Shown: one piece after another, positions 1 to 64,000 of the stretch | Position numbering within the stretch: position 1 is the stretch's first letter | How the letters are laid out: each line of letters opens with the position of its first letter | Translations under genes and position numbers: made by a program | Notes under the pieces: model-generated | What the model saw: only the letters and a program-made list of their open reading frames with translations | Told to the model about the DNA's origin: nothing | Databases searched by the model: none | Origin: Shigella phage vB_SboM_Phaginator | Length of the DNA stretch: 64,000 bases | Sequence record: OL615012 | Strand: one strand, 5' to 3'

Positions 1-391
1 TTTCAATGAACGTGTACCATATCCCAGATAATATTGCTGCTGTAAAAATATTAACAAGTATGGTTAAAATAATCCAATCTCCCGTTCTGTCTACTGGACT
101 TTCTCCAAAGAAGCAAAATACAAATGATGTCACAGGAAAACTAATAATATACCACAGAATCATAATCTTATCTGTGAACCAATCAGTGTTCGTTAATTTA
201 GCGCGACCATTATGAATACACACGAATTTATCATCTGTTGCAGTAGATGGCTTAACTGGTTGATATCCCATTCTAAACTCCCTAATCAGCAAATTTTTCA
301 TATCTTCGGAACAGCCATTCCAGTCAACTCTATCAACTGGAATGCCATCATCCCCATCATCTAAATCATACCAGCGAGTTTTTAAAATCAT
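1..391 (-). CDS. hypothetical membrane protein, 5' part only (gene continues beyond window start)
   Basis: Open frame from ATG at 391..389 to window edge; ATG overlaps stop of upstream ORF (ATGA); hydrophobic segments in translation. Confidence 0.4.
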   Translation of the reverse strand, partial: MILKTRWYDLDDGDDGIPVDRVDWNGCSEDMKNLLIREFRMGYQPVKPSTATDDKFVCIHNGRAKLTNTDWFTDKIMILWYIISFPVTSFVFCFFGESPVDRTGDWIILTILVNIFTAAILSGIWYTFIE

Positions 392-750
392 TTAATTTTC
401 CTACAATCACTCACAAACTCTTCCATTGATTCTTTTTCAATATAAGACATGTAGCTATTATATTCTTTTAATTGTATTTTGTAATCTTTTTTTCTTTGCC
501 AATTTATTTTAAAATTATCATAATGAAAATATAACATGATACCAAAGAATGAAAATAATGAAATAATTTTAGTATAGTGAAGTTCACTCCAAACTTCTAT
601 TATATTTACTGTGCCGTCAATGTTTAAAATAAGACAGTCAATTAACAATCCAAAAAGACTACCCGCAAGAGCTGCAGCCAACGCCACAGCAAAAATTAAA
701 AATGACTCAGAAAGCGAATATTTGACTTTATTTAGTTTTGGCTTTTGCAT
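388..750 (-). CDS. hypothetical small membrane protein
   Basis: 120-aa ORF, ATG start; two hydrophobic helices (LIFAVALAAALAGSLFGLLI, IISLFSFFGIMLYF). Confidence 0.5.
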   Translation of the reverse strand: MQKPKLNKVKYSLSESFLIFAVALAAALAGSLFGLLIDCLILNIDGTVNIIEVWSELHYTKIISLFSFFGIMLYFHYDNFKINWQRKKDYKIQLKEYNSYMSYIEKESMEEFVSDCRKIK

Positions 751-1124
751 CGTGATTCCTTAACAAATTTCATAATTTCATCAAATTCATACGCAGCAAG
801 TTTAAGCTGGTGTTCCTTTTTAATCTTTTCACACTGTGCTTTCCAATCACGTACGCGTTTACGATAATGTCTTCCTTGATACCAGTATCCTACCCAATTT
901 ACAGGTACTAATAAAAGTGGAACTATTAATGGAAGAATTAGCATTAATACCAGTATTTCGCCAGAATCAATATCAGTCATAACATCTAAAACACCTCCAA
1001 TAATCAATAGAATTACAAATGATATGAGTATAACAGGACCTATTAATACATCAGTAGAAATTATCTGACGCTTTAATTCATACTTTAAGGGTTTACTTGG
1101 AAGATACATTGATGGCTTTGACAT
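732..1124 (-). CDS. hypothetical membrane protein
   Basis: 130-aa ORF, ATG start; long hydrophobic core (VLIGPVILISFVILLIIGGVL, LVLMLILPLIVPLLLVPV). Confidence 0.5.
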   Translation of the reverse strand: MSKPSMYLPSKPLKYELKRQIISTDVLIGPVILISFVILLIIGGVLDVMTDIDSGEILVLMLILPLIVPLLLVPVNWVGYWYQGRHYRKRVRDWKAQCEKIKKEHQLKLAAYEFDEIMKFVKESRCKSQN

Positions 1125-1701
1125 ATTCTCTGCATTCCTTCACAAATTTTTCTAGTAATAAATCGCTTTCAAAATTGGGATTTTCTACGAATTTATCAAA
1201 AAGATCATCAACAATAGTTAAGATATTCTTTTTACTAAGAATACGCTTATTTTCATGCTTAGTTTCAGAATCAACTATAAGAGTAAAGAAATATTTCTTG
1301 TCCCGAAATTTTACAGTAGTATCAATATAGAATAAATTTGACTTTTGTAAATTACGTTTAAACCATGCATCACTTAAACTATAAACGCCGAGATAATCAT
1401 AATCGTCGTTTAAATAACAAACCGTCCATTCAGGAGAAACAAAATCAGTAAATTCAACGTCAAAATCGCATGTTAATAAATGAATTGATTCAATGCTGTT
1501 AATAAGTATTCCAGGACGTATTAAAGACTTTTTACCTCTAGAAAATCTTCCAGAAAGACTTTCATCAGTTTCATATGAAGAACCCCAATAATAATTACGC
1601 CCTTCTGCCATACGTTTAAGAGCATTTAATAATTGGTCTGGAACATCAACTTGTCTTTGGAACTCTTCAAACATTGAATTGAAATCACTTTGCATTTTCA
1701 T
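1093..1701 (-). CDS. hypothetical protein
   Basis: 202-aa ORF with ATG start; no family recognised by eye. Confidence 0.5.
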   Translation of the reverse strand: MKMQSDFNSMFEEFQRQVDVPDQLLNALKRMAEGRNYYWGSSYETDESLSGRFSRGKKSLIRPGILINSIESIHLLTCDFDVEFTDFVSPEWTVCYLNDDYDYLGVYSLSDAWFKRNLQKSNLFYIDTTVKFRDKKYFFTLIVDSETKHENKRILSKKNILTIVDDLFDKFVENPNFESDLLLEKFVKECREYVKAINVSSK

Positions 1702-1722
1702 TCCTACTTACTCCAAGTAATA

Positions 1723-1736
1723 GGGGCCGAAGCCCC
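1723..1736. other. GC stem-loop GGGGCCGAAGCCCC (intergenic hairpin)
   Basis: Perfect 5-bp stem with CGAA loop between two minus-strand ORFs; same 14-mer recurs at 43083 and 63814. Confidence 0.4.
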
Positions 1737-1742
1737 TTATCA

Positions 1743-2336
1743 TTATTTCAGAGAATTAATATATTCCTGAACATCGGCAGAGGTAGTTTCAACCCCAGAA
1801 ATATTGCCATTAAAGGTTTCAACTCGGGCAAGAGTATCTTCAATATCAACCTTAGTCAGTGCTGCAATTTCAACTACATCATCGGCAGTACTAATTCCAA
1901 GGGCATTTGCCGCACGAGTTTCACGAATATATTCCAATTTAACTGCAAGTTCTTGGCGAGCATCATCTAACTCAACTACTTTCTTGGCGATTTCAATTCG
2001 CATTTCAGCATAACCGTCAGCTTTAGTAGTCAACTGCTCAGCTGTTCGGCGATATAGTAAACCGAGTTTAGCATGCATTGTTACATCTTGACCTTCGGAA
2101 AGAAGTTTTCGAATTTCACGCTCTTTTGATTCGGCCTGTCGATTCTTTTCGATAACAAGTTCACGAATACGTTTTTCTTCATTAATAGATTTAATAGAAG
2201 CAGTTTTTAGATCTTTAATTTTATCAAGTAGTTTTGCTGCTGCAGCAGTATACTGTTCTTCAACAGATAGATTTTTAGCCATAGCAGAACCAAGTTTAGT
2301 GCGAATAAACTCAACAATTTTCTTCAGTGTGTTCAT
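1743..2336 (-). CDS. hypothetical coiled-coil protein
   Basis: 197-aa ORF, ATG start; charged, Ala/Glu/Lys-rich sequence typical of coiled coil. Confidence 0.55.
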
Positions 2337-2393
2337 AGTATTTCCTTAGATTGATACAATTAGATAATATCACGTTTTTAATAGATTGTAAAC

Positions 2394-2729
2394 TTATTCT
2401 TCGTCTATCTCATCGATAAAGACGTCAATGGCCTCGATAACGGCATCATTGATAGCCAATAAAGTAAAATCATCGTCAGTACCTTTATAAGATTCTGAAG
2501 CATTGATATATGCTTGATTGACGAGTTCCCAAGCCTTTTTAAAATAAGGAGTTTCATCATCAGGACAAATATCCCGCACACCTTCAAAGATACGATTGGC
2601 ATAATCTAACACCCATTGTACAGGCATGTTTTGAGAACGTTCGTTAAACTCTTTAAATTCCTTAGATTCAAAAAGCTCTTCAGGATAATAATTTCGATTA
2701 CAAAAAGCTTTACTAAAGTTACGTTTCAT
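2394..2729 (-). CDS. hypothetical acidic protein
   Basis: 111-aa ORF; AGGAG upstream of ATG; acidic C-terminus (IDEIDEE). Confidence 0.55.
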   Translation of the reverse strand: MKRNFSKAFCNRNYYPEELFESKEFKEFNERSQNMPVQWVLDYANRIFEGVRDICPDDETPYFKKAWELVNQAYINASESYKGTDDDFTLLAINDAVIEAIDVFIDEIDEE

Positions 2730-2784
2730 AATGTTCTCCTCAAGCTACAGGCTCATAATATCTCAATCATGAGCCTGTGTAAAC

Positions 2785-3048
2785 TTATTTCATATTATTG
2801 AAATATTCTTCTGCGATTTCGTCGTTATCATGGTAAACTTTAGAAGACAGTTTAACATAACCTTCAGCAGTGAACATGTTAATCACAACTTTTACAGTAT
2901 ACCACTGACCGTCTTCATTACCCATTACTGCGTAAGTTTCAAACATCGGATGGTCAGGACCGATAACTTTAATATCATTCACTGTACGACCGAAATCTTC
3001 TGAAACGCATTTCATAAAGAAGTTGAACAGTTCGCCGTAATTATCCAT
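2785..3048 (-). CDS. hypothetical protein
   Basis: ORF track frame 2785..3060 begins with TTG; preferred ATG at 3048 preceded by GGAG. Confidence 0.5.
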   Translation of the reverse strand: MDNYGELFNFFMKCVSEDFGRTVNDIKVIGPDHPMFETYAVMGNEDGQWYTVKVVINMFTAEGYVKLSSKVYHDNDEIAEEYFNNMK

Positions 3049-3091
3049 TTCATTCTCCAAGTTGTTTTCTGTATCAGTAGTTGATAGTTGT

Positions 3092-3121
3092 ATAGTACCA
3101 TGGAAGAACAGGGATGTAAAC
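3092..3121 (-). promoter_or_regulatory. putative T4-type early promoter (GTTTACA-N17-TACTAT)
   Basis: Minus-strand -35 GTTTACA (3115-3121) and -10 TACTAT (3092-3097) with 17-bp spacer, upstream of ORF 2785..3048. Confidence 0.35.
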
Positions 3122-3253
3122 AGTTTTGTGAAAAAATTTTTAAAAAGTTTTGGGGAATTCTAGGGCGGGAGGGGCAATTAAAAGATAGGATAATATATTA
3201 TAAAGGGTAGAAACTAAATGATGTCTAGAGAGGCCTGGAAAGGCCTAGATACC

Positions 3254-3278
3254 AAAAAGCCCTATCATTTAGATAGGG
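3254..3278 (-). terminator. rho-independent terminator downstream of ipIII-like gene
   Basis: 7-bp stem CCCTATC/GATAGGG with 5-nt loop, followed on minus strand by U5. Confidence 0.5.
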
Positions 3279-3288
3279 ATTTAAAATT

Positions 3289-3855
3289 TTATTTACCCAG
3301 TTTAGTTATTATAGCTTCGGCAGCAGCTTTTAGCTTAGATGCAGTGTTAATACGATTTTTAATTTCAGTATACGCATCGCCAAGAACATCAAGGCTATCT
3401 GAATAAACACTTACACTATTGCGTTCGCTATTTGAAATAGAACCTTTAGTTTTACGATCAAAATCGGTATACACGTCTTGAAGATCGCGTGCTGCCTTCT
3501 TTGCATCATCCAATGCATCAAGAGCTTTATTCAAAGCATTAACATATTTTTTAGTGTCAAACATATTCTTAGAAATTTTGACGGGTGCGCGTTCAGGAGT
3601 AGCTAAGGCAGATTTAGGAAGAACCTGTTTGCCAGATGCCAGTTTCTTAGAAATTTTAAAAAACGCTTTATTGAAATTATTTTCTTGACTCATCGTAAAA
3701 GAACTATTATCAATGTTATACATTTCAATAGCTTTAGCTTTCCACTTAAGAAAATCGCCACGGTCTTTTGGATCCAAGTGGAAGAATACTTTAGTAAGAT
3801 CTGCTTCAGATGGTAATTTTGCTGCTTCGGTTAAAAATTCGGCGTAGGTTTTCAT
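3289..3855 (-). CDS. ipIII: internal head protein, IPIII-like (capsid-targeting sequence MKTYAEFLTE)
   Basis: 188 aa; N-terminus matches T4 internal-protein capsid-targeting sequence with L-x-E protease site. Confidence 0.65.
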   Translation of the reverse strand: MKTYAEFLTEAAKLPSEADLTKVFFHLDPKDRGDFLKWKAKAIEMYNIDNSSFTMSQENNFNKAFFKISKKLASGKQVLPKSALATPERAPVKISKNMFDTKKYVNALNKALDALDDAKKAARDLQDVYTDFDRKTKGSISNSERNSVSVYSDSLDVLGDAYTEIKNRINTASKLKAAAEAIITKLGK

Positions 3856-3938
3856 TTAAAATCCTTGAAATAATTTATTGGTTATTAATTATTTATCACG
3901 TTGTTATATGTAACAGCATTCTCCGAGCGATTCAAACT

Positions 3939-3965
3939 AAAAAGCCCCAACCTTTCTGTCGGGGC
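3939..3965 (-). terminator. rho-independent terminator after internal protein gene
   Basis: Minus-strand RNA GCCCCGAC-AGAAAG-GUUGGGGC followed by U5. Confidence 0.6.
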
Positions 3966-3972
3966 TAAAATG

Positions 3973-4446
3973 TTATTTAATTTGCTTAGCAGACCAAATG
4001 CGGTCTTTGATAATTTTTTGGATGTCTTCAACATATTCAAGAGAGTGAACATGTGGGTTATCTTTGAAACTATAAGCACGAGCTAGCTTTTGGCCTTCGG
4101 TTTTGATTACTAAAAGCTCTTTAAGGATAGCTTCATATTTGGAGATAATTCCTTTAACAATATTTTTCTCTTGTGCGACTTTAGGATCTGCTTTAGGAGC
4201 AGGTTTACCTGAAGCCTTTGCAAAAGCAGCTCCAGTAGCAACTAAACTTTTCCAGGCCATACTAACTGCATTCCCTGTAAATCCTTCCGCTTTCATATCG
4301 CGAGCAAATTGGAATCGTGATTCATCGGAAGCATCTTTATAGGAATATTTACCCGCGGCAATGGCAGCTTTTGCAACAGCTTGAATTTCGGTGCTAGATG
4401 CTTCATTTAACACCGCTTCATTTAAAAATTGAGCATATGATTTCAT
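3973..4446 (-). CDS. internal head protein (capsid-targeting sequence MKSYAQFLNE), ipII position
   Basis: 157 aa; N-terminal MK(T/S)Y-x-F-x-E motif with L-N-E cleavage site; late promoter upstream, terminator downstream. Confidence 0.6.
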   Translation of the reverse strand: MKSYAQFLNEAVLNEASSTEIQAVAKAAIAAGKYSYKDASDESRFQFARDMKAEGFTGNAVSMAWKSLVATGAAFAKASGKPAPKADPKVAQEKNIVKGIISKYEAILKELLVIKTEGQKLARAYSFKDNPHVHSLEYVEDIQKIIKDRIWSAKQIK

Positions 4447-4482
4447 CTTATTTCCTGTTTTAATTCGTGGTTTTAATATACT

Positions 4483-4490
4483 TATTTATA
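4483..4490 (-). promoter_or_regulatory. T4 late promoter box TATAAATA
   Basis: Exact TATAAATA on minus strand about 37 bp upstream of the ATG at 4446. Confidence 0.5.
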
Positions 4491-4492
4491 CT

Positions 4493-4519
4493 AAAAAGCC
4501 CCAACCTTTCGGTCGGGGC
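4493..4519 (-). terminator. rho-independent terminator at end of tRNA/stable-RNA operon
   Basis: Near-identical copy of the hairpin at 3939-3965 (one mismatch), followed by U5 on minus strand. Confidence 0.6.
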
Positions 4520-4523
4520 TAAG

Positions 4524-4836
4524 CCTTGCGGCAACCTTGTCGGGGTTCCACCTGCTAAGGCAAGTGTTTGTACGAAACGCCGGGATTCGAACCCGGTTAT
4601 TAAGCAGTTGACGCTACTCAATATTTTTAAAAGGCCATATCTCGACCATATCCGAACGTTCCGTCAAAAACGCTACTCGGTTTACGGCAAAGATATTTCC
4701 TCGAATCGATAATTCGATGCGCCGTTTCTGCTGTGATGTAAGGGGGCATTAACCGATCGTAAAGATTTGTTAATGCCAGTCCTTACCCAGGGAACATCAG
4801 TCCGACGACTTGCCGGTAGCGACCCGGCTTCTTGTC
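4524..4836 (-). ncRNA. structured non-coding RNA region downstream of tRNA-Arg (possibly T4 RNA C / RNA D-like stable RNAs)
   Basis: About 310 nt between tRNA-Arg and terminator; no ORF; several hairpins and a T-arm-like motif CCGGGUUCGAAUCCCGG (4580-4596) but no full cloverleaf. Confidence 0.3.
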
Positions 4837-4912
4837 TGGTCGAGGCAGTAGGGATCGAACCTACGACCTAGGACTTAGAAGGTCCTTGCTCTTCCTTCTG
4901 AGCTATGCCTCG
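4837..4912 (-). tRNA. tRNA-Arg (anticodon UCU)
   Basis: Cloverleaf on reverse complement: D-arm GCUCAGAAGGAAGAGC, anticodon loop CUUCUAA, T-arm GGUUCGAUCC, encoded CCA. Confidence 0.85.
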
Positions 4913-4916
4913 TATT

Positions 4917-4991
4917 TGGCGGACGTGATAGGATTCGAACCTATAACCAATCGCTTAACAGGCGATCGCTCTGCCATTGAGCTACACATCC
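4917..4991 (-). tRNA. tRNA-Asn (anticodon GUU)
   Basis: Reverse complement GGAUGUGUAGCUCAAUGG...; anticodon loop CUGUUAA; T-arm GGUUCGAAUCC; encoded CCA. Confidence 0.8.
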
Positions 4992-4995
4992 AAAT

Positions 4996-5082
4996 TGGTG
5001 GGGAGTGATGGAGTCGAACCACCCGAGTCGCAATGACAATGGATTTACAGTCCACACCGCTACCTCTACGGGATAACTCCCC
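4996..5082 (-). tRNA. tRNA-Tyr (anticodon GUA), long variable arm
   Basis: 87 nt; anticodon loop CUGUAAA; long variable arm; T-arm GGUUCGACUCC; encoded CCA. Confidence 0.75.
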
Positions 5083-5094
5083 TAATTCATAATT

Positions 5095-5169
5095 TGGTGG
5101 CCCTGGGTGGAATTGAACCACCATCTGGCGATTATGAGTCGCTTGCTTGAACCTTCCAGCTACAGGGCC
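5095..5169 (-). tRNA. tRNA with anticodon CAU (Ile as in T4, or Met)
   Basis: Anticodon loop CUCAUAA; T-arm GGUUCAAUUCC; encoded CCA; Ile assignment by analogy with T4 tRNA-Ile. Confidence 0.7.
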
Positions 5170-5170
5170 T

Positions 5171-5246
5171 TGGTGCTGATTGACGGAATCGAACCGCCGA
5201 CCTTCTCATTACAAGTGAGTTGCTCTACCTACTGAGCTAAATCAGC
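5171..5246 (-). tRNA. tRNA-Thr (anticodon UGU)
   Basis: D-arm GCUCAGUAGGUAGAGC; anticodon loop CUUGUAA; T-arm GGUUCGAUUCC; encoded CCA. Confidence 0.85.
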
Positions 5247-5251
5247 AAAAC

Positions 5252-5341
5252 TGGCGGAGGCGATAGGATTTGAACCTATGAGTCGCCGGAGCGACTGCCG
5301 GTTTTCAAGACCGGTGCATTAAACCACTCTGCCACGCCTCC
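5252..5341 (-). tRNA. tRNA-Ser (anticodon UGA), long variable arm
   Basis: 90 nt; GGAGGCGUGGCAGAGUGG...; anticodon loop CUUGAAA; long variable arm; T-arm GGUUCAAAUCC; CCA. Confidence 0.85.
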
Positions 5342-5347
5342 AAATAT

Positions 5348-5956
5348 TTATATATTGTTAATTTGATTTAGAATTCTTTTTGCTTGAGTATGACTTACGC
5401 CAATATGCTTAGCATATTTAGACAATTCGCCACGTTTAGAAAAATCATATAATTTAGAAATTTCTATTCTTCTTTTTCTTTCATCCGCAGAAACTTTTGC
5501 TTCGTTTGCTTTTGCTATTTTACGTTTAGCTTCTTGAGAATGAGTTTTACCAGCAAAGCCATTCTTCATTAATCCATTTGAAGACCATCCTTTTAATTTT
5601 CCGTTAGAATGTGCCTTTTTAACACCCAATGAAATTAATTCGCGTTGCTGATCTGTCATAGGATAATTATTTATATGATCCCATCCACCTTCACCTCCAA
5701 GTTTTAAATTATACACATCTGGTCTATTTAAAAACTCTTCTGTGACAATATTTTTCTCGGCTTCAAGCATAGATTCTTTATCGTCAAAATACTCTAATAT
5801 TTCTTTAGAAAAATTTTCTATACCATATTTATCTTGGGCTCTTTTTAATAATTTACCAGAACCCATATATCCATCATCTAAATTTTCGGTAGAATGCACA
5901 CCAATATAAATTTTATTATTAATTTTATTTGTTATTTTATAAAGATAAAAATGCAT
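5348..5956 (-). CDS. segB: GIY-YIG homing endonuclease, SegB-like, embedded in tRNA operon
   Basis: GIY-YIG motifs (FYLYKI...KIYIGVHS, YMGSG); track ORF 5348..5998, preferred ATG at 5956 preceded by AGGGA. Confidence 0.8.
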   Translation of the reverse strand: MHFYLYKITNKINNKIYIGVHSTENLDDGYMGSGKLLKRAQDKYGIENFSKEILEYFDDKESMLEAEKNIVTEEFLNRPDVYNLKLGGEGGWDHINNYPMTDQQRELISLGVKKAHSNGKLKGWSSNGLMKNGFAGKTHSQEAKRKIAKANEAKVSADERKRRIEISKLYDFSKRGELSKYAKHIGVSHTQAKRILNQINNI

Positions 5957-6002
5957 ATCAGTCCCTAATAAAGAACTGAGCGTCTCACGACGAGTCATAA
6001 AT

Positions 6003-6076
<74 letters not shown>

Positions 6077-6081
6077 AAATT

Positions 6082-6170
6082 TGGTGCGAGAAGTGGGACT
6101 CGAACCCACAAGGAAATCATTCCGCAGCATTTTAAGTGCTGTGCCTTTACCAATTTGACCATTCTCGCGC
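6082..6170 (-). tRNA. tRNA-Leu (anticodon UAA)
   Basis: 89 nt; anticodon loop CUUAAAA; long variable arm; T-arm GGUUCGAGUCC; CCA. Confidence 0.9.
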
Positions 6171-6242
6171 TGGGAATAAAGGACTCGAACCTTTGCATCC
6201 TGGAATCAAAATCCAGTGCCTTACCAACTTGGCTAATTCCCA
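6171..6242 (-). tRNA. tRNA-Gln (anticodon UUG)
   Basis: Anticodon loop UUUUGAU; T-arm GGUUCGAGUCC; directly abuts tRNA-Leu; 3' CCA not obviously encoded. Confidence 0.8.
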
Positions 6243-6328
6243 ATTATTAACAAAGGCTCTCAAGCAAGAACCCTTGATGATAGAGGGTATTAATCAGTGC
6301 GGTATGAGTTAATAATAACAAATAATTC

Positions 6329-6844
6329 TTAAAGCAAATTAAACATTTTAACAGTCGGCAAAACAATTTCTTTTTCTATATAAGAGTATTTAACACTCTC
6401 AACTACACGCAAAAAATCATAATCATAATACTCAGAAGCACTGCCTAAAATATTAATAAGTCCTTCAAGCACTTTATTACCATTCACAAAGAATAAGTCA
6501 AATACACGTTCTTCGTCTTCTTCGGATTTATTACCAAGGTCAACTTCTATGTCAAAGACCTTTTTAATGAATTCTGGATAAAGTTGTTCTGAGAACAGTC
6601 CTTCAACCAAGTATTCATAAATAAAAAGCGATTGCTCGCTGAACAAGCCATTACCACAATAACGTTCAGCTTTAGTACTAGAATGTCTGCTTTTAAACTT
6701 CTTTAAAAGATATTGGAATTGTAAGATTTCATGCTCTTCTACGCCAAACAGTGTTTTAGTTTTATAGTTGTCACCATCATTTTCCCAGGTAGTGACATCA
6801 ATTACGTAACCCTGTGGAATTGTAGTACCTAAACAAATATTCAT
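6329..6844 (-). CDS. hypothetical protein
   Basis: 171-aa ORF, ATG start; internal duplicated GLFSEQ motif; no family recognised. Confidence 0.5.
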   Translation of the reverse strand: MNICLGTTIPQGYVIDVTTWENDGDNYKTKTLFGVEEHEILQFQYLLKKFKSRHSSTKAERYCGNGLFSEQSLFIYEYLVEGLFSEQLYPEFIKKVFDIEVDLGNKSEEDEERVFDLFFVNGNKVLEGLINILGSASEYYDYDFLRVVESVKYSYIEKEIVLPTVKMFNLL

Positions 6845-6847
6845 TTT

Positions 6848-7138
6848 TCACCACGCTGCATTAATATACGTTTTCTGAATACATTCAAGACCCAAAGGAT
6901 TCTTGAAAATATCATATTCAAGAGGACCTTTTTCTGTTTCAATAAAGAAATCAAAATTTACTGTATTAAATTTATGGTCTTCCTTCACTAATTTAACTTG
7001 AGAAGATGAACGGTCAACATAAACCTTTTCAACTTCAAAACATGTTAAAACACCATAATCATCAATCAAGGCTTTAGCCGCGTCTTGATCATATTTATAT
7101 CCATTTTCAATTGATGATACTTTAGCATAAAGAATCAT
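6848..7138 (-). CDS. hypothetical protein
   Basis: 96-aa ORF, ATG start, 3-bp gap from neighbours. Confidence 0.5.
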   Translation of the reverse strand: MILYAKVSSIENGYKYDQDAAKALIDDYGVLTCFEVEKVYVDRSSSQVKLVKEDHKFNTVNFDFFIETEKGPLEYDIFKNPLGLECIQKTYINAAW

Positions 7139-7141
7139 TAT

Positions 7142-7522
7142 TTACCCTTCATCAACAATAGTATGAGTGTGGGCATTTACAATTTGCCACCAATCAAAGC
7201 GATTAGAACCATACATTGGTTTGTTCTCATTTTCTTTGATAAGGTCACGGAGTTCATCTTCGGTAGCGGCTTTCGCGATTAAATCAGCATATCCACCGCG
7301 AGGATAATAATTATCACCTGCAAAAAGTAAAAAGTTTGCTTTAATATTATTAAACTTTTCAAGAGTAATAACTGTTCCACCAGGTTGAACAATCTCTACA
7401 TATTTATATCCTAATTTTTGAGCAGCATCTACTGCTTCAAGCAGGGTATCATGAGCCCATCCAACTTGGCAATCTGGCTTTTCAGATGGATTAGCCTGAT
7501 AATCCGCGTACACTTTATACAT
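7142..7522 (-). CDS. hypothetical protein
   Basis: Track frame 7142..7531 starts with GTG; preferred ATG at 7522 preceded by AAGGTG. Confidence 0.5.
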   Translation of the reverse strand: MYKVYADYQANPSEKPDCQVGWAHDTLLEAVDAAQKLGYKYVEIVQPGGTVITLEKFNNIKANFLLFAGDNYYPRGGYADLIAKAATEDELRDLIKENENKPMYGSNRFDWWQIVNAHTHTIVDEG

Positions 7523-7523
7523 T

Positions 7524-7709
7524 CTATTCACCTTTAGAAATTTTATCCATAACGATAGCGATTAAACCAATTAAAAATGCTACTACAAGCGAAAACACAT
7601 TTTCTGCTGTAGTTAATAATCCGCATATAAATCCAACAAACATTGAAAAACTAAAAGCGGAAGCAGAAATTGCAATAGCAACATTTCGAATTAATTCACA
7701 GCGTTTCAT
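7524..7709 (-). CDS. hypothetical small membrane protein
   Basis: Track frame 7524..7766 starts with TTG; ATG at 7709 preceded by GGAG; hydrophobic helices. Confidence 0.45.
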   Translation of the reverse strand: MKRCELIRNVAIAISASAFSFSMFVGFICGLLTTAENVFSLVVAFLIGLIAIVMDKISKGE

Positions 7710-7777
7710 TTTATTCTCCAATTTCACATTTGCTTTGATAGAACTACTATAACATAGTTCTATCAAGTTGTAAACTA

Positions 7778-8065
7778 TTATAGAAGATTTTTTGCAATAA
7801 TTTTAAGCTGAGCTACTGAAATATGCTTGGCTTTAAACAAAGCAGTTTCTTCAGCAGGAGAGATAACGATTGTAGCACCATCCTTTTTAGCAGACCACCC
7901 ATCACCTAGGTAAACAGTACCTTTGATTTCTTCGCCATCAACCAGACTAATCATTGGTTTACCTTCTCGTCCTTTATTTGCTTTAATAACTTCAGAAGTA
8001 AGAGTAGCTTCGGTAATAGTAGAAACCGGGGTAGTTGTAGAAGTAAATTCTTTGAAAGTTTTCAT
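7778..8065 (-). CDS. ipI: internal protein I (IPI), capsid-targeted injected protein
   Basis: 95 aa as T4 IPI; N-terminus MKTFKEF with I-T-E cleavage site giving a 76-aa mature form. Confidence 0.7.
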   Translation of the reverse strand: MKTFKEFTSTTTPVSTITEATLTSEVIKANKGREGKPMISLVDGEEIKGTVYLGDGWSAKKDGATIVISPAEETALFKAKHISVAQLKIIAKNLL

Positions 8066-8095
8066 TTTATTTTCCTAATTAATTTTGATGAGATA

Positions 8096-8125
8096 ATAGT
8101 ATCACTACCTCATCAACGTGTAAAC
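8096..8125 (-). promoter_or_regulatory. putative T4-type early promoter (GTTTACA-N17-TACTAT)
   Basis: Minus-strand -35 GTTTACA (8119-8125), 17-bp spacer, -10 TACTAT (8096-8101), upstream of ipI. Confidence 0.35.
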
Positions 8126-8137
8126 AACTTTGTGAAA

Positions 8138-8834
<697 letters not shown>

Positions 8835-8835
<1 letters not shown>

Positions 8836-9548
8836 TATAGTACCTTTAGTGTATTTTTAATTTTAGAAAAAAGTTCTTCAAGAGAACCATCGTTTGTAAT
8901 TACTAAATCGCCATCACGAATTGGCAATCCAGCTTCTGTAATATGAGTATCATTGGATTTTTGACCAGGACGAACTACATGAATTACTGTAGCACCCATC
9001 GCCCTAGCCGCATCCATTTCATGATCTTGACGAGTATCAGGAACGATATAATAATCATAACCTGAGTTAAATTTATCAAGATAATCTAAAGCAAATAATT
9101 TTACCCAATACATGCGGTCGAAGTTATTAACAATCAAATCCGTACCTAGGGCTTGCATCAGACGACGGACTGACCATTGATCTTCAATATTATTTATAAC
9201 GTCAGCAATCTTGTTAAATGCTACGAAATTAACTGCGTCATCAAAAACAAACACACCTTTAATTGGGCTTTTACTATTAAGATAGCAAAATGCTTGTTCC
9301 ATAATCGTAATTACTTCTAATTTAGTCAGATTTAAATTAGTTTCACGATCATAGTCAATTCCTTCAAACTCTTTACGAGTTAAACAAGGATAGTCAGTGT
9401 TTGCTGCAAATACACCCCATGCATAAGCCAATGCATCCTTAATAGGACCAGCAAGTTGATATTTAACTGCAGAATAATTATTCATAATAAAATCTGCAGT
9501 AGTATCTTTTCCACTACGCTTTACACCACTTAAAAAGATTAGTTTCAT
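8835..9548 (-). CDS. 1: deoxynucleoside monophosphate kinase (gp1)
   Basis: 237 aa; P-loop GVKRSGKDT; N-terminus MKLIFLSGVKRSGKDTTADFI as T4 gp1. Confidence 0.85.
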
Positions 9549-9597
9549 ATGTTTCTCCTCAAATTTAGTTAAGATTATAACACATGAAACTGAAGCA

Positions 9598-10128
9598 TTA
9601 AACTTCTGCTATAATTTTTCCATCTTTTTCTACTTGAAAATACGTATAAGGAATCGTTGCTGTGCATACTAAGGCTGGGTCTGAATCTTCTGTGTAGCTA
9701 AATTCTACTTCAGACAGGTCAGAAACCCAGGGCTTATAAAAATTTATTGACATCACGATTTCAGTTTTGCTATTATCTAAGATGTAAAGCGTAATGTACT
9801 CAGGACCTGTTTTTTGGGCAGTATTTTCACCTGTAAGATAGTTACTAGTTCCTAGCATCCATTCATACATTCCTATCCATGACTTAAGTTCTTCATCAAC
9901 TATAAATCTCACGATGAGTGGGTCGTACTCAAATGTAACACCTGGACGTTGTGCTCGGCCTAGTCCAAACGGCCCAGTCACGGTATCAGTAACAGGTATC
10001 CTAATTCCCGGAATAGGAACTGACTGAGCATTTAAAGTAAAAGCAGATGTAGTATTACTATGCGGTATTGATACTACAAAGTTAGTTGTATTTGCTTGGT
10101 TAAAAATTTGTTGTAGTGCTTGCGACAT
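9598..10128 (-). CDS. 3: gp3 tail tube terminator / sheath stabiliser
   Basis: Track frame 9598..10209 starts with TTG; ATG at 10128 preceded by GAGGAA gives 176 aa, the T4 gp3 length. Confidence 0.7.
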   Translation of the reverse strand: MSQALQQIFNQANTTNFVVSIPHSNTTSAFTLNAQSVPIPGIRIPVTDTVTGPFGLGRAQRPGVTFEYDPLIVRFIVDEELKSWIGMYEWMLGTSNYLTGENTAQKTGPEYITLYILDNSKTEIVMSINFYKPWVSDLSEVEFSYTEDSDPALVCTATIPYTYFQVEKDGKIIAEV

Positions 10129-10234
10129 ATATTCCTCATAATGCTTCATAAATGTTGGTGGTATAATGGGTCTAAGTCCCTTCCATTCAATTCCAATTAG
10201 AACAAACAATAGAAAAGAATGGAAGATAATAGAA

Positions 10235-11059
10235 TTAGATATTTGACCAGACTTTGTTTGCAGAGAAACGTTTTCCTTTTGAAACGAACTGCTGAAGTGG
10301 CATTAACACAACGTTCGCCCAGTCTTTCGGGGCGATTTCAACAAGGCTACCCATAATATTACCGGGTATATATGCCTTAATCATTTGGTCTGCACCCCTA
10401 AATCCTTTCACTTGACTCCAATCAATTTTTAATTTCGTTTTATTAGTAATAGTAGGTGTATTTGAATATTGCTTTAAAAGCTCTTCTAGAAATTGCTGAC
10501 GAGCTTTAGGTGGAATATAGTGCAAGTTCAATCCGTACATTAAATTATGTTTACCTAAACCGAGGTAAATTATCAAAGGAAATTTATCCCAATAAGGAAG
10601 AGTTTCTTTGTGTTTAGCATCGTAAGCAAAAGCATATATTCGTCCCGGCTGCGGGCGAACAACTTTATGTCCTTTTACCTGCTTAATAGTTTCAGCAAAC
10701 CACTTTCTGGTTTTATTATTAATTGCTGCACCTTCATTACGAATTTTATCACGCAATGTTTGCCTGAATGAATTTATCATAAGCAGTTGTCTTTCTTGCT
10801 TATTGAGTTTATTCATTGGTTTTGATTCAAGCTTTTGAATCTTTTCAGCCGTTTTAATTCCTGAAGCATATTTTGACATTGCCGAAGTAAACGTAGAGTA
10901 TTTGATTCCTCTTTCTTCAGCAAATTGCTTTCCTGTCATTCCTTTTGCTTTGGCCTTTCTGTATTCAAGACCTATCTGAATCCATTTCTTTTCGTTTAAT
11001 GATTGCTTAACCTTTGGAACTTGGGGAGTGCTTTCATTAATTATTTGAAAAATAGCCAT
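10235..11059 (-). CDS. 2: gp2 DNA end protector protein
   Basis: 274 aa, the T4 gp2 length; conserved position between genes 3 and 4. Confidence 0.8.
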
Positions 11060-11511
11060 TATGCCCCCTTAAAGCCAAGAGCTCTTAATCCATCTTCTGT
11101 TAGAATTCTAAATTTTATTCCACGCTTTTCAGCTAAAGCTTGCGCTGCTTTCCATTTGTCAGTATTAACGGAATATGTATAAATTTCATTCATAAATCTT
11201 TTCTTCGCTGCAGTTGTTAGATGTGCCGGTTTAACTGGTGGTTGTGTTTCTTTTTTAGGTTTTATTTCAATAAAAAATTCTTGTCCAGAAGAATCTTTCA
11301 TCCAAATATCCATGAAGTATCTACGTTTTTTCCCTTCTGCATTACAAAAATAAGGAATTACTGCTGTTTCACTACCCCATGCAATAATTTCTGGATTTTT
11401 ATCTAACCATTCAAAAAAGAATTTTTCCCAATTTGATCTATACGTAATTTTTTTAGGGTCACCTCTATATTTTGATATATTTTTAGGAACCCATTTTCCA
11501 GAATATGCCAT
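11059..11511 (-). CDS. 4: gp4 head completion protein
   Basis: 150 aa; start overlaps gene 2 stop; position as in T4. Confidence 0.8.
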
Positions 11512-11522
11512 TGGATTCTCCT

Positions 11523-11530
11523 TATAAATA
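11523..11530 (+). promoter_or_regulatory. T4 late promoter TATAAATA for gene 53
   Basis: Exact TATAAATA 29 bp upstream of the gene 53 ATG. Confidence 0.5.
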
Positions 11531-11537
11531 GATAATA

Positions 11538-11545
11538 TATTTATA
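11538..11545 (-). promoter_or_regulatory. T4 late promoter TATAAATA (minus strand) for gene 4
   Basis: Exact TATAAATA on minus strand 27 bp upstream of the gene 4 start. Confidence 0.45.
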
Positions 11546-11558
11546 AACAGGAGGGCCC

Positions 11559-12149
11559 ATGCTCTTTACATTTTTTGATCCGATTGAATATGCGGCCAAA
11601 ACGGTGAATAAAAACGCGCCGACTATTCCTATGACAGATATTTTTAGAAACTATAAAGACTATTTCAAACGTGCTCTTGCGGGATACCGCTTACGTACTT
11701 ATTATATTAAAGGTTCACCACGCCCGGAAGAATTAGCAAATGCTATATATGGAAATCCGCAGTTGTATTGGGTTTTATTGATGTGTAATGATAATTATGA
11801 TCCGTATTATGGATGGATTACTTCGCAAGAAGCTGCTTATCAAGCATCTATACAAAAATACAAAAACGTAGGTGGAGACCAAATAGTATATCATGTGAAT
11901 GAGAACGGTGAAAAATTTTATAATTTAATATCATATGATGATAATCCATATGTTTGGTATGACAAAGGCGATAAAGCTAGAAAATATCCTCAATATGAAG
12001 GAGCACTTGCTGCGGTAGATACGTATGAAGCTGCTGTTCTTGAAAATGAAAAACTTCGTCAAATAAAAATAATAGCAAAATCAGACATCAATTCATTTAT
12101 GAACGACCTTATACGTATAATGGAGAAATCTTATGGAAATGATAAGTAA
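11559..12149 (+). CDS. 53: gp53 baseplate wedge protein
   Basis: 196 aa; GGAGGG ribosome-binding site; position before gene 5. Confidence 0.85.
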   Translation: MLFTFFDPIEYAAKTVNKNAPTIPMTDIFRNYKDYFKRALAGYRLRTYYIKGSPRPEELANAIYGNPQLYWVLLMCNDNYDPYYGWITSQEAAYQASIQKYKNVGGDQIVYHVNENGEKFYNLISYDDNPYVWYDKGDKARKYPQYEGALAAVDTYEAAVLENEKLRQIKIIAKSDINSFMNDLIRIMEKSYGNDK

Positions 12150-13860
12150 TAACCTTAATTGGTTTGTTGGTGTTGTTGAAGATAGAATGGACCCATTAAA
12201 ATTAGGTCGTGTTCGTGTTCGTGTAGTTGGTCTGCATCCACCTCAAAGAGCCCAAGGCGATGTAATGGGTATTCCAACTGATAAATTACCATGGATGTCA
12301 GTTATTCAACCTATAACTTCTGCAGCAATGTCAGGAATTGGAGGTTCTGTTACTGGACCGGTAGAAGGAACTAGAGTTTATGGTCATTTTTTGGACAAAT
12401 GGAAAACTAACGGAATTGTCCTTGGCACGTATGGTGGAATAGTTCGCGAAAAACCGAATAGACTTGAAGGATTTTCTGACCCAACTGGGCAGTATCCTAG
12501 ACGTTTAGGAAATGATACGAACGTATTAAACCAAGGCGGAGAAGTAGGATATGATTCGTCTTCTAACGTTATCCAAGATAGTAACTTAGACACCGCAATA
12601 AATCCCGATGATAGACCGTTATCAGAAATTCCAACTGATGATAATCCAAATATGTCAATGGCTGAAATGCTTCGCCGTGATGAAGGATTAAGACTAAAAG
12701 TTTATTGGGATACTGAAGGATATCCAACAATTGGTATTGGTCATCTTATCATGAAGCAGCCAGTTCGTGATATGACCCAAATTAATAAAGTTTTATCAAA
12801 ACAAGTTGGTCGTGAAATTACCGGAAATCCAGGTTCTATTACAATGGAAGAAGCGGTAGCTTTATTTGAACGTGATTTGGCTGATATGCAACGTGACATT
12901 AAATCACATTCTAAAGTTGGCCCAGTCTGGCAAGCTGTCAACCGTTCTCGTCAAATGGCATTAGAAAATATGGCATTTCAGATGGGTGTTGGCGGTGTAG
13001 CTAAATTTAACACAATGTTAACTGCTATGTTAGCAGGAGATTGGGAAAAAGCATATAAAGCCGGTCGTGATTCATTGTGGTATCAACAAACAAAAGGCCG
13101 TGCATCCCGTGTTACCATGATTATTCTTACGGGGAATTTGGAATCATATGGTGTTGAAGTGAAAACTCCAGCTAGGTCTTTATCGGCAATGGCTGCGACT
13201 GTAGCTAAATCTTCTGACCCTGCTGACCCTCCTATTCCAAATGACTCGAGAATTTTATTCAAAGAACCAGTTTCTTCATATAAAGGCGAATATCCTTATG
13301 TTCACACAATGGAAACTGAAAGCGGTCATATTCAGGAATTTGATGATACCCCTGGGCAAGAACGATACAGATTAGTTCATCCAACTGGAACTTATGAAGA
13401 AGTATCACCGTCAGGAAGAAGAACAAGAAAAACTGTTGATAATTTATATGATATAACCAACGCTGATGGTAATTTTTTGGTAGCCGGCGATAAAAAGACT
13501 AACGTCGGTGGATCAGAAATTTATTACAACATGGATAATCGTCTTCACCAAATAGATGGAAGCAATACAATATTTGTACGTGGCGATGAAACTAAGACGG
13601 TTGAAGGTAATGGAACTATCCTAGTTAAAGGTAATGTTACTATTATAGTTGAAGGTAATGCTGACATTACAGTTAAAGGAGATGCTACCACTTTAGTTGA
13701 AGGAAATCAGACTAATACAGTAAATGGAAATCTTTCTTGGAAAGTTGCTGGGACAGTTGATTGGGATGTTGGTGGTGATTGGACAGAAAAAATGGCATCT
13801 ATGAGTTCTATTTCATCTGGTCAATACACAATTGATGGATCGAGGATTGACATTGGCTAA
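12133..13860 (+). CDS. 5: gp5 baseplate hub / cell-puncturing spike with tail lysozyme domain
   Basis: 575 aa; N-terminus MEMISNNLNWFVGVVEDRMDPLKLGRVRV; lysozyme motif TIGIGHL; C-terminal V-x-G-x5 beta-helix repeats. Confidence 0.95.
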   Translation: MEMISNNLNWFVGVVEDRMDPLKLGRVRVRVVGLHPPQRAQGDVMGIPTDKLPWMSVIQPITSAAMSGIGGSVTGPVEGTRVYGHFLDKWKTNGIVLGTYGGIVREKPNRLEGFSDPTGQYPRRLGNDTNVLNQGGEVGYDSSSNVIQDSNLDTAINPDDRPLSEIPTDDNPNMSMAEMLRRDEGLRLKVYWDTEGYPTIGIGHLIMKQPVRDMTQINKVLSKQVGREITGNPGSITMEEAVALFERDLADMQRDIKSHSKVGPVWQAVNRSRQMALENMAFQMGVGGVAKFNTMLTAMLAGDWEKAYKAGRDSLWYQQTKGRASRVTMIILTGNLESYGVEVKTPARSLSAMAATVAKSSDPADPPIPNDSRILFKEPVSSYKGEYPYVHTMETESGHIQEFDDTPGQERYRLVHPTGTYEEVSPSGRRTRKTVDNLYDITNADGNFLVAGDKKTNVGGSEIYYNMDNRLHQIDGSNTIFVRGDETKTVEGNGTILVKGNVTIIVEGNADITVKGDATTLVEGNQTNTVNGNLSWKVAGTVDWDVGGDWTEKMASMSSISSGQYTIDGSRIDIG

Positions 13861-13894
13861 TATACTTCCAATGAGCGCTGATTTAGGAGAATCC

Positions 13895-14389
13895 ATGGAA
13901 GGTTCTTCTATCGACGTCACCTTTACCGCTCAATTAGAAACAGGTGAAACGTTAGTATCTATAAATATAACTAGTTACGAAGAAACTCCTGGGGTTTTAG
14001 TAGAAGAAAATCGTTTATATGGAACGTATGAATCTGTATTTGGATTTGGAAATGATGCGTTGAAATATCGTTTAGATAATGAATTTAAAACTGCTGCTTC
14101 ATGGGAAGACCTTCCAACTGATTCTAATACTCAGTTATATTTATGGAAAGCTCCTCAAAACCTCCAGAAGACATTCACTTACGAAGTAACATTAATATAT
14201 GACTACCAAGAACAAGGTGAATCTGGAGGTTCTGGCAGTAATTCTAGGTCATCTTCTGATACTACTGAACCGACGAATCCTCCAGCTCCAATAAGAAAAA
14301 CTCTTGTTAAAAATTATACAAAAACTATAGTTGGAAATTGGAGTCGTTGGGCTAATAAACTGAGAAGCTACGTGTATGAGAGGCCATAA
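13895..14389 (+). CDS. 5.1: gp5.1 conserved hypothetical protein
   Basis: Track frame 13832..14389 (TTG); ATG at 13895 has AGGAGA site; alternative ATG at 13835. Confidence 0.55.
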
Positions 14390-14683
14390 ATGTCAGGATT
14401 AAGTTATGATAAGTGTGTTACTGCTGGCCATGAAGCGTGGCCTCCAACAGTTGTGAATGCTACACAAAGTAAAGTATTCACTGGAGGAATTGCTGTTCTA
14501 GTAGCAGGCGATCCAATTACAGAACATACAGAAATTAAAAAGCCATATGAAACACATGGCGGAGTGACACAACCTAGAACTTCTAAGGTATATGTCACAG
14601 GAAAGAAAGCTGTTCAAATGGCTGATCCAATATCATGCGGTGATACTGTGGCTCAGGCATCATCTAAAGTATTCATTAAATAG
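14390..14683 (+). CDS. 5.4: gp5.4 PAAR-repeat spike tip protein
   Basis: 97 aa; PAAR-like fold signature; immediately follows 5.1. Confidence 0.8.
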
Positions 14684-14691
14684 GATTTAAA

Positions 14692-16674
14692 ATGGCAAAT
14701 ACCCCTGTAAATTATCAATTAACAAGAACAGCAAATGCTATTCCCGAGATATTCGTCGGGGGTACGTTTGCTGAAATAAAACAAAACCTCATTGAATGGC
14801 TTAATGGCCAAAATGAATTTTTGGATTATGATTTTGAAGGCTCAAGATTAAACGTTCTGTGTGACCTTTTGGCTTATAATACGTTGTACATTCAGCAGTT
14901 TGGTAATGCTGCTGTGTATGAAAGCTTTATGCGTACTGCTAACTTACGAAGTTCAGTTGTTCAAGCTGCACAAGATAACGGATATTTACCTACTTCAAAA
15001 TCCGCTGCGCAGACCGAAATTATGTTAACTTGTACAGACGCATTGAATAGGAATTACATTACTATTCCTCGCGGAACTCGCTTTTTAGCATATGCAAAAG
15101 ATACTTCTGTTAATCCATATAACTTCGTTTCTACCGAAGACGTTATTGCTATTCGTGATAAAAATAACCAATATTTTCCACGTTTAAAATTAGCTCAGGG
15201 ACGTATAGTAAGAACTGAAATCATTTATGATAAATTAACACCTATTATCATTTATGATAAAAATATTGATAGAAACCAGGTTAAATTATATGTTGATGGA
15301 GCGGAATGGATTAACTGGACGAGAAAGTCAATGGTTCATGCTGGTTCAACATCAACGATTTACTATATGCGTGAAACTATTGATGGAAACACTGAATTCT
15401 ATTTTGGCGAAGGTGAAATTTCTGTTAATGCTTCTGAAGGAGCTTTGACCGCTAATTATATCGGAGGTCTTAAACCTACCCAGAACTCTACAATTGTTAT
15501 TGAGTACATCAGTACTAACGGTGCAGATGCGAATGGTGCAGTCGGATTTTCATATGCAGATACATTAACAAATATAACTGTCATCAATATTAATGAAAAT
15601 CCAAACGACGACCCAGATTTTGTCGGAGCAGATGGCGGCGGTGATCCAGAAGATATTGAGCGTATTCGCGAATTGGGTACTATTAAACGCGAAACCCAGC
15701 AACGCTGCGTAACTGCGACTGATTATGATACATTCGTTTCAGAGAGATTTGGTTCTATTATTCAAGCTGTTCAGACTTTCACTGATTCTACTAAACCTGG
15801 TTATGCATTTATTGCTGCTAAACCTAAATCAGGATTGTATTTAACTACTGTGCAGCGTGAAGATATTAAAAATTATCTCAAAGATTATAATTTAGCTCCT
15901 ATTACGCCATCAATTATTTCTCCTAATTATCTTTTTATTAAGACTAATTTAAAAGTCACATACGCTTTAAATAAGCTGCAAGAATCCGAACAGTGGCTCG
16001 AAGGTCAAATAATTGATAAAATTGATCGTTATTATACTGAAGATGTAGAAATTTTTAACTCATCTTTCGCTAAGTCTAAGATGTTGACATATGTAGATGA
16101 TGCAGATCATTCTATCATTGGTTCATCAGCGACAATTCAAATTGTTCGTGAAGTACAAAACTTCTATAAAACGCCTGAAGCAGGTATTAAATACAATAAT
16201 CAAATAAAAGACCGTTCTATGGAATCTAATACGTTTTCATTTAATTCTGGACGAAAAGTTGTAAATCCTGATACTGGTTTAGAAGAAGATGTATTATATG
16301 ACGTTCGTATAGTATCAACAGACCGAGATTCTAAAGGAATTGGTAAAGTTATTATCGGTCCATTTGCTTCTGGCGATGTTACAGAAAATGAAAATATTCA
16401 GCCATACACAGGAAATGATTTTAACAAATTAGCAAACTCCACAGGACGTGACAAATACTATGTTATCGGTGAAATAAATTATCCAGCTGACATGATTTAT
16501 TGGAATATCGCTAAAATTAATTTAACATCTGAAAAATTTGAAGTTCAGACTATTGAATTATATTCTGACCCAACCGATGATGTTATCTTTACTCGCGATG
16601 GTTCACTGATTGTATTTGAAAATGACTTACGTCCACAATACTTAACTATCGATTTGGAGCCTATATCACAATGA
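14692..16674 (+). CDS. 6: gp6 baseplate wedge protein
   Basis: 660 aa, T4 gp6 length and position. Confidence 0.9.
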   Translation: MANTPVNYQLTRTANAIPEIFVGGTFAEIKQNLIEWLNGQNEFLDYDFEGSRLNVLCDLLAYNTLYIQQFGNAAVYESFMRTANLRSSVVQAAQDNGYLPTSKSAAQTEIMLTCTDALNRNYITIPRGTRFLAYAKDTSVNPYNFVSTEDVIAIRDKNNQYFPRLKLAQGRIVRTEIIYDKLTPIIIYDKNIDRNQVKLYVDGAEWINWTRKSMVHAGSTSTIYYMRETIDGNTEFYFGEGEISVNASEGALTANYIGGLKPTQNSTIVIEYISTNGADANGAVGFSYADTLTNITVININENPNDDPDFVGADGGGDPEDIERIRELGTIKRETQQRCVTATDYDTFVSERFGSIIQAVQTFTDSTKPGYAFIAAKPKSGLYLTTVQREDIKNYLKDYNLAPITPSIISPNYLFIKTNLKVTYALNKLQESEQWLEGQIIDKIDRYYTEDVEIFNSSFAKSKMLTYVDDADHSIIGSSATIQIVREVQNFYKTPEAGIKYNNQIKDRSMESNTFSFNSGRKVVNPDTGLEEDVLYDVRIVSTDRDSKGIGKVIIGPFASGDVTENENIQPYTGNDFNKLANSTGRDKYYVIGEINYPADMIYWNIAKINLTSEKFEVQTIELYSDPTDDVIFTRDGSLIVFENDLRPQYLTIDLEPISQ

Positions 16675-19600
16675 CAGTAAAAGCACCTTCAGTCACTAGT
16701 CTCAGAATTTCCAAGTTATCCGCAAATCAGGTGCAAGTACGCTGGGATGACGTTGGTGCTAATTTCTACTATTTTGTAGAAATCGCTGAGACAAAAACAA
16801 ACTCGGGGGAAAATCTCCCGAGTAATCAATACAGATGGATTAATTTAGGGTATACAGCAAATAATAGTTTCTTTTTTGATGATGCTGATCCACTGACATC
16901 ATATGTTATTAGAGTAGCTACGGCGGCTCAAGATTTTGAGCAGTCTGACTGGATTTATACCGAAGAGTTTGAAACTTTTGCTACGAATGCTTACACATTT
17001 CAAAATATGATTGAAATGCAATTAGCTAATAAATTCATTCAGGAAAAGTTCACTCTTAATAATTCTGATTATGTTAATTTTAATAATGACACCATAATGG
17101 CTGCATTGATGAATGAATCGTTTCAATTCAGCCCATCATATGTTGATGTTTCATCAATCAGTAATTTTATTATTGGTGAAAATGAGTATCATGAAATACA
17201 AGGTTCTATTCAGCAAGTATGTAAGGATATTAACCGAGTTTATTTGATGGAATCAGAAGGGATTCTATATCTTTTTGAGCGCTATCAACCCGTAGTTAAA
17301 GTATCCAATGATAAAGGACAAACCTGGAAAGCTGTAAAGCTCTTCAATGACCGCGTAGGATATCCTTTATCTAAGACTGTATATTACCAATCTGCGAACA
17401 CAACATACGTTCTAGGATACGACAAGATTTTCTATGGCCGCAAATCTACTGATGTTAGATGGTCAGCCGATGATGTCAGATTTAGTTCTCAGGATATAAC
17501 ATTTGCTAAACTTGGCGACCAGTTACATTTAGGATTTGATGTAGAAATTTTTGCCACTTACGCAACTTTACCAGCGAATGTATACCGTATAGCTGAGGCT
17601 ATTACTTGCACGGATGATTATATCTATGTTGTTGCCAGAGATAAAGTTAGATACATAAAAACGAGTAATGCACCTATAGATTCTGATCCATTATCTCCAA
17701 CATATTCGGAAAGACTTTTTGAACCTGATACCATGACTATAACCGGAAATCCTAAAGCAGTATGCTATAAAATGGATTCTATCGGTGATAAAGTTTTTGC
17801 TCTCATTATTGGTGAAGTTGAAACATTAAATGCTAATCCTAGAACATCAAAAATAATTGATTCCGCTGATAAAGGAATATATGTTTTAAATCATGACGAA
17901 AAAACATGGAAAAGAGTTTTTGGTAATACCGAAGAAGAAAGAAGACGTATTCAACCCGGATATGCGAATATGTCAACTGACGGTAAATTAGTTTCTCTGT
18001 CTTCGAGTAATTTTAAATTTTTAAGTGATAATGTTGTTAATGACCCTGAAACTGCAGCAAAATATCAGTTAATTGGTGCTGTCAAATATGAATTTCCTCG
18101 TGAATGGTTAGCTGATAAGCATTATCATATGATGGCATTTATAGCGGATGAAAAATCTGATTGGGAGACTTTTACTCCTCAACCAATGAAATACTACGCA
18201 GAACCGTTCTTTAACTGGTCTAAAAAATCTAACACACGTTGTTGGATAAACAACTCCGATAGGGTTGTAGTAGTTTATGCTGATTTAAAATACACTAAAG
18301 TTATAGAAAATATTCCGGAAACATCACCAGATAGATTAGTTCATGAATACTGGGATGATGGCGATTGCACTATAGTAATGCCAAATGTCAAATTCACTGG
18401 ATTTAAAAAATACGCATCAGGAATGCTTTTTTATAAAGCCTCTGGTGAAATAATTTCTTACTATGATTTTAACTATCGTGTGAGAGATACAGTAGAAATT
18501 ATTTGGAAGCCAACTGAAGTATTTTTAAAAGCATTTTTACAAAACCAAGAGCATGAAACCCCTTGGTCGCCTGAAGAAGAGCGTGGATTGGCTGACCCTG
18601 ATTTAAGACCATTGATTGGCACAATGATGCCTGATTCTTATTTGTTACAGGATTCGAATTTTGAGGCATTTTGCGAAGCATATATTCAATATCTTTCTGA
18701 TGGATATGGAACTCAGTATAACAATTTACGAAATTTAATTCGTAACAAATATCCACGAGAAGAGCATGCATGGGAATATTTGTGGTCAGAGATATATAAA
18801 AGAAACATTTATTTAAATGCTGACAAACGTGATGCTGTTGCAAGATTTTTCGAATCACGTAGCTATGATTTTTATTCTACTAAAGGAATTGAAGCATCAT
18901 ACAAATTTCTTTTTAAAGTTCTTTATAATGAAGAGGTTGAAATTGAAATTGAATCTGGGGCTGGTACTGAATATGATATAATCGTTCAATCTGATTCTTT
19001 GACTGAAGACTTAGTAGGACAAACGATTTATACGGCAACAGGAAGATGTAATGTTACTTATATAGAAAGAAGCTATTCTAATGGTAAATTGCAATGGACC
19101 GTAACTATTCATAATCTTTTAGGACGATTAATTGCTGGTCAAGAAGTTAAAGCAGAAAGACTCCCTAGTTTTGAAGGCGAAATTATTCGTGGGGTTAAAG
19201 GAAAGGATTTGCTTCAAAATAATATAGACTATATTAATAGAAGTCGATCATATTATGTAATGAAAATTAAATCCAATTTACCTTCTTCTCGTTGGAAATC
19301 TGACGTTATTCGTTTTGTTCATCCAGTAGGATTTGGATTTATAGCAATTACACTTTTAACGATGTTTATTAATGTTGGTTTAACTCTTAAACACACAGAG
19401 ACTATAATTAATAAATACAAAAACTATAAATGGGATTCTGGATTGCCTACTGAATATGCTGATAGAGTAGCTAAATTGACTCCAACTGGTGAAATTGAGC
19501 ATGATTCGGTAACAGGCGAAGCAATTTATGAGCCTGGCCCAATGGCTGGTGTAAAATATCCTCTTCCTGATGACTATAATGCTGAAAATAATAATTCAAT

Positions 19601-19769
19601 ATTTCAAGGTCAATTGCCGTCTGAACGACGTAAATTAATGAGTCCTTTATTTGATGCATCTGGAACAACATTTGCGCAATTTAGAGATTTAGTTAATAAA
19701 CGTCTAAAAGATAATATAGGAAATCCAAGAGACCCTGAAAATCCAACACAGGTTAAAATAGATGAATGA
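16671..19769 (+). CDS. 7: gp7 baseplate wedge protein
   Basis: 1032 aa, T4 gp7 length and position; ATGA overlap with gene 6. Confidence 0.9.
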   Translation: MTVKAPSVTSLRISKLSANQVQVRWDDVGANFYYFVEIAETKTNSGENLPSNQYRWINLGYTANNSFFFDDADPLTSYVIRVATAAQDFEQSDWIYTEEFETFATNAYTFQNMIEMQLANKFIQEKFTLNNSDYVNFNNDTIMAALMNESFQFSPSYVDVSSISNFIIGENEYHEIQGSIQQVCKDINRVYLMESEGILYLFERYQPVVKVSNDKGQTWKAVKLFNDRVGYPLSKTVYYQSANTTYVLGYDKIFYGRKSTDVRWSADDVRFSSQDITFAKLGDQLHLGFDVEIFATYATLPANVYRIAEAITCTDDYIYVVARDKVRYIKTSNAPIDSDPLSPTYSERLFEPDTMTITGNPKAVCYKMDSIGDKVFALIIGEVETLNANPRTSKIIDSADKGIYVLNHDEKTWKRVFGNTEEERRRIQPGYANMSTDGKLVSLSSSNFKFLSDNVVNDPETAAKYQLIGAVKYEFPREWLADKHYHMMAFIADEKSDWETFTPQPMKYYAEPFFNWSKKSNTRCWINNSDRVVVVYADLKYTKVIENIPETSPDRLVHEYWDDGDCTIVMPNVKFTGFKKYASGMLFYKASGEIISYYDFNYRVRDTVEIIWKPTEVFLKAFLQNQEHETPWSPEEERGLADPDLRPLIGTMMPDSYLLQDSNFEAFCEAYIQYLSDGYGTQYNNLRNLIRNKYPREEHAWEYLWSEIYKRNIYLNADKRDAVARFFESRSYDFYSTKGIEASYKFLFKVLYNEEVEIEIESGAGTEYDIIVQSDSLTEDLVGQTIYTATGRCNVTYIERSYSNGKLQWTVTIHNLLGRLIAGQEVKAERLPSFEGEIIRGVKGKDLLQNNIDYINRSRSYYVMKIKSNLPSSRWKSDVIRFVHPVGFGFIAITLLTMFINVGLTLKHTETIINKYKNYKWDSGLPTEYADRVAKLTPTGEIEHDSVTGEAIYEPGPMAGVKYPLPDDYNAENNNSIFQGQLPSERRKLMSPLFDASGTTFAQFRDLVNKRLKDNIGNPRDPENPTQVKIDE

Positions 19770-20766
19770 TTCAAGTGTTATCTATCGTGCGATAGTTACT
19801 TCAAAATTTAGAACAGAAAAAATGTTGAATTTTTATAATTCAATTGGAAGTGGTCCGGATAAAAACACTATCTTTATCACATTTGGAAGATCAGAACCGT
19901 GGTCATCAAATGAAAATGAGGTGGGCTTTGCCCCACCTTATCCAACAGATTCTGTATTAGGCGTAACTGACATGTGGACGCATATGATGGGAACAGTAAA
20001 AGTTCTTCCATCAATGCTTGATGCAGTTATTCCTCGCAGAGATTGGGGAGATACTAGATATCCGGATCCATACACATTTAGAATTAATGATATTGTAGTG
20101 TGTAACTCAGCTCCTTACAACGCTACTGAATCAGGTGCAGGCTGGTTAGTATATCGTTGTTTAGATGTTCCTGATACCGGAATGTGTTCAATCGCATCTT
20201 TAACTGATAAGGATGAATGCCTTAAGTTAGGTGGAAAATGGACTCCTTCTGCTAGGTCAATGACTCCTCCTGAAGGTCGAGGAGATGCTGAAGGAACAAT
20301 TGAACCTGGGGACGGATATGTTTGGGAATATCTATTTGAGATTCCGCCTGATGTATCTATAAATAGATGCACGAATGAATATATCGTGGTTCCTTGGCCT
20401 GAGGAATTAAAAGAAAATCCGACTAGATGGGGATATGAAGATAATCTCACTTGGCAACAAGATGATTTTGGATTAATTTACCGTGTTAAGGCAAATACTA
20501 TCCGTTTTAAAGCATATTTAGATTCAGTTTATTTTCCTGAAGCTGCATTGCCGGGAAATAAAGGATTTAGACAAATATCAATAATCACGAATCCTCTTGA
20601 AGCTAAAGTTCATCCAAATGACCCAAATGTTAAAGCTGAAAAGGATTATTATGATCCGGAAGATTTAATGAGGCATTCGGGCGAAATGATTTATATGGAA
20701 AATAGGCCACCTATTATTATGGCAATGGATCAGACAGAAGAAATCAATATTCTGTTTACATTTTAA
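19762..20766 (+). CDS. 8: gp8 baseplate wedge protein
   Basis: 334 aa, T4 gp8 length and position. Confidence 0.9.
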   Translation: MNDSSVIYRAIVTSKFRTEKMLNFYNSIGSGPDKNTIFITFGRSEPWSSNENEVGFAPPYPTDSVLGVTDMWTHMMGTVKVLPSMLDAVIPRRDWGDTRYPDPYTFRINDIVVCNSAPYNATESGAGWLVYRCLDVPDTGMCSIASLTDKDECLKLGGKWTPSARSMTPPEGRGDAEGTIEPGDGYVWEYLFEIPPDVSINRCTNEYIVVPWPEELKENPTRWGYEDNLTWQQDDFGLIYRVKANTIRFKAYLDSVYFPEAALPGNKGFRQISIITNPLEAKVHPNDPNVKAEKDYYDPEDLMRHSGEMIYMENRPPIIMAMDQTEEINILFTF

Positions 20767-20770
20767 ATTA

Positions 20771-20797
20771 AGGGAGCCCATGGGCTCCCTTTTTCTT
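20771..20797 (+). terminator. rho-independent terminator after gene 8
   Basis: Hairpin GGGAGCCC-ATG-GGCTCCC followed by TTTTTCTTT. Confidence 0.55.
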
Positions 20798-20805
20798 TAT
20801 AAATA
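20798..20805 (+). promoter_or_regulatory. T4 late promoter TATAAATA for gene 9
   Basis: Exact TATAAATA 25 bp upstream of the gene 9 ATG. Confidence 0.5.
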
Positions 20806-20829
20806 CTATAAACTCATAAGGAAACCGCT

Positions 20830-21696
20830 ATGTTCATTCAAGAACCAAAGAAATTGATTGATACCGGCGAAATTGGTAACGCTTCTACTGGTGATATCTT
20901 ATTCGACGGTGGTAATAAAATTAATAGTGATTTTAACGCAATTTATAATGCGTTTGGCGATCAACGTAAAATGGCAGTAGCAAATGGCACCGGAGCAGAT
21001 GGTCAAATTATCCATGCTACTGGATATTATCAAAAACACTCTATTGCAGAGTATGCAACTCCAGTGAAAGTTGGCACTAGACATGATATTGATACCTCTA
21101 CTGTAGGTGTTAAAGTTATCATTGAAAGAGGCGAACTCGGCGATTGTGTTGAATTCATTAACTCTAATGGATCAATATCAGTTACTAATCCTTTGACAAT
21201 CCAAGCTATTGATTCAATTAAAGGCGTTTCAGGTAATTTAGTAGTAACTAGTCCATATAGTAAAGTTACTTTACGTTGTATTTCATCTGATAATTCAACT
21301 TCAGTTTGGAATTATTCTATTGAAAGCATGTTTGGACAAAAGGAATCACCAGCTGAAGGTACATGGAATATTTCTACATCTGGATCAGTTGATATTCCAC
21401 TATTTCATCGTACTGAATACAATATGGCTAAATTGCTAGTTACGTGCCAATCGGTAGATGGAAGAAAAATTAAAACAGCAGAAATAAATATTCTTGTGGA
21501 TACTGTTAATTCAGAAGTTATTTCTTCTGAGTATGCTGTCATGCGAGTTGGGAATGAAACCGAAGAAGACGAAATCGCTAATATTGCATTTAGTATTAAA
21601 GAAAATTATGTAACGGCGACTATAAGTTCTTCAACTGTCGGTATGAGAGCAGCAGTTAAAGTTATCGCTACGCAGAAAATCGGGGTGGCTCAATAA
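20830..21696 (+). CDS. 9: gp9 baseplate wedge, long tail fibre socket
   Basis: 288 aa, T4 gp9 length and position. Confidence 0.9.
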   Translation: MFIQEPKKLIDTGEIGNASTGDILFDGGNKINSDFNAIYNAFGDQRKMAVANGTGADGQIIHATGYYQKHSIAEYATPVKVGTRHDIDTSTVGVKVIIERGELGDCVEFINSNGSISVTNPLTIQAIDSIKGVSGNLVVTSPYSKVTLRCISSDNSTSVWNYSIESMFGQKESPAEGTWNISTSGSVDIPLFHRTEYNMAKLLVTCQSVDGRKIKTAEINILVDTVNSEVISSEYAVMRVGNETEEDEIANIAFSIKENYVTATISSSTVGMRAAVKVIATQKIGVAQ

Positions 21697-23504
21697 TGAA
21701 ACAAAATATTAATATCGGTAATGTTGTAGATGATGGTACCGGTGACTACCTGCGTAAAGGTGGTATAAAAATAAATGAAAACTTTGATGAGCTTTATTAC
21801 GAGCTCGGTGATGGAGACGTTCCATATTCAGCCGGTGCCTGGAAAACTTATGATTCTTCATCTGGGCAAACACTAAAAGCTGAATGGGGAAAATCATACG
21901 CTATTAATACCTCTTCTGGAAGAGTGACTATAAATCTTCCAAAAGGAACAGTTAATGATTACAACAAGGTAATTAGAGCTAGAGACGTATTTGCTACATG
22001 GAACGTTAATCCAGTTACACTAGTAGCTGCTTCCGGCGATACGATTAAAGGGTCTGCAGTACCAGTTGAAATTAATGTTCAATTCAGCGATTTAGAACTA
22101 GTGTATTGTGCCCCAGGACGTTGGGAATATGTCAAAAATAAACAAATTGACAAAATTACCAGTTCAGACATTAGTAATGTAGCTCGTAAAGAATTTTTAG
22201 TCGAAGTCCAAGGACAAACAGACTTTTTAGATGTTTTCCGTGGAACTAGTTATAATGTAAATAACATCAGAGTAAAACATCGTGGTAACGAATTATATTA
22301 TGGCGATGTATTTAGCGAAAACAGCGATTTTGGCTCTCCGGGCGAAAATGAAGGAGAACTAGTTCCTCTTGATGGATTTAATATTCGATTAAGACAGCCT
22401 TGTAATATTGGTGACACTGTTCAAATTGAAACATTTATGGATGGTGTATCGCAGTGGAGAAGTTCATATACAAGACGTCAAATTAGATTGTTAGATTCAA
22501 AATTAACGTCAAAAACTTCTTTAGAAGGAAGCATTTACGTTACTGATTTATCAACAATGAAATCAATTCCATTTTCTGCTTTTGGATTAATTCCAGGAGA
22601 ACCTATTAATCCTAACTCTCTTGAGGTTCGTTTTAATGGAATTTTGCAGGAATTGGCTGGAACAGTTGGAATGCCGTTATTTCATTGTGTTGGTGCCGAT
22701 TCAGATGATGAAGTAGAATGCTCTGTTTTAGGTGGAACTTGGGAACAATCTCATACCGATTATTCAATTGAAACTGATGAAAACGGCATACCGGAAATTT
22801 TACATTTTGATAGAGTATTTGAGCATGGTGACATTATCAATATCACCTGGTTTAATAATGATTTGGGTACATTATTAACAAAAGATGAGATTATTGATGA
22901 AACTGATAATCTCTATGTATCGCAAGGACCAGGAGTAGATATTTCTGGTGATGTAAATTTAACGGACTTCGATAAAATTGGTTGGCCAAATGTAGAAGCA
23001 GTTCAATCTTATCAACGTGAATTTAATGCTGTTTCAAATATTTTCGATACGATTTATCCTATCGGAACTATATATGAAAATGCTGTTAATCCAAATAACC
23101 CTGTTACATATATGGGATTCGGCTCGTGGAAATTATTTGGGCAAGGAAAAGTTTTAGTTGGATGGAATGAAGATATTTCGGACCCTAACTTTGCTTTAAA
23201 TAACAATGATTTAGATTCGGGTGGAAATCCTTCACATACTGCAGGTGGAACAGGCGGTTCTACTTCTGTTACATTGGAAAATGCTAATCTTCCTGCAACT
23301 GAGACAGATGAAGAAGTTCTAATAGTTGATGAAAATGGATCAGTCATTGTTGGTGGATGTCAATACGATCCAGATGAGTCTGGTCCGGTTTACACGAAAT
23401 ACCGTGAAGCTAAAGCATCTACTAACTCTACTCACACTCCGCCAACATCAATAACTAACATTCAACCATATATTACAGTTTATCGTTGGATAAGGATTGC
23501 ATAA
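21696..23504 (+). CDS. 10: gp10 baseplate wedge, short tail fibre attachment
   Basis: 602 aa, T4 gp10 length and position. Confidence 0.9.
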
Positions 23505-24163
23505 TGAGTTTACTTAATAATAAAGCGGGAGTTATTTCCCGCTTAGCCGATTTTCTTGGTTTTAGACCTAAAGCTGGTAATATAGATGTAATGAATCGTC
23601 AATCAGTTGGGTCAGTGACAATTTCTCAATTAGCGAAAGGATTCTATGAACCAAACGTAGAATCAGCTATTAATGATGTTCATAATTTTTCTATAAAAGA
23701 TGTTGGTACAATTATTACTAATAAAACCGGTGTTTCTCCTGAGGGTGTTTCTCAAACTGATTATTGGGCATTTTCGGGAACGGTAACAGACGATTCGCTT
23801 CCTCCAGGTTCTCCTGTTACTGTATTAGTATTTGGACTTCCAGTTTCAGCTACAACCGGAATGACAGCAATTGAGTTTGTTGCAAAAGTTCGTGTTGCAT
23901 TACAAGAAGCTATTGCGTCATTTACTGCTATCAATTCATATAAAGACCATCCAACAGATGGTAGTAAATTAGAAGTTACTTATTTAGATAATCAAAAACA
24001 TGTATTAAGCACATATTCTACATATGGAATAACTATTTCGCAGGAAATTATTTCTGAGTCTAAACCTGGCTACGGTACATGGAATTTATTAGGCGCACAA
24101 ACTGTAACTTTAGATAATCAGCAGACTCCTACAGTATTTTATCATTTTGAGAGAACAGCATGA
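23504..24163 (+). CDS. 11: gp11 baseplate wedge, short tail fibre connector
   Basis: Track frame starts 23486 (non-ATG); ATG at 23504 (TAATG overlap with gene 10) gives 219 aa starting [20 protein letters not shown]. Confidence 0.85.
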
Positions 24164-25743
24164 GTAATAATACATATCAACACGTTTCTAATGAATCTCG
24201 TTATGTAAAATTTGATCCTACCGATACGAATTTTCCACCAGAGATTACTGATGTTCAGGCTGCTATAGCAGCCATTTCTCCTGCTGGCGTAAATGGAGTT
24301 CCTGATGCATCGTCAACAACAAAGGGAATTTTATTTCTTGCCACTGAACAGGAAGTTATAGATGGAACTAATAATACTAAAGCAGTTACACCAGCAACGT
24401 TGGCAACAAGATTATCTTATCCAAATGCAACTGAAACTGTTTACGGATTAACAAGATATTCAACCAATGATGAAGCCATTGCCGGAGTTAATAATGAATC
24501 TTCTATAACTCCAGCTAAATTTACTGTTGCTCTTAATAATGCGTTTGAAACTCGTGTTTCAACTGAATCCTCGAATGGTGTTATTAAAATTTCATCTCTA
24601 CCGCAAGCATTAGCTGGTGCAGATGATACTACTGCAATGACTCCGTTAAAAACTCAACAGTTAGCTATTAAACTAATTGCGCAAATTGCTCCTTCTGAAA
24701 CTGCAGCTACCGAATCGGCCCAAGGCGTTGTTCAATTAGCAACAGTAGCGCAAGTTCGTCAAGGAACTTTAAGAGAAGGCTATGCGATTTCTCCTTATAC
24801 GTTTATGAATTCTACTGCTACTGAAGAGTATAAAGGTGTAATTAAATTAGGAACACAGTCAGAAGTTAACTCGAATAATGCTTCAGTTGCAGTTACTGGC
24901 GCAACTCTTAATGGCCGTGGTTCTACAACGTCAATGAGAGGCGTAGTTAGATTAACAACAACAGCTGGGTCACAAAGCGGAGGTGATGCTTCATCAGCAT
25001 TAGCTTGGAATGCTGACGTTATCCACCAAAGAGGTGGTCAAACGATTAATGGAACACTCCGCATTAATAATACGCTCACAATAGCTTCAGGTGGAGCAAA
25101 TATTACCGGCACAGTTAATATGACTGGTGGTTATATTCAAGGTAAGCGTGTCGTAACACAAAATGAAATTGATAGAACTATTCCTGTCGGAGCTATTATG
25201 ATGTGGGCCGCTGATAGTCTTCCTAGTGATGCTTGGCGATTCTGTCATGGCGGAACTGTTTCAGCTTCAGATTGTCCATTATATGCTTCTAGAATTGGAA
25301 CAAGATACGGCGGAAGTTCATCAAATCCTGGATTGCCTGACATGCGCGGTCTTTTTGTTCGTGGCTCTGGTCGTGGCTCTCACTTAACTAATCCAAATGT
25401 TAATGGTAATGACCAATTTGGTAAGCCTAGATTAGGTGTAGGTTGTACCGGTGGATATGTTGGTGAAGTACAGAAACAACAGATGTCTTATCATAAACAT
25501 GCTGGCGGATTTGGTGAGCATGATGATTCTGGAGCATTCGGTAATACCCGTAGATCAAATTTTGTTGGTACACGTAAAGGACTTGACTGGGATAACCGTT
25601 CATACTTCACCAATGATGGATATGAAATTGACCCAGCATCACAACGAAATTCCAAATATACATTAAATCGTCCTGAATTAATTGGAAATGAAACACGTCC
25701 ATGGAACATTTCTTTAAACTACATTATTAAGGTAAAAGAATGA
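24160..25743 (+). CDS. 12: gp12 short tail fibre
   Basis: 527 aa; C-terminal receptor-binding region; T4 gp12 length and position. Confidence 0.9.
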
Positions 25744-27203
25744 CAGATATTGTACTGAATGACTTACCATTCGTTGACGGCCCTCCTGCAGAGGGCCAGA
25801 GCCGCATTTCCTGGATTAAAAACGGCGAAGAAATATTAGGAGCTGACACACAGTATGGAAGTGAAGGTTCAATGAATAGACCTACAGTTTCCGTACTAAG
25901 AAATGTTGAAGTTCTTGATAAAAACATTGGAATACTTAAAACATCTTTAGAAACCGCAAATAGTGATATTAAAACCATCCAGGGCATCTTAGATGTATCT
26001 GGTGATATTGAAGCTTTGGCCCAAATAGGTATCAATAAAAAGGATATTTCTGACCTCAAAACGCTAACCAGTGAACACACAGAAATATTAAATGGAACTA
26101 ATAGTACTGTTGACAGCATTCTTGCTGATATTGGTCCATTTAACTCTGAGGCCAACTCTGTATACAGAACAATCAGAAATGATTTACTGTGGATAAAGCG
26201 TGAACTTGGACAATACACTGGTCAAGATATTAATGGTCTTCCTGTTGTAGGAAATCCTAGTAGCGGAATGAAGCATCGCATTATTAATAATACTGATGTC
26301 ATTACTTCACAGGGAATACGTTTAAGCGAATTAGAAACAAAATTTATTGAATCTGATGTAGGTTCTTTGACTATTGAAGTTGGTAATCTTCGCGAAGAGC
26401 TTGGACCGAAACCACCGTCTTTTTCACAGACTGTTTATAGTCGTTTAAATGAAATTGACACTAAACAGACAACAGTTGAGTCTGATATTAGTGCTATTAA
26501 GACCTCAATAGGATATCCGGGAAATAATTCGATTATTACGAGTGTTAATACAAACACTGATAATATTGCATCTATTAATTTAGAGCTAAATCAAAGTGGA
26601 GGTATTAAACAGCGTTTAACCGTTATTGAAACTTCTATTGGTTCAGATGATATTCCTTCGAGTATTAAAGGACAAATTAAAGATAATACAACTTCAATCG
26701 AAGCTCTAAACGGAATTGTAGGTGAAAACACTTCATCTGGTTTAAGAGCGAATGTTTCATGGTTAAACCAAATTGTTGGAACTGATTCTAGCGGTGGACA
26801 ACCGTCTCCTCCTGGGTCTCTTTTAAACCGAGTTTCTACAATTGAAACTTCTGTTTCAGGCTTGAATAACGATGTTCAAAACCTACAAGTAGAGATTGGT
26901 AATAACAGCACAGGAATTAAAGGGCAAGTTGTAGCGTTAAATACTTTAGTAAATGGAACTAACCCAAATGGTTCAACTGTCGAAGAACGCGGATTAACCA
27001 ATTCAATAAAAGCTAACGAAACCAACATTGCATCAGTTACACAAGAAGTGAATACCGCTAAAGGTAGTATATCTTCTCTACAAGGTGATGTTCAAGCTCT
27101 CCAAGAAGCAGGTTATATTCCTGAAGCTCCAAAAGATGGCCAAGCTTACGTTCGTAAAGACGGCGAATGGGTATTACTTTCTACCTTTTTATCACCAGCA
27201 TAA
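25740..27203 (+). CDS. wac: fibritin (whisker antigen control, Wac)
   Basis: 487 aa; coiled-coil repeats; C-terminal foldon [27 protein letters not shown]. Confidence 0.92.
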
Positions 27204-27235
27204 CATGGGGCCGCAAGGCCCCAAAGGATTTTTAA

Positions 27236-28937
<1,702 letters not shown>

Positions 28938-28978
28938 TAAATATTATAAACTAATTAAAGCCCAGATTAGGAGAAATC

Positions 28979-32116
<3,138 letters not shown>

Positions 32117-32147
32117 ATATATTAAAGCATATTAAAGAGGATTAAAA

Positions 32148-34127
32148 ATGACTTTATTATCTCCGGGCATTGAGCTCAAAGAAACTACGGTTCAAAGCAC
32201 CGTGGTTAATAACTCTACTGGTACAGCAGCTTTGGCCGGTAAATTCCAGTGGGGTCCTGCTTTTCAGATTAAACAGGTTACAAATGAAGTAGATTTAGTT
32301 AATACTTTTGGTCAACCAACCGCTGAAACTGCTGACTATTTTATGTCTGCGATGAATTTCTTGCAGTACGGAAATGACTTACGAGTAGTTCGTGCTGTTG
32401 ACAGAGATACCGCTAAAAACTCATCGCCAATTGCTGGTAATATTGAATACACAATTTCTACCCCAGGTAGTAACTATGCAGTTGGAGATAAAATCACGGT
32501 CAAATATGTTTCGGATGATATTGAAACTGAAGGTAAAATTACTGAAGTAGACGCAGATGGAAAAATCAAGAAAATTAGTATTCCTACTGCAAAAATTATC
32601 GCTAAAGCGAAAGAAGTCGGTGAATATCCGGAATTAGGTTCTAACTGGACTGCGGAAATTTCTTCGTCTTCCTCTGGTTTAGCTGCAGTAATAACTCTTG
32701 GAAAAATTATTACTGATTCTGGTATTTTATTAGCTGAAATTGAAAATGCTGAAGCTGCTATGACAGCGGTTGACTTTCAAGCAAATCTCGAAAAATATGG
32801 AATTCCAGGAGTAGTAGCTCTTTATCCAGGCGAATTAGGCGATAAAATTGAAATTGAAATCGTATCTAAAGCTGACTACGCAAAAGGAGCTTCTGCATTA
32901 CTGCCAATTTATCCAGGTGGTGGTACTCGTGCATCTACTGCCAAAGCGGTGTTTGGATATGGACCACAAACTGATTCGCAATACGCTATTATAGTTCGTC
33001 GTAATGATGCTATTGTTCAAAGCGTTGTTCTTTCAACTAAGCGTGGTGAAAAAGATATTTACGATAGTAACATCTATATCGATGACTTTTTCGCAAAAGG
33101 TGGTTCAGAATATATTTTTGCAACTGCACAAAACTGGCCAGAAGGCTTCTCTGGAATTTTAACTCTGTCTGGTGGATTATCATCAAATGCTGAAGTAACA
33201 GCAGGAGATTTGATGGAAGCTTGGGACTTCTTTGCTGACCGTGAATCTGTTGATGTTCAGTTGTTTATTGCGGGTTCTTGTGCCGGTGAATCTTTAGAAA
33301 CAGCATCTACTGTCCAAAAACACGTCGTTTCAATTGGGGATGCTCGCCAAGATTGCTTAGTATTGTGCTCTCCTCCGCGTGAAACTGTAGTTGGAATTCC
33401 TGTAACCCGCGCAGTAGATAATTTAGTTAACTGGAGAACTGCCACAGGTTCATATACTGATAATAACTTTAATATTAGTTCAACCTATGCAGCAATTGAT
33501 GGTAACTACAAATATCAGTATGACAAATATAATGATGTGAATCGTTGGGTTCCATTAGCAGCTGATATTGCCGGTTTATGTGCAAGAACCGATAACGTTT
33601 CTCAGACTTGGATGTCTCCAGCTGGTTATAATCGCGGCCAGATTCTTAACGTTATTAAACTTGCTATTGAAACTCGCCAGGCTCAGCGCGACCGTTTATA
33701 CCAAGAAGCTATCAACCCAGTAACTGGTACAGGTGGCGATGGTTACGTATTGTATGGTGATAAAACAGCTACTTCTGTTCCTTCTCCATTTGATCGTATT
33801 AACGTTCGTCGTCTGTTTAATATGTTGAAAACGAATATCGGACGTAGTTCAAAATATCGTTTGTTCGAATTAAACAACGCGTTTACTCGTTCATCATTCC
33901 GCACAGAAACTGCCCAGTACTTACAGGGAATTAAAGCTCTCGGTGGAATTTATGAATATCGTGTAGTTTGCGATACAACAAATAACACTCCGTCAGTAAT
34001 TGATAGAAATGAGTTTGTTGCAACATTCTACATCCAACCGGCTAGAAGCATTAACTACATTACCTTAAACTTCGTAGCAACTGCTACTGGTGCAGACTTC
34101 GATGAGTTAACTGGTCTTGCAGGTTAA
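32148..34127 (+). CDS. 18: gp18 tail sheath protein
   Basis: 659 aa; N-terminus MTLLSPGIELKETTVQS matches T4 gp18. Confidence 0.95.
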   Translation: MTLLSPGIELKETTVQSTVVNNSTGTAALAGKFQWGPAFQIKQVTNEVDLVNTFGQPTAETADYFMSAMNFLQYGNDLRVVRAVDRDTAKNSSPIAGNIEYTISTPGSNYAVGDKITVKYVSDDIETEGKITEVDADGKIKKISIPTAKIIAKAKEVGEYPELGSNWTAEISSSSSGLAAVITLGKIITDSGILLAEIENAEAAMTAVDFQANLEKYGIPGVVALYPGELGDKIEIEIVSKADYAKGASALLPIYPGGGTRASTAKAVFGYGPQTDSQYAIIVRRNDAIVQSVVLSTKRGEKDIYDSNIYIDDFFAKGGSEYIFATAQNWPEGFSGILTLSGGLSSNAEVTAGDLMEAWDFFADRESVDVQLFIAGSCAGESLETASTVQKHVVSIGDARQDCLVLCSPPRETVVGIPVTRAVDNLVNWRTATGSYTDNNFNISSTYAAIDGNYKYQYDKYNDVNRWVPLAADIAGLCARTDNVSQTWMSPAGYNRGQILNVIKLAIETRQAQRDRLYQEAINPVTGTGGDGYVLYGDKTATSVPSPFDRINVRRLFNMLKTNIGRSSKYRLFELNNAFTRSSFRTETAQYLQGIKALGGIYEYRVVCDTTNNTPSVIDRNEFVATFYIQPARSINYITLNFVATATGADFDELTGLAG

Positions 34128-34162
34128 TACGGTGCATTCTAAAGGCCTGTTTCGGCAGGCCA

Positions 34163-34170
34163 TATAAATA
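34163..34170 (+). promoter_or_regulatory. T4 late promoter TATAAATA
   Basis: Exact TATAAATA after a GC hairpin downstream of gene 18. Confidence 0.4.
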
Positions 34171-34221
34171 CACTATATCCTTAATTCTTTAATTCTATAT
34201 GCCCTAGGTTAAACATAGGAA

Positions 34222-34229
34222 TATAAATA
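34222..34229 (+). promoter_or_regulatory. T4 late promoter TATAAATA for gene 19
   Basis: Exact TATAAATA 15 bp upstream of the gene 19 ATG. Confidence 0.45.
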
Positions 34230-34243
34230 CTACAGAGGCTAAT

Positions 34244-34735
34244 ATGTTTGTAGATGATGTAACACGAGCGTTTGAATCTGGTGATTTTGCTCGACCTAAC
34301 TTATTCCAAGTAGAAATTTCTTATCTTGGACAAAATTTTACGTTCCAATGTAAAGCCACTGCTTTACCAGCTGGTATTGTAGAAAAAATTCCAGTCGGAT
34401 TTATGAACCGTAAAATTAACGTAGCAGGTGATCGTACATTCGATGATTGGACTGTTACAGTAATGAATGATGAAGCTCATGATGCTCGTCAGAAGTTTGT
34501 TGATTGGCAAAGCATTGCTGCGGGGCAAGGAAACGAAATTACTGGTGGAAAACCTGCAGAGTATAAAAAGAGCGCTATCGTTCGTCAATATGCTCGTGAC
34601 GCTAAAACAGTAACAAAAGAAATTGAAATTAAAGGTCTGTGGCCTACTAACGTGGGTGAACTTCAATTAGATTGGGATTCAAACAATGAAATTCAAACCT
34701 TTGAAGTAACTCTTGCTCTCGATTATTGGGAATAA
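34244..34735 (+). CDS. 19: gp19 tail tube protein
   Basis: 163 aa, T4 gp19 length and position. Confidence 0.9.
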   Translation: MFVDDVTRAFESGDFARPNLFQVEISYLGQNFTFQCKATALPAGIVEKIPVGFMNRKINVAGDRTFDDWTVTVMNDEAHDARQKFVDWQSIAAGQGNEITGGKPAEYKKSAIVRQYARDAKTVTKEIEIKGLWPTNVGELQLDWDSNNEIQTFEVTLALDYWE

Positions 34736-34767
34736 AATGAATGGGGAGAAATCCCCATCCTGCTTAA

Positions 34768-36392
<1,625 letters not shown>

Positions 36393-36393
<1 letters not shown>

Positions 36394-36635
36394 TGGAAGG
36401 TTTAATTGAAGCTATTAAATCAAACGACCTCGTAGCCGCTCGTAAATTATTTGCTGAAGCCATGGCTGCAAGAACGATTGATTTAATTAAAGAAGAAAAA
36501 ATCGCTATCGCTCGTAATTTCTTAATCGAAGGTGAAGAACCTGAAGACGAGGATGATGACGAAGATGGTGATGATAAAGACGATAAAAAAGACAAAGACT
36601 CTGACGAAGATGACGAAGACGAGGATGATGAATAA
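36393..36635 (+). CDS. 67: gp67 prohead core protein
   Basis: 80 aa with highly acidic C-terminal tail; ATGA overlap with gene 20. Confidence 0.8.
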
Positions 36636-37060
36636 TGCTTCTGATCCCTGAAACTCATGAATTAGTTCTCGAGAATGTCGAAGCACTTATTCCTGAAGCA
36701 CAGGGTCGCTTTGACGAATTGTCTTCTGCTTTAAATAAAGACGATATAAATACAATTGTCGAGAATATGCTTGATGATGAAACTGATTTAGCGGTTGCAT
36801 TAGCTTCTATTAATGAAAATATGCCATTAAATGAATTCATCGTTAAACATGTTTCCGCCCGTGGTGAAATTACTCGCACTAAAGATCGCAAAACCCGCGA
36901 ACGTAATGCATTTCAAACCACTGGGCTGTCTAAAGCAAAACGTAGACAAATTGCTCGCAAAGCTACCAAAACGAAGATTGCCAATCCAGCAGGTCAATCT
37001 CGTGCTCAGCGTAAGCGTAAAAAAGCTCTTAAACGCCGTAAAGCATTAGGATTAAGCTAA
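36635..37060 (+). CDS. 68: gp68 prohead core protein
   Basis: 141 aa; basic C-terminus; T4 gp68 length and position. Confidence 0.8.
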
Positions 37061-37698
37061 TGAATGAACCCCAATTACTAATTGAAACTTGGGGTCAACC
37101 TGGCGAAATTATTGATGGCGTGCCAATGCTTGAATCTCATGATGGAAAAGACCTAGGTTTAAAACCTGGTTTATACATCGAAGGAATATTCATGCAAGCG
37201 GAAGTCGTCAATAGAAATAAACGTCTTTATCCAAAACGCATATTAGAAAAAGCGGTAAAAGACTATATCAATGAGCAAGTTTTAACTAAACAAGCTCTCG
37301 GAGAATTAAATCATCCTCCACGCGCTAATGTTGACCCGATGCAAGCCGCTATCATTATAGAAGATATGTGGTGGAAAGGAAATGACGTATACGGACGAGC
37401 TCGTGTTATTGAAGGTGACCATGGTCCTGGAGATAAATTAGCAGCTAATATTCGTGCCGGATGGATTCCAGGAGTTTCTTCTCGTGGATTAGGTTCATTG
37501 ACTGACACAAATAAAGGTTATCGTATCGTAAACGAAGGATTCAAATTAACTGTAGGTGTTGATGCAGTATGGGGTCCAAGTGCTCCAGATGCATGGGTAA
37601 CTCCTAAGGAAATTACCGAATCACAGACGGCGGAAGCCGATACAAGTGCCGATGACGCCTATATGGCTCTCGCAGAGGCCATGAAAAAAGCGTTATAA
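37060..37698 (+). CDS. 21: gp21 prohead core scaffold protease
   Basis: 212 aa, T4 gp21 length and position. Confidence 0.9.
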   Translation: MNEPQLLIETWGQPGEIIDGVPMLESHDGKDLGLKPGLYIEGIFMQAEVVNRNKRLYPKRILEKAVKDYINEQVLTKQALGELNHPPRANVDPMQAAIIIEDMWWKGNDVYGRARVIEGDHGPGDKLAANIRAGWIPGVSSRGLGSLTDTNKGYRIVNEGFKLTVGVDAVWGPSAPDAWVTPKEITESQTAEADTSADDAYMALAEAMKKAL

Positions 37699-37701
37699 AT
37701 A
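37694..37701 (+). promoter_or_regulatory. T4 late promoter TATAAATA for gene 22
   Basis: Exact TATAAATA overlapping the gene 21 stop, 28 bp upstream of gene 22. Confidence 0.5.
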
Positions 37702-37728
37702 TTATTATCTAAACAACAGGACTACAAA

Positions 37729-38538
37729 ATGCTTAAAGAACAACTGATTGCTGAAGCGCAAAAAATTGATGCTTCCGTTGCTCTTGATAGTATTTTCGAA
37801 TCAGTTAATATTTCTCCGGAAGCAAAAGAAACTTTCGGCACTGTATTCGAAGCTACCGTCAAGCAGCACGCCGTTAAATTAGCTGAATCTCATATCGCTA
37901 AAATTGCTGAAAAAGCAGAAGAAGAAGTAGAAAAAAATAAAGAAGAAGCCGAAGAAAAAGCTGAGAAGAAAATCGCTGAGCAAGCTTCTAAATTCATCGA
38001 CCATCTTGCGAAAGAATGGCTCGCTGAAAATAAATTAGCAGTTGATAAAGGTATCAAAGCCGAACTGTTTGAATCCATGCTTGGTGGATTAAAAGAGCTC
38101 TTTGTTGAACACAACGTTGTTGTTCCAGAAGAATCAGTTGATGTTGTAGCTGAAATGGAAGAAGAGCTGCAAGAACATAAAGAAGAATCAGCTCGTCTGT
38201 TCGAAGAACTCAATAAGCGTGACGCATATATCAATTATGTGCAGCGTGAAGTGGCATTGAGCGAAAGTACTAAAGATCTGACTGAGTCTCAAAAAGAAAA
38301 AGTCTCTGCTCTGGTCGAAGGTATGGATTATTCAGATGAATTCTCAAGTAAATTGAGTGCCATCGTAGAAATGGTGAAGAAGTCTAATAAAGATGAAAGC
38401 ACTATTACTGAGAGTATAAATACTCCTGATACTGAAGCAGCCGGACTGAATTTCGTCACTGAAGCTGTAGAAGATAAAGCTGCACAGGGTGCAGAAGATA
38501 TTGTAAGTGTATATGCGAAAGTCGCATCTCGTTTCTAA
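37729..38538 (+). CDS. 22: gp22 prohead core scaffold protein
   Basis: 269 aa; Glu/Lys-rich helical scaffold; T4 gp22 length. Confidence 0.85.
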   Translation: MLKEQLIAEAQKIDASVALDSIFESVNISPEAKETFGTVFEATVKQHAVKLAESHIAKIAEKAEEEVEKNKEEAEEKAEKKIAEQASKFIDHLAKEWLAENKLAVDKGIKAELFESMLGGLKELFVEHNVVVPEESVDVVAEMEEELQEHKEESARLFEELNKRDAYINYVQREVALSESTKDLTESQKEKVSALVEGMDYSDEFSSKLSAIVEMVKKSNKDESTITESINTPDTEAAGLNFVTEAVEDKAAQGAEDIVSVYAKVASRF

Positions 38539-38556
38539 TTTTAAAGGTTAACACAA

Positions 38557-40122
38557 ATGACTATCAAAACTAAAGCTGAACTTTTGAACAAATGGAAGCC
38601 ATTACTGGAAGGTGAAGGTTTACCGGAAATTGCTAATAGCAAACAAGCGATTATCGCTAAAATCTTTGAAAACCAGGAAAAAGATTTCCAGACAGCTCCG
38701 GAATATAAAGACGAAAAAATTGCTCAGGCATTCGGTTCTTTCTTAACAGAAGCTGAAATCGGTGGTGACCACGGTTACAATGCTACCAACATCGCCGCAG
38801 GTCAGACTTCTGGCGCAGTAACTCAGATTGGCCCAGCTGTTATGGGTATGGTACGTCGTGCTATTCCTAACCTGATTGCTTTCGATATTTGCGGTGTTCA
38901 AGCGATGAGCAGCCCAACCGGTCAGGTATTCGCACTCCGCGCGGTATATGGTAAAGATCCGATCGCTGCCGGTGCTAAAGAAGCATTCCACCCAATGTAT
39001 GGTCCAGATGCAATGTTCTCTGGTCAGGGTGCTGCTAAGAAATTCGCTGCTTTGAAAGCAAGTGATACTCTTGAAGTCGGAACTATTTACACCCACTTCT
39101 TCCAGGAAACTGGTACTGTATATCTGCAAGCTACAGAAGTTAAACAAATTGATACTAGTGCAACTGATGCAGCTAAATTAGATGCTGAAATTAAGAAACA
39201 AATGGAAGCTGGTGTACTGGTAGAAATCGCTGAAGGTATGGCTACTTCTATCGCTGAACTTCAGGAAGGTTTCAACGGTTCTACCGATAACCCATGGAAT
39301 GAAATGGGCTTCCGTATCGATAAACAAGTTATCGAAGCTAAATCTCGCCAGCTGAAAGCTGCTTACTCTATTGAATTAGCACAAGACCTCCGCGCTGTTC
39401 ATGGTATGGATGCTGATGCTGAACTGTCTGGTATTCTGGCTACCGAAATCATGCTGGAAATCAACCGCGAAGTTGTTGATTGGATTAACTACTCAGCACA
39501 GGTTGGTAAATCTGGTATGACCCTGACTCCGGGTTCTAAAGCTGGTGTATTTGACTTCCAGGATCCGATTGATATTCGTGGTGCTCGCTGGGCTGGTGAA
39601 TCATTTAAAGCTCTGTTGTTCCAGATTGACAAAGAAGCAGTTGAAATTGCTCGTCAAACCGGTCGCGGCGAAGGTAACTTCATTATCGCTTCCCGTAACG
39701 TAGTTAACGTTCTGGCTTCAGTTGATACCGGCATTTCTTATGCTGCACAAGGTCTGGCTACCGGCTTTAACACTGATACTACCAAGTCAGTATTTGCTGG
39801 TGTTCTGGGTGGTAAATACCGCGTATATATCGACCAGTATGCTAAACAGGATTACTTCACTGTAGGTTATAAAGGTCCGAACGAAATGGATGCTGGTATT
39901 TACTATGCTCCATATGTAGCTCTGACTCCGCTGCGCGGTTCCGATCCGAAGAACTTCCAACCAGTAATGGGATTCAAAACTCGTTACGGTATCGGTATCA
40001 ACCCATTTGCAGAATCCGCTGCTCAGGCTCCGGCTTCTCGCATCCAGAGCGGTATGCCTTCTATCCTGAACAGCCTTGGTAAAAACGCTTACTTCCGCCG
40101 TGTATATGTTAAAGGTATCTAA
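38557..40122 (+). CDS. 23: gp23 major capsid protein
   Basis: 521 aa; N-terminus MTIKTKAELLNKWKPLLEGEGLPEIANSKQAIIAKIFENQEKDFQTAPEYKDEKIAQAFGSFLTEAEIGGDHGYNATNIAAGQ matches T4 gp23. Confidence 0.97.
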   Translation: MTIKTKAELLNKWKPLLEGEGLPEIANSKQAIIAKIFENQEKDFQTAPEYKDEKIAQAFGSFLTEAEIGGDHGYNATNIAAGQTSGAVTQIGPAVMGMVRRAIPNLIAFDICGVQAMSSPTGQVFALRAVYGKDPIAAGAKEAFHPMYGPDAMFSGQGAAKKFAALKASDTLEVGTIYTHFFQETGTVYLQATEVKQIDTSATDAAKLDAEIKKQMEAGVLVEIAEGMATSIAELQEGFNGSTDNPWNEMGFRIDKQVIEAKSRQLKAAYSIELAQDLRAVHGMDADAELSGILATEIMLEINREVVDWINYSAQVGKSGMTLTPGSKAGVFDFQDPIDIRGARWAGESFKALLFQIDKEAVEIARQTGRGEGNFIIASRNVVNVLASVDTGISYAAQGLATGFNTDTTKSVFAGVLGGKYRVYIDQYAKQDYFTVGYKGPNEMDAGIYYAPYVALTPLRGSDPKNFQPVMGFKTRYGIGINPFAESAAQAPASRIQSGMPSILNSLGKNAYFRRVYVKGI

Positions 40123-40137
40123 TCTTTGACGATTTAA

Positions 40138-40166
40138 GGGACCTTCGGGTCCCTTTAGTTGTTTTT
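40138..40166 (+). terminator. rho-independent terminator after gene 23
   Basis: Hairpin GGGACC-TTCG-GGTCCC followed by a T-rich tract. Confidence 0.7.
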
Positions 40167-40170
40167 ATGG

Positions 40171-40178
40171 TATAAATA
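40171..40178 (+). promoter_or_regulatory. T4 late promoter TATAAATA for gene 24
   Basis: Exact TATAAATA 27 bp upstream of the gene 24 ATG. Confidence 0.5.
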
Positions 40179-40205
40179 AATCATATAAACCAAAAGGAAA
40201 GCGCA

Positions 40206-41489
40206 ATGGCTAAAATCAACGAACTTCTGCGCGAATCAACCACAACGAATAGCAACTCAATCGGTCGCCCAAATCTCGTTGCTTTGACTCGCGCTACCAC
40301 TAAATTAATATATTCTGACATTGTAGCAACGCAAAGAACTAATCAACCTGTTGCTGCTTTTTATGGTATCAAATACCTTAACCCAGACAATGAATTTACA
40401 TTTAAAACTGGTGCTACTTATGCTGGCGAAGCTGGATATGTAGACCGAGAACAAATCACAGAATTAACAGAAGAGTCTAAATTAACTCTCAATAAAGGCG
40501 ATTTATTCAAATATAATAATATCGTTTATAAAGTATTAGAAGATACACCATTTGCTGATATTGAAGAAAGCGATTTAGAATTAGCTCTTCAGATTGCAAT
40601 TGTTCTTTTAAAGGTTCGTCTATTTTCTGACGCAGCGTCAACAAGCAAATTTGAAAGCTCTGATAGTGAAATTGCGGATGCTAGATTCCAGATTAATAAA
40701 TGGCAAACCGCAGTTAAATCTCGTAAACTTAAAACCGGTATCACAGTTGAATTAGCACAAGATTTAGAAGCAAATGGATTCGATGCTCCTAATTTCTTGG
40801 AAGATTTGCTTGCAACCGAAATGGCGGATGAAATCAATAAAGATATTTTACAATCTTTGATTACCGTATCAAAACGCTATAAAGTTACAGGAATTACTGA
40901 TACTGGATTCATTGATTTGAGTTATGCATCTGCACCTGAAGCTGGTCGTTCATTATACCGAATGGTATGCGAAATGGTTTCGCATATCCAAAAAGAATCA
41001 ACTTATACAGCAACGTTCTGTGTTGCTTCTGCTCGTGCCGCTGCGATTCTTGCTGCATCAGGTTGGTTAAAACATAAACCAGAAGATGATAAATATCTTT
41101 CACAAAATGCCTATGGGTTCTTAGCTAATGGTTTACCGCTTTATTGCGATACTAACAGCCCATTAGATTATGTAATCGTTGGCGTAGTAGAAAATATCGG
41201 TGAAAAAGAAATTGTCGGATCAATTTTCTATGCTCCGTATACAGAAGGTCTTGACTTAGATGACCCTGAACATGTAGGTGCATTTAAAGTTGTAGTTGAC
41301 CCAGAAAGCTTACAACCATCTATCGGTTTATTGGTTAGATATGCTTTATCTGCAAATCCTTACACTGTAGCAAAAGATGAAAAAGAAGCAAGAATAATTG
41401 ATGGTGGAGACATGGATAAAATGGCGGGTCGTTCAGATTTGTCTGTTTTATTAGGTGTTAAACTACCAAAAATTATTGTTGATGAATAA
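40206..41489 (+). CDS. 24: gp24 capsid vertex protein
   Basis: 427 aa; paralogue of gp23; T4 gp24 length and position. Confidence 0.9.
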   Translation: MAKINELLRESTTTNSNSIGRPNLVALTRATTKLIYSDIVATQRTNQPVAAFYGIKYLNPDNEFTFKTGATYAGEAGYVDREQITELTEESKLTLNKGDLFKYNNIVYKVLEDTPFADIEESDLELALQIAIVLLKVRLFSDAASTSKFESSDSEIADARFQINKWQTAVKSRKLKTGITVELAQDLEANGFDAPNFLEDLLATEMADEINKDILQSLITVSKRYKVTGITDTGFIDLSYASAPEAGRSLYRMVCEMVSHIQKESTYTATFCVASARAAAILAASGWLKHKPEDDKYLSQNAYGFLANGLPLYCDTNSPLDYVIVGVVENIGEKEIVGSIFYAPYTEGLDLDDPEHVGAFKVVVDPESLQPSIGLLVRYALSANPYTVAKDEKEARIIDGGDMDKMAGRSDLSVLLGVKLPKIIVDE

Positions 41490-41495
41490 AGCAAA

Positions 41496-41520
41496 GGGAC
41501 CGAAAGGTCCCTTTTTATTT
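41496..41520 (+). terminator. rho-independent terminator after gene 24
   Basis: Hairpin GGGACC-GAAA-GGTCCC followed by TTTTTATTT. Confidence 0.7.
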
Positions 41521-42523
41521 AACTTACCAATTCAATCCAAGCCGGACGAAGTACATCTTGTACCATTTTAACTAATTCCTTTTTAATCAAAGAAGGATTA
41601 TCCGCTTGAGTTAGAGTAATACCTTCACGAGAAGTTTCTTCCAAAATATCTTGAACAGTTAGTCCCATCACCTTTCCAAAATCTTTTGGACCAATTTCGC
41701 CAATTTTAGAAATAACGTTATTTACTCGGTTCAGTGTAACGTAGCAAGCTAAAATTCCCAGCAATTTATTATCAGCTTCTGACAGCTCAACTTTAGCTTT
41801 AATAGGCTTATCAGACTTTTTCTTTTCACTAAATTTGGAATTCTTGCATTTAATAGCTACACGATTGCGATTAGGCAGCCAAGAAGGATAACAAGGTTTC
41901 AATACATATCCTTCAGCGGTAAATACTTCGCCTTTGGCTTCGGCATTCCAAACGCATTTATTTGCATCAACTAATCCAGCATGGTCTACTGTAAAATTAT
42001 AATCTTGGACGACAGAATCTAAATCATTTGGCAATTTAATAAGCTCTTCAAATTTACCGCGGCCTAAAAGTGGAGCCATTTTAAACCCAAATGAATTACA
42101 AAACGATTCCATCATGTAATCATCAACATAAGTTACATCACCACTTTCTGTAGTAACAATAATGTCAAATACATAAAAATCTTTATCGCCATAATCAACA
42201 TTCTTCTGAATGCCAGGTCCAGCGAATTCGCCAAAAACTTGATAAGATACAACCGCTGAAGTTTCCATAATATCTTGTACTGCTTTAATGGAATCAGCGT
42301 AATTCTTCAAAATAATTTCATACCCAAAGAAATCTTCAGCAGGAAGAATAGGACCAGTGCGTTTAGCGCAAGTTACTTTATCACGCTCAATAATTAATGA
42401 GAAATTTGTGCCGTGAATCTTTTCACGAGCCACCCATTCGCCGCCAGTCAATCCTAAACTGTAAAGTTTTTCAATAAATTTAGAGTTGTAATGATTTTCA
42501 AGACTGCTATACTTTTTAAACAT
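41519..42523 (-). CDS. rnlB: RNA ligase 2 (RnlB/Rnl2)
   Basis: 334 aa; adenylation lysine motif KIHGTN; N-terminus [41 protein letters not shown] as T4 Rnl2. Confidence 0.88.
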
Positions 42524-42532
42524 AATTAATCC

Positions 42533-42811
42533 TCAGAATGTAATTTCTAACCAATCACCATCACGTTGATCACTATTGACTTTAAAATTAAATCCTTCTT
42601 TTCTCAGCCAATCACCAATTTCTTCAGTAATCAATTTATCGCGAGCAGTACAATAATAACTAAAATATGTTTTACCTTGTTCAGCTGCTTTATTAGCAAG
42701 TTCTGAAAAATCTTTAATAAAACACTCTAGCTTAAACTGTTTACTTTTAAGTGCTTTTTCGCGTAATTGATTAGCAAAAGATTCATTTTCATAAAGATCA
42801 TACTGTTCCAT
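42533..42811 (-). CDS. hypothetical protein (T4 24.2-like position)
   Basis: 92-aa ORF, ATG start, between rnlB and hoc. Confidence 0.5.
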   Translation of the reverse strand: MEQYDLYENESFANQLREKALKSKQFKLECFIKDFSELANKAAEQGKTYFSYYCTARDKLITEEIGDWLRKEGFNFKVNSDQRDGDWLEITF

Positions 42812-43013
42812 TTTTCACCTTTTTATTGATATGTCTTTTTCTATAGACAACTTTTTCTCGAGTTTCAAATTTATTCTTAGCAGTCATAGCTCGAGCCCAT
42901 AATACAGCCACTTCTTTCGCCTGTAAGTTTAATTCACGAGCAATTTCAATGAATGACTTTCCAGACTCATGAAGAGTAAACACCACAACCTCAGTTCTCA
43001 TAATCAATCTCAT
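42798..43013 (-). CDS. hypothetical small protein with helix-turn-helix-like segment (T4 24.3-like position)
   Basis: 71 aa; segment SFIEIARELNLQAKEVAVLWARA resembles an HTH; basic C-terminus. Confidence 0.45.
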   Translation of the reverse strand: MRLIMRTEVVVFTLHESGKSFIEIARELNLQAKEVAVLWARAMTAKNKFETREKVVYRKRHINKKVKNGTV

Positions 43014-43067
43014 GTTATCGAGTTGGTGCCATTATATACATCATTTTCTGAGTGTGTTTTGTGTGCT

Positions 43068-43096
43068 TTCAAAATGAAGAAAGGGGCCGAAGCCCC
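43068..43096 (-). terminator. rho-independent terminator downstream of hoc
   Basis: Hairpin GGGGCUUCGGCCCC followed by UUUCUUCAUUUU on the minus strand. Confidence 0.55.
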
Positions 43097-43102
43097 TTAC
43101 GA

Positions 43103-44521
43103 TTATGGATAGGTATAGATGATACCAGTTTCTAAAGCAGTTTTGTGAATGATGTATCCATTACGCGATTCTTGAACATCAACTTCTGGATAATCTTTCA
43201 TCATTTTCTGAAGAGTGTAACGATGCAAGTAGTATTTACTATCTGGATCTTCAGTTTTCCAATCTTTACCTTCTTCAGTCATTTTTTGTATTTCATCCAT
43301 AACCCACCAACCGCACCAGATGTAAGCTGAAGTACGATGTGGAAGAGGATGAACATAAGGTAATTCACCTTCTGGTTCCGGAGCAACTTTATCAGTCACT
43401 TGAACTTGACCTTCTGCTGTAATAGTTTTGCTATCATAATCAGTAGCAGTAACAATTGCCGTAACTTCAATAGTTTGACTTCCAATAGATGAGGTATCAA
43501 CGGTATATACATTAGTTGACCCTTCTACAGGAGAAGAATCTTTCTTCCATGAATAAGCAATTTGTGCTTCTTCTGGTGCATCAGTGACATTAGCAGTAAA
43601 TGTGGCCGAAGCATCTTGCTGAACATTAATAGAAGGAGGAGTCAATGTAACCTGTGGATTCATTGTCTTCTTATTAACTGTTAATGATACTTCATTAGAA
43701 GTAACTTCCTTTTCATTGTAATTTTCAGCAGTTACTTGAGCTACACATTTAATTCTTTTTACTCCACTTGTAGTTGGAGTATAGCTAAATGTAGAGTTAG
43801 TTTCTCCACCAACTTGTGAATCATCTACATACCACTGATACGTAGCAGATGCTCCATCAGGTTGAGAAGCTAAGGCAGCAGTAAATTGAACTGGGGTTCC
43901 AATTACTCCAGCTGAAGGACTATCGGGAGTTACTGCCAAAGTAGTTGTCTGCGTCTTTTTATTAACAGTCAGTGATACTTCATTAGAAGTAACGCTCAGT
44001 GCATCATAATTTGTCGCGGTTACTTGAGCTATGCACTTGATTTTTTTAACTCCGCTTGTGTCAGGAGTGTAATTGAATGTAGCGCTAGTCGCTTCGCTCA
44101 CAGGAGAATCGTCAACGTACCATTGATACGTAGCGTTTGCGCCCGATGGCTGCGAAGCTAAAGCGGCAGTAAATTCAACAGCTGTTCCGATTACTCCAGC
44201 GTCAGGGTTATTAGGAGTTACAGCTAAGGTAGTCGTTTGTGTCTTATTTTGAACTGTGATAGTTGTTGTCGCTTCAGCCGTTTCCGGGCCTCCTTCAGAA
44301 AGTGTATTTGTTGCAACTACTTTAATAGTCTTTTGACCGGCAGGTCCTTTTAGTACATAACTAAAAGTTGCTTCAGCTCCATCTTGTGGAACATCATCTA
44401 CAGTCCAAGCATAGGTAATAGTTCCACCTCCAGTTTCACCACTGGGTGTAGCAGTAAACTGCTGAGTCTGATCTATAACTCCAGTAGGTGTTTTAGGAGT
44501 TATATCAACTGTAAAAGCCAT
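43103..44521 (-). CDS. hoc: Hoc, highly immunogenic outer capsid protein, with an extra Ig-like domain
   Basis: 472 aa against 376 aa recalled for T4 Hoc; N-terminus MAFTVDITPKTPTGVID and C-terminal capsid-binding region conserved; extra 96-aa repeat. Confidence 0.85.
   Translation of the reverse strand: MAFTVDITPKTPTGVIDQTQQFTATPSGETGGGTITYAWTVDDVPQDGAEATFSYVLKGPAGQKTIKVVATNTLSEGGPETAEATTTITVQNKTQTTTLAVTPNNPDAGVIGTAVEFTAALASQPSGANATYQWYVDDSPVSEATSATFNYTPDTSGVKKIKCIAQVTATNYDALSVTSNEVSLTVNKKTQTTTLAVTPDSPSAGVIGTPVQFTAALASQPDGASATYQWYVDDSQVGGETNSTFSYTPTTSGVKRIKCVAQVTAENYNEKEVTSNEVSLTVNKKTMNPQVTLTPPSINVQQDASATFTANVTDAPEEAQIAYSWKKDSSPVEGSTNVYTVDTSSIGSQTIEVTAIVTATDYDSKTITAEGQVQVTDKVAPEPEGELPYVHPLPHRTSAYIWCGWWVMDEIQKMTEEGKDWKTEDPDSKYYLHRYTLQKMMKDYPEVDVQESRNGYIIHKTALETGIIYTYP
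43670..44245 (-). repeat. tandem in-frame duplication (2 x 288 bp) encoding two Ig-like domains within hoc
   Basis: Hoc residues 93-188 and 189-284 are about 80% identical, both starting KTQTTTLAVTP and ending EVSLTVNK. Confidence 0.7.
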
Positions 44522-44530
44522 AAGTTATCC

Positions 44531-45211
44531 TTATTTTAATGTTACGAAAGAAGAATTGCGTGTTTCACGAATTAAAACTGATCCGTCACGGTTAATGTAA
44601 TAAATTAAGCTAAATAAAGTTTGGTGTGCAGAAGCATGCTCAAAACTAGTTGGGTGAGATTTCCAATCAGGAGTTTCAGCAATCCATTGATAAATCCACC
44701 AAGGAACGGTACAAAATCCTGGATTTTTTCCTAATAGTTGAAGATTTGGACTAAAGTTTTCCGGAAGAGTAAATACAGACGGCTTTTCAGATTCAATAAT
44801 CTCAGCTACAGCCTGTTCGAATTTTTCTTCAACAAAAGGAGTATCTTCAATCAAAACTGAGGTATTTTCAGGAATTTTATCAGTTTCTACTACTTCAATT
44901 TTAATGTCAGATTTAACCGGAGAATCAATCAGAAGTGCTGCTTCTGGATTGACTTCTTCATCGTCATATTTTAACCCCTCTGCAGCATCAGCAGCATTGA
45001 TTAAGTCTTTAATAGATAACCCATCAGTCTCTGGCATAGGTTCACTAGCGAGCTTCTGGAGGGCTTCTTCAATATCAACAACGATATTATCAAAAGATTT
45101 ATTCTTTTTGACCTTTATACCAAACTGTTCAGCATATTCAGCTAATTTAGCTTTAGCTTCTTTGTTATCATCAAGAGCCTTCAGCTCTGCAATATAATCT
45201 TTATCTATCAT
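44531..45211 (-). CDS. inh: Inh, inhibitor of prohead protease gp21
   Basis: 226 aa, T4 Inh length and position after hoc. Confidence 0.75.
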   Translation of the reverse strand: MIDKDYIAELKALDDNKEAKAKLAEYAEQFGIKVKKNKSFDNIVVDIEEALQKLASEPMPETDGLSIKDLINAADAAEGLKYDDEEVNPEAALLIDSPVKSDIKIEVVETDKIPENTSVLIEDTPFVEEKFEQAVAEIIESEKPSVFTLPENFSPNLQLLGKNPGFCTVPWWIYQWIAETPDWKSHPTSFEHASAHQTLFSLIYYINRDGSVLIRETRNSSFVTLK

Positions 45212-45224
45212 AATATTTCCTCAG

Positions 45225-45232
45225 TATAAATA
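45225..45232 (+). promoter_or_regulatory. TATAAATA late-promoter box upstream of uvsW
   Basis: Exact TATAAATA 30 bp upstream of the uvsW ATG. Confidence 0.4.
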
Positions 45233-45261
45233 TAGATATATTTATTACATGGTATTTAGAC

Positions 45262-46773
45262 ATGACTGACATTAAAGTACATTTTTATGATTTTAGTCAC
45301 GTGAGAATTGATTGTGAAGAAAGTACATTTCATGAACTCCGTGATTTCTTTAGCTTTGAAGCTGATGGGTATCGTTTTAATCCGAAGTACAGATATGGCC
45401 ACTGGGATGGACGAATCCGTCTGTTAGATTATAATCGTCTTCTTCCATTCGGCTTAGTCGGGCAAATTAAAAAGTTCTGTGATAACTTTGGCTATAAAGC
45501 CTGGATTGACCCACAAATTAACGAAAAAGAAGAATTATCAAGAAAAGATTTTGATGAATGGCTTTCTAAATTAGAAATCTATTCAGGAAATAAAAGAATT
45601 GAACCGCACTGGTATCAAAAAGATGCAGTGTTCGAAGGATTAGTTAATCGTCGTAGAATTCTTAATCTTCCAACATCCGCTGGTAAATCGTTAATTCAAG
45701 CTTTGCTTGCGCGATATTATTTGGAAAATTATGAAGGTAAAATTCTTATCATTGTTCCAACAACTGCTCTAACAACTCAGATGGCTGATGACTTCGTTGA
45801 CTATCGTTTATTCAGTCATGCAATGATAAAGAAAATTGGTGGCGGAGCATCAAAAGATGATAAATATAAAAATGATGCACCAGTCGTTGTTGGTACATGG
45901 CAAACTGTAGTAAAACAACCAAAAGAATGGTTCTCACAGTTTGGAATGATGATGAATGATGAATGTCATCTTGCTACAGGAAAAAGTATTTCATCTATCA
46001 TATCAGGTTTAAATAACTGCATGTTTAAATTTGGTCTATCAGGTTCATTACGTGATGGCAAAGCTAATATCATGCAGTATGTTGGAATGTTTGGTGAAAT
46101 ATTTAAGCCAGTAACGACTTCTAAATTAATGGAAGATGGACAAGTAACTGAGCTAAAAATTAATAGTATTTTTCTTCGCTATCCAGATGAGTTCACTACT
46201 AAATTAAAGGGAAAAACTTACCAAGAAGAAATAAAAATTATTACTGGGCTCAGTAAAAGAAATAAATGGATCGCTAAATTAGCTATTAAGCTTGCGCAAA
46301 AAGATGAAAACGCTTTTGTCATGTTTAAACACGTATCGCACGGTAAAGCTATTTTCGATTTAATTAAAAATGAATACGATAAAGTTTATTACGTATCAGG
46401 GGAAGTTGATACCGAAACACGCAACGTAATGAAAACCTTAGCTGAAAACGGTAAAGGAATAATTATAGTAGCTAGTTATGGTGTATTTTCTACCGGTATT
46501 TCAGTTAAAAATCTGCATCACGTTGTTTTAGCACACGGTGTTAAATCTAAAATTATTGTATTGCAAACAATAGGTCGCGTATTACGTAAGCATGGTTCCA
46601 AAACAATCGCAACAGTCTGGGACCTCATAGATGATTGTGGTGTTAAGCCAAAATCTGCTAATACGAAAAAGAAATACGTTCATTTGAACTATCTTTTAAA
46701 ACACGGCATTGATCGTATTCAGCGCTACGCAGATGAAAAATTTAATTACGTAATGAAAACAGTTAATTTATAA
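45262..46773 (+). CDS. uvsW: UvsW DNA/RNA helicase (SF2)
   Basis: 503 aa; Walker A PTSAGKS, DExH box MMNDECH; T4 UvsW length. Confidence 0.9.
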   Translation: MTDIKVHFYDFSHVRIDCEESTFHELRDFFSFEADGYRFNPKYRYGHWDGRIRLLDYNRLLPFGLVGQIKKFCDNFGYKAWIDPQINEKEELSRKDFDEWLSKLEIYSGNKRIEPHWYQKDAVFEGLVNRRRILNLPTSAGKSLIQALLARYYLENYEGKILIIVPTTALTTQMADDFVDYRLFSHAMIKKIGGGASKDDKYKNDAPVVVGTWQTVVKQPKEWFSQFGMMMNDECHLATGKSISSIISGLNNCMFKFGLSGSLRDGKANIMQYVGMFGEIFKPVTTSKLMEDGQVTELKINSIFLRYPDEFTTKLKGKTYQEEIKIITGLSKRNKWIAKLAIKLAQKDENAFVMFKHVSHGKAIFDLIKNEYDKVYYVSGEVDTETRNVMKTLAENGKGIIIVASYGVFSTGISVKNLHHVVLAHGVKSKIIVLQTIGRVLRKHGSKTIATVWDLIDDCGVKPKSANTKKKYVHLNYLLKHGIDRIQRYADEKFNYVMKTVNL

Positions 46774-46798
46774 GGGCTTCGGCCCTTTGGAGAAAAAG

Positions 46799-47029
46799 AT
46801 GTTACTAGAATTTAAACAATTTCTTTATGAAGCTTCTATTGATGAATTTATGGGTAAAATTGCCTCTTGTCAAACGATAGAAGGTCTAGAAGAACTTGAA
46901 GCTTATTATAAGAAAAGAGTTAAAGAAACTGAATTAAAAGATACTGATGACATCTCAGTCAGAGATGCTTTGGCAGGAAAAAGAGCTGAATTAGAAGATT
47001 CAGATGATGAAGTAGAAGAAAGCTTTTAA
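46799..47029 (+). CDS. uvsW.1: UvsW.1 small acidic protein
   Basis: Track frame starts TTG 46787; ATG at 46799 preceded by GGAG; 76 aa. Confidence 0.65.
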   Translation: MLLEFKQFLYEASIDEFMGKIASCQTIEGLEELEAYYKKRVKETELKDTDDISVRDALAGKRAELEDSDDEVEESF

Positions 47030-47084
47030 ATTAAAAAAGGCCCAACCAAAAAGGAAGGGCCAAAACTATAGACTAAAGGTCACA

Positions 47085-47252
47085 CTATAGCAAAAGTTGT
47101 GTTTCATTTAATTGTTCTTCCGAACTTTCTGAAACTGGTAGTTCTTTAATGTAATTATAGCAAGGCCCAGGATGTACAGGACCTTTGTCTGTTTCAACAA
47201 CCAATGCAGAATCGATTGGAGTTTTACAGACAACACAAATCTTATCTGACAT
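47085..47252 (-). CDS. small Cys-rich protein (CVVC...C; putative zinc ribbon), uvsY.-2-like position
   Basis: 55-aa ORF absent from track; GAGGAG site 6 nt upstream; TATAAATA late box at 47278-47285. Confidence 0.55.
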   Translation of the reverse strand: MSDKICVVCKTPIDSALVVETDKGPVHPGPCYNYIKELPVSESSEEQLNETQLLL

Positions 47253-47280
47253 GATTGTCTCCTCTGAATTATATATCTAT

Positions 47281-47505
47281 TTATACAACTCTCATATGCA
47301 TATCAATGCCCATATCTTTAGAATAAAAATATTCATCAAGATATCCGGCAAATTTTCCTTTAATATAAAGGACATCTTCACCACACGGGTGGTCGGCCAG
47401 GATACGAATATCCTGACGCTTAAGATTATACTTTTTCATTAAGAATTGAATTTCCGTTTCAAATTCTTCTTCATAATTAAAAGCATCATCAATGTTATAT
47501 CTCAT
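47281..47505 (-). CDS. hypothetical protein (uvsY.-1-like position)
   Basis: 74-aa ORF immediately downstream of uvsY with ATGA-type overlap. Confidence 0.55.
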   Translation of the reverse strand: MRYNIDDAFNYEEEFETEIQFLMKKYNLKRQDIRILADHPCGEDVLYIKGKFAGYLDEYFYSKDMGIDMHMRVV

Positions 47506-47918
47506 TATTTTCCAGCCTCAAATGCTCGCATGTCTTGAATATGCTTAATAGCAAATCCGCGTGATTTAATAGCATCAAGAGCTCCGCTACAGAAATCTAA
47601 TAAAATCCCCCAATACTGTAACGAGGTATCAACCTTTAAAACATCCTTATCAGCTGATAGAACTGTCTTCATTTCTGATTTCTCGTAACGATCCATACTA
47701 AATTCATCACCATCTCCTCGTCCCGAGTAGTAGTCTAATTTAGCTTTAAGAGCAACTTTTTTCTGTGCATCAATTCTAAGCATTTCCTTTTTAATACTTG
47801 AATGCTTATTAAGCCATTTACTATATAACATCACATTATTAGCTGCTTCATACTGCAATTTAGTCGAATCTATAAACACATCTTTCTTCAATTCTTCTTG
47901 AAGATCTTCTAATCTCAT
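47505..47918 (-). CDS. uvsY: UvsY recombination mediator protein
   Basis: 137 aa, T4 UvsY length; N-terminus MRLEDLQEELKKDVFIDSTKLQYEAANNVMLYSKWLNK. Confidence 0.88.
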   Translation of the reverse strand: MRLEDLQEELKKDVFIDSTKLQYEAANNVMLYSKWLNKHSSIKKEMLRIDAQKKVALKAKLDYYSGRGDGDEFSMDRYEKSEMKTVLSADKDVLKVDTSLQYWGILLDFCSGALDAIKSRGFAIKHIQDMRAFEAGK

Positions 47919-47958
47919 ATTGTTCTCTATTCAATTGTTATTGGATGGACTTAGATTC

Positions 47959-47986
47959 ATTATACCACGTTTATACGTGAAGCATT
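47959..47986 (-). promoter_or_regulatory. T4 middle (MotA-dependent) promoter for uvsY
   Basis: Minus-strand MotA box AATGCTTCA, 13-bp spacer, -10 TATAAT, about 40 bp upstream of uvsY. Confidence 0.5.
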
Positions 47987-48383
47987 ATACTCTATTACTG
48001 GAAGCCAGCTGCAGTTTTATCTGCTCAATATCATCAGGATTATCGATGACCGAAAAGCGTATTTCTACTATCAGAGTATAATCATCATAAACTGGTATCA
48101 CATTAACTGATAATTTATCAATACGTGGCTCATAGTTTCTTACTGCGCTTTCGATATTGCGCTCAACCGTGTCAGCAGTAAGAGGAGTCATATTTTCAAA
48201 AAGCTGGTCTGATAAATCACATCCAAATTCAGGGTCAAACGGTCTTGAACCTTTTCTTGTTGTAATAATTCCCAAAAGACTGTTTTTAATTGACCTTAAT
48301 CCAAGCGATCTGGAAACGTCTTTGTCCCAGTCCATTTTCATTTCTGGGTCGATGTCAGAATAAAGCTTATTAATATTTGCCAT
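47985..48383 (-). CDS. 25: gp25 baseplate wedge protein
   Basis: 132 aa, T4 gp25 length and position. Confidence 0.88.
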   Translation of the reverse strand: MANINKLYSDIDPEMKMDWDKDVSRSLGLRSIKNSLLGIITTRKGSRPFDPEFGCDLSDQLFENMTPLTADTVERNIESAVRNYEPRIDKLSVNVIPVYDDYTLIVEIRFSVIDNPDDIEQIKLQLASSNRV

Positions 48384-49009
48384 TATAGTAACTCAAAGAA
48401 CTCTTTGAGGCCTCTTATTACATGAGCATGGGTTTTTCCACACTCTGGACATTTAATTGGAACAGCCAAATAAACGGTAGGCTTTAAAAGCATATCTTTT
48501 ATAGCTACAATATCTGACTCTGTGATGATAGAATATAAATCTTCTAGTTCCTTTTCATTTAAGTCTTCAACTGGAATGCTTTCCCCGTTAGCATGAATCG
48601 TTTCTATGCATGATACTATCATGTGGGCTATATTTTTATCATCAAAAATTTTAGGGTATCGGAATTTAATTTTAATGTCACCCAGTGTATACCAGAGGTC
48701 TTCTGGTGCATCTATTTGTGTATGTAATAGATTTATATGGGTTGGTATTTCAGTTCCACAGGTGCACTTCCAGGAGTTTTCGTGATTAACTTCACCGAGA
48801 GAATGTGCCCATAAATGAATCAACAATAGTTCTGATTCTTGGCGGTTTAAATCTTTTGCATTTGTGCAGTCTTTGATTATCTTTTTAACAATTACTTCTA
48901 CGGAACCATTATTTTTGGCAGTAATAAGTTCTAGATATTCTTTAAGCGTGAATGCGCGACAATTGATTATTTTAGAACCAACTCGCACATCAAATTTGTA
49001 TTCATACAT
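48383..49009 (-). CDS. 26: gp26 baseplate hub protein
   Basis: 208 aa, T4 gp26 length; ATGA overlap with gene 25. Confidence 0.85.
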
Positions 49010-49030
49010 ATTTAGCTCCTTTATTTATCA

Positions 49031-49042
49031 TATTTATAAATA
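49031..49042. promoter_or_regulatory. divergent late promoters in palindrome TATTTATAAATA (gene 26 leftward, gene 51 rightward)
   Basis: Overlapping TATAAATA boxes on both strands (49031-49038 minus, 49035-49042 plus) between divergent genes 26 and 51. Confidence 0.45.
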
Positions 49043-49059
49043 GAATAAAAGGAGCATCT

Positions 49060-49812
49060 ATGGCAAACATTATTCGTTGTAAATTACCAGATGGTGTTCA
49101 TCGTTTTAAACCATTTACGGTAGAAGATTATCGAGATTTTTTGTTAGTTCGAAACGATATAGAACATCGGTCACCACAAGAACAAAAAGAAGTAATTGCT
49201 GATTTAATTGCTGATTATTTTGGAGACTATCCAAAGACTTGGCAACCATTTATATTTTTGCAGGTATTTGTAGGGTCAATAGGTAAAACTAAAGTACCAG
49301 TCACATTTGTATGTCCAAAATGTAAAAAAGAAAAGACAGTTCCATTTGAAATATATCAAAAAGAATTAAAGGAACCTGTTTTTGATGTAGCTAATGTTAA
49401 AATTAAATTAAAGTTTCCTTCTGAGTTTTATGAAAATAAAGCAAAGATGATTACTGAAAATATTCATTCCGTCCAAGTAGATGAAATTTGGTATGATTGG
49501 AAGGAAATTAGTGAATCAAGTCAAATAGAACTTGTTGATGCTATCGAGATAGAAACATTAGAAAAAATTCTCGATTCAATGAATCCTATTAATTTAACAT
49601 TGCATATGTCATGCTGTAATAAGTATGTAAAAAAATACACTGATATAGTAGATGTGTTTAAGCTATTAGTTAACCCAGATGAAATATTTACTTTTTATCA
49701 AATCAATCACACGCTCGTAAAAAGTAATTATAGCTTAAATTCAATAATGAAAATGATTCCTGCCGAGCGCGGATTCGTATTAAAACTGATTGAGAAGGAT
49801 AAACATCAATGA
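49060..49812 (+). CDS. 51: gp51 baseplate hub assembly protein
   Basis: 250 aa; AAGGAG site; position before gene 27. Confidence 0.85.
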
Positions 49813-50984
49813 GTATGTTACAACGCCCTGGATATCCAAATCTCAGCGTTAAATTATTTGATAGCTACGACGCTTGGAGTAATAATAGATTTGTTGAATT
49901 AGCTGCTACTATTACCACATTAACTATGCGGGATTCTCTTTATGGACGAAATGAAGGAATGCTGCAGTTTTATGATTCTAAAAATATCCACACAAAAATG
50001 GATGGAAATGAAATAATTCAAATTTCTGTAGCTAATGCAAACGATATTAATAATGTTAAAACACGAATTTATGGATGTAAGCATTTTTCCGTGTCAGTAG
50101 ATTCAAAAGGCGATAACATTATTGCTATTGAATTGGGAACTATTCATTCTATAGAAAATCTTAAATTTGGTAGACCATTTTTCCCTGATGCAGGTGAATC
50201 TATAAAAGAAATGCTTGGTGTCATTTATCAGGACCGCACATTATTAACTCCAGCAATAAATGCTATAAATGCTTATGTTCCTGATATTCCATGGACTAGC
50301 ACATTTGAAAACTATTTGTCATATGTCAGAGAAGTTGCTCTAGCTGTAGGAAGTGACAAATTTGTATTTGTGTGGCAAGACATCATGGGAGTTAACATGA
50401 TGGACTATGATATGATGATAAATCAAGAACCATATCCAATGATTGTCGGTGAGCCATCTTTAATAGGTCAATTCATTCAAGAATTAAAATATCCATTAGC
50501 ATATGATTTTGTTTGGTTGACTAAATCGAATCCTCACAAACGTGACCCAATGAAAAATGCTACTATCTATGCGCATTCATTTTTAGATTCTTCATTACCG
50601 ATGATTACTACAGGAAAGGGTGAAAACTCTATTGTAGTGTCAAGGTCAGGTGCTTATTCTGAAATGACTTATAGGAATGGATATGAAGAAGCTATTCGTC
50701 TTCAAACTATGGCGCAATATGACGGATATGCTAAATGTTCTACTGTCGGTAATTTTAACTTGACTCCTGGTGTTAAAATTATTTTTAATGATAGTAAAAA
50801 CCAATTTAAAACAGAATTTTACGTTGATGAAGTTATCCATGAATTATCCAATAATAACTCAGTAACACATCTATATATGTTCACTAATGCAACGAAACTG
50901 GAAACAATAGACCCAGTTAAGGTTAAAAATGAATTTAAATCTGATACTACCACTGAAGAAAGTAGTTCTTCCAATAAGCAATAA
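49809..50984 (+). CDS. 27: gp27 baseplate hub protein
   Basis: 391 aa, T4 gp27 length; ATGA overlap with gene 51. Confidence 0.9.
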
Positions 50985-51462
50985 AGAAGTTTCTATTCCT
51001 AAAATGGGTCTTAAACATTATAATATTTTAAAAGATGTTAAAGGTCCTGATGAAAATTTAAAACTTCTTATTGATTCTATTTGTCCGAATTTATCACCGG
51101 CAGAAGTTGATTTCGTTTCTATTCATTTATTGGAATTTAATGGAAAGATTAAATCTCGTAAAGAAATAGATGGCTATACTTATGACATAAATGATGTTTA
51201 TGTATGCCAAAGATTAGAGTTTCAATACCAAGGAAATACATTTTATTTTAGACCTCCTGGAAAATTTGAACAATTTTTAACTGTAAGCGATATGTTATCC
51301 AAATGCTTGCTTAAGGTCAATGATGAAGTTAAAGAAATTAATTTTCTTGAGATGCCAGCATTCGTTTTAAAATGGGCAAATGATATTTTTACAACTTTAG
51401 CAATTCCTGGCCCTAATGGTCCAATAACCGGAATTGGCAATATTATTGGATTATTTGAATGA
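50929..51462 (+). CDS. 28: gp28 baseplate hub distal subunit
   Basis: 177 aa, T4 gp28 length; overlaps gene 27 end. Confidence 0.8.
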
Positions 51463-53231
51463 AAAAGCCACAAGAAATGCAAACGATGCGTAGAAAAGTT
51501 ATTTCAGATAATAAACCAACACAGGAAGCGGCTAAATCCGCTTCTAACACTTTATCTGGACTTAACGATATATCTACGAAATTGGATGATGCTCAAGCTG
51601 CCTCTGAATTAATAGCTCAAACTGTCGAAGAAAAATCGAATGAAATAGTTGGAGCAATTGACAACGTAGAAAGCGCAGTGAGTGATACTACCGCAGGTTC
51701 TGAGTTAATTGCTGAAACTGTTGAAATTGGCAACAATATTAATAAAGAAATCGGTGAATCACTCGGAAGCAAATTAGATAAATTAACGAGTTTATTAGAA
51801 CAAAAAATTCAGACAGCTGGAATTCAACAAACAGGAACCAGTTTAGCTACGGTTGAAAGTGCTATTCCTGTTAAAGTTGTTGAGGATGATACAGCTGAAT
51901 CTGTGGGTCCTTTATTACCGGCTCCTGAAGCAGTTAATAATGATCCTGATGCTGATTTTTTCCCTACCCCTCAGCCAGTTGAACCCAAACAAGAATCACC
52001 AGAAGAAAAACAGAAAAAAGACGCATTTAACTTAAAATTATCTCAAGCTTTAGATAAATTAACAAAGACAGTTGATTTTGGATTTAAGAAATCCATTTCA
52101 ATTACTGATAAAATATCAAGCATGCTATTTAAGTATACTGTCAGTGCTGCTATTGAAGCTGCTAAAATGACTGCAATGATATTGGCTGTTGTTGTTGGAA
52201 TAGACCTGTTGATGGTTCATTTTAAATACTGGTCAGATAAATTTTCAAAAGCCTGGGATTTATTTAATACTGACTTTACTAAATTCTCTAGCGAAACCGG
52301 AACATGGGGTCCTTTATTACAGAGCATCTTTGATTCTATTGATAAAATTAAACAACTTTGGGAAGCGGGAGATTGGGGTGGATTGACAGCAGCTATTGTT
52401 GAAGGACTCGGAAGTGTTCTTTTTAATTTAGGTGAACTTATTCAATTAGGTATGGCTAAATTATCTGCAGCAATTCTTCGAGTCATTCCTGGTATGAAGG
52501 ATACTGCTGATGAAGTAGAAGGAAGAGCATTAGAAAATTTCCAAAATTCTACTGGAGCATCTCTCAATAAAGAAGACCAGGAAAAAGTTGCAAATTATCA
52601 AGATAAACGAATGAATGGAGACCTTGGTCCGATAGCAAAAGGATTAGATAAAATTGCTAATTGGAAAACTCGTGCATCTAATTGGATTCGTGGGGTTGAT
52701 AATAAAGAAGCACTAACTACCGACGAAGAACGCGCAGCAGAAGAAGAAAAATTAAAGCAACTTTCACCTGAAGAAAGAAAAAATGCTTTAATGAAGGCTA
52801 ATGAAGCCCGTGCCGCAATGATTCGCTTTGAAAAATATGCTGATTCAGCTGATATGAGTAAAGACTCAACGGTTAAATCAGTTGAAGCTGCCTATGAAGA
52901 CCTTAAAAAACGGATGGATGACCCGGATTTAAATAATTCACCGGCAGTTAAAAAAGAACTTGCTGCTAGATTTTCTAAAATTGATGCTACTTATCAAGAG
53001 CTCAAGAAAAATCAGCCTAATGCCAAACCTGAAACTTCTGCTAAATCGCCAGAAGCAAAACAAGTCCAGGTAATAGAAAAGAACAAAGCACAGCAAGCTC
53101 CTGTTCAACAAGCATCTCCTTCAATCAATAATACTAATAATGTTATTAAGAAAAATACTGTCGTTCATAATATGACACCTGTCACAAGCACAACTGCTCC
53201 TGGTGTATTTGATGCGACTGGAGTTAATTAA
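51459..53231 (+). CDS. 29: gp29 tail tape measure / baseplate hub protein
   Basis: 590 aa, T4 gp29 length; ATGA overlap with gene 28. Confidence 0.9.
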   Translation: MKKPQEMQTMRRKVISDNKPTQEAAKSASNTLSGLNDISTKLDDAQAASELIAQTVEEKSNEIVGAIDNVESAVSDTTAGSELIAETVEIGNNINKEIGESLGSKLDKLTSLLEQKIQTAGIQQTGTSLATVESAIPVKVVEDDTAESVGPLLPAPEAVNNDPDADFFPTPQPVEPKQESPEEKQKKDAFNLKLSQALDKLTKTVDFGFKKSISITDKISSMLFKYTVSAAIEAAKMTAMILAVVVGIDLLMVHFKYWSDKFSKAWDLFNTDFTKFSSETGTWGPLLQSIFDSIDKIKQLWEAGDWGGLTAAIVEGLGSVLFNLGELIQLGMAKLSAAILRVIPGMKDTADEVEGRALENFQNSTGASLNKEDQEKVANYQDKRMNGDLGPIAKGLDKIANWKTRASNWIRGVDNKEALTTDEERAAEEEKLKQLSPEERKNALMKANEARAAMIRFEKYADSADMSKDSTVKSVEAAYEDLKKRMDDPDLNNSPAVKKELAARFSKIDATYQELKKNQPNAKPETSAKSPEAKQVQVIEKNKAQQAPVQQASPSINNTNNVIKKNTVVHNMTPVTSTTAPGVFDATGVN

Positions 53232-53239
53232 GGAATAAT

Positions 53240-54334
53240 ATGGCAATTGTTAAAGAAATAACTACTGATTTAATTAAAAAGTCCGGTGAGAAAATTTCAG
53301 CTGGACAGAGCACTAAATCAGAAGTAGTAACTAAAACATACACTGCCCAGTTTCCAACTGGGCGTGCTAGTGGTAATGACACTACAGGGGACTTCCAGGT
53401 AACAGATCTATATAAGAATGGATTATTATTTACTGCATACAATATGTCATCTAGGGATTCTGGAAGTCTTAGATCGATGAGATCTAACTACTCTTCTTCA
53501 TCTTCGAGTATTTTACGTACAGCCAGAAACACTATTAGTAGTACAGTATCAAAACTATCAAATGGATTAATATCAAATAATAATTCAGGAACAATAAGTA
53601 AAGCTCCTGTCGCAAACATTCTTTTACCGAGATCTAAATCTGATGTTGACACATCATCGCATAGATTTAACGATGTTCAAGAAAGCCTTATCAGTAGAGG
53701 CGGAGGTACTGCTACTGGTGTGCTAAGTAATATTGCTTCAACTGCAGTATTTGGTGCACTGGAAAGTATAACACAAGGTATAATGGCTGATAATAATGAA
53801 CAGATTTATACGACAGCCAGAAGTATGTACGGCGGTGCTGAAAATAGAACTAAAGTGTTTACATGGGATTTGACTCCACGTTCAACAGAAGATTTAATGG
53901 CTATTATTAATATCTATCAGTATTTTAACTATTTTTCTTATGGTGAAACAGGTAAATCTCAATATGCTGCTGAAATAAAGGGGTATTTAGATGATTGGTA
54001 TCGTTCTACATTAATTGAACCTTTATCTCCGGAAGACGCAGCTAAAAATAAAACACTATTTGAGAAAATGACAGCAAGTTTAACGAACGTTCTTGTAGTT
54101 TCAAACCCGACAATTTGGATGGTGAAAAACTTTGGTGCAACATCTAAGTTTGATGGAAAAACGGAAATATTTGGTCCATGCCAAATACAAAGCATTAGAT
54201 TTGATAAAACACCTAATGGTAACTTTAACGGATTAGCTATTGCTCCAAACCTCCCTAGTACATTTACTCTCGAGATTACTATGAGAGAAATTATCACGTT
54301 AAACCGTGCTTCTTTATATGCGGGGACTTTTTAA
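53240..54334 (+). CDS. 48: gp48 baseplate tail tube junction protein
   Basis: 364 aa, T4 gp48 length and position. Confidence 0.85.
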   Translation: MAIVKEITTDLIKKSGEKISAGQSTKSEVVTKTYTAQFPTGRASGNDTTGDFQVTDLYKNGLLFTAYNMSSRDSGSLRSMRSNYSSSSSSILRTARNTISSTVSKLSNGLISNNNSGTISKAPVANILLPRSKSDVDTSSHRFNDVQESLISRGGGTATGVLSNIASTAVFGALESITQGIMADNNEQIYTTARSMYGGAENRTKVFTWDLTPRSTEDLMAIINIYQYFNYFSYGETGKSQYAAEIKGYLDDWYRSTLIEPLSPEDAAKNKTLFEKMTASLTNVLVVSNPTIWMVKNFGATSKFDGKTEIFGPCQIQSIRFDKTPNGNFNGLAIAPNLPSTFTLEITMREIITLNRASLYAGTF

Positions 54335-55299
54335 TGTATTCTTTAGAGGAATTTAATAATCAAGCAATAAACGCAGATTTCCAACGTAATAATATGTTTA
54401 GCTGCGTTTTCGCAACAACTCCATCAACTAAAAGCTCTTCGTTGATAAGTTCAATTAGCAACTTTTCTTATAATAACTTGGGTCTAAATTCAGATTGGTT
54501 AGGATTAACTCAAGGTGATATTAATCAGGGAATTACTACGCTAATTACAGCTGGCACACAAAAACTGATAAGAAAATCAGGGGTTAGTAAATATCTTATT
54601 GGTGCCATGAGTCAACGTACAGTTCAAAGTTTATTAGGCTCATTTACAGTTGGTACATATTTAATTGACTTCTTTAACATGGCATATAACTCATCTGGAT
54701 TGATGATATATTCTGTAAAAATGCCAGAGAATAGATTATCCTATGAAACTGACTGGAACTATAATTCTCCTAATATTCGTATAACCGGAAGAGAATTAGA
54801 CCCTTTGGTTATTTCATTTAGAATGGATTCAGAAGCTTGTAACTATCGTGCAATGCAAGACTGGGTTAACTCTGTTCAAGACCCAGTAACTGGATTACGT
54901 GCTTTGCCACAAGATGTCGAGGCAGATATTCAGGTTAATCTTCATGCTCGTAATGGATTACCTCATACTGCGGTGATGTTCACCGGATGCATTCCAATAT
55001 CAGTGAGCGCTCCTGAGTTATCATATGATGGAGATAACCAAATAACTACATTTGATGTTACTTTTGCGTATAGAGTCATGCAGGCTGGGTCGGTTGATAG
55101 ACAAGCTGCGCTTGAGTGGCTTGAATCTGCTGCTATAAATGGCATTCAAAGTGTTCTCGGAAATAGTGGAGGTGTTACTGGATTATCTAATTCGCTTTCA
55201 CGACTTAGTAGATTAGGAGGAACTGCTGGAAGCATTTCAAACATTAATACTATGACGGGAATTGTCAACTCGCAAAGTAAAATATTAGGAGCAATATAA
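54334..55299 (+). CDS. 54: gp54 baseplate tail tube initiator
   Basis: 321 aa, T4 gp54 size and position; paralogous pattern to gp48. Confidence 0.85.
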   Translation: MYSLEEFNNQAINADFQRNNMFSCVFATTPSTKSSSLISSISNFSYNNLGLNSDWLGLTQGDINQGITTLITAGTQKLIRKSGVSKYLIGAMSQRTVQSLLGSFTVGTYLIDFFNMAYNSSGLMIYSVKMPENRLSYETDWNYNSPNIRITGRELDPLVISFRMDSEACNYRAMQDWVNSVQDPVTGLRALPQDVEADIQVNLHARNGLPHTAVMFTGCIPISVSAPELSYDGDNQITTFDVTFAYRVMQAGSVDRQAALEWLESAAINGIQSVLGNSGGVTGLSNSLSRLSRLGGTAGSISNINTMTGIVNSQSKILGAI

Positions 55300-55303
55300 C
55301 AAT

Positions 55304-55330
55304 GGGGACCGAAAGGTCCCCATATTTTTT
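55304..55330 (+). terminator. rho-independent terminator after gene 54
   Basis: Hairpin GGGGACC-GAAA-GGTCCCC followed by ATATTTTTTATTT. Confidence 0.65.
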
Positions 55331-55619
55331 ATTTACGGAATGAAATAAAAGCAGCAACTGAAGCAACTAAACTGTCTTCAATATAAACTTCAATTTTTAC
55401 CGGAGCTTCTGATTCAAATTTACCTGTTACTACACCCTGAAAAATACTTTCAGTCTGTTCTGGCTTTGAAAAATTTTCAGAAGGAAAAATTCCGAACTTT
55501 TTATCTGTTCCAAAAATTTTGATAAATTCATCGTAAACTGCTTCATTAAAAGCATTATCAGCAGGAATAACGCCTTCAACTACAAGTTCTTGACCTAAAA
55601 AGCGCAAAGAAGATTTCAT
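55329..55619 (-). CDS. hypothetical protein downstream of alt
   Basis: 96-aa ORF, ATG start. Confidence 0.5.
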   Translation of the reverse strand: MKSSLRFLGQELVVEGVIPADNAFNEAVYDEFIKIFGTDKKFGIFPSENFSKPEQTESIFQGVVTGKFESEAPVKIEVYIEDSLVASVAAFISFRK

Positions 55620-55679
55620 TTTGTGTTCCTCATGTTATGTCAGTAAGATTACTATAACACAACACGAGGGACTTGTAAA

Positions 55680-57737
55680 CTACATTTTGAACTTTTTAGA
55701 CATTCCGTTAATGTTAACCAAAGAAGCTAAGATTTGAGAAACTTCGTTTTCCTCTTCTTTTGATTCTTCTACAAGGAATTGATTAAATCCAGTCATTGGA
55801 CGAACTTCACCAGTTTCCATCAAATGGTCGCCATCATATACTGATTCCTCTAATTGTTCAGAAGGAGGAACGATTGTACCTTCGATTAGATACTTGTTAT
55901 AAGCAGTTTCTTTCATAAAGTACGTACTTACTTTATTAATCTTCAGTAAAATTCCACGTGGTAGAATAACTTCAGCTTCTGATGGAAATCCTGATAAATG
56001 ACCTGGAACGATAACTTTGATTCGCTCAGCTCCTTTAATTACCATACCCACGCTAGTTTCAGCATCTTCATTAGCATATGTAGAATGACTACCCATATGC
56101 ATCAAATCTTCTGCATCAACGGAACCTTCTCCTTCACCAGAAAATACTGCGCCGGAATCATCTAGAGCCATATAGTTTTTACCATGCTCACCGAAGATAT
56201 TTGGTTTAAGCGATGTGGATACGAAGTTCTTGAAATAGAACATTTTGTTTTCAATGTTATGACGCAAAGTTTTAAAGGTAACTTCTTGACCACGGTAAAG
56301 TGTAGTTCCTGGAGGAAGAACTGAACCTTTAGCGAATGCAGAATCAAGCGTCTCAATATGTTTAATAGCTCGTTCCATATATTCTTCACGGGTAGAATCT
56401 GGTTTACCCAAAAGGAACGAGTTCATTTCAACATATGAATCTGCGCAATAATCTTCAATTACATCAGATTCAGCTTGAGTTAATCCTTTTGGAGTTACTT
56501 CGGTGCTCGCGTATTCATATGCCTGAGCGGCAGATTCATTAATCAATTTATAAATGCCATTCATGACAAATTGAATAATAGCTGTCTTTTCATCTGGTGT
56601 AGCTTTAGAACCTTTAACTAAATCATTGATAATTTTCTTAATAACATCAAAGCTATTAGAAATATTAATGTCAGCAAGATCGCTTAAAATTTTATCAGTT
56701 TTATAATCAAAGAATTCTTTATTCTTTAAATATTCTTGAGAACCTTGATATGTTATATCGCTCTGCAACTTGATAGATGGATCACGTAAACGCGCATGGG
56801 CTAATGCAATATGATTTCGGAAACTTTCTAGTTCATAATCATTAGATTTAAAACGAGAAGCACTTCTCATACCACCGATAGCTCCTTTGCTGAAGTTTGA
56901 ACCAATCTGAATAACGCCAGAGTTCATTGGTCCTTCTGCTTTATATACCGGAACTTTAGATTCAAACTCTTGATATTTCTTAGCAGCGAAGCTATCACCC
57001 TGAAGTGAAGCATCAACAGTAGAATATTGAGCTTGTGCTGCTAATCGACGACTAATTTTAGTTTTCTGAATAACAGCTTGATCAGTGCGCTTATCATTTT
57101 CTAAAGCAATAGAAGCAGCAACAGCAACAGCTTTAGGAACAGCATTTCCTGTTTTAACGTCTACATAAACATCACCAACCTTTGATTCAACTTTTGTGAA
57201 TAACTCAGTTGAAATAGGAGGTATACCTGGAATGTCTTCTAAATTGGCATTTTTACGGTAAACCATAATATATGCATATTTCTTATCATAGTCCCAGATT
57301 TCCTTTAAAAGAACATACCGACCTGCTCCTTTAGTACGTACTAAACGGTCAGCAATAACTTGCATTTGACGGGCTGCGCCATTTGTTTTACTTTTTAGTA
57401 CGCGGAATAGGCATGCATCAATTTTATACTGTTTCATTGTTTGAAGAGCAGTATCAAAAACAGCATTAATGACGCCAATTGGATTTCCACCCAAGTTTTT
57501 AAGCTTGACTAACGATAATTTCTCGTTGACACCTATCATTACGATATGCATCATTTTGTCGCCCGGCTTAACGTTTTTATTCGTATCGCCGCCAGAGGTG
57601 TATGTACAAAATCTAAATCCAGGAAGCACGCTTTCTTCGCCGACTTGGATAGCAAAAATTTGTGGTATTTTATGCTTAGGATTTAAGTTAACAACCGGCG
57701 CCGAAGCGCCGTCAAATAATTCTGTAATAAGTTCCAT
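55680..57737 (-). CDS. alt: Alt ADP-ribosyltransferase (head-packaged, injected)
   Basis: 685 aa; N-terminus MELITELFDGASAPVVNLNPKHKIPQIF; R-S-E motifs LYRGQ, FVSTSL, EAEVILPRG. Confidence 0.88.
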   Translation of the reverse strand: MELITELFDGASAPVVNLNPKHKIPQIFAIQVGEESVLPGFRFCTYTSGGDTNKNVKPGDKMMHIVMIGVNEKLSLVKLKNLGGNPIGVINAVFDTALQTMKQYKIDACLFRVLKSKTNGAARQMQVIADRLVRTKGAGRYVLLKEIWDYDKKYAYIMVYRKNANLEDIPGIPPISTELFTKVESKVGDVYVDVKTGNAVPKAVAVAASIALENDKRTDQAVIQKTKISRRLAAQAQYSTVDASLQGDSFAAKKYQEFESKVPVYKAEGPMNSGVIQIGSNFSKGAIGGMRSASRFKSNDYELESFRNHIALAHARLRDPSIKLQSDITYQGSQEYLKNKEFFDYKTDKILSDLADINISNSFDVIKKIINDLVKGSKATPDEKTAIIQFVMNGIYKLINESAAQAYEYASTEVTPKGLTQAESDVIEDYCADSYVEMNSFLLGKPDSTREEYMERAIKHIETLDSAFAKGSVLPPGTTLYRGQEVTFKTLRHNIENKMFYFKNFVSTSLKPNIFGEHGKNYMALDDSGAVFSGEGEGSVDAEDLMHMGSHSTYANEDAETSVGMVIKGAERIKVIVPGHLSGFPSEAEVILPRGILLKINKVSTYFMKETAYNKYLIEGTIVPPSEQLEESVYDGDHLMETGEVRPMTGFNQFLVEESKEEENEVSQILASLVNINGMSKKFKM

Positions 57738-57740
57738 GAT

Positions 57741-59834
57741 TTATCCTTGAACGAACTTGTAAGGCATGTTTGTAATATCTATGCAAGACGCAATAATTCC
57801 AAGAGATGATTCTACTTTCTGTTTAACATTTGATGAAACAAATGATGCAAAGTCAACTCTGTCTTCTATTTCAATATCATCTGTCATTGCAACTACTTCG
57901 CCGGTTTCCATTAAATGGTCTCCGTCATAGATTACCGATTCGGTGAGTTCTTCTGTGGTCATAACTTCAGCTTGAATGAGTTTTGTATTATTAGATGTTG
58001 TTCCGTCATTATTAGAAGCATCAGTTATTTTATTAACTTTGACCATCAATCCGCGCGGTAGAATAACTTCAGCTTCTGTTGCTATTCCGAGACTTCCTGG
58101 ATATACAACATTAACTTTATGAGCTCCATCAATTGCCCATCCTATTTGAACTTTAACGTATTCAGGATTTTCTTTATACGCTCTTATTTCGCTTGGATTA
58201 ATAGTTATTCCTTCTTCATTTTTATCAACTGTCAATTCATTACGAGCTTCTGGTTCTAAAAGACCAATACCAGCATGTGTAATTCCAAAACGTCCAAAAA
58301 TGATAGGAGTTAAAGAAGTAGATACAAAATTTCTGAAATAGAACACTTTATTTTTAACTAGTGCTTCGTATATAGGAGCAGTCATACTTTGAGCACGATA
58401 AACTGTGATGCCTTCCGGTATGCGGTCACCATTTTCAAAAGCTGAATCTAAGTTATTTATAGCAGATTCAATTTCTTTTTCACTCATTACATCATATCGT
58501 TCTGGATTGTAACGACCTAAAAGAAGATTATTGATGTCAGTATATCCTGAACCGCAATATTCTCTAATGCCACGCTTTTGTGATGGAGTATATTTAGAAC
58601 CATCACGGGCAATAGTAATATCAATCATTGGACCAGCACCAATTCCAGAAAAACTGTAAATCATTCGTTTGAGGAATTTAGTTTTTGCTGCGTTCCAGGA
58701 ATTTTTAGTTATTTCTTCCCAGACTTCATCTGGTTGTCCTTTACGAGTTTTATTATGTTTATCAAGCCAATTATCTTTATATTCTTCAAAGAATTTATTA
58801 ACAGCTGCTGCGTATTTCTCTAAACATTTTATTGAAGTAGTTGGTTCATTTTTGATTGCGTTAAAAATTACATCTTTAATTTTTTCTGAAACTTCATCAA
58901 CCTCACTTTTTGAAAAGAATTTATAGTCATAGTGAAGTTCATTCGCAGTTCCTTCGGCAATAATTTTTGCTGCCTTAGTTTTAGAAGCTAATGAATTAAT
59001 TCCAAGCTTCATTTCTTCTGCTTCGGGAATTAAAGGAGCGGTAGCAGGTTTATTGAAATTAGCTGCGGTAGATTCATACTTCTGGAATAATTCACTTTCA
59101 AATCTAGAAGATTCCAATGATTGACTTTGTGCAATTGCTCTACGGGAAATTTTAACTTTAACGATTACCGCTTGGTCAGAACGTTTATCATTTTCTTGCG
59201 CAATAGATGCTGCAATTGCCTCATTTTTAGTTACTTGGGCTCCAGTATCTTTATTGATATAAACATCACCGACCTTTGATTCAACTTTAGTAAATAGCTC
59301 GGTACTAATTTCCGGAACTCCTGGAATGTCTTCTAGTGATACATTTTTGCGATGTATAAGAATATATGCATACTTTTTATCGTAATCCCAGAGTTCCTTA
59401 AGAAGGACGTATCTGCCACCTGAACGACTACGGATAAGTCTATCAGCAATAACTTGAATTTGTCGAGCTTGGCCAGCAGTTTTAGACTTAAGAATACGAA
59501 GCATACAAGCATCAATTTTATATTGACGCATAGTTTGCATTGCAACAGTAAAAACTGAATTGATATAATTAATTGGGCTTGGACCAAGACCTTTTAATTT
59601 AGCAATTGAACCTTTAGCAGTTAATGTAAAAGGAACAATATGCATCATTTTATCGCCCATCTTTAAATCGCGATTAGTATCACCTCCAGATGTATAGGTA
59701 CATAAACGAAAGCCTGGTTGTTCAATTGCATCATCAACATGAACTGAAAAAATTTGTGGTATTTTCTTCTTTGGATTTAAGTTTGTAATCGGAAGAGTAG
59801 TATCTTCGTCAAATAATTCTGTAATAAGTTCCAT
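57741..59834 (-). CDS. second Alt-like ADP-ribosyltransferase paralogue
   Basis: 697 aa; N-terminal 230 aa and catalytic core (VYRAQ, FVSTSL, EAEVILPRG) match Alt, central region divergent. Confidence 0.8.
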   Translation of the reverse strand: MELITELFDEDTTLPITNLNPKKKIPQIFSVHVDDAIEQPGFRLCTYTSGGDTNRDLKMGDKMMHIVPFTLTAKGSIAKLKGLGPSPINYINSVFTVAMQTMRQYKIDACMLRILKSKTAGQARQIQVIADRLIRSRSGGRYVLLKELWDYDKKYAYILIHRKNVSLEDIPGVPEISTELFTKVESKVGDVYINKDTGAQVTKNEAIAASIAQENDKRSDQAVIVKVKISRRAIAQSQSLESSRFESELFQKYESTAANFNKPATAPLIPEAEEMKLGINSLASKTKAAKIIAEGTANELHYDYKFFSKSEVDEVSEKIKDVIFNAIKNEPTTSIKCLEKYAAAVNKFFEEYKDNWLDKHNKTRKGQPDEVWEEITKNSWNAAKTKFLKRMIYSFSGIGAGPMIDITIARDGSKYTPSQKRGIREYCGSGYTDINNLLLGRYNPERYDVMSEKEIESAINNLDSAFENGDRIPEGITVYRAQSMTAPIYEALVKNKVFYFRNFVSTSLTPIIFGRFGITHAGIGLLEPEARNELTVDKNEEGITINPSEIRAYKENPEYVKVQIGWAIDGAHKVNVVYPGSLGIATEAEVILPRGLMVKVNKITDASNNDGTTSNNTKLIQAEVMTTEELTESVIYDGDHLMETGEVVAMTDDIEIEDRVDFASFVSSNVKQKVESSLGIIASCIDITNMPYKFVQG

Positions 59835-59857
59835 TATAGCCTCTCTAGTGTTTATTC

Positions 59858-59865
59858 TATTTATA
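59858..59865 (-). promoter_or_regulatory. T4 late promoter TATAAATA for the alt-like/alt operon
   Basis: Exact TATAAATA on minus strand 24 bp upstream of the ATG at 59834. Confidence 0.5.
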
Positions 59866-59886
59866 AAATTAAAGGCCCGAAGGCCT

Positions 59887-60075
59887 TTAGTAATCTAGTG
59901 GTAAGAGAGTACGATATATTTCAAACTTTGGTCCTTTTTCATAGGCATCAAATGTTTCTGTAAATTTATTATAAGCGTATGCATCTACAAATTCGAGAAT
60001 GACTTGTGATACAGAAGTAGAAACATCTCCACCTTCTTTTTGAGCAATGACAATTGTTTCTAAGTAAGCTTTCAT
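59887..60075 (-). CDS. hypothetical small protein downstream of DNA ligase
   Basis: 62-aa ORF; start overlaps ligase stop (ATGA). Confidence 0.5.
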   Translation of the reverse strand: MKAYLETIVIAQKEGGDVSTSVSQVILEFVDAYAYNKFTETFDAYEKGPKFEIYRTLLPLDY

Positions 60076-61535
60076 AAACCAGTTACCTCATGAAAATCGC
60101 CAAATACATCTTCAAACGTATTAGCTTTAGTTTTATCTTCACGTAAACGAATCGCAATCGGAAGAAATAATTTAACGTAATCAGTGCGGCCATCAGATTT
60201 TAACCAACCGTTGCATTCGCACTCTAGAATTTTTCCAATATAATAATTTTGGTTTTCCATAATGCGAGTACGGTCAAGTTCATGCGATTTTACACCGGCT
60301 TTATCTTTTAAGCCTGAACCAGCATTTACTTTAATTTTTCCACACTCTGACTCAAGAATAAATCCACCCGCTTTAGTAGGGTCTTTACGGTGAGGATAAA
60401 TTCCTACAATTTTTAAATCAACATCAATTACTTCTTTAAATTTATAAAGATTTTTTGAACGAGCATTTTCCCATAATCCATCGATATTTTTGAGAATAAT
60501 ACCTTCAAGACCTTGGTCAATATACTTTTTGTAAATTACCTTAGCTTCATCTAGGTTATTTACTACTTGGTTTTCAATTAAAATTACTTTATCATAGCCT
60601 GATGTCATTTGTTCTAGTTTAGAAAAACGTACATCATACTTTAAACGAAATGCAGGAAGACCATATATTTCTACTAATGGAACATAGTCCCAGACCTGAA
60701 ACTTCATGCATTGTGCTTCTTTTTCGGAAATGGTTCCCTTTAAAGATTTATTAGCGATTCCATTAGAAGTAGTACGTGATTCAGCTACTTCGGCGAATTC
60801 TTTAGCTTTACTAATTTCAGGATAAGCATCAAAAAGAAAATCTAGGCCTTCTGGCTCCTTTTCAACTTGCTCGTGGTATACCAATTCGCCATCAATTAAC
60901 ACACCTTCTGGATGAATCTGGCGGGCTTCAGCGGTCATTTTGATTAACTCTTCCTTAAGAAGATCTAATCCTAGGTATTCATTACCAGCTCGTGATAAAA
61001 GACGAACATCATCTAATTCATCACCTCTGACTTCGGCAAAGCACCGAGCTCCATCAGCCTTTAACTGGGCAAAAGCTGGAAATTTGATATTCTTATTAAT
61101 GCCTTTTTCATCATAAGAACTTGCCAGCATTTGAGGTTGTTCAGGAATTAAACCTGGCCAAACTTTGTTTGCAATAGATATTGAAGCACCGCATTCAAGG
61201 TCTCGCATCATCACTCGACGCAAAACTTCAACATCATCCTTTTTACCATCGGTGATATATCCAGTCAATTCCTCAATTGCAGCATTTCCGGTCAATTTCC
61301 GAGTAGCTAACGTGAATTCAATGAAGTCAAGCATATCGGTAATAGTCAGCATTCCAAAACTCTGGGTAGCAATACCAGGTTTAGGCCATTTCTTGATATA
61401 ATACTGCAACCCACGAGAATAAGTCAGACGATATACTCGTTTAAGCAATTCATTATCTTTATTCTTTTCAAGAATTGCTTGCTTCTGCTTAGTTGAACCA
61501 ATAGATGCTATTTCGTTCAGAATTTTAAGAATCAT
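60072..61535 (-). CDS. 30: ATP-dependent DNA ligase (gp30)
   Basis: 487 aa; adenylation lysine motif KADGAR; N-terminus MILKILNEIASIGSTKQKQAILEKNKDNELLKRVYRLTYSRGLQYY as T4 ligase. Confidence 0.95.
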   Translation of the reverse strand: MILKILNEIASIGSTKQKQAILEKNKDNELLKRVYRLTYSRGLQYYIKKWPKPGIATQSFGMLTITDMLDFIEFTLATRKLTGNAAIEELTGYITDGKKDDVEVLRRVMMRDLECGASISIANKVWPGLIPEQPQMLASSYDEKGINKNIKFPAFAQLKADGARCFAEVRGDELDDVRLLSRAGNEYLGLDLLKEELIKMTAEARQIHPEGVLIDGELVYHEQVEKEPEGLDFLFDAYPEISKAKEFAEVAESRTTSNGIANKSLKGTISEKEAQCMKFQVWDYVPLVEIYGLPAFRLKYDVRFSKLEQMTSGYDKVILIENQVVNNLDEAKVIYKKYIDQGLEGIILKNIDGLWENARSKNLYKFKEVIDVDLKIVGIYPHRKDPTKAGGFILESECGKIKVNAGSGLKDKAGVKSHELDRTRIMENQNYYIGKILECECNGWLKSDGRTDYVKLFLPIAIRLREDKTKANTFEDVFGDFHEVTGL

Positions 61536-61801
61536 TGTTCATCCTTTAGAGTTTGGTTTACAGCTCTATTATAAATCAATTCATCATTAAGCTCAGGCAA
61601 AGACTTATGATATGTAGTTCTAACTTTATTTCCTTGCATCCAGTGCTTGACGTAAATGAAACCTTGCTCTACACATTTTTTAAAAATTCGTTCGTCTTTT
61701 TGAGCTCGGAATTCTGGATTGCATCTAAAAAATTGATTTACGTGACCGTAATCACGTGTAGTATTACCTTCATTTTCATAAATAGTATGAACAACAAACA
61801 T
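61532..61801 (-). CDS. hypothetical protein (T4 30.1-like position)
   Basis: 89-aa ORF, ATGA overlap with ligase start. Confidence 0.55.
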   Translation of the reverse strand: MFVVHTIYENEGNTTRDYGHVNQFFRCNPEFRAQKDERIFKKCVEQGFIYVKHWMQGNKVRTTYHKSLPELNDELIYNRAVNQTLKDEQ

Positions 61802-62661
61802 TAGAATGCTCCTTGGAAAATATTATCACCACTACCACTAGTAAGTCTATTAAAATACCCTGCATCGCCAGGCTTAATATAACTCCATGTATGGAATGGA
61901 TGGAATGGATTCTGATATGAGTGTGTATAATATGGATGATATGGATTATAAGGATTAAATCCAGGAGTTCTCCAAGTAGTGTTCCAACGAAAAGAATCGT
62001 TTTTAATCATCTTTTCAACTACATCTTTTATAGCTTTTTCACTATCAAAACTTTCTTTATTTTCCTTCGATGGAAAAAGCTTATTCTCTACATCATTCCA
62101 TGTATAAACTCGCTGTGCAGTTTTTGGAATACTGTCACGTTCCCCTCGAGCCATCCAATAAACAGGCACATTTAATATTTCACTCGCGTGATCGCAGTGG
62201 TGAGCGAGATCGTCAATATAACAAATTACGTTATATTTCTCTTTTGCCTTTTTGAACAACTCTTCTTTTGAAGAATCATGACCACACATCAATACTTCTG
62301 AGAAGGCACCAGGAAAAAGAGCATTCAAATTAAATTGACGATTCAGCAGAGCGTCAATAGAATCACCCAATGCTGTAACAGCTACAAAATTATAATCTTC
62401 TTTTAATTTGTTAATTACACACAGGGCATCTTTATATGGAGACAAGTAACGAATAAAATCTGAACGATTGTATTTTTCAATTAACTTGACGCCAAGTTCT
62501 TCATCACAATTAAAGAGTTTACCAGGAGAAATAAATTTCTCATCTTGGATCATTTTTAAAATATGTTCTAACGGAAGATTATATTTTTGGGCAAAATAAG
62601 GAAGACCTGATTGCCAGCTTAAACATACACCATCAATATCAGTCAAAATAGTAGGCTTCAT
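61801..62661 (-). CDS. HAD-like hydrolase-fold protein (T4 30.2-like position) with Pro/Tyr/His-rich C-tail
   Basis: 286 aa; N-terminal LTDIDGV resembles HAD motif I (DxDGT/V); C-terminal NPYNPYHPYYTHSYQNPFHPFH low-complexity tail. Confidence 0.55.
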   Translation of the reverse strand: MKPTILTDIDGVCLSWQSGLPYFAQKYNLPLEHILKMIQDEKFISPGKLFNCDEELGVKLIEKYNRSDFIRYLSPYKDALCVINKLKEDYNFVAVTALGDSIDALLNRQFNLNALFPGAFSEVLMCGHDSSKEELFKKAKEKYNVICYIDDLAHHCDHASEILNVPVYWMARGERDSIPKTAQRVYTWNDVENKLFPSKENKESFDSEKAIKDVVEKMIKNDSFRWNTTWRTPGFNPYNPYHPYYTHSYQNPFHPFHTWSYIKPGDAGYFNRLTSGSGDNIFQGAF

Positions 62662-63116
62662 AGAGAGTCTCTTAATAGGTTTAACACATCAATAAATTCA
62701 GCTTCGGTTAGTATTGTATCATCTTTTGTTAGACCACTAGCCATGCTGTGCTTCAAAACTTTTCCTTTCGAGGCTTGTAATGCATCACGAAAGCCCTTGT
62801 TTTGGATCGCTGTTTCAAAATATGCATTTGTGTATAATTCTTTCCACGCCGGGGAGTATCTTGAAAACGGAACTCCGAGCCAGAAGAGGGTCCCACGGTC
62901 CTGAGCTCTAGCATAAGACCTTCCAGCTTGTTGGGCGGCAAGCCCGGATAACCCAAATACACGACGTTGTTGTTCAACATTTTTCACCTTGCACCCTTGG
63001 AGGAATCCTTCAAGACCTCCAAATTGAATACCATCCATAACGAAAGGCCATTGGGCGAAATTACTTAATGCACATGATGGCCACCTAAAATTGCTTCTAA
63101 TCTCTAACTCAGACAT
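62658..63116 (-). CDS. NADAR (YbiA-like) domain protein (T4 30.3-like position)
   Basis: Track frame starts TTG 63122; ATG at 63116; motif LSNFAQWPFVMDGIQFGGLEGFLQ resembles the NADAR/YbiA signature. Confidence 0.6.
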   Translation of the reverse strand: MSELEIRSNFRWPSCALSNFAQWPFVMDGIQFGGLEGFLQGCKVKNVEQQRRVFGLSGLAAQQAGRSYARAQDRGTLFWLGVPFSRYSPAWKELYTNAYFETAIQNKGFRDALQASKGKVLKHSMASGLTKDDTILTEAEFIDVLNLLRDSL

Positions 63117-63315
63117 TTTCAATACTTATAATTTCAACATCAGCCCAATGACCATAGCAAGGAAGACGAAATTCAACTGGCCAGTTAGGGTCCTTTTCTA
63201 ATATAACAGACTCAACTCGTGGTTCTTCATGTTCATCAGTATATGGATTTTTATCTGTTACTTTATATGTGACCTTAATGTACTGAATTCCAAAAATCTT
63301 ATTAATTATATTCAT
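63109..63315 (-). CDS. hypothetical small protein
   Basis: 68-aa ORF, ATG start, overlapping neighbours. Confidence 0.45.
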   Translation of the reverse strand: MNIINKIFGIQYIKVTYKVTDKNPYTDEHEEPRVESVILEKDPNWPVEFRLPCYGHWADVEIISIENV

Positions 63316-63509
63316 ACTAATTCCTTTAATCCGTAAATAGGAGATAATTCATCACCCATACGAAGGTCTTCATTTCCATCTACCCAGGAAACAATATAAG
63401 CCTCTTTTATTTGAATACCACTCCATTTAAATGGAGGTAGAACCTTAGAAATTAATCCAGGTATACCAACTACCTTTAATTCAACAGTTTGACCTAAAAA
63501 GAATTTCAT
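63312..63509 (-). CDS. hypothetical small protein
   Basis: 65-aa ORF, ATGA overlap with the downstream ORF. Confidence 0.45.
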   Translation of the reverse strand: MKFFLGQTVELKVVGIPGLISKVLPPFKWSGIQIKEAYIVSWVDGNEDLRMGDELSPIYGLKELV

Positions 63510-63796
63510 TAGAACCTCATCTGAAAACCGTGCGATTTAACATTACCACCGCCAATATCAGAAATGTTAATTTCACTCGCAATCGAAGGATCGATGTCAA
63601 TTTCACGATTAAGTTTAGTGATAGCTAAAGTATCACGCCCATTTACTGTACGGAATTCTAAAGGACAAACCACATCAACGTAATTTTTAATCGATTCACT
63701 GGTAGGTTGCAAATGAGCAGGAAGGTCTTTAGGCGCCTTTGAGAAAACAACTTCACAGAAATTTTTGCGGGTATCAAAATAAGTAGTCATAAACAT
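63509..63796 (-). CDS. hypothetical protein
   Basis: 95-aa ORF, ATG start. Confidence 0.5.
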   Translation of the reverse strand: MFMTTYFDTRKNFCEVVFSKAPKDLPAHLQPTSESIKNYVDVVCPLEFRTVNGRDTLAITKLNREIDIDPSIASEINISDIGGGNVKSHGFQMRF

Positions 63797-63813
63797 AATA
63801 TTTTCCTCAGTAA

Positions 63814-63827
63814 GGGGCCGAAGCCCC
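63814..63827. other. GC stem-loop GGGGCCGAAGCCCC (intergenic hairpin)
   Basis: Third copy of the identical 14-mer hairpin; followed on plus strand by TCATTTATTTTT. Confidence 0.4.
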
Positions 63828-63837
63828 TCATTTATTT

Positions 63838-64000
63838 TTAAATATCAAATTCGTTGAGAACTACATCAAAGATTGCTTCAAGATGTTCAGGTTTAGCTCT
63901 GTTACTCAGAATATGACGAATCCAAGTTTTAACCAGAAGCTTGCGATTAACACCATTCCAGCAAGGATGAGTCCCTAAATCGCGTTGACGAAAATCATCA
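63838..64000 (-). CDS. hypothetical protein, 3' part only (gene starts beyond window end)
   Basis: Open minus-strand frame from window edge to TAA at 63838-63840, translating ...WNGVNRKLLVKTWIRHILSNRAKPEHLEAIFDVVLNEFDI. Confidence 0.4.
   Translation of the reverse strand, partial: DDFRQRDLGTHPCWNGVNRKLLVKTWIRHILSNRAKPEHLEAIFDVVLNEFDI

Follow-up and report, generated by a model that had tools for sequence, protein, structure and literature searches.

Tandem alt-type ADP-ribosyltransferase genes in a Shigella phage: a probable second head-packaged arginine ADP-ribosyltransferase of T-even phages

Alt is a textbook case of a phage enzyme that enters the cell with the DNA in order to reprogram the host, and nearly all work on it has been done in T4. 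T4 Alt (gpAlt, 682 aa) is a head-packaged NAD:arginine ADP-ribosyltransferase (ART), present in ∼40 copies per head and processed by gp21, which cuts off a C-terminal propeptide as well as a short N-terminal one. The two proteins described here, Alt and Alt2, share its three-part architecture, R/STS/ExE motifs and MELITE start. T4 ModA and ModB, from the same phage group, also belong to the R-S-E clade of ARTs; they are small, early-expressed and unpackaged, lack the PF26846 N-terminal domain and are encoded at another locus. The C3 exoenzyme, VIP2, iota-CDTa and Vis (PF03496) share their motifs and, as modelled, their catalytic fold with Alt2, but they are toxins that bacteria secrete, equipped with other delivery modules, and sequence identity is only 13–20%. 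Adjacent paralogous alt copies, recorded by Nolan et al. (2006), also occur in 44RR (ORF187c/188c), RB49 (ORF183c), JSE and Ac42; these belong to other genera and are far more divergent (∼30% identity). Many records hold 2–3 alt-like places.

We analysed a window of 64,000 nucleotides from Shigella phage vB_SboM_Phaginator (record OL615012), the alt locus of which is of the T2/RB32-type T-even form. An initial annotation had implied that its tandem alt-type genes were new, which does not hold: the alt/Alt2 pair is already known and widely annotated, the paralogy was published in 2006, and hundreds of genomes carry the second gene under the name alt.-2, Alt2 or 'Alt-like RNA polymerase ADP-ribosyltransferase'. 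RB32 alt.-2, Bas37 bas37_0032, Bas42 bas42_0031 and the T2 copy are Alt2 itself (98.7–99.0% amino acid identity, 685 aa), likewise placed between alt and alt.-3 with no substantive difference. Identifying what Alt2 modifies would be an incremental step within a known system rather than a new kind of system. A literature search for functional work on the paralogue, its naming or its detection by virion proteomics yielded only Nolan et al. (2006) and the supplement of a transposon screen (HIDEN-SEQ), and no published Alt2 enzyme assay.

Layout and transcription of the locus

The principal features of the locus are as follows.

57741..59834, minus strand: alt, 697 aa (ORF call and PF03496, E 2e-37)
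55680..57737, minus strand: Alt2, the alt paralogue (RB32 alt.-2, BASEL 'Alt2'), 685 aa (ORF call and PF03496, E 6e-20)
57738..57750, minus strand: alt/Alt2 junction with alt stop TAA, 3-nt spacer and Alt2 ATG, reading ...CAAGGATAAATCATGGAAC
59858..59865, minus strand: T4-type late promoter TATAAATA, 5' of alt, exact match
59870..59889, minus strand: terminator-like hairpin after alt.1, directly upstream of the late promoter (8 pairs, T-run)
55302..55323, both strands: bidirectional terminator between alt.-3 and gene 54 (9 pairs, 6 G-C)

Both genes are intact and full-length, as originally described, and lie in tandem on the minus strand, separated by 3 nt, with the AAGGA Shine-Dalgarno sequence of Alt2 falling within the final alt codons. 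Their position between gene 30/alt.1 and alt.-3/gene 54, together with a late promoter, is the Alt-family slot. T4 Alt has the same promoter and slot, and its positional orthologue is the 697-aa gene. The proposal of a single late promoter common to both genes is borne out by the exact TATAAATA octamer 23 nt upstream of the alt ATG and by the absence of any predicted terminator between alt and Alt2. This promoter is kept in place in T4, T2, RB32, Bas37, ECML-134 and L004; across the window there are 25 copies of the octamer, compared with an expectation of 9.4. The terminator at 55302..55323 is the likely end of an alt-Alt2-alt.-3 late transcript.

A second TATAAATA copy, unmentioned in the initial annotation, lies within alt at 58454–58461 (minus strand). 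We considered it as a private promoter of Alt2 and dropped it: it overlaps A-I-N-N codons, is restricted to the 98%-identical alt allele and is missing in T4-type and other alleles, and, with ∼0.6 such octamers expected by chance per 4.2 kb, no promoter role is claimed for it.

Architecture, active site and divergence of Alt and Alt2

The domains and active-site residues of the two proteins map as follows.

57024..57737, minus strand: Alt2 N-terminal domain, residues 1–238 (PF26846, Tevenvirinae_ADPRT), including the putative MELITE propeptide motif
56448..57023, minus strand: Alt2 divergent all-helical middle, residues 239–430, 10–20% identical to Alt
55863..56447, minus strand: Alt2 ART catalytic domain, residues 431–625 (PF03496 over residues 416–620)
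56292..56294, minus strand: Alt2 catalytic Arg482 (LYRGQ), in register with the YR of C3-like and BECa/CPILE-a ARTs
56211..56219, minus strand: Alt2 S507-T508-S509 motif
55971..55979, minus strand: Alt2 E587-A-E589 (ExE, arginine-specific type)
59121..59834, minus strand: Alt N-terminal domain, residues 1–238, 99.6% identical to T4 Alt residues 1–238
58395..58397, minus strand: Alt catalytic Arg480 (VYRAQ)
58314..58322, minus strand: Alt S505-T506-S507 motif
58068..58076, minus strand: Alt E587-A-E589

Pairwise alignment of Alt and Alt2 gave 41% identity over the full length (BLASTP, E 5e-160), which the identity profile resolves into ∼67% for residues 1–238 (66% at the nucleotide level, the 5' region of alt forming a direct repeat of that of Alt2 at a spacing of 2094–2097 nt), just 10–20% from residue 239 to ∼430, 30–50% in the catalytic part and 20–50% in the C-terminal tail. 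The shared N-terminal region and catalytic core noted at the outset are therefore evident, with LYRGQ/VYRAQ, FVSTS and EAEVILPRG in both proteins. The MELITELFD start is identical, YDGDHLMETGE is invariant in the C-terminal part, and both proteins carry MELITE (I-T-E) at residues 1–6 and HLME-TGE near the C-terminus, candidate gp21-type propeptide signals. The divergent middle is also real; however, it spans ∼190 residues and not the 250 first given, and a second segment, the catalytic loop between the STS and ExE motifs, has fallen to the same 10–20% identity. Because this ARTT (substrate-recognition) loop diverges as strongly as the middle, specificity need not sit in the middle. Synonymous divergence between the paralogues is saturated (dS 1.0–1.8), from which the duplication is judged to be old.

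Alt2 is likewise only 41% identical to T4 Alt. The Alt protein of the window shares 98.7% identity with its counterparts in Bas37 and T2 and belongs to the T2/RB32/Bas37 allele class, and its relation to T4 Alt (70% identity) is that of a mosaic, with 99.6% identity in residues 1–238 and 10–40% in the middle; the middle and catalytic part represent a different allele class, with dS of 1.0–1.4 compared with 0.11 in the flanks.

The catalytic Arg and Glu residues, the integrity of which had been in question for the second gene, are all present in Alt2 (R482, S507-T-S509 and E587-x-E589). PF03496 (ADPrib_exo_Tox) matches Alt2 with E 5.8e-20 (71.9 bits, cut-off 23.4) and Alt with E 1.6e-37, and PF26846 was precomputed on the 99%-identical cluster representative of Alt2 and on all homologues. 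In profile alignment to solved ARTs, E587-A-E589 lines up with the Q-x-E of a C3-like ART and the E-x-E of BECa/CPILE-a; a profile rather than a single sequence was required to connect Alt2 to the C3-like enzymes. A sequence search of solved structures with Alt2 alone as the query gave no match at E ≤ 0.01, which indicates that Alt is without a solved structure. In the AF2 model of Alt2 (pLDDT 76.9; a model of residues 1–240 reached 84.8), helices are predicted over 250–442 (pLDDT 80–93), and a Foldseek search of the PDB matched the model to Vis (2e-7), C3bot1 (2e-5), CDTa, VIP2 and Certhrax, with E values between 2e-7 and 1e-4 and target TM-scores of ∼0.6. The modelled catalytic fold is thus C3/Vis/VIP2-like.

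Purifying selection on Alt2 is strong in every region. Its dN/dS is 0.037 against both RB32 (49 synonymous and 7 non-synonymous differences) and T2 (67 and 10), and comparison with a 74%-identical orthologue gives an omega of 0.12. By region, dN/dS is 0.03–0.05 for the N-terminal domain and 0.04–0.14 for the divergent regions, including the middle.

Distribution of Alt2 and its deletion in T4

Intact Alt2 copies at ≥95% identity occur in 396 phage records, among them T2, RB32 ('alt.-2') and BASEL phages ('Alt2'), and a second Alt-type gene is found in about four fifths of sequenced Tequatrovirus genomes, T2 included. The window copy is 99% identical to Alt2 of Bas37 and Bas42 and 98.7% to that of T2. 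T4, as noted at the outset, has a single intact Alt. Comparison with the T4 alt region showed that T4 alt.-1 and alt.-2 are the frameshifted codons 1–116 of Alt2 (95–98% identical): alt.-1 (61 aa) is 95% identical to Alt2 residues 1–56 and alt.-2 (67 aa) 98% identical to residues 62–116, a 1-nt deletion in an A-run splitting the two. T4 also lacks 1,699 nt of Alt2, the gap being bounded by two 9-nt repeats.

57390..57398, minus strand: 9-nt direct repeat CTAAAAAGT, 5' copy, marking the left end of the T4 deletion
55691..55699, minus strand: CTAAAAAGT, 3' copy, lying 1,699 nt downstream and marking the right end of that deletion

In T4 the sequence across the junction is GCGTA-CTAAAAAGT-TCAAAATGTAG. 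Such a repeat-flanked junction shows that T4 has a deletion and contradicts the wording of the RB32 record, 'apparent insertion in alt.-2'. The two-gene locus is the ancestral form of the T-even alt region and T4, which with ∼94 other records retains the frameshifted 116-codon stump alone, turns out to be a minority, degenerate form.

Other derivatives are fusions. In ECML-134 and PST, both viable isolates, the only alt gene encodes the Alt N-domain fused to the Alt2 body, a product of unequal recombination, and alt/Alt2 fusions show four independent breakpoints. That such a fusion is the only alt gene in viable phages indicates that the N-domains are interchangeable, and judging from these gene sequences the Alt2 body can apparently serve as the sole virion ART. 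Short-read assembly artefact was considered for the chimeric proteins P0003–P0006 and rejected for the fusion state, which recurs in the complete genomes of the isolated phages ECML-134, SCS4 and PST; the genome-context check of the chimeras covered P0005 and P0006.

Function of Alt2

Our analysis indicates that Alt2 is most likely a second arginine ADP-ribosyltransferase that is packaged in the head, injected and directed at different targets. We give a probability of roughly 0.6 to the reading that alt and Alt2 both encode packaged and injected arginine ARTs, co-transcribed late and probably acting on different host substrates. Transcription of both genes would start late from TATAAATA at 59858–59865, and translation of Alt2 would begin 3 nt past the alt stop. 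Each protein would consist of the conserved PF26846 N-terminal domain behind the MELITE propeptide, a helical region specific to that paralogue, and a catalytic domain of the C3/VIP2 type with R-S-ExE motifs, behind which a disordered tail starts at YDGDHLMETGE. By analogy with T4 Alt, both may be built into the prohead core, trimmed at both ends by the gp21 protease and ejected with the DNA to mono-ADP-ribosylate arginines of host proteins. Since the helical region and the pre-ExE loops differ, the two enzymes probably have different substrates and purposes: Alt is required against Mokosh type I, and Alt2 would have a separate role that shows up as a contribution to fitness on E. coli K-12.

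The 2025 HIDEN-SEQ screen of Bas37, in which Alt and Alt2 are 98.7% and 99.0% identical to the window proteins, provides a stand-in for this locus; its supplement tabulates phenotypes for both, Alt2 being undiscussed. At baseline, Alt2 has a TA-site saturation of 0.71 ('Intermediate') and a mean count of 44.5, compared with 0.92 ('Non-essential') and 203.6 for Alt, and Alt2 insertions are depleted on K-12. In strain CFE331 the log2 fold change is −1.56 for Alt (adjusted p < 1e-5) and +0.12 for Alt2 (not significant). Under Mokosh type I it is −7.74 for Alt and +1.32 for Alt2 (adjusted p < 1e-5 each), so that Alt is indispensable against this defence while Alt2 insertions are enriched. Expressed from a plasmid, Bas37-type Alt could not stand in for T4 Alt against Mokosh type I. 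The Bas37 insertion data show that alt and Alt2 are non-redundant, and such opposite responses in a public dataset have gone undiscussed in print. Knowledge of the Alt2 substrates would widen the range of host processes known to be attacked within the first seconds of infection, and could account for ways in which T4 differs from T2/T6-type phages when defence systems are screened.

Alternatively, Alt2 might be a redundant duplicate, retained only for dosage or back-up and acting on Alt's targets (e.g. the RNA polymerase alpha subunit). Its architecture, arginine-type ExE site, promoter and N-domain are those of Alt, and T4 has lost it without obvious harm; however, the duplication is old (41% identity overall, with the middle and pre-ExE loop at 10–20%), the low omega of the divergent regions themselves points to a specific function, Bas37 alt insertions are not compensated by an intact Alt2 either in CFE331 or under Mokosh type I, and baseline and conditional phenotypes differ between the two genes, all of which makes redundancy quite unlikely. 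It is unlikely, too, that Alt2 is an active ART that stays unpackaged and acts late inside the producing cell. Non-packaged ARTs are indeed used by T4-type phages, as ModA and ModB demonstrate, and the baseline fitness effect in Bas37 fits both modes equally, but the N-terminal domain, MELITE and the C-terminal HLME-TGE are conserved under purifying selection, Alt-N/Alt2-body fusions are the only alt gene of viable phages, and a late-promoter setting among baseplate and head genes is a sign of packaging according to Iyer et al. Decay towards a pseudogene, as in T4, would be in keeping with the frameshifted stumps, the recombinational instability of tandem repeats and the several fusion breakpoints; nevertheless, the full-length ORF with all catalytic residues, an omega of 0.037, the 396 intact copies and the measurable fitness cost of Alt2 insertions in Bas37 render it extremely improbable, and for the window it was rejected on the intact ORF and dN/dS values.

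A further, tentative possibility is that Alt and Alt2 are alternative cargoes that compete through their interchangeable N-domains for the ∼40 head-core positions, giving a tunable mix in which the Alt2 target would help on K-12-like hosts, Alt would neutralise Mokosh-type defences, and loss of Alt2 would raise the Alt dose. If true, this would explain the enrichment of Alt2 insertions under Mokosh type I, the repeated resolution to one gene (by deletion in T4 and by fusion at least four times independently) and the swaps of middle/catalytic cassettes between alleles.

Layout and anatomy of the tandem pair

As the initial annotation had claimed, two real alt-type ADP-ribosyltransferase (ART) genes lie in tandem on the minus strand of this T-even phage genome: both are intact ORFs, their products, Alt and Alt2, share 41% identity along their whole length (E 5e-160) and match PF03496 (C3/VIP2-type ADP-ribosyltransferase family), and both retain the Arg, S-T-S and E-x-E motifs. 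The plus strand of the region carries genes 29, 48 and 54, while the minus strand reads, in transcription order, gene 30 (DNA ligase), alt.1, the 697-aa ORF, the 685-aa ORF and alt.-3.

Features of the locus
59887-60075, minus: alt.1, 62-aa ORF between gene 30 and alt; PF24647 'Phage_blade', E 2e-29
59858-59865, minus: T4-type late promoter octamer TATAAATA, directly past a terminator-like hairpin
57741-59834, minus: alt, ORF of 697 aa
55680-57737, minus: Alt2, ORF of 685 aa
57390-57398 and 55691-55699, minus: copies of the repeat CTAAAAAGT, flanking the segment missing from T4
55329-55619, minus: alt.-3, 96 aa; DUF5498, PF17602, E 1e-64

The hairpin closes the gene 30/alt.1 unit just ahead of the alt late promoter. 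Only 3 nt separate the alt stop from the Alt2 start, AAGGA lies within the alt 3' end and no terminator was predicted between the two genes; a strong bidirectional terminator is predicted after alt.-3. A second exact copy of TATAAATA occurs inside alt (58454-58461, minus strand, at A-I-N-N codons, ∼700 nt upstream of Alt2); the 697-aa allele (T2, RB32, Bas37) retains this copy, the T4-type allele lacks it, and it could either give some independent late transcription of Alt2 or be due to chance. A site resembling a T4 early promoter ((G)TTTACA-17 nt-TATAGT, TG-extended; 55651-55679, minus strand) begins at the stop codon of Alt2 and ∼30 nt ahead of the start codon of alt.-3, which may thus have early expression in addition to late read-through. 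T4 has this sequence too, as the 3' end of its alt.-2 remnant ORF. The alt.1 region is annotated as 'putative toxin' in one BYU record (JLBYU22).

Three-way alignment with T4 Alt reveals that residues 1–238 of Alt and Alt2 are 67% identical, residues 239 to ∼430 only 10–20% and the catalytic part 30–50%, in which the stretch from S-T-S to E-x-E again diverges strongly; an invariant YDGDHLMETGE motif opens the C-terminal tail. The divergent middle noted initially is therefore present, although its length is ∼190 residues, not 250, and a second variable segment is formed by the catalytic loops. The active-site residues (R482, S507–S509 and E587/E589 in Alt2; R480, S505–S507 and E587/E589 in Alt) line up with their catalytic counterparts in the solved structures of C3-like and BECa/CPILE-a enzymes. 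In an AlphaFold2 model of Alt2 (685 aa, pLDDT 76.9), an alpha/beta N-domain is followed by an all-helical middle region, the ART domain and a tail predicted to be disordered, four parts in all; Foldseek matches the modelled ART domain to Vis, C3bot1, CDTa and VIP2.

Distribution, allele classes and locus states

The tandem pair is common, being found in ∼80% of Tequatrovirus records, and is already annotated and named. The 4.8-kb region is 97–98% identical to hundreds of Tequatrovirus genomes, most of whose records annotate two Alt-like ADP-ribosyltransferases at the locus, and tblastn with the 685-aa protein recovered full-length copies at no less than 95% identity in 396 phage records, T2 included. 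The Alt2 gene is called alt.-2 ('similar to alt') in RB32 and 'ADP-ribosyltransferase Alt2' in the BASEL annotation (bas37_0032, bas42_0031); RefSeq names both genes 'Alt-like RNA polymerase ADP-ribosyltransferase', and the shared N-domain is Pfam family PF26846 (Tevenvirinae_ADPRT). [quoted passage not shown] 2006. The initial observation is correct and the gene pair is real and functional, its paralogy with the T4 ORFs being in the literature. Three points appear not to have been spelled out before: how exactly a repeat-mediated deletion gave rise to T4 alt.-1/alt.-2, that Alt/Alt2 fusion genes recur, and that Alt and Alt2 have divergent phenotypes, which lie undiscussed in a public supplement.

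The BASEL annotations of Alt (Bas37, record L009, 401-2497; Bas42, record L010, 2741-4837) place its start one codon upstream (MMELITE..., 698 aa) of that in the window, T2 and T4 (MELITE..., 697 or 682 aa). This may be the reason why one review counts 7 residues in the Alt propeptide, against the 6 suggested by the MELITE motif.

By position, the 697-aa gene is the orthologue of T4 alt (record L002, 2501-4549), yet the two are only 70% identical: residues 1–238 and the C-terminus have hardly diverged (dS ∼0.11), whereas the middle and catalytic part represent a different allele (dS 1.0–1.4), with 10–40% amino-acid identity in the middle. Such a pattern points to exchange of a middle/catalytic cassette by recombination. 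Two allele classes occur among phage records, 316 at 90% identity or above to the window type and 211 at 60–80% (T4 type); a third, more distant allele (63% identity) is found in L004, the locus of a 74%-identical Alt2 orthologue.

The question of whether the second gene corresponds to the T4 ORFs downstream of alt can be answered in the affirmative, since alt.-1 (61 aa) and alt.-2 (67 aa) are remnants 95% and 98% identical to Alt2 residues 1–56 and 62–116, respectively. Relative to the intact gene, a 1-nt deletion in an A-run divides alt.-1 from alt.-2, and T4 is without the 1,699 nt found in the window between the two CTAAAAAGT copies, one of which is kept at the T4 junction. This arrangement makes T4 the derived, deleted state; RB32 does not carry an 'insertion'. 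The T4-type remnant is common to ∼94 of 502 records.

A third locus state is seen in ECML-134, SCS4 and Yersinia phage PST, where a single 686-aa alt gene lies between alt.1 and alt.-3. The same kind of chimeric gene stands directly 3' of alt.1 in two metagenomic contigs, L006, in which alt.-3 follows, and L005, which terminates at the gene. In every case there is one clean switch from an alt-type 5' part to an Alt2-type remainder, at four different breakpoints (nt 297–303, 462–475, 546–564 and 660–666). The 5' repeats of alt and Alt2 are 66% identical, and the fusions arose by independent unequal recombination between them. The fusion genes indicate that the N-domains of Alt and Alt2 can probably stand in for each other in function and that a viable phage can probably do with the Alt2 body as its only virion-type ART.

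Alt2 is excluded as a pseudogene: comparison with RB32 (49 synonymous, 7 non-synonymous changes) and T2 (67 and 10) gives a dN/dS of 0.037 in each case, low across all regions including the divergent middle, and omega is 0.12 against the L004 orthologue, which likewise lies in tandem behind a 697-aa alt. The Alt of JS10/KM16-type (JS10/Dhakavirus-type) phages is nearer to Alt2 than to the Alt of the window, which argues that the Alt2 lineage predates the genus Tequatrovirus; it may supply the principal 'Alt' of some other genera. Overall identity of these proteins (P0011–P0015, e.g. JS10 Alt, 707 aa) to Alt2 is 46–50%, and P0011 and P0012 reach 50–79% over stretches of the middle and catalytic regions, where their identity to the window Alt is 12–47%.

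Proposed function and insertion phenotypes

T4 Alt is present at ∼40 copies in the prohead core, is trimmed at its N-terminus by the prohead protease gp21 (and, according to mass spectrometry, at its C-terminus) and is then ejected together with the DNA. The MELITELFD start is identical in Alt and Alt2, and its I-T-E fits the gp21 cleavage rule, (L/I)-x-E. Alt2 also retains the N-domain and late-promoter context of Alt, and its invariant HLME-TGE precedes the tail predicted to be disordered. From these shared features we infer that Alt2 would be packaged in the head as a second such enzyme beside Alt, processed by gp21 and injected as an arginine-specific mono-ART. Substrate choice in C3-like enzymes is set by the ARTT loop, which immediately precedes (Q/E)-x-E; the aligned loop reads VPGHLSGFPSEAE in Alt2, YPG-SLGIATEAE in Alt and LPGGSLAPSNEME in T4 Alt. 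The differences in this loop and in the helical middle make it likely that Alt and Alt2 act on different targets. We assign a probability of about 60% to the whole chain, packaging and target divergence being its weakest links.

According to the HIDEN-SEQ 2025 preprint (doi 10.1101/2025.11.20.689424), evasion of the bacterial defence system Mokosh type I requires T4 Alt, for which plasmid-expressed Bas37 Alt (bas37_0033) is no substitute; its main text makes no mention of Alt2. Bas37 (phage KarlGJung) encodes proteins 98.7% (Alt) and 99.0% (Alt2) identical to those of the window, and Extended Data Table 7 of the preprint gives the figures below.

Transposon insertion phenotypes of Alt (bas37_0033) and Alt2 (bas37_0032) in Bas37
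Reference library, TA-site saturation: Alt 164/179 = 0.92, 'Non-essential'; Alt2 116/164 = 0.71, 'Intermediate'
K-12 control, mean insertion count: Alt 203.6; Alt2 44.5
K-12 vs clinical strain CFE331: Alt 203.6 to 68.6, log2FC -1.56, adjusted p < 1e-5; Alt2 44.5 to 48.3, log2FC +0.12, p 0.66
K-12 deltaRM vs Mokosh type I: Alt 213.1 to 0.0, log2FC -7.74, adjusted p < 1e-5; Alt2 41.6 to 105.3, log2FC +1.32, adjusted p < 1e-5

These phenotypes, which derive from transposon insertions rather than clean deletions, differ between the two genes, and Alt and Alt2 are therefore not redundant. Since a few other baseline-depleted genes show increases of +1.1 to +1.5 under Mokosh as well, the enrichment of Alt2 may reflect fewer rounds of competition.

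The alt.-3 protein is identical in T4; in Bas37 its orthologue is bas37_0031, a gene non-essential on K-12. Insertions in bas37_0031 fall from 169.7 to 25.3 (log2FC -2.70, adjusted p 0.020) in the sheet for the first host comparison, which by sheet order is E. coli CFT073, and alt.-3 may be a host-specific counter-defence gene.

What the first reader, a model, noticed from the sequence alone, without database searches (positions are those of the whole stretch)
61801..63116. NADAR-domain protein next to a HAD-like protein with an unusual aromatic/Pro/His-rich tail
The ORF at 62658-63116 contains LSNFAQWPFVMDGIQFGGLEGFLQ, resembling the YbiA/NADAR signature; NADAR proteins have been reported to reverse DarT-type ADP-ribosylation of DNA bases. 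The adjacent 286-aa ORF begins LTDIDGV (HAD motif I-like) and ends in a low-complexity NPYNPYHPYYTHSYQNPFHPFH segment that I do not recognise from any family. The pairing suggests a nucleotide or ADP-ribose processing module downstream of ligase.
Basis: partly seen in the sequence, partly recalled or inferred. Interest (0 to 1): 0.45.

Follow-up and report, generated by a model that had tools for sequence, protein, structure and literature searches.

The report
T4 AdfN NADAR plus HAD nucleotidase-like neighbour
These are phage T4 genes 30.3 and 30.2: the first is the already characterised AdfN enzyme that strips defensive ADP-ribose off phage DNA, and the second is an uncharacterised HAD-family phosphatase, most like 5'-nucleotidases, carrying a fast-evolving disordered aromatic/proline-rich tail.

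Summary
The window is a Tequatrovirus (T4-like) phage, and both ORFs lie on the minus strand.

**gp30.3 (62658-63116):** It is 98% identical to T4 gp30.3 and scores 232 bits on Pfam PF08010. Its model matches only YbiA and two NADAR structures. It keeps E36, K43, H123 and the full C-terminal helix. T4 gp30.3 is published as AdfN, a NADAR DNA ADP-ribosylglycohydrolase that counters DarTG1, so this half is already known.

**gp30.2 (61801-62661):** It is 91% identical to T4 gp30.2, for which I found no functional study.
- All four HAD motifs are conserved: D8/D10, T96, K132 and D150/D151.
- Distant relatives link it to Pfam NT5C and to 5'(3')-deoxyribonucleotidase structures, although the window protein itself has no Pfam hit.

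**The tail (residues 225-286):** It is real and not a frameshift. It differs from T4 only by in-frame indels and shares the same C-terminus. It is predicted disordered, absent from about 70% of family representatives and hypervariable, yet often carries a short C-proximal motif.

**The pairing:** The two genes are adjacent in only about half of the related loci. A functional NADAR-HAD module is therefore unproven.

Interest is low to moderate.

The parts
62658..63116 (-). Gene 30.3 = adfN. NADAR-superfamily DNA ADP-ribosylglycohydrolase, 152 aa. Catalytic E36 and K43, phage-type H123 and an intact C-terminal helix are all present.
   Evidence: PF08010 at E=1.8e-69, 232 bits against a cut-off of 36. 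98% identical to T4 gp30.3 over all 152 aa. E36 and H123 are invariant and K43 is at least 90% conserved in 54 homologues. AF2 pLDDT is 94. The only Foldseek PDB hits with probability above 0.06 are YbiA 2b3w, 8bau and 8bat. Function of the T4 protein is published.
61801..62661 (-). Gene 30.2. 286-aa HAD-superfamily phosphatase-like protein consisting of core, linker helix and disordered tail, plus the stop codon.
   Evidence: 91% identical to T4 gp30.2. phrog_420 at E=1.3e-90. No Pfam hit for the protein itself.
62074..62661 (-). gp30.2 HAD core with a helical C1-type cap (residues 1-196). Motif I is D8-x-D10, motif II T96, motif III K132, motif IV D150-D151.
61990..62073 (-). gp30.2 charged linker (residues 197-224) containing a predicted helix at 207-220.
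   Evidence: AF2 secondary structure, with pLDDT about 89 for residues 211-220. Sequence read directly.
61804..61989 (-). gp30.2 aromatic/Pro/His/Asn-rich tail (residues 225-286). Predicted disordered and variable in length between alleles. It carries a diverged copy (GYFNRLT) of the C-proximal motif that reads IEYLYNRPT in T4.
   Evidence: pLDDT averages 51 for residues 231-240 and falls below 50 from residue 240 to the end, apart from 252-255. Composition. In-frame indels only. omega is 0.1-0.46. Motif survey across the family.
62658..62661 (-). ATGA overlap between the 30.3 stop codon and the 30.2 start codon.
   Evidence: Coordinates and sequence. Similar overlaps join 30.4/30.3, 30.2/30.1 and 30.1/30, so this is a property of the whole block.
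61532..61801 (-). Context: gene 30.1 (DUF3045), immediately after 30.2.
   Evidence: PF11243 at E=5.6e-63.
60072..61535 (-). Context: gene 30, ATP-dependent DNA ligase.
   Evidence: PF01068 at E=1.6e-32. Synteny with T4.

Best explanation
These are two separate enzymes sitting next to each other in the conserved early-gene block 30.6...30 of a T4-like phage.

(1) gp30.3 is AdfN, a stand-alone NADAR enzyme. It hydrolyses the N-glycosidic bond between guanine and ADP-ribose that the host DarT1 toxin places on phage DNA, and so restores replication in DarTG1 hosts. This is shown for the 98%-identical T4 protein and inferred here by identity and conserved catalytic residues.

(2) gp30.2 is a Mg2+-dependent HAD phosphatase with a helical cap. 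D8 would be the nucleophile and D10 the acid/base. It belongs to a large, mostly phage or metagenomic family that grades into NT5C-type 5'(3')-deoxyribonucleotidases. The fold and catalytic motifs are shown here. Its most likely activity is dephosphorylation of a nucleoside monophosphate or a similar small phospho-ester during infection. That activity is inferred, and the substrate is unknown.

(3) The gp30.2 C-terminal tail of about 60 residues is an intrinsically disordered, rapidly evolving, optional appendage. It probably acts as a docking or regulatory peptide through a short C-proximal motif. This is inference only.

(4) The adjacency reflects shared ancestry of gene order in the T4 family (Straboviridae) rather than an obligate NADAR-HAD module.
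For: **gp30.3**
- PF08010 at 232 bits and 98% identity to T4 gp30.3.
- Invariant E36 and H123, and K43 at least 90% conserved.
- 22 of 54 homologues also hit PF08719, best E 1.5e-7.
- The model has pLDDT 94. Its only PDB matches with probability above 0.06 are YbiA (E 7.5e-5, TM 0.68), Phytophthora NADAR and Geobacter NADAR.
- Genetics and biochemistry of T4 AdfN are published.

**gp30.2 core**
- D8, D10 and K132 are invariant; T96, D150 and D151 are at least 90% conserved in 59 homologues.
- 13 of 59 close homologues weakly hit NT5C. 35 of 89 distant family members hit NT5C, best E 4.2e-10, and some exceed the gathering score.
- The profile of those distant members matches 3bwv full length at E 1.7e-6, followed by other nucleotide phosphatases.
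- In the HMMER alignment to mouse cdN, W16, F43 and Y64 pair with F20, F46 and Y67.
- Core omega is 0.01-0.05.

**Tail**
- pLDDT is mostly below 50; only in-frame indels separate alleles; omega is 0.1-0.46.
- 155 of 222 family representatives lack a tail, and 22 of 61 long tails carry the motif against 0.3 expected from shuffles.

**Independence of the two genes**
- They are adjacent in about 37 of 78 loci.
- There is no HAD next to NADARs outside T4-like phages.
Against: - No enzymatic data exist for gp30.2.
- The window protein itself has no Pfam hit at E<=0.1 when scanned alone and none for any HAD-type family at E<=1; its best direct PDB sequence hit is only E=1.1, or E=0.057 with the profile.
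- Both genes are present in nearly the same set of about 1,450-1,510 phage records, and where adjacent they are always co-oriented with 30.3 first. A functional link cannot be excluded.
- The AdfN paper itself leaves open that 'another factor' from T-even phages is needed for full activity.
- The tail motif was defined after looking at the data, so its shuffle statistic is optimistic.
Confidence: 0.75

Rival explanations
1. gp30.2 and AdfN form a functional module. gp30.2 would be the unidentified T-even factor that lets AdfN work in vivo, for example by processing the released ADP-ribose or its breakdown products (ribose-5-phosphate, AMP), or by recruiting AdfN through its tail.
For: The 30.3 stop and 30.2 start overlap as ATGA. 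Where the two are close, 30.3 is always upstream on the same strand. Both genes occur in almost the same set of phage genomes. The AdfN paper reports that AdfN does not rescue DarT1 toxicity without infection, gives little or no rescue to T5 and Bas25, and explicitly leaves 'another factor' open.
Against: The genes are adjacent in only about half of related loci and are tens of kb apart in some Klebsiella phages. NADARs of the same family outside T4-like phages lack this neighbour. Overlapping stops and starts are general in this block. Purified AdfN alone is active in vitro, and the authors favour hydroxymethylcytosine DNA as the explanation. An NT5C-like monoesterase has no obvious substrate in the NADAR reaction itself.
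Confidence: 0.1
2. gp30.2 is an anti-defence enzyme in its own right. It would dephosphorylate a host-made toxic or signalling nucleotide, such as a chain-terminating or modified nucleoside monophosphate. The fast-evolving tail would reflect an arms race with a host protein.
For: It lies in an early-gene block rich in host-manipulation functions, including two Alt ADP-ribosyltransferases and AdfN. The tail evolves about ten times faster than the core at non-synonymous sites and differs by indels between close relatives. The family is large and largely phage or metagenomic.
Against: Tail omega stays below 1 (0.1-0.46), so positive selection is not shown. About 70% of family representatives have no tail. 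No defence system is known to me whose product is a phosphomonoester removed by a HAD enzyme. I found no published phenotype for gene 30.2.
Confidence: 0.12
3. gp30.2 is a nucleic-acid end phosphatase that prepares nicks or ends for the DNA ligase encoded two genes downstream.
Against: gp30.2 has a helical cap of about 80 residues inserted after motif I (helices 16-86). From general knowledge of HAD enzymes, such a cap is typical of small-molecule substrates. The PNK phosphatase aligns over only 125-128 core residues and ranks below 50 other HAD enzymes. T4-like phages already carry pseT. Sequence bridging leads to nucleotidases, not to PNK.
Confidence: 0.04
4. The aromatic/Pro/His tail is a sequencing or frameshift artefact, or untranslated junk appended to a protein of about 200 aa.
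For: Many homologues end near residue 200. The tail has low complexity and low pLDDT.
Against: 494 phage records cover at least 80% of a 2-kb query spanning 30.1 to 30.4. All seven Tequatrovirus alleles compared keep one frame through indels of 3, 6 and 21 nt and end in the same GDNIFQGAF-stop, which abuts the 30.1 start. omega is below 1. A C-proximal motif recurs in otherwise unalignable tails.
Confidence: 0.02

Closest known systems
T4 AdfN (gp30.3), anti-DarT factor NADAR (Johannesman et al., bioRxiv 10.1101/2024.07.11.602962 / PMC11825919; in vitro work in PMC11125620)
   Same: 149 of 152 residues are identical, with the same length and the same genomic position. E36, K43 and H123 are present, and so is the C-terminal helix whose loss inactivates the RB69 allele.
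   Different: Three substitutions only (V53I, T102A, M125I, written window to T4). Nothing suggests a functional difference.
DarG1 / DarT1-associated NADAR antitoxins (Geobacter lovleyi 8bat) and E. coli YbiA (2b3w)
   Same: Same YbiA/NADAR fold and the same Glu and Lys catalytic pair. According to the cited papers, DarG1 shares the guanine-ADP-ribose glycohydrolase chemistry.
   Different: Sequence identity is about 15-17%. The window protein does not hit PF08719 directly. It has His in place of the Asp (DarT-linked) or Glu (YbiA) in the last strand (PMC11125620). It lacks the N-terminal extension and has no adjacent DarT toxin, so it is an orphan.
NT5C family (PF06941): mammalian cytosolic and mitochondrial 5'(3')-deoxyribonucleotidases (2jao, 2i7d, 1q92) and the bacterial homologue 3bwv
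   Same: Capped HAD fold with DxD, T, K and DD motifs. These give the best target-normalised TM-scores (0.65-0.70) and the best PDB sequence and profile hits. Distant gp30.2-family members pass the NT5C gathering score. The aromatic residues W16, F43 and Y64 align with cdN F20, F46 and Y67.
Phage T5 Dmp, deoxynucleoside-5'-monophosphatase
   Same: A phage early protein annotated as dephosphorylating dNMPs. It has a DLDGT sequence resembling HAD motif I. It is the clearest precedent for a phage-encoded dNMP phosphatase.
   Different: There is no detectable homology beyond motif I: hhalign probability is 2% and Dmp has no Pfam hit. The biological logic also differs. From my own knowledge, T5 discards host nucleotides whereas T4 reuses them.

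Membership tests
Phage gp30.3 / AdfN family (PF08010) | Full-length match to the family profile above the curated cut-off | tested here: met
   232.3 bits against a cut-off of 36, covering profile positions 1-138 of 138.
Phage gp30.3 / AdfN family (PF08010) | Intact C-terminal helix (the RB69 allele lacking the last 15 residues is inactive) | tested here: met
   Aligns end to end with T4 gp30.3 over 152 of 152 residues. The model has a helix at 138-151.
NADAR superfamily | YbiA-type alpha+beta fold | tested here: met
   The AF2 model has pLDDT 94. The top three Foldseek PDB hits are YbiA 2b3w (E 7.5e-5, TM 0.68), 8bau and 8bat; all other hits have probability of 0.06 or less.
NADAR superfamily | Sequence-profile relationship to PF08719 | tested here: inconclusive
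   The window protein gives no PF08719 hit at E<=1. 22 of 54 homologues do, best E 1.5e-7, so the link is transitive only.
NADAR superfamily | [quoted passage not shown] | tested here: met
   E36 and H123 are invariant and K43 is at least 90% conserved.
NADAR superfamily | Hydrolysis of guanine-linked ADP-ribose on DNA | not testable with these tools
   Published for the 98%-identical T4 protein.
HAD superfamily | Motif I DxDx(T/V), with the nucleophile and the +2 acid/base Asp | tested here: met
   D8-I-D10-G-V. D8 and D10 are invariant in 59 close homologues and in 89 distant ones.
HAD superfamily | Motif II Ser/Thr, motif III Lys, motif IV DD | tested here: met
   T96 is at least 90% conserved, K132 is invariant, and D150 and D151 are at least 90% conserved and invariant in the core set.
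HAD superfamily | Rossmann-like core fold with a cap inserted after motif I | tested here: met
HAD superfamily | Mg2+-dependent phosphoryl transfer | not testable with these tools
NT5C 5'(3')-deoxyribonucleotidase family (PF06941) | Match to PF06941 above the gathering score | tested here: inconclusive
   The window protein has no hit. 13 of 59 close homologues give weak hits, best E 1.2e-4. 35 of 89 distant members hit at E<=1e-3, and P0340 (37.3 bits) and P0320 (29.0 bits) exceed the cut-off of 24.8.
NT5C 5'(3')-deoxyribonucleotidase family (PF06941) | Closest solved structures are NT5C enzymes | tested here: inconclusive
NT5C 5'(3')-deoxyribonucleotidase family (PF06941) | Aromatic residues in the cap that hold the nucleoside | tested here: inconclusive
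   W16 and Y64 (both invariant) and F43 (at least 90% conserved) align with F20, F46 and Y67 of mouse cdN. The roles of these cdN residues are recalled from memory, and I could not find a readable source.
NT5C 5'(3')-deoxyribonucleotidase family (PF06941) | dNMP or NMP phosphatase activity | not testable with these tools
   I found no published assay of gp30.2.

The most novel reading that the evidence does not exclude
gp30.2 is the missing T-even factor that makes AdfN effective only during infection, or more broadly an anti-defence nucleotidase. In this reading its hypervariable disordered tail, through the conserved C-proximal (I/L)(E/R/K)(Y/A)xx motif, docks the enzyme to a phage or host hub. 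The NADAR-HAD pair would then be a two-enzyme counter-defence unit, and the tail a new kind of phage short linear docking motif.
Probability: 0.08. Interest if true: 0.55.

Novelty: already known. Interest (0 to 1): 0.25.

Why it matters
The headline element, a phage NADAR that reverses DarT-type DNA ADP-ribosylation, is correct. It was published in 2023-2025 for the 98%-identical T4 protein, so this window adds nothing new there.

What remains open is gene 30.2. It is present in about 1,450 sequenced phages, and its catalytic core is under strong purifying selection. I found no literature on it. I show that it is a catalytically intact HAD phosphatase that grades into the 5'-nucleotidase family, and that it carries an optional, fast-evolving disordered tail with a recurrent terminal motif.

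Its substrate matters for two reasons. T4 recycles host nucleotides, so a nucleotidase seems counter-intuitive there. It is also the obvious untested candidate for the 'other factor' that the AdfN authors left open.

Tried and rejected
- **Direct assignment of gp30.2.** Direct Pfam and NCBIfam scans gave nothing useful. Single-sequence PDB searches gave only E of about 1. Progress came from family alignments and an exhaustive profile search.
- **Literature on gene 30.2.** Searches for gp30.2, NP_049815, T4p204, phrog_420 and the 30.1/30.2/30.3 combination found nothing relevant.
- **T5 Dmp as a homologue.** I had recalled T5 Dmp as an NT5C-family homologue. Tested and rejected: it has no Pfam hit and hhalign probability is 2%. 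It is kept only as a functional analogue.
- **Frameshift origin of the tail.** Rejected by the codon-level alignment.
- **Positive selection on the tail.** Not shown: omega is 0.1-0.46, based on small counts.
- **Tail presence tracking NADAR adjacency.** It does not. Long and short forms both occur with and without a nearby 30.3.
- **Domain fusions as functional clues.** Pfam found nothing in the extra regions of P0206, P0245, P0260, P0333 and P0084. Reading by eye suggests ParB-like and nucleotidyltransferase-like segments, which I did not verify.
- **Context of distant family members.** Uninformative.
- **Promoter and terminator scan.** Inside the block the counts were at chance level.
- **Source for the cdN aromatic residues.** No readable paper was found.
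Full report
**What is there.** The region 59.8-64 kb of the window is a tightly packed block of minus-strand genes. The 2-kb stretch around the finding is 97-98.6% identical in DNA to many Tequatrovirus (T4-like) phages. The block is collinear with T4 genes alt, alt.1, 30 (DNA ligase), 30.1, 30.2, 30.3, 30.4, 30.5 and 30.6. The two ORFs in the finding are gene 30.3 (62658-63116, 152 aa from the ATG that T4 annotates) and gene 30.2 (61801-62661, 286 aa). In the direction of transcription the pair lies upstream of ligase, not downstream.

**gp30.3.**
- It matches Pfam PF08010 (Phage_30_3) end to end at 232 bits, against a cut-off of 36.
- It is 149/152 identical to T4 gp30.3.
- It does not hit the NADAR model PF08719 directly, but 22 of 54 aligned homologues do, best E 1.5e-7.
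- An AlphaFold2 model (pLDDT 94) finds only three PDB matches with probability above 0.06: E. coli YbiA, Phytophthora NADAR with ADP-ribose, and Geobacter lovleyi NADAR.
- E36 and H123 are invariant and K43 nearly so.

The literature settles the function. T4 gp30.3 was listed among phage NADARs and shown in vitro to remove ADP-ribose from guanine in DNA (PMC11125620). It was then named AdfN and shown genetically to be necessary and sufficient for T-even phages to escape DarTG1. E36A and K43A abolish its activity, and the RB69 allele that lacks the last 15 residues is inactive (bioRxiv 10.1101/2024.07.11.602962). The window protein has all of these features.

**gp30.2 core.** The protein is 91% identical to T4 gp30.2, which is annotated as hypothetical. 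It belongs to phrog_420, of unknown function. I found no paper that discusses it. It has no Pfam hit of its own. The evidence for a HAD phosphatase is as follows.
- In an alignment of 59 homologues the four HAD motifs stand out. D8 and D10 are invariant (motif I, DxD, the signature of phosphotransferases rather than dehalogenases). T96 is motif II, invariant K132 is motif III, and D150-D151 is motif IV.
- AlphaFold2 models residues 1-196 with pLDDT above 92 as a Rossmann-like core, with a helical cap inserted after motif I.
- Foldseek gives 105 PDB matches at E<=1e-3, and the 50 listed are all HAD-superfamily entries or designs derived from them. The best target-normalised TM-scores (0.65-0.70) go to 5'(3')-deoxyribonucleotidases 2jao, 3bwv and 4yih.

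The subfamily call therefore rests on sequence bridging.
- 13 of 59 close homologues weakly hit PF06941 NT5C.
- An exhaustive profile search finds 1,451 representative clusters in the family.
- Among 89 distant members, 35 hit NT5C, best E 4.2e-10, and some exceed the gathering score.
- The profile of those members matches the putative deoxyribonucleotidase 3bwv over its full length at E 1.7e-6. Pyrimidine nucleotidase SSM1/SDT1, XMP phosphatase and mitochondrial deoxyribonucleotidase follow.
- In the HMMER alignment to mouse cdN, W16, F43 and Y64 pair with F20, F46 and Y67. I recall these as nucleoside-contacting residues but could not verify that.

The core is under strong purifying selection, with omega 0.01-0.05. 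I conclude that gp30.2 is a catalytically intact, capped HAD phosphatase and most probably a nucleotidase-like enzyme. The substrate is not established.

**The tail.** Residues 197-224 form a charged linker with one predicted helix. Residues 225-286 are predicted disordered, with pLDDT mostly below 50.
- The composition is P 11%, Y 11%, F 10%, N 10%, T 10%, G 10%, H 6.5% and W 5%. There are almost no aliphatic residues and few charged ones. No other long ORF in the window comes close.
- It is not a frameshift artefact. Seven Tequatrovirus alleles differ only by in-frame indels and substitutions, and all end in GDNIFQGAF-stop.
- There are two allele types in this genus. The T4 type reads ...HPYQTHPFQTW...GGIEYLYNRPT... 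The window type has an inserted YTHSYQN(PF) and reads ...GDAGYFNRLTSGSG...
- Tail omega is 0.1-0.46. Constraint is relaxed but still purifying; the counts are small.
- Across the family, 155 of 222 representatives stop within 20 residues of the core, and 61 have tails of at least 35 residues. The long tails are enriched in P, W and T and cannot be aligned with each other. Even so, 22 of 61 carry a C-proximal motif (GIEYLNxQPT, DLRAYY or SLRATF). Shuffles give 0.3 on average, but the motif was defined post hoc.

The pattern fits an optional disordered appendage carrying a short linear motif. Its partner is unknown.

**Is it a module?** Several observations favour a link.
- The 30.3 stop and 30.2 start overlap as ATGA.
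- 30.3 is always upstream and co-oriented when the two are close.
- The two genes occur in almost the same phage genomes: 1,510 and 1,455 records, with near-identical counts by host genus.
- The AdfN authors note that AdfN fails outside T-even infection. They leave open 'another factor', although they favour hydroxymethylated DNA as the cause.

Other observations argue against one.
- The genes are within 6 kb in only about 37 of 78 related loci, and are tens of kb apart in some Klebsiella phages.
- Same-family NADARs in non-T4 phages have no such neighbour.
- Overlapping stops and starts are the rule throughout this block.
- AdfN alone is active in vitro.
- Tail presence does not track NADAR adjacency.

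I rate a functional module at about 10%.

**Verdict.** The NADAR half is already known. The HAD half is an uncharacterised member of a known enzyme class with an odd, real tail. Overall interest is low to moderate.

Noticed in passing
window 55680-57737 (-) and 57741-59834 (-): Two tandem Alt-like ADP-ribosyltransferase paralogues of 685 and 697 aa, 41% identical. T4 itself has one alt gene, and the close relative PhiZZ23 also has two. Together with AdfN, this end of the window is rich in ADP-ribosylation enzymes.
   Followed up: partly
window 62753-62980 (-): A 75-aa ORF in a different frame inside gene 30.3. It corresponds to T4 30.3', which is annotated as an internal out-of-frame translation product. 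I did not test whether it is conserved as a coding sequence.
   Followed up: no
window 63813-63828 and 59870-59889: GC-rich tetraloop hairpins (AGGGGC-CGAA-GCCCCT and AAAGGCC-TTCG-GGCCTTT) bracket the block 30.6...alt.1. The overall count of terminator-like sites is at chance level.
   Followed up: no
protein clusters P0104-P0107, P0113, P0116-P0118, P0121, P0147, P0194: Many truncated gp30.3 products of 83-126 aa occur in T4-like phages. Some carry Pfam hits from neighbouring genes, which suggests recurrent disruption or fusion of adfN, like the RB69 frameshift. In phage UGJNEcP4 a 91-aa gp30.3 sits next to a tailless 212-aa gp30.2 (P0117 and P0009).
   Followed up: no
proteins P0014, P0245, P0260, P0206: Fusions in the gp30.2 family. 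P0014 joins 30.2 to 30.1 (DUF3045). P0245 has a C-terminal stretch with an NGRHRT motif that looks ParB-like. P0260 has an N-terminal part with a GDLDIII motif that looks nucleotidyltransferase-like. P0206 ends in the NLRATF tail motif. The extra regions were read by eye only, and Pfam found nothing in those scanned (P0206, P0245, P0260).
   Followed up: partly
L089 124-858 (-) (phage T5 dmp): T5 deoxynucleoside-5'-monophosphatase has a DLDGT sequence resembling HAD motif I. It matches no Pfam family and is not detectably related to gp30.2.
   Followed up: yes
PMC11125620, methods: The Toxins paper lists its T4 gp30.3 construct as 'residues 1-208', whereas the T4 and window proteins are 152 aa. 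The discrepancy is unexplained; it could be tag numbering or a different gene model.
   Followed up: no
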